A stretch of DNA of 64,000 nucleotides from positions 1,922,001-1,986,000 of the forward strand of contig CP075497.1 in assembly GCA_021613535.1 (NCBI GenBank). Direction: 5' to 3'. Shown in pieces: positions 1 through 64,000 of the stretch. Under the pieces are notes generated by a model. It saw only the letters and a list, made by a program, of their open reading frames with translations. It was not told where the DNA came from and made no database searches. A program made the translations under genes and the position numbers. The number at the start of each line of letters is the position of its first letter. Position 1 is the first letter of the stretch. This DNA is from Adineta vaga (lineage: Eukaryota > Animalia > Rotifera).

Positions 1-76
1 AAAAATACATACACTCATAAAAGAAACAAGATAAAAACCTGAGAAAAACAAAATTTAGTCACTTAAAGTCAATCTT

Positions 77-1515
77 TCATATTTTCTGTATTTTTCCTGC
101 ATCTTTTTTCGTTAAATCATCTCCAACAATGTCATCATCACTGTTATTAATCATCAATAATTTTCTTATTGCTTGTAAAGCATTATTGACTTGCTGTTGA
201 CTTCCTTGAACATTCACCATTCGTTTTCGTCGATCACCATTTTCATCATTCATATCACTAATATTAACAATTGCACCAGTTTCACGTTGTAATTGTTGAA
301 TTCGTTCACCTTTTGGTCCTAGCAAAGCTCCTGCTTGCATATCGGTAATAGGAAGTGTTTGACGAATTGAAACTGGCATAAGAACACGATCAAAATGTTG
401 TTGAGACGAAGATGATGGAATTGGATTGTTTGAAAGTTGAAAATAATTTGTAGATTGAGGAGGAAATAAAGGATTTTGTTTCGTAGTTTCATCGTTGATT
501 GATACAGGATTGACTAGTGGAATATCTGAATAGCCATAATAGAGATGAATTTTTGTTCGATTATAATTAATTGGAATGTATGGAATGAATGAAACTGGTA
601 TAACTAAAAACAAAAGTATTCTTATATTTTGAATCGTTCTAACAAAAAATGAATTAAATTGATCAATGGTCAACATTCATTTTTTTTCTTATTTCAAAGA
701 ATATTACCTTGTTGACAACAAATTGTATAGATTTCTTCTAAACATAACATCAGCTTGACAGCATCTTTACAAATAATTCGAACAACTCGTTCACTTGATT
801 GTGGACAACATTCTTGAGCTGGTTGAAGTAAAAGAAGATCATAATCCATTCTCATTCGTTGGGCTTGCATACCAATTGATGGTAAATATGTTTGATCAAT
901 TAATATACGAACTTCTTCATCATTACCTAATAGTTCACTAAGTAAATCAAATGGACAAACAAGAATACATTCAGCTGTTTGACAATCAATTCTTGTAATT
1001 AAATCATTATAAAAGAAGACATCAGATACATATCGATCATGTGGAACAAGTAATCGACACTTTGTATTTGATTTATTGAATGAACGAAGATGTTGTCGTT
1101 GAGGATTTGATAATTTTAATAATTGTAAATCACCTTCGAGTTGACTAGCTCGATCAAAATCAAATGTAAATTCAGCATTACGTAGAGTATTTAAACTGGA
1201 TTCGATATGTGAGAAAGAATGATCAATTGTATCTTGTTCATTCAAAAGATTAATTATTGTCGAACGAAAACGATTTAATTGTTCATAAGCATTGTTTAAT
1301 TCTGAAAGAGATGTTTCATGTGCTGTATTTATTTGATCTAACATTTGTGAACGCCATTGACGTAATGTTTGACGACATGTATCATAACTTGAATCAAGTA
1401 GAGAGAGAGAATCAAGTTGAGTACGAGCTGTTTGAGTACGTGATAGAAGAGTTGAACGACGTTTTTCAAGTAATTCTTCAGGTGTTAATTGTTTAAATTC
1501 GTTCAATGAAGTCAT
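77..1515 (-). CDS. Coiled-coil + three KH-domain protein, divergent hnRNP K-like (paralog A); 2 exons, intron ~604-707
   Basis: Spliced product has QECCPQSSERVV and PYIPINYN..LYYGYS (hnRNP K KH2 region QECCPHSTDRVV / PYDPNFY..DYGGF) and a C-terminal KH with GALLGPKGERIQQLQRETGAIVNI. The N-terminal ~130 aa is a heptad-rich helix. Donor caag|gtaat, acceptor ttttag|ttata. Confidence 0.8.
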
Positions 1516-2824
1516 AGTAAAAAAAGAATCTATAATAAAACAAAATGTTCAAATGATATTTAGCATCTTCAGATAGTATAAGGTAATAAGGGATAAAAAT
1601 ATGTCTATAATTAAATATAATCTACAAATTCGTTTCTTGTTTACATAACTTCTTACTGTAACTATTGATGTGTGAAGGATTCTTGAATTGCACACATATA
1701 TTATTCAATCTGATATTTTCATAAATAACTAAACTAACTAAAAATGTTCCATAAGCATCATTGATTTGATTAAGTATGTGCGAATACGGTTATTGAAGTT
1801 TTTATCGCCATCTATCATTAAAAAGAATGATCTTTCCTTTACAACGTAAGATAATTTTATTATGATACAATACGAAGAAACCGTCATGCTGTGAAATCCC
1901 TAGAAAATTGGCTAGTTAAATGAATAGTCTTAACTGTGTGATTGTATTTTTTGCTGAGCTATGTCTTATTTTAAGCAATTACATTGATCATAACATTGTA
2001 AAAGATTTCTTGTTAACAAGAGTTATCATGTACTTCACTCTATACAAAATAAGTTTGATTCGTGGATTCTTTCTATGTACTTTATAGTTTTGACACCAAC
2101 TATGAATCATTTTTGACTGAGACATCAGACATTATTTCTGTTTGATTTTTTACAATTCTCCAAAATTTTGTCTCTTTATCGAATCAAGCAAACTATAGAT
2201 ATCTCTATTAAAAATGTTGATAGTTTTCTTAATTAATGAGATGGAACAAATGAGAAGAGTTGTGGAGCGAGATACCGAGATGTTTACTTCGTCATTTATC
2301 TAATAGTCGAGAAAATTTTTAAAGAATTCATAGCAACTCACAGAAGAAAAAGTTCAGAACTGTATGTTTAAGTCTTCGAAGAAAATATCGATTGTCGGTA
2401 CCAACGGAAAGAACAAAAAAAGTGTTAAAAAAATTTTCCCATTTTGAAACATTTCTTTCTCTTTAACATAAATATGAAAACAAGTAAAAGAGATAGACAG
2501 ACATTGATTATTCTCAAAGAAAAAAAAACGCAAAACAGTTTTTCTTCATCATTGAATAGAAGAACATGTCGACAACTGCTGGAAATATCGATTCCGGATT
2601 GTGTGGATAACTAAATGATGATATTGATAAATAAAAAGAACCATCAAATGGTATTAATGCTGGATCAAATAATTGAAATAAAACATTTATTCGTGTATTT
2701 AATCAGTTTATGAAAAAAAGAAAATTTTCTTTTTATTGTCGTATAATATACAAACACATTCATCAAATGCTGTTATTTATTGGTAGGTCAAAATTTGAAC
2801 AGAAATCTATTTAATTTCCGAAAG

Positions 2825-3180
2825 TTACTTCAAATAAAGTGTTCCACAGTGGTTTTTGAGGTCCTCAATACCTAATGAGTGGATTTCCTGACCATCGTTT
2901 TTTTGCATGTGACCTTTGATGCTAACAAAGATAGACAAACACACACAGCCTATCCATGTTCGCATCTCAACTTGTAATTGGATTTTGAAAAAAACGTTTT
3001 CTTGACGTTTGGTCCACCATTCACACACACCCACACCCTCAAGATGGTTTTTCAACCTTTAAGGACGTTTTGACGACAATGTACTTTTGACCCGACTCTC
3101 GATTTTCAAACTTTAAGATTGTTCTGAAGGCAATGTTATTTTGATCTTTGACCTGCCACAAACAAACAAACCTTTTATAG
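2825..3180. repeat. Possible non-autonomous interspersed repeat remnant
   Basis: Locally less AT-rich intergenic stretch with recurring tgaccttt/tttgacc motifs, CA tracts and a caaacaaacaaac...ttttatag end. No TIR or TSD verified. Confidence 0.25.
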
Positions 3181-3894
3181 TTTTTTTTCGTATCTTCCTC
3201 TCTTCAGTTGAGGAAACAATTATACTTATCAGCCCAATCCAGATGTTAATTTATCAATTGCAACACCTTCAATTTATTCCACATCATTATCTCCTGTCTT
3301 CGTGATTTTCATCGAAATTATTTTAGTAATAAATGTTCTATCTTTCAAAGTTTATTGATTGAATACAAAACATTGTCTTAAAATCTCTCGCTTTTGTTTT
3401 AATAATGAATAAGAACAAAATAAACATCTTCCTTATCTCCTATTCATCCTTCAATGAATAAATGAGAAATTTATTGAGCTGATTCTTTTCCATAAAATCA
3501 CACAAAATAGAAACAAAAAATATATTCATCGTATTCGAAAAGTAAGCATACATCAAATTCCCAAAAAAGAACAAAACAAGAAGAAAATGATTTTCTGTCT
3601 AAAAATATTATACAAATCACAGGTATGTATATGTGTCCAAAAAAGAATAACTCGTATTTATACTTATAATATATTCGATCAATAATTTGATAATTATAAA
3701 ACAAGAGAGATAGAGAGAAAGAAATAAAGTCTGATCAAAGTTAGTTAAAAGCGCAGCAAACAGTATGAAAACAAAAATAGAATAAGAAAAACTCACGGGC
3801 TGGCAAGAAAAGCGAGCACAAAAAGAAGAGGTTTACTAGATTTACTGAGGACGATATCTACAAACTATCCTTAGTCATTAGACACCGGAATTCT

Positions 3895-6437
3895 TTATTG
3901 AACAAGATTTTCTTCCATCTTAACATTATCAGTCGCCTACAAACAAAAAATGAAACTAATATTCATTGGTATAAACTTTTCAAATAAAATCTCACTTGAA
4001 AATCACTATCATTAATATTTTCATCCATACCTACCATTGCTGATGGAGGTGTGGTACTTGATAACCATCTATCAACTTTTTCTGTACAATCATAACTCGA
4101 CGATCGAGTTAATAATGGTAACATACTACTATTTGCTCCGGTTGTTTGTTGTAAATGTGCATCGTTTCTAATCGAACGATAACCTTCGTCAGATATTTGT
4201 CGTTCGATTTGAGCAATTTGAATTGTTAATGGAGGGAGATAGGATGGTAATTCTTCAACAGTTGTTAAATGAACAGTGGATAACGATTGCTGTTCAGTCT
4301 TTGAATGACTATGATGAGAAGATGAAGGAGATGAAGATGAAACAACGGTTTTTTTATCATCCGATGATGAAGATGAACGTGCTTCAGGAATATTTGTTAG
4401 TTGTGGAAGAACAGATGTTAAATCTTTTGAAAAACTTGTTGTTTCAATTATTGATGATGCTTCGGAATAAGTATCTAATGCTGAATCTTGAATATCATCA
4501 TCATCGTCATCATTTTCTTCAAAAATTTCACTCCGTTGTTCATCGAGTGATGAAGATAAATCTTCTTGATCTCGTTGTAATAATTCTTTCAAATAGGATT
4601 CAACACTTTGTTCCATTAATTGAAGAGCTTTTACAGTTGGTGATAATTCATATTCAAACATTGGCATAAAAGGAAGAGTATCTGAATTATCCGTAGATGT
4701 ACGAACTTCATCATATAAATAGATCATCTGTGATGAATGTTTCATACCGAAATTCTTAACAATAGGAAAAAAAAACAAGAAACTTCTATTTGAGAAGAAT
4801 TTCAAAATATAAATAAATACTTTTTTATTTTTCTTATTTTTCTTTCCATGAAATCCGTGTTGTTTTTGTTGTTGTTGTTTCTTTTTCGTAATACCTGCGT
4901 ATTTATCAACAATATCTGCAGGTAATTCTTTTTTATATTCAACTGAATTTTCTTGATGATACGGTGAACGGATAATTTCATTCGTTGTCGTTGATTGAAG
5001 ATTTAATGGAGTGAAAGTTCGTGGTAATTTCATAGCAATAGCAATCGTTGATTGATTTATTGATGTTGTTAGTTTTCGAGATGAAGTCTTATCATCGTTT
5101 TGTTCATCCATATATGATGAAAGAATTGTTTGTTCTTCCACAGGTGTAAGTGGATAATATAGTGGAGAAAGTAAGTCAGTTGTTGGAGTGGAACAAGGTG
5201 AATTAGTAAGAAATATATGATGTTCAGACATTTTTTCATAAAAATATTTGAGTAATAGACGAATTTTTTCCAATTGATCTTGACATTGTTGTTTTTCATG
5301 TTCGAGACTAAAAACAAATGATGAAATAATTTGAATTTAAATGAGAACTTTCTGATTTACTTGTCCTGTTCGAGAGATGCTAATGATTGAACAGGAGCAA
5401 GAGATATTCGACATCGTTGTTTTTTTAAATTCATTGATGTGAAAACTTGTTCACGTTCCGAACGTAAACTTTCAATTTCTGAAAAGAATTTCATGTTATC
5501 GTTTTCTTTTCTTCGAACGTTTCTTTACTTTGTTCAATTTCAGGTAATCGAGTCGCACTATCATATAATAATTGTTTGATTTCTGTTTGTTTACGTGTTT
5601 TTGCATTGAGAATTTCAACGAATTTCTAAAGAAAAACAAGCGAATAGATGTTCTTCGTTTTTCGAATTGTTTTACTTCTCGTTTATTTCGAGCAGCTGTT
5701 TGAATATCTTCAGCTTCGTGAAGTCTTTGATTGTATTCATCTAGTTTTCTAAATTAAACATTCGTTGTGAATAGAAAGATAAAGAAATTTATTAAAACTT
5801 ACTGTAATTGAGGTAAACATTCGACAATTGAATTGATTTTTCCTTGTGCTAGATCTCGATAGACGGAATTTTTACCTGGTTTTTCTAGTTCTTCTTCATA
5901 ACGTCTAAAGAAGATATCAAAGAAAATGTCGATTTATAATAATATGAAGAGAAACGTACTGTTTATCTTGAAGAGCGATTTGTAAATTTGTATAACGAAC
6001 TCGAGAATTTGAACGAAGAATAGCTATTTGAGCATTCTAAATATCAATATAAACGAATAAGTTATTTGATAATAGAAAATAAACAAATTCTTTATACTAA
6101 AGTTTTTTTAATCGATGTCTGAGCGTTGATTTCTTTATTAATTTCAGCAATTTCATGAGTACGATTTGTGATATCATTATGTAAGAATTCTATATCGTGT
6201 GTTAATTTTTCCACATTATATTTGGTCTAAAAACAAAACGAATCATTCGTTGTTTATTTCGTATAGAATTTCTTACTTTCTCTCGTGTTAATTCATGAAG
6301 TTTTGATTTAATTGCAAATAAACGACGATTATTTGCATCATTAGTTGAATTATTCTGCGAACTACTAAAAGCAAATCTGTATAATCATCATGTTATCTTT
6401 CTTCTCACCTGGTTTGTCGTTCGTCTTCGTCACTCAT
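3895..6437 (-). CDS. Multi-exon coiled-coil protein with Lys-rich patch and Ser/acidic disordered C-terminus (weak resemblance to Bfr1/proton-pump-interactor family)
   Basis: About 10 in-phase exons from MSDEDERQT to ...KMEENLVQ*. Long N-terminal coiled coil, then GKKNKKNKK followed by a short helical motif. The family call is tentative. Confidence 0.65.
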
Positions 6438-6861
6438 TATAATAATAATTTCTTCTCCTTATTAATTCGAATTAAACATAGACAAAACTAGTCATTTAGC
6501 ATATTTTCTTTCTTTTTTTGTTCTTTCCAATTGATTGTAATATATTTAAAAAGATTTGTGTGAACGTAATTATCTTCTACACGATAACCAAGAAAGATAA
6601 GGAAGAGAATATTCTCTCCGAATCGATCTAAAAGGAAAAACTATTACGTCTTTTGAAAAACGAAACTAATCGGCATGAAAGTACACAGTTATGTAGTAAA
6701 AACATCGAGGTAACAGGTAAGACGTGGCACGATATACAGTCAAAACAAAACGAAATATAAAAAAGAAAACGAGAGAGAGAAAAAGAAAAGAATAAAAAAA
6801 AACCTGTTTGTTATCGATATTCTAGGTCAACAAGTGTTTCATAATAAGACTTGTGATAAAC

Positions 6862-6920
6862 CAATACAGTTTTTTGAATTAACCTCATTCAATGAGAAGT
6901 CTTGGGAAAAAACTGTATTG
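6862..6920. repeat. Nested inverted repeat (14-bp perfect arms, inner 6-bp hairpin)
   Basis: caatacagtttttt (6862-6875) pairs with aaaaaactgtattg (6907-6920); inner ctcatt-c-aatgag at 6884-6896. Confidence 0.75.
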
Positions 6921-7104
6921 TTTAACAAACTTAATGTGAAAGTCTTTGAAAGGTATAATTACAATTATTAATGAATATGAAACATCGAGCGCCATCTATA
7001 ATTAAGTAAGAATAGGTTGAGAATCTTTATTTCAATTTACTTTTTCAATGTTTTCTGAGAGAATTTAAAATATTTTATTTGATTTTATTCGAAAAAAACA
7101 TCAG

Positions 7105-7117
7105 ATTACTAGGCAAC
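7105..7117 (+). promoter_or_regulatory. Candidate RFX X-box upstream of FHAD1
   Basis: attactaggcaac closely matches the X-box pattern GTTRCY-N-RGYAAC and lies ~240 nt upstream of a cilia-associated gene. Confidence 0.4.
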
Positions 7118-7354
7118 AAAAATATACTTGAACTAAAATGGTTGTCCGATCAAGCAAACAAATCAACAGACTTCATGTTACCGATATAACCAGCTCCCGG
7201 CAACCTATTTCTCATCGTATTCACACATAGACATTTGAGAAGAGGATATTGATCAAATTACTTTCTAAAAATCTTTGTTATTCTCAATTCTTCACAAATA
7301 AAAACATCAAATTTTACTTCGTCCTTCATATAGCATCGAGTCATTTTCAATATA

Positions 7355-10300
7355 ATGAAAGGTTATTTGTTCAGTCAAGATGGTTCCTATGCATTTCCTC
7401 TCGGTCCAAAAGTGACAACAATTGGACGAGAAAATTGTGATATTAGTATTAATGTAAGATTTTTTTTCGTTCAATTGAAAATAAATTCAATTTAATCATA
7501 TTTTCCCTAGAGTCCAAGTGTGGATAATCAACATGCATTATTAGAATATGACAATGAACAACATTGTTTTGTTTTAAAAGATCTCAATTCATCTTCAGGT
7601 ACATATGTACATGATTGTCGTGTTCAAAATGCAGCAGTAAGATTAGCTGATGGAGATTTTTTACGATTTGGTTTCAATGGTTTACCATTGGAATTTCGAG
7701 TTGAGCAACCACAACAACAGCAACAAGTATTTTTATATTTTATTATTTCGAAAAAAAAAAACAAATTTGATTATTACTTTAAAAAATAGAGTACAATGCC
7801 ATCCATCTATCAACGACAAGCAGGAGCAAATCATATTCATGTCATTACTCAAACAATTCCATCACGAAGATCTAATAGTAGTACAACACAATATCCACAA
7901 CAAATTGATGTACAACAAAATCCAGGTTTTTCTCTCAGGTATAAATTTCTTGATGTTCTATTCCACATCAATTAGAATTTTCATTCTAGAACTCGTCCAT
8001 CAAGTGCAGGAGCAAAGAAACCACCTACTTTTCTACCACCACCACCACCTACTCAAACTTCTAATCCTCTTCGTGATTCTCAGATTCATCGTAAGTAATT
8101 ATCATTGACCTTTATCTTTTATCGATTGTTCTTCAGCTATAACAAATGCTTGGACATTAACAAATACTTCAAATCCAAATCGAAGTCTAATCAATGGAAG
8201 TTTTTGCGGTGAAGTTGATATAACAGGTCAAGATAATACAGAAATCATCAATCGTGTTGATCAACTTGAAAAAGAAATTAAAGGACGTGATGGACATATT
8301 CGTGAATTGACGAATAAAGTAAAATAAGAACTGAATCTCAATAATGAATTTATTATTATTTTGTCTTAGGTTCGAACATTAGAACCATTAAGTTCAACAG
8401 TTACGAATGAAGTTCATTCCTTAAAAGTTGAATTAGATAAAGTTAAACGAGAAAAACAAATGGCATCTAATTCAGTTTCAACTCTTCGACGTGATTTACA
8501 ATCGAAAGTAAATCTTCTTGTTTTTTTTCAAAAGAAAAATTTCATTTTTCTATATTATTTTGTAAAATAGGAATCAGATTTAGCAAAATTAAGTCGAGAA
8601 ATTGAAGAAATTAAAAATGATAGTCGTGAGAAAGATGCTCGATTTCAAGAATTACAATCAAAAGTAAATCAATAGATCAATCTTATCTTATTTTGAATTC
8701 ATTTTTAGTTTAATCTTCATCGAAATCGAACTCGTACTGAAGCCGATCGGTCCAATAAAGAAAGAGAAGAAGTAAATTATCTTTCTCCTTCTTCTTCTGA
8801 TTTTCAATTTTATTCTTTCTTTAGAAACTTCAATTAGCTGAAAGACAAATCAATGAATTAAACGAAAGTATCAATCGATTAAAATCTCAATTACAAGATA
8901 CAGAAAAACAATTATTAAAAGCAACTCAAAATGAACAAAAGTTAAAACAAGAATATGAACAAACACGTGAACAACTTGTTCAACTTCAACAAAGTGAAAC
9001 AACACTCAAATCAGATCTTGCAAATTCTCAACGCAAAGTATTATAAAATTTTCTTTAGAAAATATTCTTCAAAATCTTTTTGTTTTATTCTTCAAAGCTT
9101 AATCAATCATATGCAGATATTTGGCTATGTTTTTCTAATGAAGAATATAATGAAGATCAACATAATATTATTGAACAAATTCAACAACTTCAACAACAAT
9201 TAGATCAAGCAAAAAATGAAATTGACCATCAAAGAAATATACACTTAACCACAAATGACCAGTTTAAAACATCATTCGAAAAACTTATTCAATTATTTGT
9301 AAGTTGATAAAGATCTTTGCTCTTTTCTTACATCAAAGATTAACTTTACAATTGTCTCTGATTGTTTAGACAAATGCAATCCAAGGAGAAACAACAGTAG
9401 ATGTTCTTTCTCAAGCACAACAAGAAATAAATGATGCTGATAATGATGATGATGAAAATGTTCTTGGTATGTTTAAAAGAGTAGCAATCATTGTGATCGA
9501 TACTCACTTGAAACTTCTTTCTCAAATGACTAACTTAACTACTCAACAAAGTGATCATGAACAAAATCTAAGTAAGAATATTGAAAAATCGAATTTTGCC
9601 ATACTTATCAATACAATTGTAGTATCAATTCGTCAACAATGTGAAGAACTTGAACGTGAAAAACGGAAGTTTTCTCTTGAAGAAGAATCACGTGAACAAA
9701 CATTTCAATTAAAATTAGAACAAGTTGCTGCTGAAAAAGAGTATGAAGACAAACTATGAAGTGAAAATTTAATTCATATATTTTTTTTTCTATCAATTTC
9801 AGTGCATTTTGGCAACAACGTCTTAATGAAGAATATGATCGTCTTCGTGAACAAATAAATCAATTACAAACAGATTATGATGAACAATCACGTTCGTTTG
9901 CTTTTCAACTTCAAACAGTAAAAATTGAACATGATGAATATGTCGAGGTATTTCGAAAAGAAACAAAATCTTCAGGAAGATTATTGTTCTTTGTTTTCTA
10001 GAAATCGAATATTCTTCAATTGGAATCTACTCAAAAAGTCGATGAATTAACAACAAGATTACAAGAATGTCAACAAGAATTAACAGAAACAGTAAATATT
10101 TCCTTGTTTTTTTATTCATTCATAATTGAATTCTTTTAGAGAGAACGATTGAATGAATTAAATCAAATGAATGAAAGAGGAACACAAGATATAAATGAAT
10201 TAGAAAAAGCGAAAAATGATGCGATTGAAGATTTGAAGTAAATTTGTTTAAAACAAAATCATTCAGGTTTTTTTCTATTATTGCAAATTTTAGTGGACAA

Positions 10301-12656
10301 ATTCAAGTTTTTAAAGATCAAGTACGACAATTTTCCATAACAATTGTACAATTGGAAAAGAATTTCGGAGAAGAACAAGAAAAACGCATTCGATTAGAAT
10401 CAGATCTTGAAAATTTAAATAAAAATAGTAAGAACAGTCACTTATCTTTAGCTTAAAATGTATTTTATCAGTTAAAGATCTTTATTTAAGTATAAAAAAT
10501 AATCAGAACTTTCAAAACATTTTCATCTTACCTTAAAAGAAAATTATTCTGTTGTTTTGATTAAAAAATCGTTGCTAAGTTATTGAATAAATATGAAAAT
10601 CTATTTTCTTTTCTTTTCAGCTAATAATTCTTCAACAACATCACCTGTTGAAAATATAATTCCTGTCATTCCTGTTTTTACCGCACCCGTTACTGATCTT
10701 AGGTTTGGCTTCTTCATTTTCTTTCATCTCTTTCATTTCTTATTGTTTAGTTATGAATTATTTGCTTATAAATCACGTGTACAAGAACAAGAACAAATAA
10801 TCATTTCATTACGACGAGATTTAACTGGAATGACAGCTCGTTTATCCGATGTTCAAGGCGAATTGAGTGATAAACAAAAGCAAGCATTGGAAAAAAGTGA
10901 ATCAACAATTCGTGAACAAACAAAAGAATTAAATGAAACACGATTAAAACTATCTAAATTAAGTGATATTGTTGATAAACAAACAACACAAATTGAAACA
11001 TTACAATCTGATTTAACGTAAATGAATTTCTTGTTCATATTTCTGGGAATAATAATTGTTGCTTTGAATAGAAAATCCAAGATCTTAGCTGATCAATATC
11101 AATTATTAGTTGATCAACGTCAAGCTGATATTCAACGTCTAACAAAATCACTTGAACAGAAAGATTTAGTTGTTCAACAAGTAGAAAAAACAACTCAAGA
11201 TGAAGTAAAATTTTTCCTAAAAAACGGTTTCACTTCTGATCCGATAGATTTTAGGGTCGAATAACACATGAATTAGTTGCCATTGGCGCTCAATGTAAAG
11301 GTGAACGACATGAACAAACTATTGGTCGACAACGTGAAGCTTTGAATGAATTACGTGCTCGTATTAAATCTCTCGAACAATTAAGACCCGTAAATTCATC
11401 GTATGAGAAAGTTTTACAACAAGTTGTTGTTCTCAAACGTGAACTAGCAGAATTACGTGCACGACAAGCTTTACCAACTGATATTCCATATTTAACTACA
11501 CCATCAGGAACAAATTCTGTACATCAACAATCACAAAGACATTCATCAACAACAAATAATTCAGAACAATATTCTGAAGCACAAAAAATTGTTGAAGAAA
11601 GAGCAGCACATGCTGAAACAATGAATTCATTACAATCATGTGATGATTTAGTAAATAAAAACAAATAACATCGAAAGATTTCAATTTGTATTTAATTTCT
11701 TCTTTTAGCATAATGGTTTTGCTCGAAGATTGATTCAAATTCTTGATATTGATGATGATAGTCTATCGAATGTTGCTCCGATTGCTACACTCACAACAGC
11801 TGATCGTTATGTTGCTTTACAACAACGACAACGAATAACTGAAATATTAATTCAAAAAATTGAAGTAAATAAATTGAAATTGTTGAATAAAGAATATTTT
11901 TCTAATGTTTTTAGATGTTACGAGAACGTTTAACACGAAAAGAAGAATTATTACGTGATTATGAAAAAGATTTAGGAAAATTACGTCAAGCTGAAATTTT
12001 ATTACGTGAAAAAAATGTTTTATTACAAGATCTTGAAGTAATTTCAATTTGATAATAATATCATTGATCAAAATTTGATTTAATTTTAGACGAATAAACG
12101 AACTAAAGATGATGAAGCTTTATTTCTTCGAAATACTCTTCGAGAAACACAAGATACTTTAAATCAAGAAAAACGTATTAATTCATCAATTAAACTCGGT
12201 CGAGTAAGTCAAATTCTTCGAATAAACTAAGAAGAATTATTGTTGTTGATTTCTTCATTCTATTTTAGAATATTGATCAACCTCAATCGAATGAATTGAT
12301 TCGTCGTAGTGGTGGATCAACAGCTACACTTCACCATCATTGTCCACCTGATACATCATCCAAAGTTCAAACAGTGAAACGTGGTTTAAATCAAAAAATA
12401 GCTCGCAAAGATTATGAAATTACAACTTTAAAACAAGTTTGTTCTTTTTCTTCAATATTTATCTAAACTAAAGACGAATCATTTCTCTTCTTCTTCTTCT
12501 TCTTCTTCTTTTAGGAATTGAATGAAGCATTAGATACACTTTCGGAACAATCACATAAAGTTCGTCAACTTGAATTACAATCAAAAGTAAAAGAAATCAG
12601 TAAAAGTTTCGTTCAGTTAATAAAAAAAATTATTGTTTTAGGATGGAAATAATTGA
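7355..12656 (+). CDS. FHAD1: Forkhead-associated domain-containing protein 1 (FHA + long coiled coil), >20 exons
   Basis: N-terminus MKGYLFSQDG..TTIGRENCDI..DNQHALLEYDNEQHCFVLKDLNSSSGTYVHDCRVQNAAVRLADGDFLRFG. C-terminal ITHELVAIGAQCKGERHEQTIGRQREALNELRARIK motif typical of FHAD1. Confidence 0.88.
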
Positions 12657-12829
12657 ATATAATGAAATTCATTGGAAAAATTTACGTTTTTTATTCTCTC
12701 TTTGCGTGTGTGATTGTGTGTGTGTTTCGTAGAAGCAATAAATGAACAAAAACAAAAAACATAGAAATATTCATTTTTTCGAGAAAAAAACAAGAAGAAG
12801 AAGAAAAAACACAAATGTTTTGTTGAAAA

Positions 12830-14673
12830 TCATCTCAATCGACCACTAAAACGATGAGGTTTGAATGGAAATTTTCGATCATGTTCTTTGATTGATTGAA
12901 TTATTAAATTTACAGCACGATTCACATCAGCACGTGGTCCAATCACTTTGACTGAACATGTATCAATCGATGAACCAGCGACTGTATGAATACGAACTGT
13001 TCGACATTGAGAACGAATTTGAGCAATACGAATACCATGTGGACCAAGTAAAGCACCGAATTCACCATGATTGATCCAAAATTGTCGTATGATTGAATCA
13101 TCATTTAATTTAACAACAGAAAACTCATGTTCTGTATCAGCTTCAACTGAACCATTCCAAGCATCGAATGCTGAATAACGACGAATACTTTCTTCTTCAT
13201 TATCAAATTTGTCATTATGTTCTTGATGAGGATTTGTTGAACGTAAAGTTATTTCTGAAGAAGCAAAACCACCATATTCATGAACAAGTGAAGCATCGTA
13301 ATTACTGAAAAGAAAAAAGATAATTTAAATATTTATACATTTATAATCATTGATAGATACATGTAGAAGTATAATGCAATACCGTATAGGTGATTCTCAC
13401 AAATAAATAACGAATTGAGAGAAGTATTAGTTCTTCCGTACTTTCATATAAACAATAGAAAATTTGTGTCTTAGATGATTCGAAAAAGTAATCTCTATTT
13501 TGTTTAGCATAAACATACTACAAAATTCTTGAGGGTTTTTCCCGTTTAACTAAAGAAATAACTTAGAAGTTTTGACGCTGTTCACATTCATCAAATGCTA
13601 CTCTTCGGTATTTGATAAAAAACTTAAACTTACATTTCATTATAAAATAAAAGATCATCATCATCATAAATATGTTGATTAATATTGAGAAGTATTTCTT
13701 GTAAACAAGCAATGATTGTCTCATAAGATGAACTTTGTATAAGTAAAACACGTTCTGTTGAAAGTGGTGCACATGTTGGATGAATAGTTAATGTATGTAA
13801 AGCATATTTTTCTCTTAACATCTTCGATCGATCACCTAATTTTCCAAGTATTAATGGTGCATATGATGTATGAAGAAGAATTCGTAATTCACATTGATTT
13901 AATGGTAAAGAATATAAAGTTGAAAGAATATTTTCGATCACGTCTAATTGACGAGAACCTAAACGAGATTTATATGAAGAAAAATTTCATCTCATTTTGT
14001 TTTGCCTTTTCTTACCAGTGATAGTTAACACTCGTTCCGGTGTTGTTTCATTAATTTTTGTCGTTGTAATTTGAACAAATTCTTGAAAAAGAGGTAAATG
14101 TTGAATTTTTTCAATTGCTTCCTTTTGAATTAAAATTCGACAAAGAAAATCTTTTTTTTCTTTTAATTCTTTTTCTTGATTTAATTCTTGATGATTATCA
14201 TCATCATCATTAATCGTCATTTCATCTAAATCATGTTCATATTCTTTTTTTAATTTTAATTTTCCATCAATTTTAACTTTTGTTGTATCCAATTCGTAAG
14301 TTAAACATTTTAAAATACAAATTTCATGTCCAATTGCTGATAATTTCTTTCCATCAAGATAATTTTCATTTTCACTATTTAAAATCTTCATCATTAATTG
14401 TTGAAATAATTTCAATTGTTCAGATGATTGTTTTAAATCAGCTAAACATAATTGATATAACGAATCGATTTGTTCAAACATTTTCGATGCCCAACAATCG
14501 AGTTGAATTTCTCGTTTATGATTATTTTCATATTCAATCGTTTGAACATCATTTAATGATTGATAATATGTTTGAGCTTGAGTTAAAAGTAAATTTAGAC
14601 GAAGTTCAATGGGTGTTAATGACGTTTTATCAGGAATTAAAACACGAGTTTGAAAACGATTGGCTGTTGCCAT
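12830..14673 (-). CDS. Coiled-coil + three KH-domain protein, divergent hnRNP K-like (paralog B); 3 exons
   Basis: ELRILLHTSYAPLILGKLG..TCAPLSTERVLLI..NYDASLVHEYGGF, then a last exon (12830-13304, absent from the ORF track) with FGALLGPHGIRIAQIRSQ..VKVIGPRADVNRAVNLI. Same architecture as 77..1515. Confidence 0.8.
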
Positions 14674-15200
14674 CGAAAATATCTAGACAAATCAAAGATT
14701 CGATAGAAATACAATTGATTTAAAATAAAGTGTTTATCGAAAATATCGATGTCTCTTTATTGACTAATTAACTATTTAAGAAAATTTCGTTTGTATACCA
14801 TCGAACGTTTCTTCTGGCCATGAAATAATGCAATTTATGGAGGTTTGAAAAAGAGGAAAAGAAGCAGAACAAAAAAAAGAGAAGAAACTAGGAGAGAAAG
14901 AAAAGGAATGACGAAGAATTCAAATGCTTTCATGAAGAAGAAAAAGAACGAACGAATTGGTTGGGGAGATGTTTTTTTTTGACATACAAACGGGTATAAC
15001 ATGTGACTTAGTCATCGCACTTATCAAAATAGACTATATCGATTGTTTAAAGAATTTTTTCAACAGATGCTTTTATTTAAGGAAAATATTTAATTTATAA
15101 GTTATGTCGAAATACAATCTTTTATCGTTAATAACATTTTCCTTTCCATACAGACGAGAATTCGTTGGAATATTTTGTGAGTAAAGAAACTGACTGTTAC

Positions 15201-16334
15201 TCATTGTAAAACTCCACTAAAATGAAATAATCCATGTTTATCCCCATCAGTTACATAGAGACTATCATCAATAAAAAGTATTCCAATTGGTTTTGCAAAT
15301 AATTCATGTCTTAATTCACCACGATATTCTCCATCAATTGTAAAAACAAAAATACTTTTCGATAAACTTGATGTAACAAATAATAAATCTCGTACACAAC
15401 GAATCGATCGTGGTCCATCAATGGTTAAACCTAATGTTACTTCAGGTATTGTATGCATTTGTTGATCCGTATGTTTATTGAATGTTAAAACACAATTTTT
15501 TGTTCCACTAGTAACATAGAAAAGATTAATACCTGAACATTGACATCAACAAGTAAATGCTTAGAATCGATAAGAAATTTATCAATTGATTGTATTTCCG
15601 TATGAAGACGAGCGACACATCGAACAAGATCAGCTTGACGTCGATCATGAAATTCTTGAATTTTTTGACATAAACGTTCATTTAATAATTTTAAATTCTT
15701 TTGCATTTCATCAAAACTAAATTGAGAACAAAAGAACATTCTCTTTCTTTTAAAAAAAACAAACAAAATCGTATCAATTCTTACCGTTTATTTACTTGTT
15801 GAAATGTTTCATCACATTGATCACGAAAATCATTTGTTGATTGATTCAATGTAAGTTTTAATTCTTCACTCATTCGTTCGATTTCCATTGTTTCACGTGT
15901 TATATCACCAATAACTTCTTGTCGATGAATTTCCAAACAAGATACACATGCTTGTCGCGAACAATGTGCACATGATGTTATCGATGGTTGAACATTACAA
16001 ATTGCACATTGTTTATTTTGAACAATATCAATCTTTCGAATATGTAACAATTGCATTAGAGCAACATTTTGAGATAATAAATCTACATTTACAATTGTAT
16101 GTTTTGCTAAACCTGAAATAAATGAAAAGTAAAAGAGATAAGATGAAATGAAGATGACAACAACGAACAATTTGGACAAGCCATGATTGTTGTATCAAGC
16201 ATTGTATTTCGTATACAGTCAATGCAAAATGTATGACCACATGGTAGAATTCGAGGATCTTTAAATGTTCGATTACAAACACTACAGGATGTGATTTGAC
16301 GAATATTTTCATAGGAACAAATCGCTGTTGTCAT
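15201..16334 (-). CDS. TRIM-type RING - B-box - coiled-coil protein with truncated, out-of-frame NHL segment (possibly pseudogenised)
   Basis: RING CSVC..LPCGHTFCIDC..CPNC; B-box CAIC..CAHC..CVSC..H; coiled coil; 2-3 NHL blades (LFYVTSG, LLFVTSS, KPIGI..LYVTD). The frame breaks near 15535-15545. Confidence 0.75.
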
Positions 16335-16641
16335 TCTTTCAATTAAATGAAGATAAACGAAAATGATGTAAAGTTAATTGGAAAACATTTCATTCAAACG
16401 CGCCAAAATTCTTTACTTTTATCAGGTAAAAATTCATAAGAAAACATATCTCTTTGTATATATTCTGTCAAAAACAGAGGCAACATCAATGAATCACCAT
16501 TTTATTTCGTCTTTCATATTAGATAAAAAAAAAAGAGAAAGAAAACTGAATAACAACAACAACTGGCAGTATTCTCTTTTGCTCGATTTCAAATAACTTG
16601 TTTTGACAAACTTTATTATCTACTTTTTCTATTTGTATTAA

Positions 16642-17058
16642 ATGTCACTTGATGATAATCTAACAACAACGTATAATAATGAAATCTTTACAACAGAAGA
16701 ATCAGTAGTCACAAATATTTCATGTGATCCAACATGTTATTCATTAGTGAAACCAACTTCTGATGATGTTGATTTAACAACCAAACTTATATATTCTCTT
16801 GTTATTATTTTACTTGCTTCGGTAATCGCAAGTAGTCTGGTCATTTTTCTTCGTTTTTATCGATATTCACAAAAGCAACAGAAGAAAGAAAAAGACTTTC
16901 TACAGGTTAGATACATTATCTTAATGAATTTATTTAGAAAAATTTTATTTTAGGATACGAAAATACATGCTCATCCATTTGAAGATATTGTTGTTATTGT
17001 TGATGAACCTAAATCAATCGAATTAACAGATATTAGACCAACAACAATTGCTAATTAA
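16642..17058 (+). CDS. Small single-pass membrane protein; 2 exons
   Basis: Thr-rich N-terminus, hydrophobic LIYSLVIILLASVIASSLVIFL followed by basic residues, intron cag|gttag...ttttag, in-frame second exon ending PTTIAN*. Confidence 0.65.
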
Positions 17059-17219
17059 CAGTTTTCATGTTTATATTTCATCATGTGTCTTTTTTTCAAT
17101 GAAACCTATTATCATAAAAAAATCTCATATGAAGTAGAATGTAAATTCTATTCAAATTTCTCTACATAACTGATTTATTTGATACAAAGATTATTCTTTA
17201 TGTAAAACAATGACCAAAG

Positions 17220-19152
17220 TTAAACTCGTTTGTTATATGATCGAGTGTATTTAATTTCGAGTGTTTGTTTTGGTTTAACATTGATTTCCCATGAAATTTC
17301 GTGGTTCGGATTTGCTGTTGTTTCGCTTGCTTTAACAATATCTTTTTTTGGTTCAATTGAATAATTGCCTGTTTTACCTACTGATGAAGTATTAATTGCA
17401 ACGATAATTTCTTCCGATTTATAATTCATAACTGTAATTTTTCCTTCAAGTTGATCGGTTTGATAGTTTTGACTAAGAAAAGTAAATCGTCGTGAACTTG
17501 TATTTACAACTTTTTCTTCAAATTGAATTCGAACATCGAGAGCTTTTGTTAAATTAACAAAAGCTGTTGAACCTTTGGATGTATATGTTAATGTATCTTG
17601 ACCGACGAATTGTTGTTCTTGTTGACCTTTTGTTATTACAACTGGTGCAGTTGTTAAAACAACATTTGTTGAATTATCAAATTTAACACTATGCCATACC
17701 TATAAAGAATTTGGTTATTGACGAAATTTGATAAAAATTAGTTTTTACCTCTTCATATTGTTTGATTTCACCATTTGCTGGATAATTTGAACGAGAAGTA
17801 TTCGAATCAATTTTACAATGATAAACATCTTTATAGGGAATTTCAATATCAAATATTGGTAAAATTAAACGTTCTTTTTTTTCTAATAAAACATTTTTAA
17901 ATTCATATAAATGAAGATCATCAACATTTGGATCTTCAGATGTTTCATCTGGACCTGAATCAATCGAGATTGGTGCTACTGAATATGCTTGTTGTGTCAT
18001 TATTGAATTTGACATACAGCTACCATTTTGACCACCACGTCCTCTTCTGTTAAATACAGAAACACTTTCACATTGTGTTAATTGTTGAAGAAATGTTGAA
18101 ACATCCGCTGTACTAAGAGCTGGATCACTAACCGAAGCAAATTTCGATGTATTAGGAAATCCTACAACACAAAATAAATTTTCCACAGTCATATTTTCAA
18201 TATCATTTAAAATAACAGCTTTCGATATAAAACGAAGTCGTTTTATTGATGGATCATTTGAATTTAAAAGAACTAAACTAAAATAAAAAATTTAAATTGA
18301 ATTTATTTATATTTATTATTAATATTACTTGTATGAAGGTGCCCATGTTAAACCAAATGTTAAATATTTCATTAATCCCATATCAACCGAAGCAGAGTCA
18401 TTTCGATAATCAATTGACAAACAATTTTTTTCAATTCCATGCTGATAGGTTGTTTGAAGTGTTGTACCACGAATTGATCGAATAGTTGATAATGCTAATG
18501 CTAATAAGCCATGATCTGTTGTTTCAAATAAAACTAAATCACCAAATCTGATCTGTTGAGAATGAGAAACCGGTACTGGTGGAATAGAAGACATCGGAAG
18601 TCCACCATTGAAAAAAGCTAAAATACATAAATGTAAATCTATAATTTCAGGTATTATTTCTTTCAACTTACCAGTTGACGATGCACTAATCATATTTTCA
18701 TCATCGGATGTTTGTTGAATGCGTTTAACAGATTTTATTTTTCCTTTAATCCATTCTTTACTTTGACATATATTATCCATAACAAGAATTTCAACATCTT
18801 GTCCAATATTTGCTTCAACTAAATCCTGAACCGAGCGACATTCTCTCTCAACATTTTGTTTGGTCTTTTTCGTACGAATCGAACCAATTGTTGCTATAGA
18901 GAAAAGAAAGAAACAACATGAATTAAATCTTTTCTACAAAATCAAATTTATACTTTTATTTGATGTTGATTGAATCCAAAATGTTCCATGTACAGCATTC
19001 GATGGTGGATCCAAAAGTTCAACAGATTGATTCTTTTTATCTGCATTCGAAGGAAATTCAAATGTTTTTACGATCATACCATAACCATTTTTGAATAGGT
19101 AAACATTTGATGCATGTGCTGGAGTTTTACTTTCTGTGGTAGTAGTTGCCAT
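17220..19152 (-). CDS. DUF4139/DUF4140-related protein of bacterial type (HGT candidate), at least 4 introns
   Basis: VYLFKNGYGMI, HGTFWI, LVEANIGQDV, MKYLTFGLTWAPSY, DLHLYEFKNVLLEKKER, VWHSVKFDNST..LTTAP, GQDTLTYTSKG, ISWEINVKPKQTLEIKYT follow the order I recall for bacterial DUF4139-like proteins. Confidence 0.72.
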
Positions 19153-19544
19153 TGAATATAATTTTGACGAAAAAATGTCGTTCGAGAATAAAAATACAGA
19201 CATTTATACTCGATATTTCTCTGCAATTGTGCAATATTCATTGCCAACGTGTCTCTAATGATTAATGATATATAAGAAAAAGAACTTGTTTTTCTTCTAC
19301 GTCGTTTGAGTTTTGTCTGAGGTAAAATAAGTAAAAAACGAACGAAATCGTGAGTTATCATGATGTTAATCATATAAAATGAACTAAAAGATATTGAATA
19401 GGTAAAATATGTTTTTCTCATCTCGACTCCAATGACATCTATTATTGAAATTGATTTGTTGTTGTTGTTTCTTTCACAGTTAATGTCGATGCCGACGTAC
19501 CTACCTACACAATTTATATCATTTAATACTTTTCTGAAACGAAG

Positions 19545-19908
19545 ATGTCTTCTTGTAAGTCATATTCTTCATACTAAACAATTCTAAATTCCATTCCTTT
19601 AAGATTCCTCTGAACCTTCAACTCAAATCGGTGCTGGAAATGATATGAATATGATTAGTAGTTATGGTGGTTCGAATGAAAATCAACAATCATCAACAAC
19701 ACAAGGATGTAATATTCGAGATTATCATTTTGAAAAGAAAAAGATTTGATTTCTTCTTTTCATTATTTCAGGTTCATTTTCGTCTAATACAATGCTAAGT
19801 GATCAAATAAATACAAATTCTGAAACGGGATTGTAAGTTTGATTATTTATCATTTCCATAACTGATTTTTTTCGTTTGCTTAGGAAATTAAATCAAGATA
19901 AAAACTGA
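19545..19908 (+). CDS. Four-exon 66-aa hydrophilic microprotein
   Basis: ATG at 19545 and three ~50-nt GT-AG introns in compatible phases (1,1,2) give MSSYSSEPSTQIGAGNDMNMISSYGGSNENQQSSTTQGCSFSSNTMLSDQINTNSETGLKLNQDKN*. Confidence 0.55.
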
Positions 19909-19994
19909 TTTTTATTTAGAAAATTTTGAATGAAATGAAAACTTATTTGATTAAATAAAAGAAATCTTTCTGTCATTTTTCTTTGTCTCTTCTT

Positions 19995-22001
19995 TCAATT
20001 AACATATTGAAAACGTTGAATAACTTTTGGTCTTGTACATTTCTTTTTTCCCATTAATTTTCTGATTTCTTCTTTTCGTAAATTTAATCGTTGTGATTTA
20101 ACTGGATCAATTCGAAAGATATATTTCAAAGCATCCATAAGCAAAATAAATCCAACCAAAATAGAAATCATCAAAATTGCAATATAACCAAAACCTTAAA
20201 TTAACAAAATTTTCATAAAAATTCTCATAAAAAATCAATTGGAAATTACTTTTCGTCACATAAGCTCGTATAATCGCACTTGTTTCTGTTGATTCACAAA
20301 GACGTCCATAAAAACCTGATAAACATTGACAAGTAAAATTTAAATGTTCTTCCAAACAAACACCCTTATTTTGACAAGTAATATTTGCACAAAAACTAAC
20401 GATCTTTGCACATCGTTCACCGGTATATCCTTTTGAACAATTACAACGGAATTCCACCGAAGATACATTATTACAACCTCCTATAAATAAAGATTTATTT
20501 TCATTAAAGAATGTTCTTCATCTTCTATCAAACCTCGATCAAAACATGTAAATTCTTTACATAATCGATGATCATTTTGACATTGAGTACCATTATAACC
20601 TTCAATACAAGCACAACTGTAACCAAGTTCATTTGTTGAATTTGAAAAACATTGACCAAAATTTAAACAAGGACTCGTTTGATTACAAATATCTTTACTA
20701 AATGTACAATCTGTACCGAAAAAACTTCCATTACAATTGTCAGTTGGCATAATCATTGATGGAAGTGCTAAAAAATTCAATCGTCTTCCTCGTAAACAGA
20801 AAATAAAATAAACAAACTGTCGTTTTTTGTTGAAGATTGAATAGTACTTGGAGATTGTGTAGTACCTGAAATTAATCTTAGTTAAATTAGACTTTTCTTT
20901 TAGAATAACGCATTGAATTACTTTCTGGACATTTTGATGAATTAAATCGATATAAAATAATAGCATTTGAATCACTAACAATGATATCTTTATTTTCGTC
21001 CATAATTGCATTATGAGCGTTTTTTAATAAAGAATTCTGACAACCAATCGCACAAATTGTGATATTATCTGTTAAATTGAATAAGTGAATAGTCGTGTTT
21101 GTTGTGATAACAAGAATATCAGATTGATATACACTAAGTGCTACAGGATTTGTAACATTTGCTGGTAAAGTTGTACCATTTTTTGTATTAAATTTGGACA
21201 TTTGAATTCGATTATTACCAACATCATTGACAAATCTGATGAGATGATAGAAATTTATTGATAATATGCACAAAAATAGACTTACAATGTTTGATTTTCA
21301 TTCGTAACTATTGATTGTGGATTATCCAATTGTTTAGTTGAATTACCTGGTGGTATATTGATACCATAATAGATTGAAACAGGTGGCGTACTGTTTTTAT
21401 AACAATATATTATACTTTCGCTAATAAAATAAACATTTTCATTACTACTATCGATACATAAACCTCCACGGGCAGACTTAAATGAGGTTCCACTCGAAGG
21501 CTTAAGATTGAAAATCTCCGTAGCATTATTTCCAAAATCTAATGAACTATTAAATCGAAATATTTTGTTCGTCGAACTATCAAGAACGTATAATGAACCA
21601 TTCGGACTGTAAGCAAGAGATGATGGTAGATAATTTGCCGCTGATATATTGGTAGAATTACTCGAATTTAATAAAATTGCAAATATTGTTGACGTATTTG
21701 ATCGATTAAAAATCATGATACGACCATTATTATCATCTAGAACTGCGATTTCACGTGTTTTTCTATTTATATCCATACCACTAATCTTCAAATTAAGTGA
21801 ATTATCATCATTTCCTTCCGATTTATTTTGTTGACCAAAGAGAATTTCTTCAGATGAATCCCATTTCGAACATTGAATATCTAGAGATATATTTGACATT
21901 CTCATCAATTTATTTCTCATTAAAATCTTACTGAAATCTCGTGACGAACCAATACCAACGATAAAGATAAAAAGAAAATGTAGTATTACCTTGTCAATCA
22001 T
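19995..22001 (-). CDS. Type I membrane protein: signal peptide, NHL-like beta-propeller, ~4 EGF repeats, TM helix, basic tail
   Basis: Signal MIDKVILHFLFIFIVGIGSS; NHL-like blades (PSSLAYSPNGSLYVLDS, LDNPQSI); EGF CLNFGQC..YSCACIEGYNGTQC and CQNKGVC..CQCLSGFYGRLC; TM FGYIAILMISILVGFILLM; tail ending QRFQYVN*. Confidence 0.82.
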
Positions 22002-22266
22002 TGTTAAATGAATGATTTGAATGAGAAAAACCTCTGTTTAAAAACATTAATTTATCCAAAAAAATAAGGAGTTACAAAATCATTTAAAGAAAAGTCAGAT
22101 TTCTTTGTCTGTCTGGAAAAGGGTAAATTGCAATTTGACAAAAAGTATTCAAAGACAAACTCTATCGACTAAAATTGTTATTTATTTAAATAATCAAACA
22201 TCGACGTCAATAGTTCGTTGTTTAATCGATGTAAAAATAAAGTTTCTATTGAAATAAAGAAAATCA

Positions 22267-23498
22267 TTAAAGCCAAATCGGTTCACCTTGTCGAGGGAAA
22301 ATGTAATTGTACTTAGAATTCCTTTCATTTTGTAATTGTTCGATGATTTTTTCACGACTTCCTTGTTCTGGTTTGATGTGTGTTATAACAATTGTAACAT
22401 TTTCCATTGAATGATATGATTGTAGAACATCTAATTCTTTTACAAGCCATTTTGGTGTTAAATGTCCAAATAATAAATGATCAGGACGTTCATTCGGATA
22501 TGAAACTTCAATAAAAATTGCTTTTAATTGATTAGCAACAACCAATGGACTCATAGCTTTCCATAATTGTTCAAGATATCTTGGTGAATAAGTTTGATTA
22601 TTAGCTTGAACGATTTTTTCAACATCATCCGGACCTGTATCACCCAAATAAAGAATTGACGATTCATTTACATCATGACGCGAGATAAGAAATGCTGAAC
22701 TTAGAAATGGACATGTATGACATAAACGAAAGATTCGTACATTCAAATTGGTATTTGGTATTGAGATTGAATTTATTGATAGAGGATCTAAGATTTGATA
22801 ATTATACATCTAATTAAAGCATAAAAAAATTCAAGAAAAAGATTATTTTAATGTTTAATTTACTTTTAAACCAGTTGGACCAAAATCTGCCCATGCTTGA
22901 TTATTAAAATAATCATCATGAATAATTTTCATTGTTTCATTTAATCCAAAAATTGTCTTTCCAGCTTTATCATTCGGAGAATTAAGAATAAATCCACTAA
23001 TATGATCAAGATGTCCATGTGAAATAAAATAACCTTTGATTTGTTCTTGAATAAATCGTTCAGCAGTAACATTCGTTGATGGAAAACATTTCTTTTGAAT
23101 TGCTATTCTAAATAAAACAAATGATTTGATAAATTTTTTTAATAAAATTTTTTCTATTTACTCAATTCCATGACGAAGTGTACCACCATCAAGTGATATA
23201 TAAATAGAATCTGGTGTATCATCATTCACTGTTGTAAGAATATAAGAAGAAAGATTACTTTCATCTAATCCACCACTTGTACCCAATGGTATAACATAAA
23301 AGGAATAGAATTTCGATTTGGTGGACTCCGTAGATGTTGATTTAGTATTAGTAACAACCAAAACGACTGTCAAAATTGTAAAGAATAGTATCATAATACT
23401 GAGAAAAAAAGAAATTGATTTCAATGAATATTTGTGAGATATACTACTTACCTAACAATGATACAAATACCAGTTGATTTTGTGAGATTAAATGCCAT
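22267..23498 (-). CDS. Class II cyclic-nucleotide phosphodiesterase (metallo-beta-lactamase fold; CpdP/PdsA/Pde1 type) with N-terminal signal/anchor; 4 exons; HGT candidate
   Basis: PLGTSGGLDESNLSSY, LDGGTL, YFISHGHLDHISG (class II HxHLDH signature, in exon 22864-23107), YLGDTGPD, AIFIEVSYPN..LFGHLTPKWL, THIKP. Confidence 0.9.
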
Positions 23499-25235
23499 TG
23501 AAGAGTATATCTATAAACGATAATCTTTATTAGAAACAATGACATTAACAAACGATAAATTTATATGATGAAAGGTTATACTACTTTTTTTTCTGAGAAA
23601 AGGACAGACGAAATTTATAATTAAATGGATAGACTCTCTCTTTACGTATCGAATAAAATGCTTTTAATATCGTACTATACAGAGAAGAAAGTGGTCTAGC
23701 ATGAAATTAGTTCGATATAAAAGAATACAAGATGACATTTATAAATACGTAAAAACGTCTAGAGATATTATCAAATCGAACAAATCAAATGTATGAATAT
23801 TGAATGCATTCAAATAAAAACAATTTAGTAAGGAGAAAGAAATCAAAATCCTGATAAGATACTGACAGTATTTCACGTGTTAGAAAAGATAATCATGGTG
23901 AAGGACAGAAAAGGAAAAAAATTCGATACAACAAGAGAAAAGTATTTCTATTCTCAAATGTAGATTATTTGTTAAAATAGAACTTTTTAATCTATAACAA
24001 ATGATATCATAAAGTAGATATGAACATTGATTATAAAAGATTAATATTTTCGATAAGAATTTCGAATACTTTAAATGTGAGTGAGAGTAACGAACTGTTA
24101 GAATCTATACTTCTATAAAATATAGTCAACAATGAAAACTTCACTTCTTCTGTTTTATGATGGTTTCATGTTGATTGATTTAGTAGCCATTATATTCATT
24201 GATATTTTGCGCTTGAATTTTGATAATATTCTATCATACTGTGCAGACAATTTCGAATAGTTAACGATGATTGATCCATCTTAATAAATAAGTTTAGTAA
24301 TTAACATTAATTCAACCTGATTCTCGTCTAGTTTGTCGTTGAATGAAACACAAGTTCATATGAAAATATTCGAAACATGCTATGACATCCAATATTTTAT
24401 GTTCCATCCATGGTTATTTGCCTGTTTCGTAGTAACAAAAATTAAAATATTAAGAGTGAATCTATACCATATGGTATTTAATTTTTAATTTGTTCACAGA
24501 AAGCATTCAAAAAAAACATTTTACTTGTTCGTTTGTTGACATGTTTGAAACGAAAAGACGAATAGGTACGTGTGTAGCAGGTCCAGCACAAGTAACATTC
24601 TGCCACTGCATGTGCCTGTAGTGCGTAAAATATGTACTGATGGTTTTCGCTGGGCATTTGACTGAAAACACGATAACTGTTTTGTCAAAACCATTCATCA
24701 ATGATCATAGGTGATGAATAACATTTTAATATAGAACAAAAGACATTTTATGTATAGTACTCTTGTCTTTATTTATCTTGTAGTTAGATTAGATCATTTT
24801 TATCATTTATAACATTATTTTCTTATTATCGATGAAAGTCTGAGTTCCATATTTTCAAAACAGTTGAAAGTAATTTATATATATACAGTATATCTATGCT
24901 TTATACATTCATTGATTATCATTGATGTCGTTCGAGCGAAAAATTTCATAAACGAAAAGTAGGACTGCGAAGGAGGGAGTATTGAAAACTTAATTTTTGA
25001 TTCGTAAAATCATCTTGAAGATTTGGCTGTAGGAGAATATACGAATTAGACATAATATTTACATTGGCATTTTTAAACCTTTAAATAAATTCCTATGTTC
25101 TTCTTTGCTTCGTTTTTCCTTGAACTAATAAGTTAAAAATTACTTTTTTGTATAATATGCTTGATTAGCTTTGTTTTAGATCCATTTTATTTATTATAAA
25201 AAAGAAAAGTCCATCAATGGATACATAGAAAATGA

Positions 25236-26973
25236 TCACTGTTGATTAATAGGCGTCGGTTTCTTAAAAAGACCTTCTCCAGATGACTTTGGTACAGGAT
25301 CAAATGATATAAGATTACCAAAGAGAATATGTTGTGCAATTGGAAATTTATCTAAAACCTATTTCAAAATAAAATTTTTATTTTAATAAACTTATTTGAA
25401 AACGAACTTCTCCATAATACATTTTCAACATTCCTTGATTAACTTTCGACCAATGTGCAACATTTGATATATCATAAAGTGTACTTGAATGTTCGAAAAA
25501 AGGACCTGTTTTAACTTCATTTATATATTTAATTGCACCTAAATATAAATAATCATTGAATAAATCTCGATAAAATCGTTCATCAATTGCTTGTTTAGGT
25601 TCAATTGGACCATCATCGTTTAATTGTGATGAACCCCAAAGAAATGGTAAAAATTGATAATCATCTAAACACCATTGACCTTTCGATCCAGCTGGTTCAA
25701 GATAATAAGTTCGTTGTAATTTTCGACATAAATCTAAATAACTATTTTAAATAATCCAAAAAATACAGATCATTTTTAAGAAATAGAAAGAAAAAACGAT
25801 TTTACCGTGCAAATAATCTCAATACAATTGCTCGACTATCTTGTTCAGTCAATGCTTCAATTTTACATAAACATAAAAGAAATAATGCAAAAGCTAATTC
25901 ATGACCTAGAAAACAAAAGAAAAGTTAAATCATTCTATTCGTTTTCAATAGAAACCTGTTCCATAATCTAATCGTGTACTATTTCCAAATGAATCGCATA
26001 AATATCCATTTAATTCTTCGATATATTGATGATATTGTTCTGGTAATGCTTCTTTTAATAATCGTTCACTTTCCTTAAAATAAAAGAATTGACTTTTATG
26101 GGTGACTTTTGTTTCTCAATCAATGAAAGAAAAAAACCTGTTCAAGTTTTGTATGCCAATCACGATAACCAGCATCACCAAAACGTGATCGACCTTTTGG
26201 TGGACATTGATCAATAAATGTATCAAGTTGATTAAGTAAGTTTATCAATTTGTCAAGAGTCTATGCTTGAGAAAAATTATTCATAGAAGATAATAATCAA
26301 AAGAATTTCATTATTTCACATACCGGTGAGATTGGAATAGAATCAGAGTTTTTCAAACCATGAACTGATCGATTTAATGATTGAACAAATAATGTATATT
26401 CACGATATGCCTAAAATTACTTATACTCATTGAACAGAAATAATATGTTTAAGAGTAAAGATAGTCTATGATGTAGCTATACTTTACCAGAGACTGAACT
26501 TATCCTCTCTTTGTTTTCTCATGTGTGACCACTTCTATATAAGTCGCGTTGAATGAAGAAAAAAAGTACGATTGTGAGCGTGCAGATGACATAATCTATC
26601 ATCACATCGAAAGACATAAACAGTTACTCTCGTAATTCGTCAGATATCCTCAGATAGAAAAGAAAAACTTGGAATTCTTTAGAACGAATCGATCTTTTAT
26701 TGATTATGAATATTCTAATACCAAATGTATCAATATACATCAGGTTCTTTTAGAGTGTGTCTTCTATTAAATGTCAAATTCAAGATCTAGAAATCCACTT
26801 CATCTCACGTCTGATTTCCTTGAAATTTCTACGAAGACGACAGACAATTATCTAATTGTACACATGAATCTTACCTTTGAATCTTTCCAAGCTTTCATCA
26901 TTGAAATATCTTTAATTTTAGTCACCGGTTTTTGTGCCGGTGTAAGATTATTGTCAGCTTTTGAATCTGACAT
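25236..26973 (-). CDS. PTPA: PP2A phosphotyrosyl phosphatase activator; 7 exons, not captured by the ORF track
   Basis: SRFGDAGYRDW, DSFGNSTRLDYGTGHELAF, RKLQRTYYLEPAGSKGQWCLDDYQFLPFLWGSSQL, KTGPFFEHSSTLYDIS..WSKVNQGMLKMY..EVLDKFPIAQH. Confidence 0.95.
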
Positions 26974-27055
26974 TCTATGATCTAAAAAATGAATATTAAT
27001 CTATATAATATTTTTATTAAAAAATAAAAACAAAAGCAAAATAGATAATTTTTAT

Positions 27056-28868
27056 TTACATCCACACTTTTACTCGTTCATTTCCATAATCAATCTGGAA
27101 TTTATCTTTATCTTTCAAACGTTCAATTGAATGTTCAATAAGATATTGATATAATTGATTTTTATCTCGATCAATATCTTCTGATAATTGTCCATACATA
27201 CTAAGAACGATTAATCTTGAAAAATAGTTTATTATCAATGATATTATTGATGATTTGATTAATAATTTTGAATTTCGTAAATCAAAACAAATATGATCAA
27301 CTCGAAAAAATATTCGAGCAATTGAATGAATATGTTCACTTGTTAAATCATCGATTGAAGTATTTTCAAAGCGAACACATAGAATAACAACACGTCGAGA
27401 AAGAAGATAATACAAAAGAAGTGATTGATCATCATCAATAAGTAATTTATATAAATAATCAAAATCAATTGAAAGTGCAGAAAGATTAGGAGCAACTGAA
27501 AGAATCTTTTCCATATATTGCGTATCCGGTGGAGTACCTTGAATTGAAAGAAAATCAAGTCGATTTAGATCAGGAAGAATAACTGGTGATTTTATTGGAT
27601 CTTGATTTCCTATCGAACAAAACGAAAAATAAGAACTTTGGCAATTTAATCAATAAATTTTTACTTGGTGGTAATGTTCGCATTGATATAATTAAATCGA
27701 GAATCTGTCTACAATTTTGAATAATACCAAACATTTCCGCTAAAGCAATTGTATCATAAATATGCACATGTCGAACATTCTTATAAACTTGACTATTCAA
27801 TTTTGTCGACATATTTTTATAGAATAATGAACGTAATGATAATCGATTGGATTGATAATTTATCGTATGTAAAAATATTCGTTTATCATTTTCACAAATC
27901 GAATATTGAATTGGTATTGACTTCCACGATTGAATGGCTTTGTTTGCATCGAATTCGTCATCTAAATTCGTTGGTTGATAACAAATACTATAATCAAATT
28001 TCTTGATTAATGATGGAAGATATGATAAAACATGTTCACCATTAACAAGTGAATAATCATGACTCACAAGTATGAAAGAAACATTTTCTAAAACCAATGA
28101 AATATTGATTAATGCTTTGAAATCGTCAACAGTTGAAAACCAACTCATTGCATAGACATGTAATTCTTTTAAATGAGAGAAATATTGTTGATTGTTGGAA
28201 AGTTTTGACCATGGTCGTTTAAATGTAATATGAAGTTTTTCGACATTTGGAATTAAATGACAAAGTTGAAAAAGATCTTTTGTTGTTTGTAATTCAATAT
28301 TTAATTGAATAATATTCAAAAATTGCTTATCATATTGTTGATCTTCATTAATTAAACCGAATGAATCACATTCATGATCAAATATAACATGTGTTAAACG
28401 ATTTTCATTGGTTTGTAAAATTTTCTCTAAAAGATTTCGATTTTTTATTGAATCAGTTAAATCGAGTGCTTGAATGATTAATCGATGAAAATGTTTCATG
28501 TTATGTAATGTATCAAGAAATACGATAAGCTTCTCATCGGTCCAATTGACTAAAGTTAATTTTTCTAAATTTTCACAAATATGATTTGTTGAAAATAAAT
28601 GAAGAAATAACGGAGATTCCAATTCAAAGATAACTAAAGAACGTACGGTTGTCCTTATTTGAGGAAGAATATTGTTAAATATATGAAGAAATTCTATATA
28701 ATGTACTCGATGAAGTGAAATATGTTGTCGATAGAAAGTTATACTCTGATTTAAACGAGAATTCAGACCATAAAATGCATAAAGAACATCACCACTATGT
28801 AAATAACGACAGATTTCTAATAACATTTCATCCGGAAGTAATTCTAATGTTGAACGAATTAAAGACAT
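27056..28868 (-). CDS. F-box-like / degenerate LRR protein (lineage-expanded family); 2 exons
   Basis: LELLPDEMLLEICRYLHSGDVLYAFYGLNSRLN N-terminus, LxxLxL repeats, IFLHTI motif; intron ~27613-27664. Confidence 0.8.
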
Positions 28869-28995
28869 ACTTATCTAAAAGATTAAATACTTCCTATCAT
28901 AGAATTTTCAATAGTTAGTTTATGTTAGATTTAATAAAAAAAAGATGTTAGAAAAACTTTTTAAAGACTAAATGAATAAAAAATGTTATCACTAT

Positions 28996-29905
28996 TCAAT
29001 ATGGAATTGATTTGCCGTTAAAATCCAAGAATTTGCCATTATCTTCCAATGATAATTTATCAATTGCTTGTAACATGCGTTTTACTGATTCAGTTTTTGT
29101 TAAAAAATGTGCATCTTTTGGAAATAGTTTCTTATATTCATACATCATTTGTGTATTTACAACACCTGGTGACATAGCAATGAATAACAATGGATTTTCA
29201 TCCTTTTTCAATCCACATATGGAATTTTCATCAACTGGTTGTCGGCCAAATTCTAATGCGAGATTTTTTGTTGCCATATTTAATGCACATTTTGATAAAC
29301 GATAAGCATACCATCCTCCTACACGATTATTACCAATTGAAGCAAGTTCAGCTGATACATTGACAATGATGGATGAATACGGAGCATTCGAACCTGGAGA
29401 ACCAAAGGAAGATCGACCTCGTTTTAACGCATTTAATAAAATTTTTGTAACCAATATTGGTCCGACAACATTAACTTGATAGACATCATTTAAATCAATA
29501 CTAAGAACATCATTTAATGATGTTTCAACACGATTAGATGGATGCCCTTTTAGAGAAAAACATAAATCGAAATCAAGTAATAAAATATTTCATGTTTTTA
29601 CATATATGTGCACAATTAATTAACATATCAAGTCCACGTTCACGTTTGAGATCATTTAAACAATCGTCAACTTGTTTACCGAATGTATCGAATTGATCTT
29701 GATATCGAACATCTAATTCTAAAACATCTAAACGATGTTTGGAATGTCTTAAATATTCTTTTTGTAATTCAGAAAGACGATCAACAGCCATTTTTTGACA
29801 TGTAGCAATGACATGTGTTGGTGCTGGACGTTTTAATAATTGTCGAACAAATTCTAATCCAATACCACTCGATGCACCTTGAATAAGAACTGTTGCTTTT
29901 GGCAT
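28996..29905 (-). CDS. Short-chain dehydrogenase/reductase, C-factor (CsgA)/sniffer-like; 2 exons
   Basis: VLIQGASSGIGLEFVRQLL (Rossmann), LINCA, GGWYAYRLSKCALNM (YxxxK), PGVVNT, DNGKFLDFNGKSIPY. Confidence 0.88.
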
Positions 29906-29940
29906 GACGAAGAACTGTCTATCTGAAATAAACAAGATTT

Positions 29941-30750
29941 TTATTGAATCATTCGTCGCTTTCGTCCTGAAAATGGTAAACGTTGAAATCTCTGTACATG
30001 TTTACGACGAAGAACATCTCGAATTTCACAAGGATGTGTCGATTGATAAACTTTATCCATAAGATTAAGAAGAAGTTCTTTGAGAAGAAACAACGATATT
30101 TCTGGTAGAGAAAAATCGTCATTCGAACGAGAAGATTTTGATAAAGAAATTTGATATAGATCAAGCCAATGAAGAATATCCATTGCAGATAATGAACGAA
30201 TACTATTAAACGAAGAATGTTGTTGTTCAACAAATGTTAAATAAGCTTCACAAGTTAATGCATCACTTTTATAATAATTATCAAGACGAGCATATTGACG
30301 AGAACGTTGAATATCTAAAACCTATTAGACAGAAAACAAAGAAGGGAAAAAAATTGAAAAAAACTAATTTACCTCATGTTGATCAAGATGAATATTGAAT
30401 TGTCGACATATTCGTTGAAATCGATCAGATATCGTTGATTTTTTGTCTTTAACATCATTTAAATCTTGTTGTTGACAACTTGATCGATCTTTTGTTTGAA
30501 CAAATTGTTGAAGTCGTTTTAAACTAACTTTCTTATGTCTTGATATATATACAAGTGTTATTAACATAGAATTTCGTTTATTCATCAATTGATAATGTTT
30601 AAGACAATAATTTCGAAGTTGTTCACGACAATATTCATTGATATAATCAATGGAATTTTTTGGAAGAGAATAACCATTTCCATACATTCGAAGACAAATA
30701 TCGATTACATTCTCGAAAACATCTTTTTCATTGACTTTTTTCAATGACAT
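29941..30750 (-). CDS. SUPT3H: Divergent SPT3/SUPT3H-like SAGA subunit; 2 exons
   Basis: KKVSLKRLQQFVQTKD, YLTFVEQQHSSF, WLD, EISLFLLKELLLNLMD and THPCEIRDVLRR parallel SUPT3H KKKLRRLLKYM..D, YAEFCESRQLSF, WLD, EILAYLAYETVAQLVD and IQPCHIREAIRR. Confidence 0.65.
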
Positions 30751-30783
30751 GATGATTTATCTGAAGAAAAAAAAGAAAATTGT

Positions 30784-32133
30784 TTAAAACCAAATTTTAA
30801 AATCAATTTCATCACATTCTGTTTGAAATTTTCCAAAAAAATTACTTAAAAATTTATTATCAACAAGCCATTGATATGGATTACGACGGATTTGCTTAGA
30901 TATAAAACCTCGGATAATCACAGATACTAATAGATGAGTTTGAAAATATTGAAAAAATAATAGAAGAAGATATTCAACTGAAAGACTATTCGGAATTTTA
31001 CTTTCGAGAATAGGATATGACATATCAATAATAAACATGGTTAAATTGGATGAAGAATTTATAATTTCTTTTAGTAAATGAGACTCAGTTGAACAACCAT
31101 CGATTGATAACCATCGAAGTTTATTTAATCGAGATAATGATATGGATGTTTTCGTATCTGGTTTATCATTATTTGTAACTAAAAATCAAAGATTTTGTTC
31201 TTTCGAAATGATTGAAAATAAGAATCTTGACTTACTTAAAAGTGTCTCGTCTACTTCAATGGCTAAATCTTCAATATTATTACAACAATTTATTGCAATA
31301 CATGTTTCACTGAATGATGTAGCATTAAATAATAACAATTCGTGGACATGACGATTATAACGACCGTTCTTTTTTGTTTATAGTTTTTACAAATGAAGAA
31401 TTTACATCCAAATAAGAAAATTTATAGGGAATTGTATGAAGAAATATTTGATTTTTATTTTCAGCGAGTAAACAACAAACAGGAAAAGGTGTTGATGCCC
31501 ATGATGCGGTTATACCATCGACAGATTCAAGATATTCATTAGGTTCATATTCTGTACAATAATTGAATTTTTGTAAAGTATTCTTTGGTAAAATCGCAAG
31601 AAATTCTTCTCCATTAGATAATCGAATATCTTGAGTAAATCTATTCAATGAAAGTTGTTCAAGAAATGGCATTTGTTTAATCAAAGAATCGACTTCATTA
31701 AAATTCCAACAACGTCGAAATGATTCAATTCGAAATTCAATTAAATATTTCATTAAGATCATTTGATCAAATTCAACAATTTCATCTTCAGGTTCTTTAC
31801 CAATAACAAGATTCATTCGTTAAATATTCGGTATTAATTTCCATAAACCCTTCGATGACCGAAATGAAAATGAAAACGTTTTCCTAAAAGATCTGTCCAA
31901 TTAACATTGATGGATAGTGAACGAATTGTAGAACCAATTTTTGGTAAAATATTTAAACAAAGATATTCAAATTGAAGATAATTTGTTAGACGAAGAATGA
32001 CATGTTGACGATAAGTTAGAATTGCACGATTTAAACGAGAATTTCAATTAAAGAATGAATAAAGTACATCTGATGAAGAGAGATATTGATAGATTGATAA
32101 TAATAATTCATCAGGTAATCTTTCTAAATTCAT
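30784..32133 (-). pseudogene. F-box-like/LRR pseudogene, paralog of 27056..28868
   Basis: MNLERLPDELLLSIYQYLSSSDVLYSFFN*NSRLN (TGA at 32044-32046); LWKLIPNI*RMNL (TAA at 31820-31822); frameshift in the T-run near 31370-31375; two apparent internal deletions relative to the paralog. Confidence 0.8.
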
Positions 32134-32543
32134 AGATCAAAGGATGGATTTAGAAAGAAGTATGATTTCTTTATAATTGAGTGACGGCTCAAACAGACTA
32201 CATTTCTATTGGTTGGAAATAACCATTGAGAAAATAGGAAACCTCCAATAAGATTGTTTTTTATTTTTAATGAATTTCTTATCTTTAAATAACAAAATTA
32301 CAAATATCAGAATGATTTTCTTCTTAAAAAACTAATTAAATAAACGAATGAATGATTTTCATTGAATTTTATTGGTTTAATTGACACGAGATAAATAAAT
32401 AGATAGAAGAAAAAATATCAAAGCAAATATATGCAAGAACGGAGAGAAAAAAAAAGAACTGATCTCTTTAGTTGATATCAAAATATTTGTCTTGAGGAGT
32501 CTTTTAGATAGTTTTTCGAACATTCGTTATTTTACATATAATA
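32134..32543. promoter_or_regulatory. Probable bidirectional promoter between two divergent same-strand gene clusters
   Basis: 410 nt between divergent ATGs; ATTGG/CCAAT motifs near 32208 and 32244. Position-based inference. Confidence 0.45.
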
Positions 32544-33860
32544 ATGGGTCGCGATCGTTCACGTTCGATGTCTTCAACTTCTTCGTAAGTTTTATTTTTG
32601 TTTTGTTGTTTGGAATCATAGTGAATTATTTTTTGATTTTCAGTGGACGTGGCGTTCAGTCATCAACATGGGATGGTCATACGGGTTATCGTATTCATGT
32701 ATCTGATTTAGCACCTGGAATTCAACGAAAAGAAATTGAACGAGTTTATAAAAAATTCGGAACGATTAATGAAGTTTGTGATTGAATGAAATAGAATGAT
32801 AATTTGACTTTGAATGAACTTAGATATGGGTGGCAATCAATCCTCCGTGTTTTGCTTTTATTAATTTTAAACATCGATCTGATGCTGAAGAAGCAATGAA
32901 AGAAACAGATGGAACGTAAGATAAAGAATTGAAGAATCAATCGTTAATTATTAAAAATATATTGTAGTATAATTGGTACAAGTCGTGTTGGTGTTAGTTG
33001 GGCACGAACTCGGACATATGGAAGTCGAAATTTTGGTGGTCGTAGAGGAGCATATGGTTCATTTCGACCTAATAGTGGATATCGACGAAGATCAAGGTAA
33101 GCAGAAGCAGCTTATGAAGATCTTTCGGATAGGTTTTACTTTTTATTTTGAAAATTGAAGTCTTTGTGTGTTTGATAAAAGAAAACTTTCATTTATTGTC
33201 CACTTAATTTTGATTCTAGTAGCTTCGCGCTTTCTCGAATCATGATATGGGTGTGATGTTTTGATGAGATAATGATGATCAGATGGTCTTTTTCGGTTTT
33301 TATACAACTGATGACTATTGGCATCGGCTTATGTTTTCTCATTCGAGTAATTCGTGGAAAAAAACTATTTGCTTTTTTCTTCTTGGTTTTGATAATGAAG
33401 AATTTGAAAAAGAAATATTTACATTTGTTGTAACGTGGATCACGTGGGTAACGATGCTCAGTTAAGACCAATAATATGGATGGAAAGTTGTAAATTATGA
33501 ACATTTGATCTTTTGATTTTTTTTACTTTGAATAGAAGTCATTCACGCGATCGAAAACGTCGTTATAGTCGATCACGATCACATGGTATTAATTAGATTT
33601 TATTCTCAATTCAATAAATTTTTCTCTTTCAATTAGATCGTCATCATCGTCGAAGTAATTCACCACGTGATCGAAAACGTAAACGAAACCAATCTCGATC
33701 ACGTTCAACATCACGAGGTCAATCACGTACCTCAGTTCCCAATGAAAATATCGACAATTCACACGCTACTAATGAGTAAATACAACTGAAACAACAAAAA
33801 CTCACATGTTTCTATTTAAAATATTCTAGTCGATCATCAGTAGCTGTTCTCAATGACTAA
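32544..33860 (+). CDS. SR splicing factor, SRSF3/SRSF7-like (RRM + RS domain); 7 exons
   Basis: YRIHVSDL..FGTINEIWVAINPPCFAFINFKHRSDAEEAMKETDG (NPPGFAFVEF-type RNP1), followed by RS/RD repeats. Confidence 0.85.
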
Positions 33861-33999
33861 CGGCAGGTGTTAAACCTGATAATAATCTTCATATATATTG
33901 TCTTGTTCTTCTCTTTTTTTTACAAATACATATAATAAATAACTGACTTTTATGTGTTCTAGATATATTAAATCTATTTATTTATTTATTTATCTAATC

Positions 34000-35098
34000 A
34001 TGTCGAGTAAAGATCGGTATAATATTTTTCCATCGCGAATGTAAGTCGTTTGTTGAATTGATGTTAATCGATTGTTTTATGTTGACGGTTTTTCTAGGGC
34101 TCAAACGATAATGAAAGGTCGTTTGAAAGGTGCTCAAACAGGACATAATTTATTGAAGAAAAAAGCTGATGCATTGGCAATTCGTTTTCGATTAATACTT
34201 AAGAAAATTATTGATGTAAGAAGAAGAAGAAGAAAAGATTGTGAGCAACAAATGAATTTTTCTTTTGAGGATATTTTAGACAAAAACGTTAATGGGTGAT
34301 GTAATGAAAACAGCTTCATTTTCATTGGCTGAAACAAAATTTTCTATGAGTGGAGATTTTAGTCAAGTTGTTATTCAAAGTGTTAGTAAAGCACAGATTA
34401 AAATTCGTACAAAACGAGATAACGTAGCCGGTAAGTTCAGTCTTTGAATCAATCATCGTGTGATTATCTGTTTTGTATTTGTTCAGGTGTTATTTTACCA
34501 TCATTCGAATCATTTCATGATGGAGGAGATTGTAAGTAACTTGTATTGATGTGAGAGAAATGAATGTTTATGGATTGATTTAGCATTTGAATTGACTGGT
34601 TTGGGTCGTAGTGGTACACAATTACAAAGATTAAAGAAAAATTATGGTGAAGCTATAAAAATTCTTATTGAATTAGCAACATTACAAACATCATTTCTTA
34701 TTCTTGATGATGTTATTAAAGTAACAAATCGTCGTGTCAATGCTATTGAACATGGTTCGTTATTTTGATTTTAACAAGAAAATAATAAATGATCTGTTTG
34801 TTTCTGTTTAGTTATTATTCCGAAAATATCGCGAACAATTACTTATATTGTATCTGAACTTGATGAAATGGAACGGGAAGAATTTTATCGGTAAAAATTA
34901 ATCTGATTTTTGTTTTAGGAAAGATCTCTCTTTCTTTGTTTTAGTTTGAAGAAAGTTCAAGAGAAGAAAAAACAAATTCGTGCACTTCAAGAGAAAAAAC
35001 GAGCTGAATTAATTGAAATTGGTCTTCTAAATGGTCAAGAAGAAGAAGCACCTAATATCTTAGATCAAGAACATGATGAAGATCTTCTTTTTCAATAA
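34000..35098 (+). CDS. ATP6V1D: V-type proton ATPase subunit D; 7 exons
   Basis: [110 protein letters not shown]. Confidence 0.97.
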
Positions 35099-35307
35099 TC
35101 TTTTCCTTTTTTTGGTCATTCCATAATCCCTTTACTTATTTTGATTATACAATTTCTTTTTAAACATTGTCTGTATGTGATAAACTGCAATTATCACCCT
35201 TTTTAAGTGTAATTTTCCTTTGTCTATTAAATATGTATGTCGACAAAAACGAGAAAAAGATAGAAACAAATATATGCATTTAATTCAACAAATCTATGTA
35301 TTTATAG

Positions 35308-35931
35308 ATGCCAGCTCCAATGTTTCTACGGGGTGCAGCCCCATGGCGTAATACATTATCATATTTAGAATCAGGTTCAATTATATTCCGTCCCATCGTT
35401 CGAGTATTTACATTGAATTATACACTTGATAAGCCTGATTCTGATGGTTTACGTCGTTTCATATTTTGGCATTTAGCTCAAATTCAATATAAAAATCCAA
35501 GTGTTCAATGTGTTCAATTTAAAAATACAACACCAACGCCATTTGTCTCATTTTATTTAACACGTCCGTCGATTGAGAATGAAACAAATGCAGATAAAGA
35601 TGATTATGAAATTGTTCATATGGATTGTTATAAGAAGAGTTCAAATGAAATTCATGATTCAATTCGACGTGTAATGGGTAAAAGTGAATTACAACAACGT
35701 ATTGATTCGGAATTAACAGCACGATTAGAAAATCCAGCAAATTTTGGAAAAGATTGTGCACATTACTGTATGTGTTTAGTTTATGGACAAATGTCATGTC
35801 CTGGAAGAAAGAAATTACCGGACTATCTTCGTGGAAAATATACAAGATATAAAATTGATGAACTTGAAGATATTCGAAAGAAAATCAGTGATAATGATGC
35901 TTTGAAAGATTATTGGAACAGACCGTTTTAG
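35308..35931 (+). CDS. MRPS25: Mitochondrial small ribosomal subunit protein mS25 (intronless)
   Basis: RNTLSYLESG, GLRRFIFWHLAQIQYKNPSVQ, TPTPF, NPANFG..CAHYCMCLVYGQMSCP..LP..LRGK. Confidence 0.93.
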   Translation: MPAPMFLRGAAPWRNTLSYLESGSIIFRPIVRVFTLNYTLDKPDSDGLRRFIFWHLAQIQYKNPSVQCVQFKNTTPTPFVSFYLTRPSIENETNADKDDYEIVHMDCYKKSSNEIHDSIRRVMGKSELQQRIDSELTARLENPANFGKDCAHYCMCLVYGQMSCPGRKKLPDYLRGKYTRYKIDELEDIRKKISDNDALKDYWNRPF

Positions 35932-36570
35932 TTTAATAAAACGAAATTTAGGTTATTTCTATAACAATTTCTTCTTTTTCTTTCTTTCTTTCTAAATATT
36001 CAATTAATCAGATCTCTAGTTTCATAAAAAAATCGAAAACGATTCATTAGCAAAGTTCTCATAGATTCTCAAAGATATTTAAAAAGCTCTTTCATCTTTT
36101 ATTTGTTTAGTCAAGCTTGTATTGTCATCGGATCGATTGTAATTAAGATTAATGAAAAATCTGAAATAGTCGAAATGTTTACATTCATATAAATATCTAT
36201 TTTTTATTGGTAAATTTTGAAAATTTTTACAGTATTTAATGAGTTTTCTTTTGAATTGACTGAGCTTTGAGCTGTTGGCAAAATAATTTTTGAATCCATA
36301 TACATGATTTACAATCGTGTTTTATTTTCAGTATCAATTGAGAAAGCTCGCTGTTTCAGTAATTTGTTGGTTAGAAATGATGCTCGTCTTGTTCGAAATG
36401 AATTTTGCCAAGAATGTTCTTTATTTTCTTTGATTTTATTTGAATAATTATATGGCCGAGGAGAGTAATTACTTTGTCTATCTTCATTAGATGATTTTGA
36501 TAAATTATCTTCTTTTTGTGAATCATTATTATTTATTTCACTTAATTCCGTTGTACGTCGTCGTGTTTTA

Positions 36571-37600
36571 TCAATTCGTTGTTTTCGAATCATCGTATTT
36601 CGTGATATCTGATGGACTAGTTTTTAATTTCAATTTATATTTTTCTGTTCTTGATGTATGAAGAAGAATCTTTGAACATTCACTTCCAGGAACTGATAAA
36701 TCAATTGCTTGATTTCCATTATAATCAATTTTTTCTATATCAGCATTGTTTTGTAATAATATTCGACATGTATTTGTCATATCATTTCTTACAGCAACCA
36801 TTAATGATGTACGTTGTTGCAAATTTTGTGCATTAATATCAACTCCTGTTTTGATTAATTTTTCTAATATTGATAAATGTCCTTCGTTTTCTTTTTTGTA
36901 ACAAAACCAATGTAATAATGTATTATCACCAGTTATAACAATCGATGGTGCTAAAGCACCAGCACTATCTAATAAATCAAACATTGCTTCGTCACTATTG
37001 GATATGGCATAATGAATACTAAATTAGATAAGAATATATTTTAGATGTTTAATTGAGTGAAGTATGAAATACATACGGTCGAATTCCTGATTGCCTTTCA
37101 ATATAATTAACATTCGCTTTTTTCTCAATCAATAATTTAACTAATGGTAAATTTCTTTTTCGAACAGCAATCATCAATGGTGTTTCTTTTCCAGAATATT
37201 CTTTGTTATTTTCATCTTTGTAGATATATGGAATTGGTTTATCTACATAAGCACCATATTCTAATAAAATCTTTGCTATTTCAATCGTTTTTTTTGCTTT
37301 ATGTGAATAATAATCATCATAAACTTTGGCTGCCAATAAACCAAGTGACGTTTTAGAATTAACTGTATTGATTTGATCAGGTACAGCACCATGATCAAGT
37401 AGTAAACGAACAACTAATGGTGATGAATGTTCAACAGCTAATAGAAGAGCTGTATTTCCCTCATTATCAATATCTTGATTAAGAAGATCACGTTCAAAAT
37501 CCAAAACTCGACAAATTTTATCAGTCTCTTCTTCCAAGATCGCCGAACGAAATGTAGCTAAATTTGTTTTGAACACATATGATAATAATAATTTAGACAT
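36571..37600 (-). CDS. Ankyrin-repeat protein; 2 exons; C-terminus may continue to 36309 in another frame
   Basis: GNTALLLAV..LLLDHGA, ETPLMIAV..LLIEKKANVN, RTSLMVAV..LLQNNADIE; intron ~37020-37074. Confidence 0.85.
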
Positions 37601-39339
37601 TTTCTTCGGAATATCTACCAGAAAAAATGAAATATAAATTAAAAATATGTCTTTCCAATACTCAGGTAAATAAATAACTAAATAGCTTTCTTTCTTTTTT
37701 TCGTTTATTTTATATACGCAAATGAAGAAGAAATCATGAAGTGCATATAATTAATCTGTATTGGCGTTGTTGTTATTGTCATTATCCAGGTGAAAAGACA
37801 AAGTAAACAAAACGTCAGTAATATACAACATGGGTTTTTTTCATCGTAGAAATCAAAATCAAATATATTATTCATTAGTTCGTTTGTTTGTTTTTCCTTA
37901 GACATATTAGACTCATAAGTTAGATATAGATCTATTCTTTGAGTTATTAGAAAATTTGCTATAATTACATGCATGAAGATATTATGAAAGGAAGTCATGC
38001 ATAACACAGTTTGGAATATTTATGTGCAAATATCTTTGCCATCATGTTTATAACAGATAATTACAAATGAGAAATTGATTTATTCAACAGAATGTTTCGA
38101 TGACCTAACTTCCTAATGAGGTTTTCTCTCTCATAAATTGAATGGAGATGAGAAAAAAAAGATTGTGACCTATTTCAAATGTCTATTGTGAGATGTTGTT
38201 ATTCATGTTTTGTCTCTTCCGATTTCATGATATTTTATGTTTTATGTACTTACAGGTAATACGTACATGACTAGATGTACTAGTCAAAAGTCCGCAATTA
38301 TTATACATTCGTTTTCCTTCATAAACAATACGATAGACTTTGTTTATTTGATGATGAACAGAAATAATGATAAGAGTAATATATCATGTATTATTTTTGT
38401 CGTATTTGCAAACAAACTCAAATACAATCTAATAGATGCTTTACAGAAGTTTATACAATTTATTTGTTTATTTACGAAATGATAATATTGTTCATTAATT
38501 AGAAAAATTGAATAATCTGCCTGATAATCTATCTTCCTCTATAATTTAATTCAGTTAGATACACGCAATTGATATCGCCAATAACATTTCATAACATACG
38601 ACGAGTTCAAAAAGTAAATTACTTCCTGTGTCATCTGTTCACCAAAAAGATGACGGATGACACTTATCTCTTTTGTAAATATGAACCTGTTCATTAGAAC
38701 TGACCTATTTTCTCGTAAAAGTAGCATAAATCGAAACGACGTCATAAATGCCTTCATTCACATAGACATGTCGCATGGTGCATTTTCTAATAGATTTTTT
38801 AATCTACTAATGCTCTTTTACTTCAGTCGGCGAACAAAACAAACGAGAAAGTGAAATAATAAAAAGAAAATCTGAAAGATTTTTCTTATCAATAACAATG
38901 TAAAGAAGGGGAGGAAAATGAAAGTTGTTGGCATAGTAACTCTGACTTTATATGATTATTTTTTATTGCTTCAATGCATTCCTTCCATTTATAAAGAGAA
39001 AAATTACTACTAAGGTAAAAATTGTTAGAAAAAAAAGACGATTCACATATATTCTCGTAATTCAAAGCATTTTAATCAAACGAAGATAGACTTCAGTGAT
39101 TTTTCGAATGACATGAAATGAAAATAAAATTTACATGTTTAGCACTATCTAGCATATTTTCGATTTCTATTTAGTTAGACGCAGTAATTTCATCATGTAA
39201 TGAAACTTGAATGTTGAGTCATGTCGCACATTGATACTTTCAACATACAATGATGCAATTCATTTGTAAACTTTCTGATCTCTGATTAAATATATCTATC
39301 TCATTTGAAAACAATACGAAAAACATTTCTGTTGCGATT

Positions 39340-40350
39340 ATGTCAAAATCTGTACTTGAATGTGCCATTTCATCGGATCTATTAACAATAATCTTGACAA
39401 CTTCACCAGTACCTTCTGCACCATTGCCTGATCTAATAAAAAAGACTCTTGCCTCATTACCACAATCGTTATCATCGGTTCCAATTGTCATTACTTTTGA
39501 TAATTTTACTATTGCTTCCAATGAACAAGGTAGATTAAAAAAAGGATCCGTACCTCAAGATTTAGCTGATCGATATCCTGCATATATAAAAAATGTTTGC
39601 GAATTATTCGGTAATATTAATCATTCATCCAATGATCTCGAATGTTCAGTTTTGTCGAACTCAGTTCGTAATGTTACTTTTCTTGTACTGAAAAAACGAA
39701 ATGGATTTGCATTTAGCGTCAAAATAGCTTTGAATTATATCAAAACACCGTATGTTATGATTCTACAACATGATTGGTTATTTACTATCCATCCACCGAT
39801 GTCTCATCTATTGTCGATATTACAAACTGAAAATGAAGTTAAATATATAAGTTTTGTTGCACGTATGTCATTGAATTATGAAACGAGTAGAGGTCATTCT
39901 CATCATTATTATCGTCATATATTCTCGGAAGCTCGAAATCTTCGAGTAGATCGTCTTCTTTCCAATGATCTTATTGCTTGTTTACATTGGTTTGATCGAC
40001 CACATCTATGTTCAGTTGAAACATATCGTCAAATCTTTAATTTATCGATTGTAAAACGCGGAGATTTTCTTGAAGATACATTTGGTATAGACTATATTAA
40101 GAATATCTCAAATGCATCAACAAAACAAATCGCTTTTTATGAATGGCAAAAGTGGGGTGCATGGTTATATTATCCTGATGATGGAAAGATTCTTACTGTT
40201 TGTCATCAACATGGCCGAAAGAATCTATTAGGCGAAAGACAAGAAAAAAAAATTAGTAAACAGATTAAATCAAATCTTGGGAAACGTGTTACTGTTGAGA
40301 ATTGTGAAGAGAATGATGTGTATGAGGAATTGTATTTTAATTTTGAGTAG
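39340..40350 (+). CDS. Intronless putative GT-A-fold (nucleotide-diphospho-sugar transferase-like) protein; HGT candidate
   Basis: TIILTTSPVPSAP, IVITFD, GFAFSVKIAL..IKTPYVMILQHDW (GT2-like TPYvlxxxxD strand), WFDRPHL, late HxHGR. Confidence 0.62.
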   Translation: MSKSVLECAISSDLLTIILTTSPVPSAPLPDLIKKTLASLPQSLSSVPIVITFDNFTIASNEQGRLKKGSVPQDLADRYPAYIKNVCELFGNINHSSNDLECSVLSNSVRNVTFLVLKKRNGFAFSVKIALNYIKTPYVMILQHDWLFTIHPPMSHLLSILQTENEVKYISFVARMSLNYETSRGHSHHYYRHIFSEARNLRVDRLLSNDLIACLHWFDRPHLCSVETYRQIFNLSIVKRGDFLEDTFGIDYIKNISNASTKQIAFYEWQKWGAWLYYPDDGKILTVCHQHGRKNLLGERQEKKISKQIKSNLGKRVTVENCEENDVYEELYFNFE

Positions 40351-40660
40351 CAAAACGAAATGTGTCTTATATATATATATATATATTCGATAGTAACAAA
40401 AAATCTTATTGTTTATACTTTCAAACATGATTTTGTCAGGGATGAAAAGAAAAAGCATGACGAATCAAACGTTTTTATATTAATGAGAAAAGAAAAAGTA
40501 TACAAAAACCATTCGGCAACGCTCATTTTCTTCCTTACCTGACAAATAATAATCAATATTATATTTTCATTTATCTTTCACTCACATGTTTTCATTCGTT
40601 ATTTGAGGTAAGAAAAAGCAAAGTGAATATCTTCCGACGAGAAAAAAAGAAGAAGAAATA

Positions 40661-41660
40661 ATGATCAGTAAACTAGAAGATCTTCCTAATGAAATTCTTA
40701 CAAATATAATGGAATATATCTCATCTCCAAATGAAATTTATCGAGCATTTGCTGGACAAAATCATCGTTTTGATTCTATTCTTCAATATGTTCATTTAAG
40801 TATTGATTTCTTTCATGAAAATCAACAAAATTTATTATCACTTCGATATTTTTCAAGTTATTGTAATCGTTTATGTTTATATAATATTTGTCCATCAATA
40901 TCATTGATTCGTTTTCCTCGATTACATTCATTAACGATCATTGAACCAACTGAATCACAAATCAATTCAATTCGATCATCTGCATTACCAATGTTAAAAT
41001 ATCTTGTTGCTCCTCCAACATCGGTAAATTTTATTTCAAATTTGAAATTCAATCTTTTTATTATTTAACCTTTAGATGATTTGCGATTGTTTATTTGGTA
41101 ATGAAAAACAACGTTGGCAATATCTTCATTCCTGTTCTTTTCTCTTTTCTCCGCTTCCAAATTTGAAGAATTCTTGGAAACCAAATTACAATCTTTTGAA
41201 ATTATCCGGAATTACTTGTTCACGAATAAAACTTTCTCAACTTTTATTACTCGTTCCTTCTCTTCAATATTTACATTTTGAATTTCTTTTTGATGATTCG
41301 ACCTGGAAACTACCATTAAATGTAAATCATCTCATTTCATTACGAATTCGATTTCCTATTTTAAATTACAATGATCTCTCAGCATTACTTGGCTCAAATT
41401 TACGTTATTTATATTTGGATATTTCTTCGATCGATGATCCGATTGATTTTGTTCATATAGGAAGTTTAATCGAATCCAATTCATCGAAATTAAAACAATT
41501 CAATTGTGATTATCAAGGAAATGATCTAAATATGGAAGAGATTCGAATTGCACATACAATTTTCAAAAATATAATTTCATTAGAATCGGATGTAGATGAA
41601 CCAATCAGATTAATTTGTAAAAATATCGAACATTCTAAAAAGAAAAAACGTTCAAAATGA
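40661..41660 (+). CDS. Short F-box-like/LRR protein (paralog 1); 2 exons
   Basis: KLEDLPNEILTNIMEYISSP; intron 41024-41075; FNCDY motif; colinear with 46607..47588. Confidence 0.8.
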
Positions 41661-42273
41661 AATTAATAAATCTTCGAACTAATTTCTTTCTTTTAATAGT
41701 AAAATAATCAAAACAACAATACAATCATTAACCTCGTGAAAAGAAGATTGATTTTTTTCTCTCAACTGTCTGCATCAATCATGTTAAAAAACTGATAATC
41801 ACATTGAAAACAATTCATCAGATAATCATGATCATTAATCTTCTATTTTATATGTCTTTAGTAAAGAATATCAATCATATCTTTAAAAAAATCTCTACAG
41901 ACATAATGATCCTTTCATATCTTGTAAACAAACAATGGAGAGTTAATAAGTCGATGTGTGTGTGTTATCAAACGTTAAGAATAAACATTTATTTCTGATA
42001 AGTATTTGTTATTCTAAAAAAGAATAAAGTCGAAAATATCGTTTATGATGATTATTTAGGACAATTTTCTATCGTATGTTTATTCATATTAATCTCATAT
42101 ATCTTTTCTATACAGATGATAGTTGATCAAACTTATCCAACTGTGTAATTTTCTTAATCTATCTCTTATTTCTTTTTCGCAGATGTTTTCACTAGCATAC
42201 GGCATTTTGTCCTCATTAGTAACTCTCTAAATCCAACAGAAAGTGCATTTTAACCTTCGATTGTATTATTATA

Positions 42274-44732
42274 ATGGACTTTTTCTCTCAACGATGTTCT
42301 ACGTGTCATCCATCAAAATCCAAATTAAAACGCGTAAAATTTCTGTTAAGTTTTGTCTCGACATTTCTTTATCTTTCTATAGTGTGGATGTATATTTGGA
42401 TTGATTTTATTAAATCTCATTGCGATATACATTGTCAGTAGTCTTATTGCTTATATATCGATTCATGGTTTTCATCGTAATCATACGGTACAAATAGCGA
42501 AAATATGGAATGAAAGTGATTATCAATCGAATAGTGAATATTATAATGAACTGAAAGAGATTCGAAATTTTCATCAAATGGATAATTTACGTTTGGATCG
42601 TCTTCGTTCTCCTCGATTCCATCCAATGAATGGAGAAAGTGTAATTTATCTTCGAAAACAATATCATATGCCAGATTTAAAAGGATCAACTACGACATTA
42701 CATTGGATTGATTTAAAAACGAATAAAACAATTCAATTAACACGACCTATTTGGGGTATTCATGATCAACAAGTAAGATCTTTCTCTCGTTTGAATATAT
42801 TCGCATTGAAATTTATCAATTAGTTGTTTTGGATCGATGCGAAGACGATTCTTTTTCTTTCAAATCGAGCATCATCACGTTTAACACAAGTATTTCAATT
42901 GAATTTACCAGATGATCTATCGATTGTTAAGAATTTTCTTGAACCAATACAAATCAGTAATTATTCACTTCATATAGGTGATCTTTTAATCAATCGACAA
43001 GCAACACGATTAGTATTTGGTTGTGAAGTTTATCCGAATTCATCTATTCGTGAAACATCATATTATCAATCGATTAAACAAGAAGAAAAGAATCCGGTTT
43101 ATAAATTTGATAAATTATTTGTTCGTCATTGGGATGAATTCAGACTTGGTCTACGTCGTCATCCATTTCTTGTTTCAATTCAAAGAAATTCCATGGGAAT
43201 ATTCGAATTTCTATCAAAACCACACGATATTCTTTTTGGTATTGATAGTGATGCACCAACAAAACCATTCGGAAGTGCACGAAATCAATGGTCATTTAGT
43301 GCAAGTGGCAATTCGTTTGCTTATACAAGACAACATGATGAAACAAGTGCAGTGGCATGGTCAACGAATTTAGATATTTATACAGTTGATTTAACAGCAA
43401 CAAAGTTGATTAGTGTTTGTATTACATGCGATAATTTCGCTGCTGATACTGATCCAAAATATTCACCGATTGATGAACATGTCTTAGTTTATCGATCACA
43501 ATCGATTTCTGGTTATGAATCGGATCAGTATAAAATTAAATTGATTAATGGTGATTCTTTGATTTCGTTTGTTTTTTTTGTTGTTGCTATTTCGTTTGAT
43601 TCATTTAGGTTCAAATCCTCGAGTAGTTCTGATGAATAATTGGGATCGTAGTATCGGTGGTATGACCTGGTCAAACGATGGTCAATCACTTTTTCTCGAA
43701 TTAGGCGAACAAGCACGTCATGTTATTTATAAACTATCATATTTTACATCTTCTACACATAATCCAATTCGTCTTTTAAGTGTTGGTTCTTCAAATGATA
43801 TCAATCTTCATCCATTTAAAGACGATGTATTTCTATTTTCTCATCGAAGTATCACACAACCATTGAATATCTATGTCTATACACCTTCATCGATTCGACC
43901 ATTGACGGATCATAATACAAATCTTTTATCCAAAGTTCGACTTACAACAATTGCTGAATCTTTTTCGTTTATCGGTGCAAGAAATGATACTGTCTGGGGT
44001 TGGCATGTTCTACCGATGAATGATACAAATGAAAAAATTCCAGTTATTTTTTATATTCATGGTGGTCCACAAATAAGTTCCTATGATTCATGGAGTTATA
44101 ATTGGAATTTTCAATCATTTTCAGCCGAAGGTTACGCTGTGATTGCAATTAATTTTCATGGTTCTGATTCGTATGGACAAAACTTTACGAATAGTGTGAC
44201 AGGTGAATATGGGACGTTACCTTATGAAGATTTACAATTAGGATTAACTGCTGCTTTAAAACATTATCATTATCTTGATGAAAATCGAGTAGTAGCTATT
44301 GGTGGAAGTTATGGTGGATATATGGTTAATTGGATAGCAGGTCATCCGGAAATGAGTCGACGTTTTCGAACATTTATATCTCAAGCAGGTGTTTTTGATC
44401 TAAGACATTTAGCATATACAACTGATGAATTATGGTTTTCTGAACATGATTCCGGTGGTTTTACTCCATATGATAATCTTGCTAAATATGAAAGAGATAA
44501 TCCAATAAAATATGTTTCTCAATGGACACAACCGATGTTAATTATTCATGGTGGACGAGATTATCGTATTCCAGATACACAAAGTATTGGCGCATTTACT
44601 GCTTTACAACGACGTGGTATACCAAGTCGTTTACTACTGTTTCCTGTTGAAGGTCATGCAATTATTAATCCATTTAATTCACTTTATCTACAAAAAGAAG
44701 TTTTTTCTTGGATTAAAAAATGGATTGCGTAG
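42274..44732 (+). CDS. S9 family serine peptidase, dipeptidyl-peptidase 5 (DPP5/DppV)-like, with N-terminal membrane anchor; 4 exons; HGT candidate
   Basis: LFVRHWD, IHGGPQ, AINFHGSDSYGQNFT, catalytic GGSYGGYM, HGGRDYRIP (Asp), FPVEGH (His). Exon 1 MDFFSQRCSTCHPSKSKLKR joins CGCIFGLILLNLIAIYIVSSLIAYI. Confidence 0.9.
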
Positions 44733-44907
44733 ACAATGATGGAAACGTTTCTGTACATAATTAAATATTGATTTTCTCCTTTCATTTATCATTTTATGTC
44801 TTTTTTTGAGTTTTCCGTTGAAAATGTCATAGTCTTGTATAATAGGTTCTAGTTTATTATTAAATTTAGAGGTAAAAAAAAGAAAGAAATTTATTTATCA
44901 AAATATC

Positions 44908-46173
44908 TTATGATTGATTTAACCAATTTTCTGCATAATCACGAAATAATGGTCTTGATGTATATAATTCTCCTGTTTCACGATATTTATGCATCATTTG
45001 ATAAATATCAGTGACGGTCTTCTTCTTCTTTTCCAATCTTTCTAATAAATCTTTTAAATCCATTGCTAAGCTCTCATCATGATATGCCGAATAATCCAGT
45101 CTTTGAACTTGTTTACCAAGAATCATTGCTGCACATAATTGTTGTAAAAATTTAAATGTTAAATCGCCACCAAACACTCCACAACCCCAATTTCCGGTTG
45201 AAATAATCGAATCTTTCGATTTCATAAATCCTGCCCAAGCTTTACCTAAATCTCGATCGATGTTTTCCTCTGTAAATTGTCCGGAATAACACGCATCAAT
45301 AACAAGAATATCTTGAATATGACCTGAATTTTGATAATGACCATGATAATTAAACGTATCCGCATAACCTGTATACTCAATAAATCGTTTACATCCACGA
45401 AGAATCACAATTTCATCATCGAGTAATGTTTCACAAACAAGAATTGAAATGAATGCTTCTGGACAACAACTAACTGAAAGGAAAATAATGAAAGAAAACT
45501 AACGAGTAAGTAACTTTGACTTACATAGAACTTCTTCTTGTGTTGCTGATGGAATAATTCGATGAATATGAATATGTTTATTTGCAAAATCTACAAAACC
45601 ATCAGCTTCAGTTGAATCTTCCATTCGATCAGTTGAAATATGTATCTTTGAGGATTCAATTAGAAGATCTTGTTCATTCCAATTCGGTAATTCATTTCGA
45701 TAAAAATATCGTTCAATTGAAATTTCACGATTTGGATCATTTTCTTGTGATGATAAACGGAAATATTCAATTAAACATCGAATTCTTGCCATAGATAAGT
45801 CTTTATCGAAGGAATTATACAAACGACTCAAATCAATATTTCCATATCCTGCCGTTGTATTAAGAAAAAATGCATTGGCAAGGATATAACGTACTTGTGC
45901 TGCTGTATAGACAATCGTACGTGTTGAACCTGCTTCAAGTGGTTCGACTGATTTTGCTTGAGTATGATCACCTGCCCATTCGGCGATTTTCGGAAGAAGT
46001 TCTTTGTAAAAATTAAAATCTAATTGATCAATTGTTTGTTGAAGTCGAGGGAAATTTCGAGATTCTTTTCCATGAGTGGAAAGAAGATTGATCAATAATT
46101 GATTATTATTACCTTCTTCAGATATTGCAAATAATCGATGTGGATCAGCGATAAATGTTGTGTTAAGCGACAT
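44908..46173 (-). CDS. PARG: Poly(ADP-ribose) glycohydrolase, compact catalytic-domain form; 2 exons
   Basis: ILANAFF, RIRCLIEYF, VDFANKHIHIHRIIPSATQEEVLFSCCPE, RFIEYTGY..TF, IDA, IDRDLGKAWAGF, STGNWGCGVFGGD..KFLQQ. Confidence 0.9.
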
Positions 46174-46606
46174 AAAAATATGTTCTTAAGCAAAATGGTA
46201 AAATAATGACTATTTATATACTGACTGAGTGAGTCATCTAGATATAAAAAGAACGGAGTAAGCAGTGAGTAAGAAGATTTCCACGTCAACGTATCAAATG
46301 AAAAATGTTCGGAAGCACACAATGCAATCTAAATAATTCTATAGAATGATTGCCTATTCAATGCGTAGAATTTCAAAATATCTATTGAAATTACAGTATC
46401 GAATTGATTGGCTAGTTTAAAATGACCTTGATTGACTTTGCGTCAAAGATAATTGCCAATTGGAAAGACAACTAATTTTCTTATCATAGTTCATCTATTT
46501 ATTGATTGGAATAAATGAATTATTCTCTATATAAAACTATCTCTTCCTAATGAATTTGTCATTTTAAAACTTGAGAGAAAAGTTGGATCAATTTTTCTGA
46601 AAGACG

Positions 46607-47588
46607 ATGATGATAACTCGATTAGAAAACCTTCCGAATGAAATTTTTTTGATTATTATGGAATATATCTCATCTCCAGTTGATGTTTATCAATGTTTTA
46701 ATCAACAAAATCAACGTATTCAATATCTTCTGAAAGATTTTCATTATAGTATTGATATTTTCTGGGAAAAAGAACAATATTTTCATTTAACTAATTCTTT
46801 TGCAAACAATTATTATCGTTTACGAATATTTAACATTTGTCCACGAATAACATTACATCATTTCTCGAACTTACGTTCCTTAACAATGACACAACCAAAT
46901 AATACACAAATTCATTCAGTTCAACCGATTACCTTTCCATTCTTAGAATATTTAGCTACTCCTGCAACACTCGTAAGTCAGTTCTCATAAATATTTCCTC
47001 GAAATGTCTATTTCTCTTTATTTAAAGGATATTTTTAATAATTTATTCGGTGATTCTCAACATCGATGGGCTTTTCTTTATTCCTGTAATTTCTTTACAC
47101 ATATTCCAACTCCACAATTAAATTGGACATTCAACAATTCAATTCTCATTTTATCAGGGATTACCTGCTCAAGAAAGATACTTAGTCAACTTCTTTATCT
47201 AGTTCCTTGTTTAAAATATTTACGTGTAGATATGATTACTAATGATCAATCAAAATGGATTATACCTTTAACTATTGAACATCTTCTTTCATTAAGAATT
47301 AGTTTTTATCGTCTAATTTATGAAGATTTGATGATTTTAATTGGACGAAATCTTTCACATTTATATTTAGAAGTTTATGATGATCATATTCCAATTGAAT
47401 TCTCATCTCTCGGTATTTTATTTATGTCCATAGGACACAAATTGAAAAAATTCAATTGTGATTATCGAGGATATGATGTTGATTTAGAAGAAATTCAATC
47501 TTCACATTTGTTCTTTCGAAATATTCAATTAATTCCTTCATTATCAACTGATATGATCAAACTATTCTTAAAAAATATCGATTTATAA
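46607..47588 (+). CDS. Short F-box-like/LRR protein (paralog 2); 2 exons
   Basis: RLENLPNEIFLIIMEYISSP; same intron position and shared LSGITCSR..LSQLL and KLKKFNCDY motifs as 40661..41660. Confidence 0.8.
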
Positions 47589-47638
47589 GTTTTTCTTGTT
47601 TTTAACTGTTCAATAAAGTCTTTGTTCTTATCACTTGC

Positions 47639-49042
47639 TCAAGATTTTGTTTGCATTCGATGAACTATCGACTTAGAACGATATTTTTGTGAAATTGATC
47701 GACGATAACGACGAGTTGGTAGATTCACACCTGGAGTTAAATCAATCAATCGAGAATTTGTTGAAATAAAAGTTGGAATTTCATTTGGAATGATCGATGA
47801 AGTATTCAAAGAGAGTTGTTTGAAAAATTTCGATTCTCGAAGTGGAAATACCGAACCATTTGTTCGATAACTATCAAATATTTCAATAACAATCTCTATC
47901 GAATAAATCTTAAGAGAAAACTTTGAAAATCAAATAAAATTCATACGAATCGCTTCATTTAAACATATTGGAATGACTTTTTCTAATGCTTTATTCGTCA
48001 TATCCAGCGTTGGTCCACTATTAATCTCCAATAACCAACATTTAAGGTTTTCATCGATTAAAATATCGACACCATAATAACCAAAACATCCTTCCTGGCT
48101 AATCAATTGATTTCTCACCGAATACGCCACTTGATAGAGAATATTCGTTATTTCTTTCTTTAAACAAAAAAGAAGCCTAGAAAACTTCATTTCTTTCTTT
48201 CGATTTTCAATTCTTACAGGTAATTGACGAATGACCCAATCTTTATCGATATTCATCATATTTGGTTGAATAAATTCATTGAAATAATCATTAAATTCTT
48301 CCATTGTCATTCCAGTTGAATCTTTTTTCATGGCAAATTTTTCATCTTTATTCTGAATTGTTTGATTGGTTAAATGAATAAATTTATTTAAATTATCTAA
48401 ATTAAATTCATACATTGATAAACGAAGATAACCCGTTTGACAAGCGAAATATAAAATCTCATTGGATAAACAAATACAAAGAAAATATGTTCGAATATCG
48501 AATTTTTGTTGATTGATTAGTAAAGGATTGGAAATGTATTTTTGAACGAGACGATTGGAATACATCGTTGAGTAATGTTTATTTTGATGATATTCTTTGA
48601 GAAGATTTTCAAGTTGTTCTTCCGAACGGAAAAGAAAGATTTCTTTACCACAGGAAAGTCCAACTGGTTTACAAATCCATAATGAATTGTTTTGAAAAAC
48701 TTTTCGAAAATTTATTCGATCAATTGGATTATCTAATAAATATGTTTGAGGAAGAAAAGTTTTCAAAACGTTTTTCTCTTTAAAACAATTTCGAAGATTT
48801 TGAAATAATAAACTTTTATTTGAAAGTTGATTTTCATTATAAATATGATTGAGAATTTGAAAATTTCCATCAAATCTTGTCCAATTAATGTCACTATGAC
48901 GTGTTATCCAATTGAATTTTACACCACCGACAGGAAGAACATCATATCGATGATATTCAAGTTTATCTAATTGTTCTCGAACAAGTTCAGTATTATTTTT
49001 ACCAAAAACATAATAACCATTAATTTTTGATTTATTATACAT
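47639..49042 (-). CDS. TTLL10: Tubulin-tyrosine-ligase-like protein, TTLL10 (polyglycylase)-like; start uncertain
   Basis: WICKPVGLSCGKEIFL, VQKYISNPLLI..KFDIR, GYLRL, HLTNQTIQNK..KKDSTGMTME, KDWV, GVDILIDENLKCWLLEINSGP..LEKVIP. TTL family is secure; the subfamily call is from motif recall. Confidence 0.78.
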
Positions 49043-49304
49043 CGATTTTCGAGAAGAAAAAAAAACAAGAGAAAATTTTCTTCTTAGATACCGATTGATG
49101 GAATTCACAAATATTTTTCAAGCAAAAATAAATGAATAGAAATTGAATCGTTTTCGACTCACTCCGTTACAGGTAATATTTTATTACCCATTGGTTTCTA
49201 TTACAAACAGGCTATTATCACAAATGGATTATATGAGTTTCTCCATTTAAGCCCCTGAGGGTCTGTGTCGGAAAGCTTTTCTACGATTGAAAACAATCCT
49301 TGAA

Positions 49305-49580
49305 CTACGTTCTATTAGAAACTTCGAACTGATTGAGATCGATTCGATAACATTTGTCATATGAGTTCAATGAAAGATTTGGCGATGAGAAACTTGAATA
49401 AATATCGTTCATAACACGTTGTCTTTCTGCAATCTGCTGTTTAATCTTTGTTTTTTGACGAATATAAAAACAAATCAATACAAAAGTCAAAAAAATAATG
49501 ATTATATTTGGTAGAAGTGTAACAATATGTTCATTTGGCAATGGTATAATAACATGTTCAACTTGCTTTTCTGTTATCAT
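49305..49580 (-). CDS. Small single-TM ORF
   Basis: LLPNIIIIFLTFVLICFYI followed by a basic RQKTKIK stretch; no recognisable homolog. Confidence 0.4.
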   Translation of the reverse strand: MITEKQVEHVIIPLPNEHIVTLLPNIIIIFLTFVLICFYIRQKTKIKQQIAERQRVMNDIYSSFSSPNLSLNSYDKCYRIDLNQFEVSNRT

Positions 49581-50758
49581 GAGTAATACATGAGATATTC
49601 ATCTAAGCTATTTAGATATGAATAGAACTAATTCGAGGATTAATGAAAACAAAAAAGGAAAGATTAGGATTAAAAGAAATTCTAATATCTTTGTAAGATA
49701 GTAAAAGAAATTACAAACGATCATGCGCCTTTAATATGAATTCAAAATATATTTCTTTTGAAGTTATCTGTTTTCGTAGAATTTATATAAGAATGATTTA
49801 ACTTTTGAGAAGTATATTTTTAGATGAGAAAATAAATTAACATCTAAGCATCATTGCCAAAAGTTTGATTCTCTTTTGGCACTTTTTCTATTCAAATATT
49901 CTTTTGTCTCTGAAAAGTCGAGTGTGCTTGTCTATTTTTCCGTTTTTTTCCCTTTATAATGATTCTTTTTTTATCAAAAATTTATCGTTTTGACTAAATT
50001 TTTTTCGGCATCATCGTTGTTTTGTTTTTTCATCTAATTTCACCCCGAATCATCACAGCTAATTAGTACAAAGAGAAGTTTCTTCTTCCTTACGATGTTG
50101 TTAATGCATTTTTTCTTTTCCAAGTTCTGTTTACGTCATCTTGAAATATTTCATAATTACTTTTTTAAGTATCACTATCAAATCTTTTCTTTTCCATGTA
50201 ATACTTCAATAACAATCCGAATTTATCAACAAAAAAATTTACTTACCTTTTTTTTTTTCAAATATGTTTTTTGAACATCGTATGTAAAGTAATTTTCAAT
50301 GAAAGTTTAGCTAAATCAGTGATAATCACGATATTGTCTTAGAAAGACATAATCTTTCTTCACATGATAACGTTTTTCCTAGTTCTTCCGGTAAAATACA
50401 GATCAAGTAAGATAATCAATAATATGTTACGAGTAGGTTTATCAGGCTATCTGAAAATCACTAACGATGTCACGAGAATAAACAAAACATGGATTTTTTT
50501 CAGTTGATTTATTTCAAGGAATCGTTATTTGTGCACTTTTTGTTAAGTTAGAATGAAATGACTGAAAATGAGTTTATTTGAATAGTTGATAATTATTTCC
50601 AAGAAAAGGTCTCTTCATTTCTATAAGATTAGAAAACTTTTTATATAAAAAAAATCTTTCGATTTGACTAATTTTCAATCGAGAAGATTCCCATTCATAA
50701 ATATATAACTGTGTATGTTTTTTTTCCAACAGTACGTGAAAATAACTAGTATTATTAG

Positions 50759-51147
50759 CAGGCACGTAGCCAGAAAATTGTTTTTCGGGGGGAGATTGAC
50801 TATAGCGATAGTTTGAGAGCCGAAAAATGCTAACAACATCGATATCTTTTTGAAAATCTTACGAAAAAATTTTAAAATATTCAAGACTATTTAGGGAATT
50901 TTCAGAGATTTTCGAAAAATTTTTACATTTTTAAGCATTTTTTTCGAAATTTTGTGAAAAAGGTGTTTTGGAAGGTTCCCGAAAACATTTTGACAACTCG
51001 AAGAATACTTCCAAACTTTAAAACAAAATATTATTTCACTTGACAGAAAAAAAACTTTTGGTCTATGCTACTCTACAGAGGTCTAATCTATTGATCTAGG
51101 GGAGGGGGGGATCGATTCCCTCAACCCCCCCCTTAAATACGTCCCTG
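50759..51147. mobile_element. 389-bp non-autonomous hAT-type DNA transposon (MITE)
   Basis: 5' end CAGGCACGTA; 3' end TACGTCCCTG (reverse complement CAGGGACGTA, 9/10 match). Flanking 8-bp direct repeat attattag (50751-50758) / attattaa (51148-51155). Subterminal G-run/C-run hairpin. Confidence 0.85.
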
Positions 51148-51497
51148 ATTATTAAAGTAATTGAAGTCTGGAGATATATGCAGATTCACACTTCTCCTTT
51201 TTTTTCTGTATGACACAAGAACCATCAATTGAGATAAAAGCTGAATGTCACGCGGTATTAGTAGAAAGAGTGAGTGCTTTTGCTGCTAACAGACATTTTT
51301 TTTCTCTTTCTCTTTCTTCTCTCTCTCTCTCTTGTATACACAATAAGAGAAAAAAATATTTTTAACTACGTTTCTTAATCAATGAAAAATCAAGAACATT
51401 ACTTGTTCAACATTCACAATAGAAAGGAAACTTATTAGAAATATTTACATACATTCCAACTACTTTTTTTTCTCTCCTCTTAGCAAACAAATCATCA

Positions 51498-53420
51498 ATG
51501 TTTAATATCACATCATCATTCAATAAAACAATTTATAATAATTGGTGTATTTCATTAACAAGCTCAGTTTATTTGTATGGACATTTAATACCTGGAATCG
51601 CTTTGTTTATATTTGGTTTAACATTTAATCTCATTGCTCTTTATTATTTTGCCACTTCACGGAATTTTCGTCGTTCAGCTTATTCATATTATTTTTCTGC
51701 AATTGCTGTTGTTGATTTTGTTCGTTTGACAGTATGGTGTCTTTTCTTTCTACTTGATTTTAAAATCTTTAAATTAAATTTTCGTACATTTGAATGTCCT
51801 TCACAATTATTTATTGAATCCGTTGCCAGTTCGATTAGTGCTTGGCTTGCCGTTTCATTAACAGTCGAACGATGTTTAGTTATATACAAACCATTACAAA
51901 CACTGACAGATACACGAGGAAAACGTGCTTTGAGACTTATTTTTTGCGTCGTATTAGCATCCTGTTTTGTCAATTCATTAATTTTACAACCAGGATTTTA
52001 TGTAAAAAGGTAAGAATTATTAACCTTTTCAACTAAAGTTCTTCTCCATCGAAAGGTAAAGTTAATAAAGTATTCTATATTGAGAATCTCATTTGATTAT
52101 TGATAGTAACTAGCATCGTATCCGTTCTATTTACTTTTTCTGTCTATTAATCATTCATTACTTATTGAAACTCTCCAAGGATTATAAGATAACAAAAATA
52201 GGATAAAGAAAAGCTAAGAATATTTGAAATTTCAATGAACAAATTCTTTTGTCAATAAATATTTCTATGAGGAAAGATTGAACATTCATATCATTTGGAT
52301 AGAAACTAGTTTATGTCAATCAAACGTTCTAGTTTCTTGTATTTCTATCCTATTATTATTATTACTATTATTTCTTCGATATTTATTTACATTAAACAAT
52401 CTGTTCTATAGGAGATGAAAAATGGTCCTGAAATTGTTTTATTCTGTACTAGAAATGTAAACTCGATGAGCTTTTTTTTCTCTCCAAATGTCTCTCAAGT
52501 AATAATTTCTATAATAGAACAAAATATTTATAATAATGATGATTTTTGTTAATTATCGGTAGTCATTTCTATAATTATATTGATAATAATGATAAAATAT
52601 GGTTCATTTTAAAGATAATGATATCTTCGAGAACTCAAATAGGCAAAGATTGCTTTTTTTTCTCTTTAGAGCATATCGTGAAAATAGCCATACAATAGTT
52701 TGTCATTATGAGCAATCATCAATGGCAAATGTAACACTTATAAAACAATCATCATTCTTAAGTCCAAATGTCAAACGAATCTATTTATTAATAATCGTTA
52801 TATTTCGTGTTGCTGTTCCCTTTGTTTTATTAGTCACTGCAAATATCGTTCTTTTCATCAGTGTACGTAAAACACGACAAGGATCATCGAAATCAAATTC
52901 ATCATTACTTATTCGTCATGGCCATCATCGATCAGTGACACCGATGATCTTTTTTTCATCATGTACTCTTCTCTTAACTATTTCACCTCGGTAAATTAAA
53001 TTAAACTTCGTGAAATAAGAATTTCTCTTTTCGTTTAGATATCTTCTTCAATTTTATTTGAATTTTTATCAACGACTTCCCGATTGTTCTTTAACACATT
53101 TCGCACCACATATATTAAAAACTCTCGAATTATTTAATTATGCATTCAATGTATTTGTTTCTATTGTTAGTGGAAAACATGGTCGACATGAATTATTTAA
53201 CATGCTAATGTGTCGAACGATTCCAACTCAAACCTTACGTTTCACTACACCATCGAGACTTGTTGGATTATCTGCACCAAATTCTCTCTTAGCATCCAAA
53301 GCTTCATATCAACATCGAAAAAATACCAAACGTGATGAAATCACTAATCCATCCGAAAAACTTTTACTTCCAAATATTAATCATCATAATAGTAATCATT
53401 ATCATTATCAATATCAATAA
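51498..53420 (+). CDS. Class A (rhodopsin-like) GPCR, peptide-receptor-like; 3 exons
   Basis: TM1 GLTFN, TM2 SAIAVVD, TM3 SAWLAVSLTVERCLVIYKP, TM5 VAVPFVLLVTAN, TM7 LELFNYAFNVFV. Confidence 0.88.
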
Positions 53421-53587
53421 GTTATGATATAATGAAATTTATTTTTGCTAATTGATTTATATTCTTAAAGACACAACACACAAAACTATCTACCGATAAT
53501 ATACACGAAAAGAAAAAGTTGAAGAAAAAGAAGAAATAAACTAGACACACACACGCAAACGAAAGATAAATCAATATATCAGACTTC

Positions 53588-56500
53588 TCACTGTTTTTTG
53601 TTGGTATTTGTCTTTTTTTTATTCAATGTCGTTTGAAAAGCATTCATACGTGCACGATAAGCTTGGGCTTGTTGTTTTGTTTCATGAAATTTCTTCTTTT
53701 CTTGAACCTCAGCTAATTGATCATACAAACGTTTAGAACGTTCTTTTGATTCTCGTACACGTCGTTGTCGTTCATCAGAATCAGTTTCAACAACATTCAT
53801 TGATGAACTACCTGATGTTGCAGAAAGAGATTTCGTTGTTTTTAAACGTGTTGCTACAGGTATATGAGAAGTTTGAATTGAAGTATAATCTTTTGCTTTA
53901 ATTTCATCAACACGTTTTTGACTTGTTGCAAGAAAATCAGCTCGACGTGCTTCTAAAGCAGATTGAAGGGATGGTAATTGGACAACTTGTGCTATTGAAT
54001 AGAGAGGAGACTGAATCTATTGAATAGTACATGATGAAATGACTTACGAGCAGATATATCTTGCTGATTTCCACTGATGAAAAATTCTAGACCACCTACG
54101 TGTGTTTGTTGCTGAGGATGACCTGGATTACTGTTACTACTAGATGATGTTGAAGATGAAGAAGAAGAAGAAGAAGAAGAGGAGGAGGATGTTGGTGGTG
54201 ATGGTTTTTCAAGTTCTTTGGATAAACCTTCACCTACAGTAACAAAATATGACCAATCTGCATTTGTAGTTGTAGTTGGAATGCGATTTTCTGTACGTAA
54301 AATAGGTGAAGTATTTTCATTGGATTTCAATTCATCATGATTATTTGGTGTCATTAATGTGGCATTTCCAGCACTTAATTCATGTTGTTCAAATGAACGT
54401 AATGATGTATCATTACTATTGATTTGTTTATTTGATTTATGTGAAGATAATTGAATTGATGAATTCGTTGATGATGCTAAAAGTATTGGTGAATGTCGAC
54501 TGATTGCTGGCATTGCTAGAAATAAAGGTGTTGATGTTTCTTGTCGATTCTTTGTCTCATTTCTTATGAATGATTCGTTTTTAATCGGTGATAATGCTGG
54601 TGTTGAACAAGCACTTGTTTTATCATCACATGTTGAAAGTGGTGATGAACATTGTTTTTTCTTTTGTTGTGATGTTGATTGGCCATGAATTCCATTCGGA
54701 TGTCGACCTGTTGTCGTTGTTGTTGTTAATGAACGATAACTATTCGAAAGAAGAGTTAATGATGGTTCATCAAGAATACCATGTTCATCACAATCAATCT
54801 AAATCAATCATTAGATTTCATAAGAAGATCTATTCAAATTGAAATGACTTACTTTACAATCAAGTTGAGGCGTTTCAAACAGAGGATGTTCTTCTGCATG
54901 TAAAATAGCAGATGGAAAATCTAATGTTGACAAAGATCCTGTTTCAATCAATGTACTTTTTGCTGTGGTACTGGTAGTTGTTCTTGTGTGGTTTCATATG
55001 ATATTGTTGTTAATTGTCCACTTTCATAATCAGGTGCACGAATCGATGCTGATGAAAAGAATGTTGTTGATTCTCCTGATGGATTTTGTTGATGATTGGA
55101 AATTAATCGTTGCATGGCGCGTTGATTTTGTTCAATCAAATAAGATAATGTATCGTGCTGTTTATTTGAAGTTGATGATGAAGATGAATTGGATGTGATC
55201 GATGTTTCGAATGTATTGGGTGAATTACTTAAATGATGAATATCACTAACGATACTGTTTTGACGATCAGTTTTTTCATGTAGAAGATGATTCAGTGGAA
55301 CATCTGATGAAGAATACGAATGGTGTGATGAACTTGAAATGGGTTGTCCACTGGCAAGTGCTTGTTTAGCAAGAGATGAACGGTAAGTTACTGATGTTAG
55401 TGTGGAATATGATTGATGATGAGCTGATGGAGTTGTCGAAGGAATTAATTGATCAGCAAGTGTCATTGTTGATGAAGATGGTTGCTGTTGCTGTTTCGTT
55501 AAATATTCATGAACTTTGATTAATGACATTAAATCACATTGCTCATTGTCATATTGAGAACGGAGAAATTGTTCTTGTGTTGGTTGAGATGAAGATGAGA
55601 ATATTTCATGAGGATGATTTGATGCTGATGATGGAAGTAATTCTATTTGAAATGAATACAAAAATTGAATTGATTATTGACTAAATTGAGAAGAATATTA
55701 TCTTTTAGATATTTACCTTCGATATTTGATGTACCAAAACCTAATGAATGAGTTAATTGTGGTTCATCTTGTTTGTTTGTATTGATCACGTTTGGTAATT
55801 GTAGTACACATTCATTTGCAAGAATATCTCTCCATTTCTTTGAAATACTTGATAATGATTGATCATCTGATTCTGTATTTGATCTCGGTGTTGTTGTCAT
55901 GACAGGTGGATTTGTACTTGATGAAGTATTTGTTGTTGTTTCATTTGTAATTGTTCGAACGCGTGATTTTCGTGTTGGTAATAAACTTTGAATTCCACTA
56001 CTTGAACTTCTTCCACCGCCTCCTCCTCCGTTTCCACCATTTCCACAAGCGATTGTTGTTCGTGATGTTGCTGAAGAACGTGGACCATCAAAAAGTGAAA
56101 TACCTGAATCATCACGTTCTAAACCATTCGTCAGAACGACTTGTTGCTGTTGTTGTTGGTGATGGTGATGGTGTTGAGGAAAATGAGTTGATGAGATTTG
56201 TGATGTGAGAATTTCATTATGATCAGAGATCGATGATGATGAGGAGGAAGAATCAGCTGATGAGATTCGTTCTAATTGTTGAAGATCAAACGAAGATTTC
56301 AATGGACTACGATGATGAAATACTGATGTATTTCTTGAACTAACAGGTGTATCAACTTCTTGAATTGTACTTAGTTCATGAACTTCATTTGGTACAACAT
56401 TATTCAATTTAGCACGAAGAAGTGATGGAGGAGGAAGTGGTTGAACAGGTGTTTGTTGTTGCTGTTGTTGTTGTTGTTGCTTGATTGATGAGATTCTAAA

Positions 56501-59371
56501 TGGAAAGAAGAGAATGAAAAGATTGAAATAAAAGAATGATTACATTGATTGTTGTCGATATTTTTCATGTTCATGAAGAAGATTTTCACGTTCACGTCGA
56601 ATCAATTCTAATTCTTGTTCAATCAAACGTTTTTCTTCATAAAAACGATTTTCATCATTTTTATTCACATGAAATTCTTGTGAACTTTCCAAATTTCGAT
56701 TCAATGATAATAATTGAGCAATTTCCGGTGATGCTGATCTTGGATCAACTGAACTATTTCCAGATAATGATGACATTGAAGATAAAACATCATCAACAAG
56801 ATCATCAATAATTAATGAACGATGAACGATTTCAGAATTGGATGGTCTTGATTCCATTGTTTGTAAATCATTCGACTTTTGATTTGATTGTTGTTGTTGT
56901 TGTTGAGTAGCAACAAGACGTGAAATGAGATCTTCTAATGAATGATCTCGATCTTCTGATGAATGACTTTCATATTTATCTAAATGAATTCTTTCTCTTT
57001 CTTTCTGTGTATCATCTGACATTGTTTCATGTGATTTGTCATCATCTTCAATGGCAATACCAGATGATGATGACGATTGTGAATGTGAATCATCTGATGT
57101 GACAATTGCTTGAACAGCTTGAACAAATTGTTCATGATCATCTCGTTGTCTTTTACCAGCATAGATCGATGATGCAGATGATGATGGAATACTTGTTGTG
57201 TTGTTTGTCAGACGAAGATTTTTCAATAAACTTTCAATTGAAACATCAGATATGGGTGAAACAATTGGACACATTGTTGTTTGTGGAAGAAGATTAGCTC
57301 GAGCAGATAGAAGACGAATTTGTTCTTCTAAAGCTTGTTTTCGAAATCTAAACAAAATGAAGAAAGTCTTGTTTATTAAATACAACAATCAATAACAAAC
57401 TCAAGTTTTGTTCGTCGTTCTTCAATTTCAGCTGTTGCTGTTGTGTTCACTGAAAGTTGTTCATCTACTTGAATAACAGATGAATCAGCTGATGTACTAC
57501 TTTCAACGTAACCAGGACTAACAACAAGTCGTTTTGGTGTTTTGATTGTTGGTGTGTCAGTTGTTGTTTGTTGACTTGTTCGATTTTGTGCTGCTTGTCT
57601 TTGTCGTTGAATCTTTTCCATGAGACGATTGATATTTTGTTGTTTGATAAATTGTTGTTCAGGTAGTGGTGTTTGTAATGTCATGAGAGTTGGATCAGCT
57701 AATGTTGCTTCCTCATCTTCTTGTATTTCTTCATTTGCCATTGGAATTGTATTCACAGATGGAGTTATTGTTGCCATACGATATTCTGGAAAAGCATTTG
57801 CTTCTTCTCCTTCTTCTTCATTTTCAGCAATAAGTGTTCGATCACTCGCTGCATCTTCTTCTGGTTCATCTTCATTCATCAACACAATGGGAATTGGTTC
57901 TAAACACAAAGAAAAAATAAAGACTGTTTTTGAGAGATGAAAATGAAACAAACGTTTTCGATGATTTTCTTGATAAACTTGTTCAAATGCTGTTTCCATG
58001 TGTCGTTGTTTATCTTCTCGTTCTTCTTCTCGACGCCATGGTGGAATGAAAATACTCTTCTAAATAAACGAAAACTCTTCGATTTCTTTTTTTCTATTCT
58101 TTGAGTAAATAATGATAGTTACAGGAAGATTTTGAATTTCCTTTTGACGTCGATCTCGATCTTGTCTTTCTAGTTTACCTAATTCTTCGAGTACATTATC
58201 ATATGCCTATGTGAAAAGAAAATATTTTCAATGATTTGAAGAAGAAGAGATTTAATTTACATTATCAAGAACTTCTCGTTTCAATGCATTATCACCACGA
58301 ACACGAGCTTTTTCTTGTTGTTCATTCCATAAACGTTGTTTATCCAAAACAAAAGCATCAACACGTTCTTGTTCAACGACTGCATCTTGTGCTGCATCAC
58401 CCTATACAATGCCAAATAATTATCTCTCTTATTTCCCAACTATCTTCTCTCTTTACTTGTTGATCATCTTCTTTCGTCACAAGACGTTCTTCTAAATGAT
58501 ATCGTGATGTTGTAAAATTGTATGGATCATGCACAGTCACAATTGTTGCTAAACAAAACAAATAAATATTCATTCATATAAAGAATGAAAAAAAAATGCA
58601 TTTACTTGGTTTCGTTTGCAGATCACGTAAAGGATCTTCTGGTGGTGGTAATTGAGCGATTCGTTGTGCACGAAGTTTTTCTAATTCAAGAGCTGCTTTT
58701 CTACAAGAGAAGAAGAAAGAAGAAGTTAATTCTGATTGAGGAACATGTTCTATGAATAAGCAAACCGATGAAGAATATGAAGATTTCGTTCATTCTCATT
58801 GTGCATCATATCAACATGAAGTTTATCAAGTGCTTGGTGACCTCGTTCAACAGCACGAGCATCATTTTCCAATGTTTTCTTCAACCATTGTTGTTCATAA
58901 TCAGGCTAAATCAATTGAATTTAGTTTAGTTGAAATAATGATATAATTAAGGAAAGATTTTACTTGTTCTGTTGCTTCTTTATGTCCTTTACCCATTTCC
59001 ATAAGATTTTCACGAAATTGATATTCAAGATTATCTTGTAAATCGATCTTTTCTTGAACCCATTCATTCTAAATTGAAAGAAAAACGAATCAATCAAGAG
59101 GAGAAGAAGACGATATAATAATTTACTTGAAGTTGATTAATTAAATGATAAGTTTGTTTTTTCTTTTCATCTGCGACTGTTTGACGAAGTTGAGCAGCTC
59201 GTTCTTTTTCAATTTGACGCGTCTGAGGGGAAAATATGGAGATATATTCATTTGATTGTAATAAATAAAAAAAGGAAAATTTACCTGTAAAAGACGAAGT
59301 GTTCGTCGACGTTCTGTTTCATTTTGAATTAATTTTTCTTGTTGACTTGTTGAAATGACTAAACTTTTCAT
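53588..59371 (-). CDS. CEP295: CEP295 (KIAA1731/Ana1)-like centriolar protein with C-terminal ALMS motif; many exons
   Basis: N-terminal ETERRRTLRLLQTRQIEKE..EW..MGKGHKEA..KAALELEKLRAQRIAQLPPP; long S/Q-rich disordered middle; C-terminal SLQSALEARRADFLATSQKR..SKRLYDQLAEV. Confidence 0.85.
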
Positions 59372-59544
59372 TGCAAAGAAAAGTTATTCAACACTATCTT
59401 CGTCGATTTTTACTAAACTTAGACAAAGAATCACGTTATGGATTGGTGTTCAATGCCATAGAACTGGTCAAAGAAATTTTCATTACTCAGCAACATCCAC
59501 AAATAATTAATTCAAAACTTTATCAAAATTTTCAATCCAAATCA

Positions 59545-62077
59545 ATGAAATTGTCATTTTTCATTCGAAAGAATTTTATTTCTAAAGTTTATCCTAAGAA
59601 TTTTTCTAAATTGCCGACATCTATCGTAAACCATCTGATATGTTAAGATTGATCAATGCTTTTGACCATACATTGAATTGATTGTATATCGACGGAAAAG
59701 TAAAAATCTCCTTACTTCTATTTTTTTTAGTAAAGATGTTACCATTGGTATTGTCTCCTCTCATTCCTCATCACGTTTTCTCTTAACTCGATGGCATTCG
59801 ACATTAGTTATTCAACGTTATTTATCATCAGTCCGTCCACCCAAACCACCATTTTCACCTTTAGCAAAGCAAAACTGTATGAATTAATAATTAACAAAAA
59901 AAAACTAATATTTATTTGAAATTTTTAGTAAATAATGTAAAGCAAACATTCGATTCTATGATTGATTTTCGAAGAGAACAAGCAAGACGAACAGTGCTCA
60001 TTCATGTAAAACTACCCTTAAATTCTCAATTTTTCTTTTCATTTTCTAAAATTTCAGCTTGGTCGAAGTCATTCCGAATCTGAATTATACAAATTATGTT
60101 CACGTATTGGACAGATCACAAATATGACACTCTATACAGCTAATAAAAAGGTTCGTCAAAATCATTCTAAATGTTCAATTAGAAAATGCATTTTCAAATT
60201 TAGGAATGTGCTTTACTTGAATTTTCGAATGAACAAAGTGTGACTAAATTATTGAATGTAACCAGTCATTTCACCAATGAAAATCGTTTACCATGTGCAT
60301 CACGAAATTTGTATTATGCAGTATGTGATAATAATCTATCAGGAAATTTGACTTATGTAATCTATAGTCTCAATCAACTGGTATGCGATTAAAAAATCTT
60401 CCAGTGGGTCGAGAAGTTCAGCAACCGGATGATTCAATTCTTGATAAAGCTTTAACTGATATTCGTAACGTAAGGTTTGCAATGAAATTAATCGAGTTTT
60501 TCGTTATAAAATTCGCTTTTTTTTTCTCGTGAGATTAGTGATCAAATTCGTTATTTTTGGCAAAAGACAAAATTAACAGAACTTGATACAAGGCTTCGAT
60601 TTTTTGTTGCATCACTTGTTGAAGGTAACAGTCAAAGATGTGATCTAATTTCAATGAAAACATGTTGTGATATTTTGTAGAAGCATTTTCAAGTATTTTT
60701 GTTGATACCGTTTGTCTTCCATTTGGTTCATCTATAACAACATTTGGTAAATCTCGGTGTGATTTAGATATGTTATTAACATTTGAAGATTTTCGAGAGA
60801 AAAACGTAAGACATTTCTGAATGTCTTATTTTATATTGATGATTTTCTTTTTAAAAACAAAAAAGATGAAATCTGATAATAAAATGCAACAGTTACGTTT
60901 TTTAACAAAACGAAGTTATTTAAATGATCGTTTTCAAGCTCAAGCATATCTCAAAGTAAAACTTTCTATTCAATCATTTATATCTTAACACATTTATTGA
61001 TCTAGATTCTTGCTGATACATTAAAACATTTCATGGCTGAATGTACGAATGTTCAAATAATTCTTCCAGCTCGTGTACCGATCGTACGTTTTCAACATCG
61101 CTTATCTGATCTTCAATGTGATGTATCCATGAGTGAATTCAAGTTTGAAAGAAAAAAAACAAGCCTAAACTATATTTTTCATTACATTGAATTTCAAATA
61201 GATCTTCATATTATATGTCAAAATTACTTTGGAGTTTAAGTTCATTTGATAATCGTGTATCACCACTTGTATTTGTTATTCGTCGATGGGCACGTGAAGC
61301 TTCAATAACTCAAAGTACACCTGGACCATGGTTTTCAAATTTTCAAATGACTTTACTCGTTCTTTTCTATCTACAATCCAGTGGAATATTACCAAAGCTT
61401 AATTATATTAATGAACAATTGACTATAACATCATCACCAGATCTTAATCCAGGAAATGGTAAATAAAAGTTTAAAAAAAAACTATTAAATAGCAAATGAA
61501 TTTCGTATTGTTTAGGTGATCTTCGTGATGATATGATTTTAATGAATGAACTTGAAAATATTCGGGATGTGCAAATGAATAAAGTTAATAAGAATTCACT
61601 TGGTAAGATTAATACATAAAAGTTTACAAATAGTGATTTATTGTTTTTTGTTTCCTTCTAGCCGTTCTTCTCAAAGATTTCTTTTCATTTTATGAAAAAT
61701 TTGATTTTCAATCATCATTAATAACATTAATTAATCGTAAAGATTCATCGAAATCATCTTTAATTCAAGTTGGTAAAGATAAAGATTGGCCAATCTATAT
61801 TGAAAACCCACTTGTACCTTCAATGAATGCTTCAAAAAATCTCGTCGAATCTGAAGGTGAACGTTTTCGTCAAACTTGTTCAAAAGCATTGCAACTATTT
61901 TCTGATTCTTCCAAAGATCTTCTTGCTTTATTCGACGAATGTCGTCAAACATTACCTGAAGATCTTATAGCACGTGCATATCCTGCACCTATATCAATTA
62001 TGCCTGACTTACAAACAGACATCGATCATGAAGAATTAACTAATGATGTCGTTCAACAACATATAAGTCAATCTTGA
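59545..62077 (+). CDS. MTPAP: Mitochondrial poly(A) polymerase (5' end uncertain, between 59545 and ~59790)
   Basis: RREQARRTVLIH, LTELDTRLRFFVASLVE, CLPFGSSITTFGKSRCDLDM (GS..DxD), ARVPIVRF..CDVS, IRRWARE..PGPWFSNFQMTLLVLFYLQ, YIENPL. Confidence 0.9.
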
Positions 62078-62184
62078 ATGTTATTTTCTTTTCTCTTTGT
62101 TATTGAATTAGCAAAAAATGAAGATATATATTTGTTATTGTTATAAAATCATTTGTTGATTTTCGTTACTTTTTTTTCTAGATT

Positions 62185-62901
62185 ATGCAATCAGTACATG
62201 CGAATACCCATACATCGAAACGGCGTCGTCGTTTTACGACTGAAACATTATTTCGATTGCTTAGTCAAAATAATCGTTTAGATGATTTTCGAGCATATTC
62301 AACAACGGAAAATGATCAAACAAGTTCGTATACAAATGGTTTTACATTGGAAAATGATCTTCGGAATATTTGGGAACTTCTTTCTCAAATGATACGTAAA
62401 AGACTTCTCAATCATGAACCGTGTTTATTACCTGAACTTGGTGCTTTTGTTCTAATTGATCATCCATCAAAAGATAATCTCCCAATTAAAGAACCATTTT
62501 TTGTCTTAGATACAACTTTTGCTCGTCGTCATCGTTTATCACGTATAAAAAAACCTAATCTTTCATCGGCACTTTCTCTTTCACTTCAAGCCAATGGAAA
62601 ATCTACACATATCGAACCCAATACAACTTTATCATCATTTAATATGCAAACATTAGATTATGTTTCATTACAAAATCAATCAGGTTTAACACGTGAACAA
62701 TTAATGACTGCTATTGCACAGATCTTTGCCATTATTGATAAAGAAATTCATCCCTATGGATTTTGTGATTTAGAATTTCCTCAATTGGGACATTTTCGAA
62801 TTTTATTTGGTTTAGCAACATTTGAATTTAGTGAAACATTTTCAACTGAATTTAAATTAACATTTGTGAAAAATGATTCAACAACATCAAATGACAAATA
62901 A
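62185..62901 (+). CDS. Stand-alone CCDC81-type tandem eukaryotic HU-domain protein (intronless, no coiled coil)
   Basis: IWELLSQMIRKRL..LLPELGAF..PFFVL and LDYVSL..TRE..DLEFPQLGHFRI..FEFSETF parallel CCDC81 HU domains 1 and 2. Confidence 0.65.
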   Translation: MQSVHANTHTSKRRRRFTTETLFRLLSQNNRLDDFRAYSTTENDQTSSYTNGFTLENDLRNIWELLSQMIRKRLLNHEPCLLPELGAFVLIDHPSKDNLPIKEPFFVLDTTFARRHRLSRIKKPNLSSALSLSLQANGKSTHIEPNTTLSSFNMQTLDYVSLQNQSGLTREQLMTAIAQIFAIIDKEIHPYGFCDLEFPQLGHFRILFGLATFEFSETFSTEFKLTFVKNDSTTSNDK

Positions 62902-62972
62902 TATCGAAAAAAACAAAAAGACATTTTCTTTTAGAATGTCCGGTGATTCTATTTTTTGTTCGTTTTTTTTCT

Positions 62973-62994
62973 TTGTTGTTGTTGTTGTTGTTGT
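62973..62994. repeat. (TTG)n microsatellite in 3' flank
   Basis: About 7 tandem ttg units seen directly. Confidence 0.8.
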
Positions 62995-63716
62995 TCTTGT
63001 TGTCTTTATAATATTATTTTGAGTGTTGTGTCAGATTTTGTTGTTTTGTTTCTTAAATGTATTTTTGGTGTTTCTTTCTTTCTTTGTTTCTATGTAATTA
63101 GAACTTTTATTTGTATTTTGAGAAGTAAATATTTGTATAACATGTATAGTGATCAATAACTAAACTTTACTATCATTGAAGAATACGTTTCATTCTCTGT
63201 ACAATCTAGTGAATAGTTGCCAAAATTCCTAAGGATACATTAAATCTATGAAATTTACGATAGCTCATTCGACCATATTGCTTTTTAGGTGGAAGAAATA
63301 TCTTGGTTTCAGAGGTAAGTAACTTTGGGGGTATGCCATTCGAACTCCGGAGTTGAGGGTGTCTATATCGGCTTGGTTCTCCTTGTCGATTAACGTTACT
63401 GATGTCAAAATATATTCGGATGATAAAAGTGTTGATATTATAGACACTGAATATATTTAAACAACGTGTATCAAATATACATCTTACTGATTGAGATTGA
63501 AAGGATATATTTTTCACGTCTATGTAAAATCTTATTCTAACGACCTCTGATAGATGTCACTCATATAGTCATGAGTTCATAAACTCGTGAATCATTTGTA
63601 TATTTCTCATCATCATCATCATGTTTTTCTATTTATTCATTCGTTGTTGTGATTAATGACAAACTATATTAAATATTCTCAAATTCAAATCTGATTTTTT
63701 TCTGACAATAAACTCA

Positions 63717-64000
63717 ATGATATTTTTCAAGAATCTCTTCTCTTTTCTCTTCATTTTATTTGTTTATTTCAATTGTTCTGTTCAAGGTAATTTTCAATTT
63801 TTATTATTTTTTCATCTACGTTATTTTATCCCTTAGGACAAAATGAAACATTCACTTCAATAGCAACACAAGCAACGACAACAATAAACGATGTATCGAC
63901 AAGTAAAGATCTTGAACAGTAATTTCCTTTTAATGAATCAATATCTTTTAGATAAATCATGTCCTGGTGGTCATATTGATTTTCCAACTTGTACAAAATG
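63717..64000 (+). CDS. 5' part of a secreted/membrane protein, truncated by the window end
   Basis: Signal peptide MIFFKNLFSFLFILFVYFNCSVQG, two in-phase short introns, Thr-rich segment, then Cys-containing KSCPGGHIDFPTCTK. Confidence 0.6.

Follow-up and report, generated by a model that had tools for sequence, protein, structure and literature searches.

Gene content and arrangement

The window analysed here is a 64,000-nucleotide stretch of the Adineta vaga genome (GCA_021613535.1, contig CP075497.1, positions 1,922,001 to 1,986,000), and all coordinates below are positions within it. Between 25236 and 32133 lie five consecutive, co-oriented minus-strand genes of four unrelated kinds, with separate reading frames and Pfam families. 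The features are as follows.

32208..32249 (-), conserved promoter-like element with three CCAAT-type boxes, in both orientations, at the head of the unit
32170..32175 (-), TATA-like hexamer of inferred function, with the likely start region at about 32145-32134
30784..32133 (-), gene 1, F-box/LRR-type gene, broken in the assembly; intron 31235-31179
30761..30762 (-), junction 1 acceptor AG
29941..30750 (-), gene 2, SUPT3H/Spt3-like, 252 aa; intron 30372-30322
29923..29924 (-), junction 2 acceptor AG
28996..29905 (-), gene 3, short-chain dehydrogenase (SDR, C-factor-like), 284 aa; intron 29601-29547
28875..28876 (-), junction 3 acceptor AG
27056..28868 (-), gene 4, F-box-like/LRR-type protein (F-box2), 585 aa; intron 27664-27610
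26982..26983 (-), junction 4 acceptor AG
25236..26973 (-), gene 5, PTPA (PP2A activator), multi-exon, with AATAAA-type signals at about 25195-25185 after the stop

The gene assignments in the first-pass annotation hold. Gene 1 has an F-box-like N-terminus, gene 3 matches adh_short, and gene 5 matches PF03095. The Spt3-like assignment of gene 2 rests on a Pfam TFIID-18kDa match that is below the cut-off (E 3e-4) together with a profile hit to yeast Spt3 (E 2e-5). Gene 4 is a distant paralogue of gene 1, at about 32% identity in the orthologues. A search for a duplicate copy of the unit in the genome matched SUPT3, SDR and PTPA once each in this haploid assembly.

The stop-to-ATG gaps are 33 (30783-30751), 35 (29940-29906), 127 (28995-28869) and 82 nt (27055-26974), and the four acceptor AGs lie 10, 17, 6 and 8 nt before the respective ATGs. 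AATAAA overlaps the SUPT3 stop (29945-29940) and the F-box2 stop (27056-27051). RNA-confirmed introns at this locus are 51-57 nt, so the two shortest gaps are below intron size. Only 6.6% of ATG triplets in the window have a pyrimidine-rich YAG within 20 nt upstream, against four of four downstream genes, and gene 1 does not. The arrangement of gaps, acceptors and signals described in the first-pass annotation is confirmed, with one refinement concerning gene 1.

In the assembly, gene 1 carries a TGA at 32046-32044, lacks about 310 nt at 31851/31848 and about 145 nt near 31012, and changes frame near 31369, while its orthologues are intact at 584 aa. The gene is transcribed with the stop. However, RNA-seq run X11 has one contig that leaves the assembly at 31845 into the segment missing there, and another that lacks a base at 31369, suggesting a second allele that carries the deleted segment, although no full intact frame was seen. 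The earlier designation of gene 1 as a pseudogene is thus probably true of one allele only.

RNA ends at the gene junctions

We examined assembled RNA contigs, rather than reads, from RNA-seq runs such as X1, X3 and X11. In run X3, poly(A) tails begin at 29922, 28874 (a 20-nt tail) and 26981, each the first base after an AG that had been predicted beforehand, a coincidence with a probability of about 2e-5 if tails fell evenly in the gaps. At junction 1, a gene-1 contig ends on the base after the AG (30760), with no tail displayed. All three tails come from this one run. Oligo-dT mispriming can be rejected, as no A-run follows the tail sites. Junctions 1 and 3 have no AATAAA-like hexamer within 40 nt, while junctions 2 and 4 have AATAAA 17 and 31 nt upstream, so ordinary cleavage could land there. 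The AATAAA at the F-box2 stop lies about 69 nt above the observed tail.

Downstream contigs begin on the acceptor AG at three junctions. The SDR contig starts at 29924, although this start could also come from the allele difference at 29925, and F-box2 contigs start at 28876 in both X1 and X11, the latter with four unaligned letters in front. Depth arithmetic puts the start of the X1 PTPA contig at 26983 +/-1, and the splice from exon 1 to exon 2 of PTPA is seen as a loose end at 26874. As the rotifer spliced leader (SL) ends in AG, an SL-bearing read would align two bases into the acceptor, but no SL letters were displayed at any junction. Further loose ends, at 30762, 27424, 31687 and 31972, have no reference.

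Spliced SUPT3 and SDR sequences occur in one contig in two studies (X1 and X11). Read-through was seen at junction 2 only, and a contig is not a single molecule. The 5' 58 nt of SUPT3 are not covered in any run. Cis-splicing into the acceptors had been named in advance as an observation that would count against an operon; in the 5.7 kb examined, only four joints were listed, all ordinary introns, and none enters any of the four AGs. Contigs at the head begin at 32132 (X1) and 32134 (X11), with none in 32135-32400. DNA contamination is unlikely, since introns are skipped and 32135-32400 is uncovered.

The genome has 59 matches to the published 23-nt rotifer SL exon; all those read are followed by a GT donor, and they share one exon sequence apart from single changes. 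In a search for SL on related cDNA contigs, L031, a spliced SDR cDNA, has a 5' end that is a fold-back artefact without SL, and L032-L034 are genomic. A metagenome scan with the SL exon alone gave mostly SL genes and chance hits, and one SL-capped contig of another gene (L142), in which the SL is followed by AT (n=1).

Conservation of gene order, acceptors and the head element

Gene order is kept in A. steineri, A. ricciae, Rotaria sp. and metagenome bdelloids, although gaps reach 396-625 nt in some relatives, and Didymodactylos has another gene between SUPT3 and SDR. The acceptors are also kept across bdelloids. AG|AT is found in 21 of 22 junctions in one set and four of five in another (25 of 27 in total), against a background of 15% and none of the four cis introns of the unit.

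The CCAAT-type head element has one match in the window and none in 100 shuffles, although the pattern was derived from the loci in which it was found. It is present 52-82 nt before the first ATG in the loci L025, L026, L028 and L029/L030 and, with a 2-nt longer spacer, in L036. In all it is seen in six lineages, and it stands directly before SUPT3 where gene 1 is absent. No conserved CCAAT box was found before the downstream genes. A genome-wide pattern search for this element used a spacer too short to match the present site and is uninformative, and a bacterial promoter scan does not apply to this DNA.

Interpretation

The explanation that we favor, with reasonable though not full confidence, is that one RNA polymerase II promoter (CCAAT boxes at 32249-32208, start near 32140) drives a polycistronic pre-mRNA through F-box1, SUPT3, SDR, F-box2 and PTPA. 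In this view the 23-nt rotifer SL would be spliced on at the acceptors and give each downstream mRNA its cap, while the upstream piece, ending in AG, would be polyadenylated, most simply after release and debranching from the trans-splicing reaction, and the broken gene-1 allele would still work as the transcribed lead-in for the other four genes. The tails at three acceptors, the 5' contig edges on the AG, the read-through at junction 2, the SL genes in the genome, the synteny and the head-only element are observed, while the presence of SL on these mRNAs, the co-transcription of all five genes, the function of the promoter and the chemistry of the 3' end are inferred.

The operon reading proposed in the first-pass annotation is thus supported, although its mechanism needs changing. 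It had proposed 3'-end cleavage followed by SL addition, having placed AATAAA at two of the stops, but the data do not show cleavage at AATAAA with SL addition further down; instead, the poly(A) site is the acceptor itself. This would be a zero-spacer operon of the Ciona or C. elegans SL1 type rather than one with separate cleavage and SL addition.

We considered the possibility of a hybrid operon, partly co-transcribed, in which one or more downstream genes (most plausibly PTPA or F-box2) also have an internal promoter inside the upstream gene and are trans-spliced from an outron at the same AG. Hybrid operons exist in C. elegans, read-through was seen only at junction 2, and junctions 1, 3 and 4 vary more in length among relatives. 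We regard this as unlikely, as there is no conserved CCAAT-type element before the downstream genes, and the tails still fall on the acceptors, so transcription must cross junctions 2-4. Less likely still are five independent genes in a compact genome, each with its own promoter in the upstream gene and an outron, with the tails being by-products of trans-splicing of read-through RNA or ordinary cleavage that happens to fall on AG|A. More than half of bdelloid transcripts carry SL (PMC1925144), so an acceptor before an ATG is common by itself, and AATAAA is at a usable distance at junctions 2 and 4. Against this stand the exact coincidence at three junctions, none of which has spacer DNA, the lack of a signal within 40 nt at junction 3, and a promoter-like element that is found only at the head and moves to SUPT3 when gene 1 is lost.

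It is very unlikely that the AGs are cis-splice acceptors for 5' exons or fusion transcripts, with no trans-splicing involved. The A. ricciae annotation does join genes 1 and 2 in an 828-aa F-box1+SUPT3 gene model, and a cis exon ending in AG would also make contigs start on the AG, but no joint into the four AGs was found in the region examined, the tails at the acceptors would be unexplained, and the other relatives have separate full-length frames.

A broader reading is not excluded, although we hold it only tentatively, as somewhat less likely than not. Bdelloid rotifers may have, independently of tunicates, conserved multi-gene operons in which the trans-splicing reaction itself makes every internal mRNA 3' end, with no spacer, often no AATAAA and a fixed AG|AT acceptor, so that middle genes would get both ends from successive trans-splice events. 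The first gene could then decay into a mere lead-in and be deleted while the promoter passes to the next gene.

A 2021 paper lists rotifers among groups with SL trans-splicing but no reported operons (PMC7986045), and our literature searches found no rotifer operon study. This locus gives four junctions in a row in a laboratory species, three with tails at the acceptor, and makes testable a question left open in Ciona, namely whether one transcript can yield both the upstream and the downstream mRNA when they share one bond. It also matters for annotation, given fused gene models such as that in A. ricciae, and for knock-out design, since lesions in an upstream gene or promoter may affect SUPT3 and PTPA, each found once in the haploid assembly.

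Comparison with known systems

C. elegans SL2-type, Oikopleura and Schistosoma operons are polycistronic units resolved by SL trans-splicing, as is inferred here, but they keep a spacer between tail site and acceptor (about 100 nt, 23-30 nt and a median of 99 nt, respectively), while here it is zero; nor do the SL matches that were read give evidence of a dedicated SL2. The C. elegans SL1-type operons (as described in PMC1488885 and PMC12582326) share with this locus the absence of intercistronic sequence and, by inference here, the use of a general-purpose SL. They are a minority class in that organism, with AATAAA in the characterized cases, while two of the four junctions here lack it.

The chaetognath Paraspadella gotoi (PMC12460157) belongs to the closest relatives with reported operons (Gnathifera), and its operons also contain housekeeping genes and use no operon-specific SL. 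Those operons were defined by a distance under 250 bp plus SL reads, with no junction type given in the parts consulted, and the SL sequences are different.

The operons of Ciona intestinalis (Satou et al. 2006, PMC1488885) also consist of unrelated co-oriented genes in which the upstream poly(A) site directly abuts the downstream acceptor, the tail following AG; unresolved dicistronic RNA has been seen, AATAAA is often missing, and there is one SL type. We found no description of a +1/+2 AT preference in the parts of that work consulted, and SL on the A. vaga mRNAs has not been directly seen. The phylum and the SL are different, and Ciona operons are mostly of two genes, while the unit described here has five, with four junctions.

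Gene content and spacing
The window covers positions 1922001-1986000 of contig C6 in a 100.8-Mb, six-contig assembly of the bdelloid rotifer Adineta vaga. We searched this genome with the published rotifer SL exon (PMC3795323, Table 1), allowing up to 2 mismatches, and found 59 matches on five contigs, while the reversed control gave none. Every copy that we read is followed by a GT donor and a conserved 3' part, and many of these SL RNA genes are arranged as back-to-back pairs about 130 nt apart, although the genomic first base is T where the published exon has G.

The observation made in the first-pass annotation holds at every coordinate. The gaps between the five genes are 33, 35, 127 and 82 nt, the acceptor AGs stand 10, 17, 6 and 8 nt before the ATGs, and AATAAA lies over the stops of genes 2 and 4. 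When the exons are joined, genes 2-4 give open frames of 252, 284 and 585 aa with introns of 51-55 nt, and RNA confirms these introns and a 57-nt intron in gene 1. In database searches made exon by exon, genes 1 and 4 have F-box-like N-termini, gene 3 matches adh_short and gene 5 matches PTPA. The SDR protein (gene 3) is 100% identical to an NCBI protein named for A. vaga. Gene 2 is weak by itself (TFIID-18kDa, below cut-off), but a profile of six bdelloid first exons finds only yeast Spt3 chains in the PDB (E 2e-5 and 6e-4). A pyrimidine-rich YAG within 20 nt precedes 6.6% of ATG triplets in the window, all four downstream genes, and not gene 1. Within 25236-30750, SUPT3, SDR and PTPA each match once in the haploid assembly, with no duplicate block found, while a roughly 150-nt element in PTPA intron 1 (26486-26642) matches at least five other places of the genome at 71-91% identity and appears to be a small dispersed repeat.

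RNA ends and read-through
We compared 5,701 nt of the locus with assembled contigs from four runs (X1, X3 and X11 among them); the assignment of these runs as RNA is provisional, although introns are skipped. The contig ends at the four junctions are as follows.

Junction 1 (gene 1 to SUPT3): a gene-1 contig ends at 30760, without a displayed tail
Junction 2 (SUPT3 to SDR): untemplated tail of 10 nt at 29922 (X3); a contig begins at 29924 (X3)
Junction 3 (SDR to F-box2): untemplated tail of 20 nt at 28874 (X3); contigs begin at 28876 (X1, and X11 with four unaligned letters in front)
Junction 4 (F-box2 to PTPA): untemplated tail of 11 nt at 26981 (X3); the X1 PTPA contig start is placed by bin depths, in our arithmetic, at 26983 +/-1

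Each of the three tail positions, all from run X3, is the first base after the predicted AG, an A, so the tail starts at AG|A, and the end at 30760 is the same position at junction 1. If tails fell evenly within the gaps, three such hits would have a chance near 2e-5, although this is a rough model. On the 5' side, the contigs begin at the A of the acceptor AG, and since the SL ends in AG, SL-bearing RNA should align exactly that far. This evidence is indirect, as the SL letters themselves are not displayed on the contigs, and an allele difference at 29925 could also break a contig at 29924. X1 and X11, which come from two studies, hold spliced SUPT3 and SDR in one contig, so RNA crosses junction 2. 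Cis-splicing into these sites had been named beforehand as an outcome that would count against the operon, and in the stretch examined no splice joint enters any of the four AGs from upstream DNA. Gene-1 contigs start at 32132-32134, and nothing covers 32135-32400. Loose ends at 30762, 27424, 31687 and 31972 belong to contigs that match briefly and run on into other sequence, some of them in two runs; these are probably unrelated or paralogous transcripts, or the second gene-1 allele.

We also considered the 3'-end signals. Within 40 nt above the tail site there is AATAAA at junction 2 (17 nt) and at junction 4 (31 nt), and nothing of the kind at junctions 1 and 3. The AATAAA at the stop of gene 4, which the first-pass annotation had pointed out, is about 69 nt away and is not the one that fits.

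Gene order in other bdelloids
The full order F-box1 > SUPT3 > SDR > F-box2 > PTPA is present in A. steineri and in one metagenome bdelloid, and parts of it are seen in several other relatives.

Gene order and intergenic gaps (nt) at the related loci
A. steineri: all five genes; 155, 51, 396, 147
L035 (metagenome bdelloid): all five genes; 234, 70, 625, 169
A. ricciae: the first four genes; 40, 35, about 203
Rotaria sp. Silwood1: the first three genes before the contig ends; 177, 61
L036 (a further related locus): the first three genes before the contig ends; 106, 30
L032 and L034 (related loci): SUPT3 > SDR > F-box2
L029/L030 (related loci lacking gene 1): SUPT3 > SDR > F-box2 > PTPA; 29, 128, 114
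Didymodactylos: SUPT3, then a deaminase-like gene, then SDR at 174 nt

With one selection rule for all, every downstream gene had a YAG acceptor within 30 nt of its ATG, followed by AT in 21 of 22 cases and in 4 of 5 more, against 15% for pyrimidine-rich YAGs in the window and 0 of 4 cis introns of the unit, although these junctions are related and the counts are thus not independent. The one SL-capped contig found in metagenomes (L142), a 1.2-kb cDNA of an unidentified gene that starts with the rotifer SL and runs on into non-SL sequence, also continues with AT. The A. ricciae annotation fuses F-box1 and SUPT3 into one 828-aa model across a 40-nt gap with a stop, and the Didymodactylos SUPT3 model (431 aa) also looks fused to something upstream (L028:1937-4587; L027:1-4043).

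Promoter-like element and neighboring genes
A 39-nt element with CCAAT-type boxes (32246-32208) lies 52-82 nt before the first ATG in five lineages and, slightly longer, in a sixth. Where gene 1 is absent, the element stands before SUPT3. It stays with this unit although the divergent neighbor changes, being an SR-type RRM gene here and ATP6V1D in the related loci L028 and L029. No such conserved box precedes the downstream genes. That the element is the promoter is inferred from its position and from the general properties of NF-Y boxes. Two further features flank the unit.

32544-35931 (+): a second head-to-tail run diverging from the same intergenic region, SR-type RRM gene > ATP6V1D > MRPS25-like, with gaps of 139 and 209 nt and AG|AT acceptors 37 and 0 nt before the ATGs
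22267-23498 (-): a class II phosphodiesterase gene following PTPA at about 1.7 kb, with an AG|AT acceptor 12 nt before its ATG

The order of the plus-strand run is kept in the related locus L025 (the first two genes in L026), while the RRM gene is absent in L028 and L029; it is likely a second operon on a two-way promoter. The phosphodiesterase gene also follows PTPA in L025 and L029, and is possibly a sixth member of the unit or a separately trans-spliced gene.

The first gene
The assembled copy of gene 1, called a pseudogene in the first-pass annotation, is 1350 nt against 1803-1818 nt in relatives, with a stop at codon 30, about 310 and 145 nt missing, and frame changes. It is transcribed with the stop. 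However, X11 also has a contig that leaves the assembly at 31845 into letters that we read by eye, in comparison with the orthologue translations, as the end of the missing segment, and a contig with 15 differences that lacks one base at 31369. No close second copy exists in the haploid assembly, so this is probably the other allele or one from another strain, although these contigs do not show it to be fully intact.

Interpretation and comparison with known operons
The feature described in the first-pass annotation is real, and it is well supported as a zero-spacer SL operon. We think it most likely that a single polycistronic transcript is cut at four AG|A bonds, with the SL added downstream and a tail upstream. 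The tails at three acceptors, the RNA crossing junction 2 and the order kept in relatives are observed, while the presence of the SL on these mRNAs, the role of the 39-nt element and the extension of one transcript over all five genes are inferred. It may be that trans-splicing itself makes the upstream end, as the exact coincidence of tail and acceptor and the missing signals at two junctions would suggest, but this is not shown.

Other arrangements cannot be ruled out. A hybrid operon is possible although unlikely, a set of independent genes with outrons is less likely still, and cis-splicing, for which we saw no joint into the four AGs within the stretch examined, is very doubtful.

SL trans-splicing is known in bdelloids, where it affects over 50% of transcripts (PMC1925144), but operons were stated to be unreported in rotifers in 2021 (PMC7986045). 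A 2025 chaetognath paper names rotifers in a sentence on trans-splicing and operonic transcription, but we found no rotifer operon data there, nor any published operon in this phylum, although our search left out most subscription journals and absence is not proven. The kind of system, on the other hand, is already known. The tail directly after the acceptor AG and the absence of a signal at some junctions match the description of Ciona operons, in which the signal is often absent (PMC1488885), and the unit resembles both these and the SL1-type operons of C. elegans, while it does not fit the C. elegans SL2 type.
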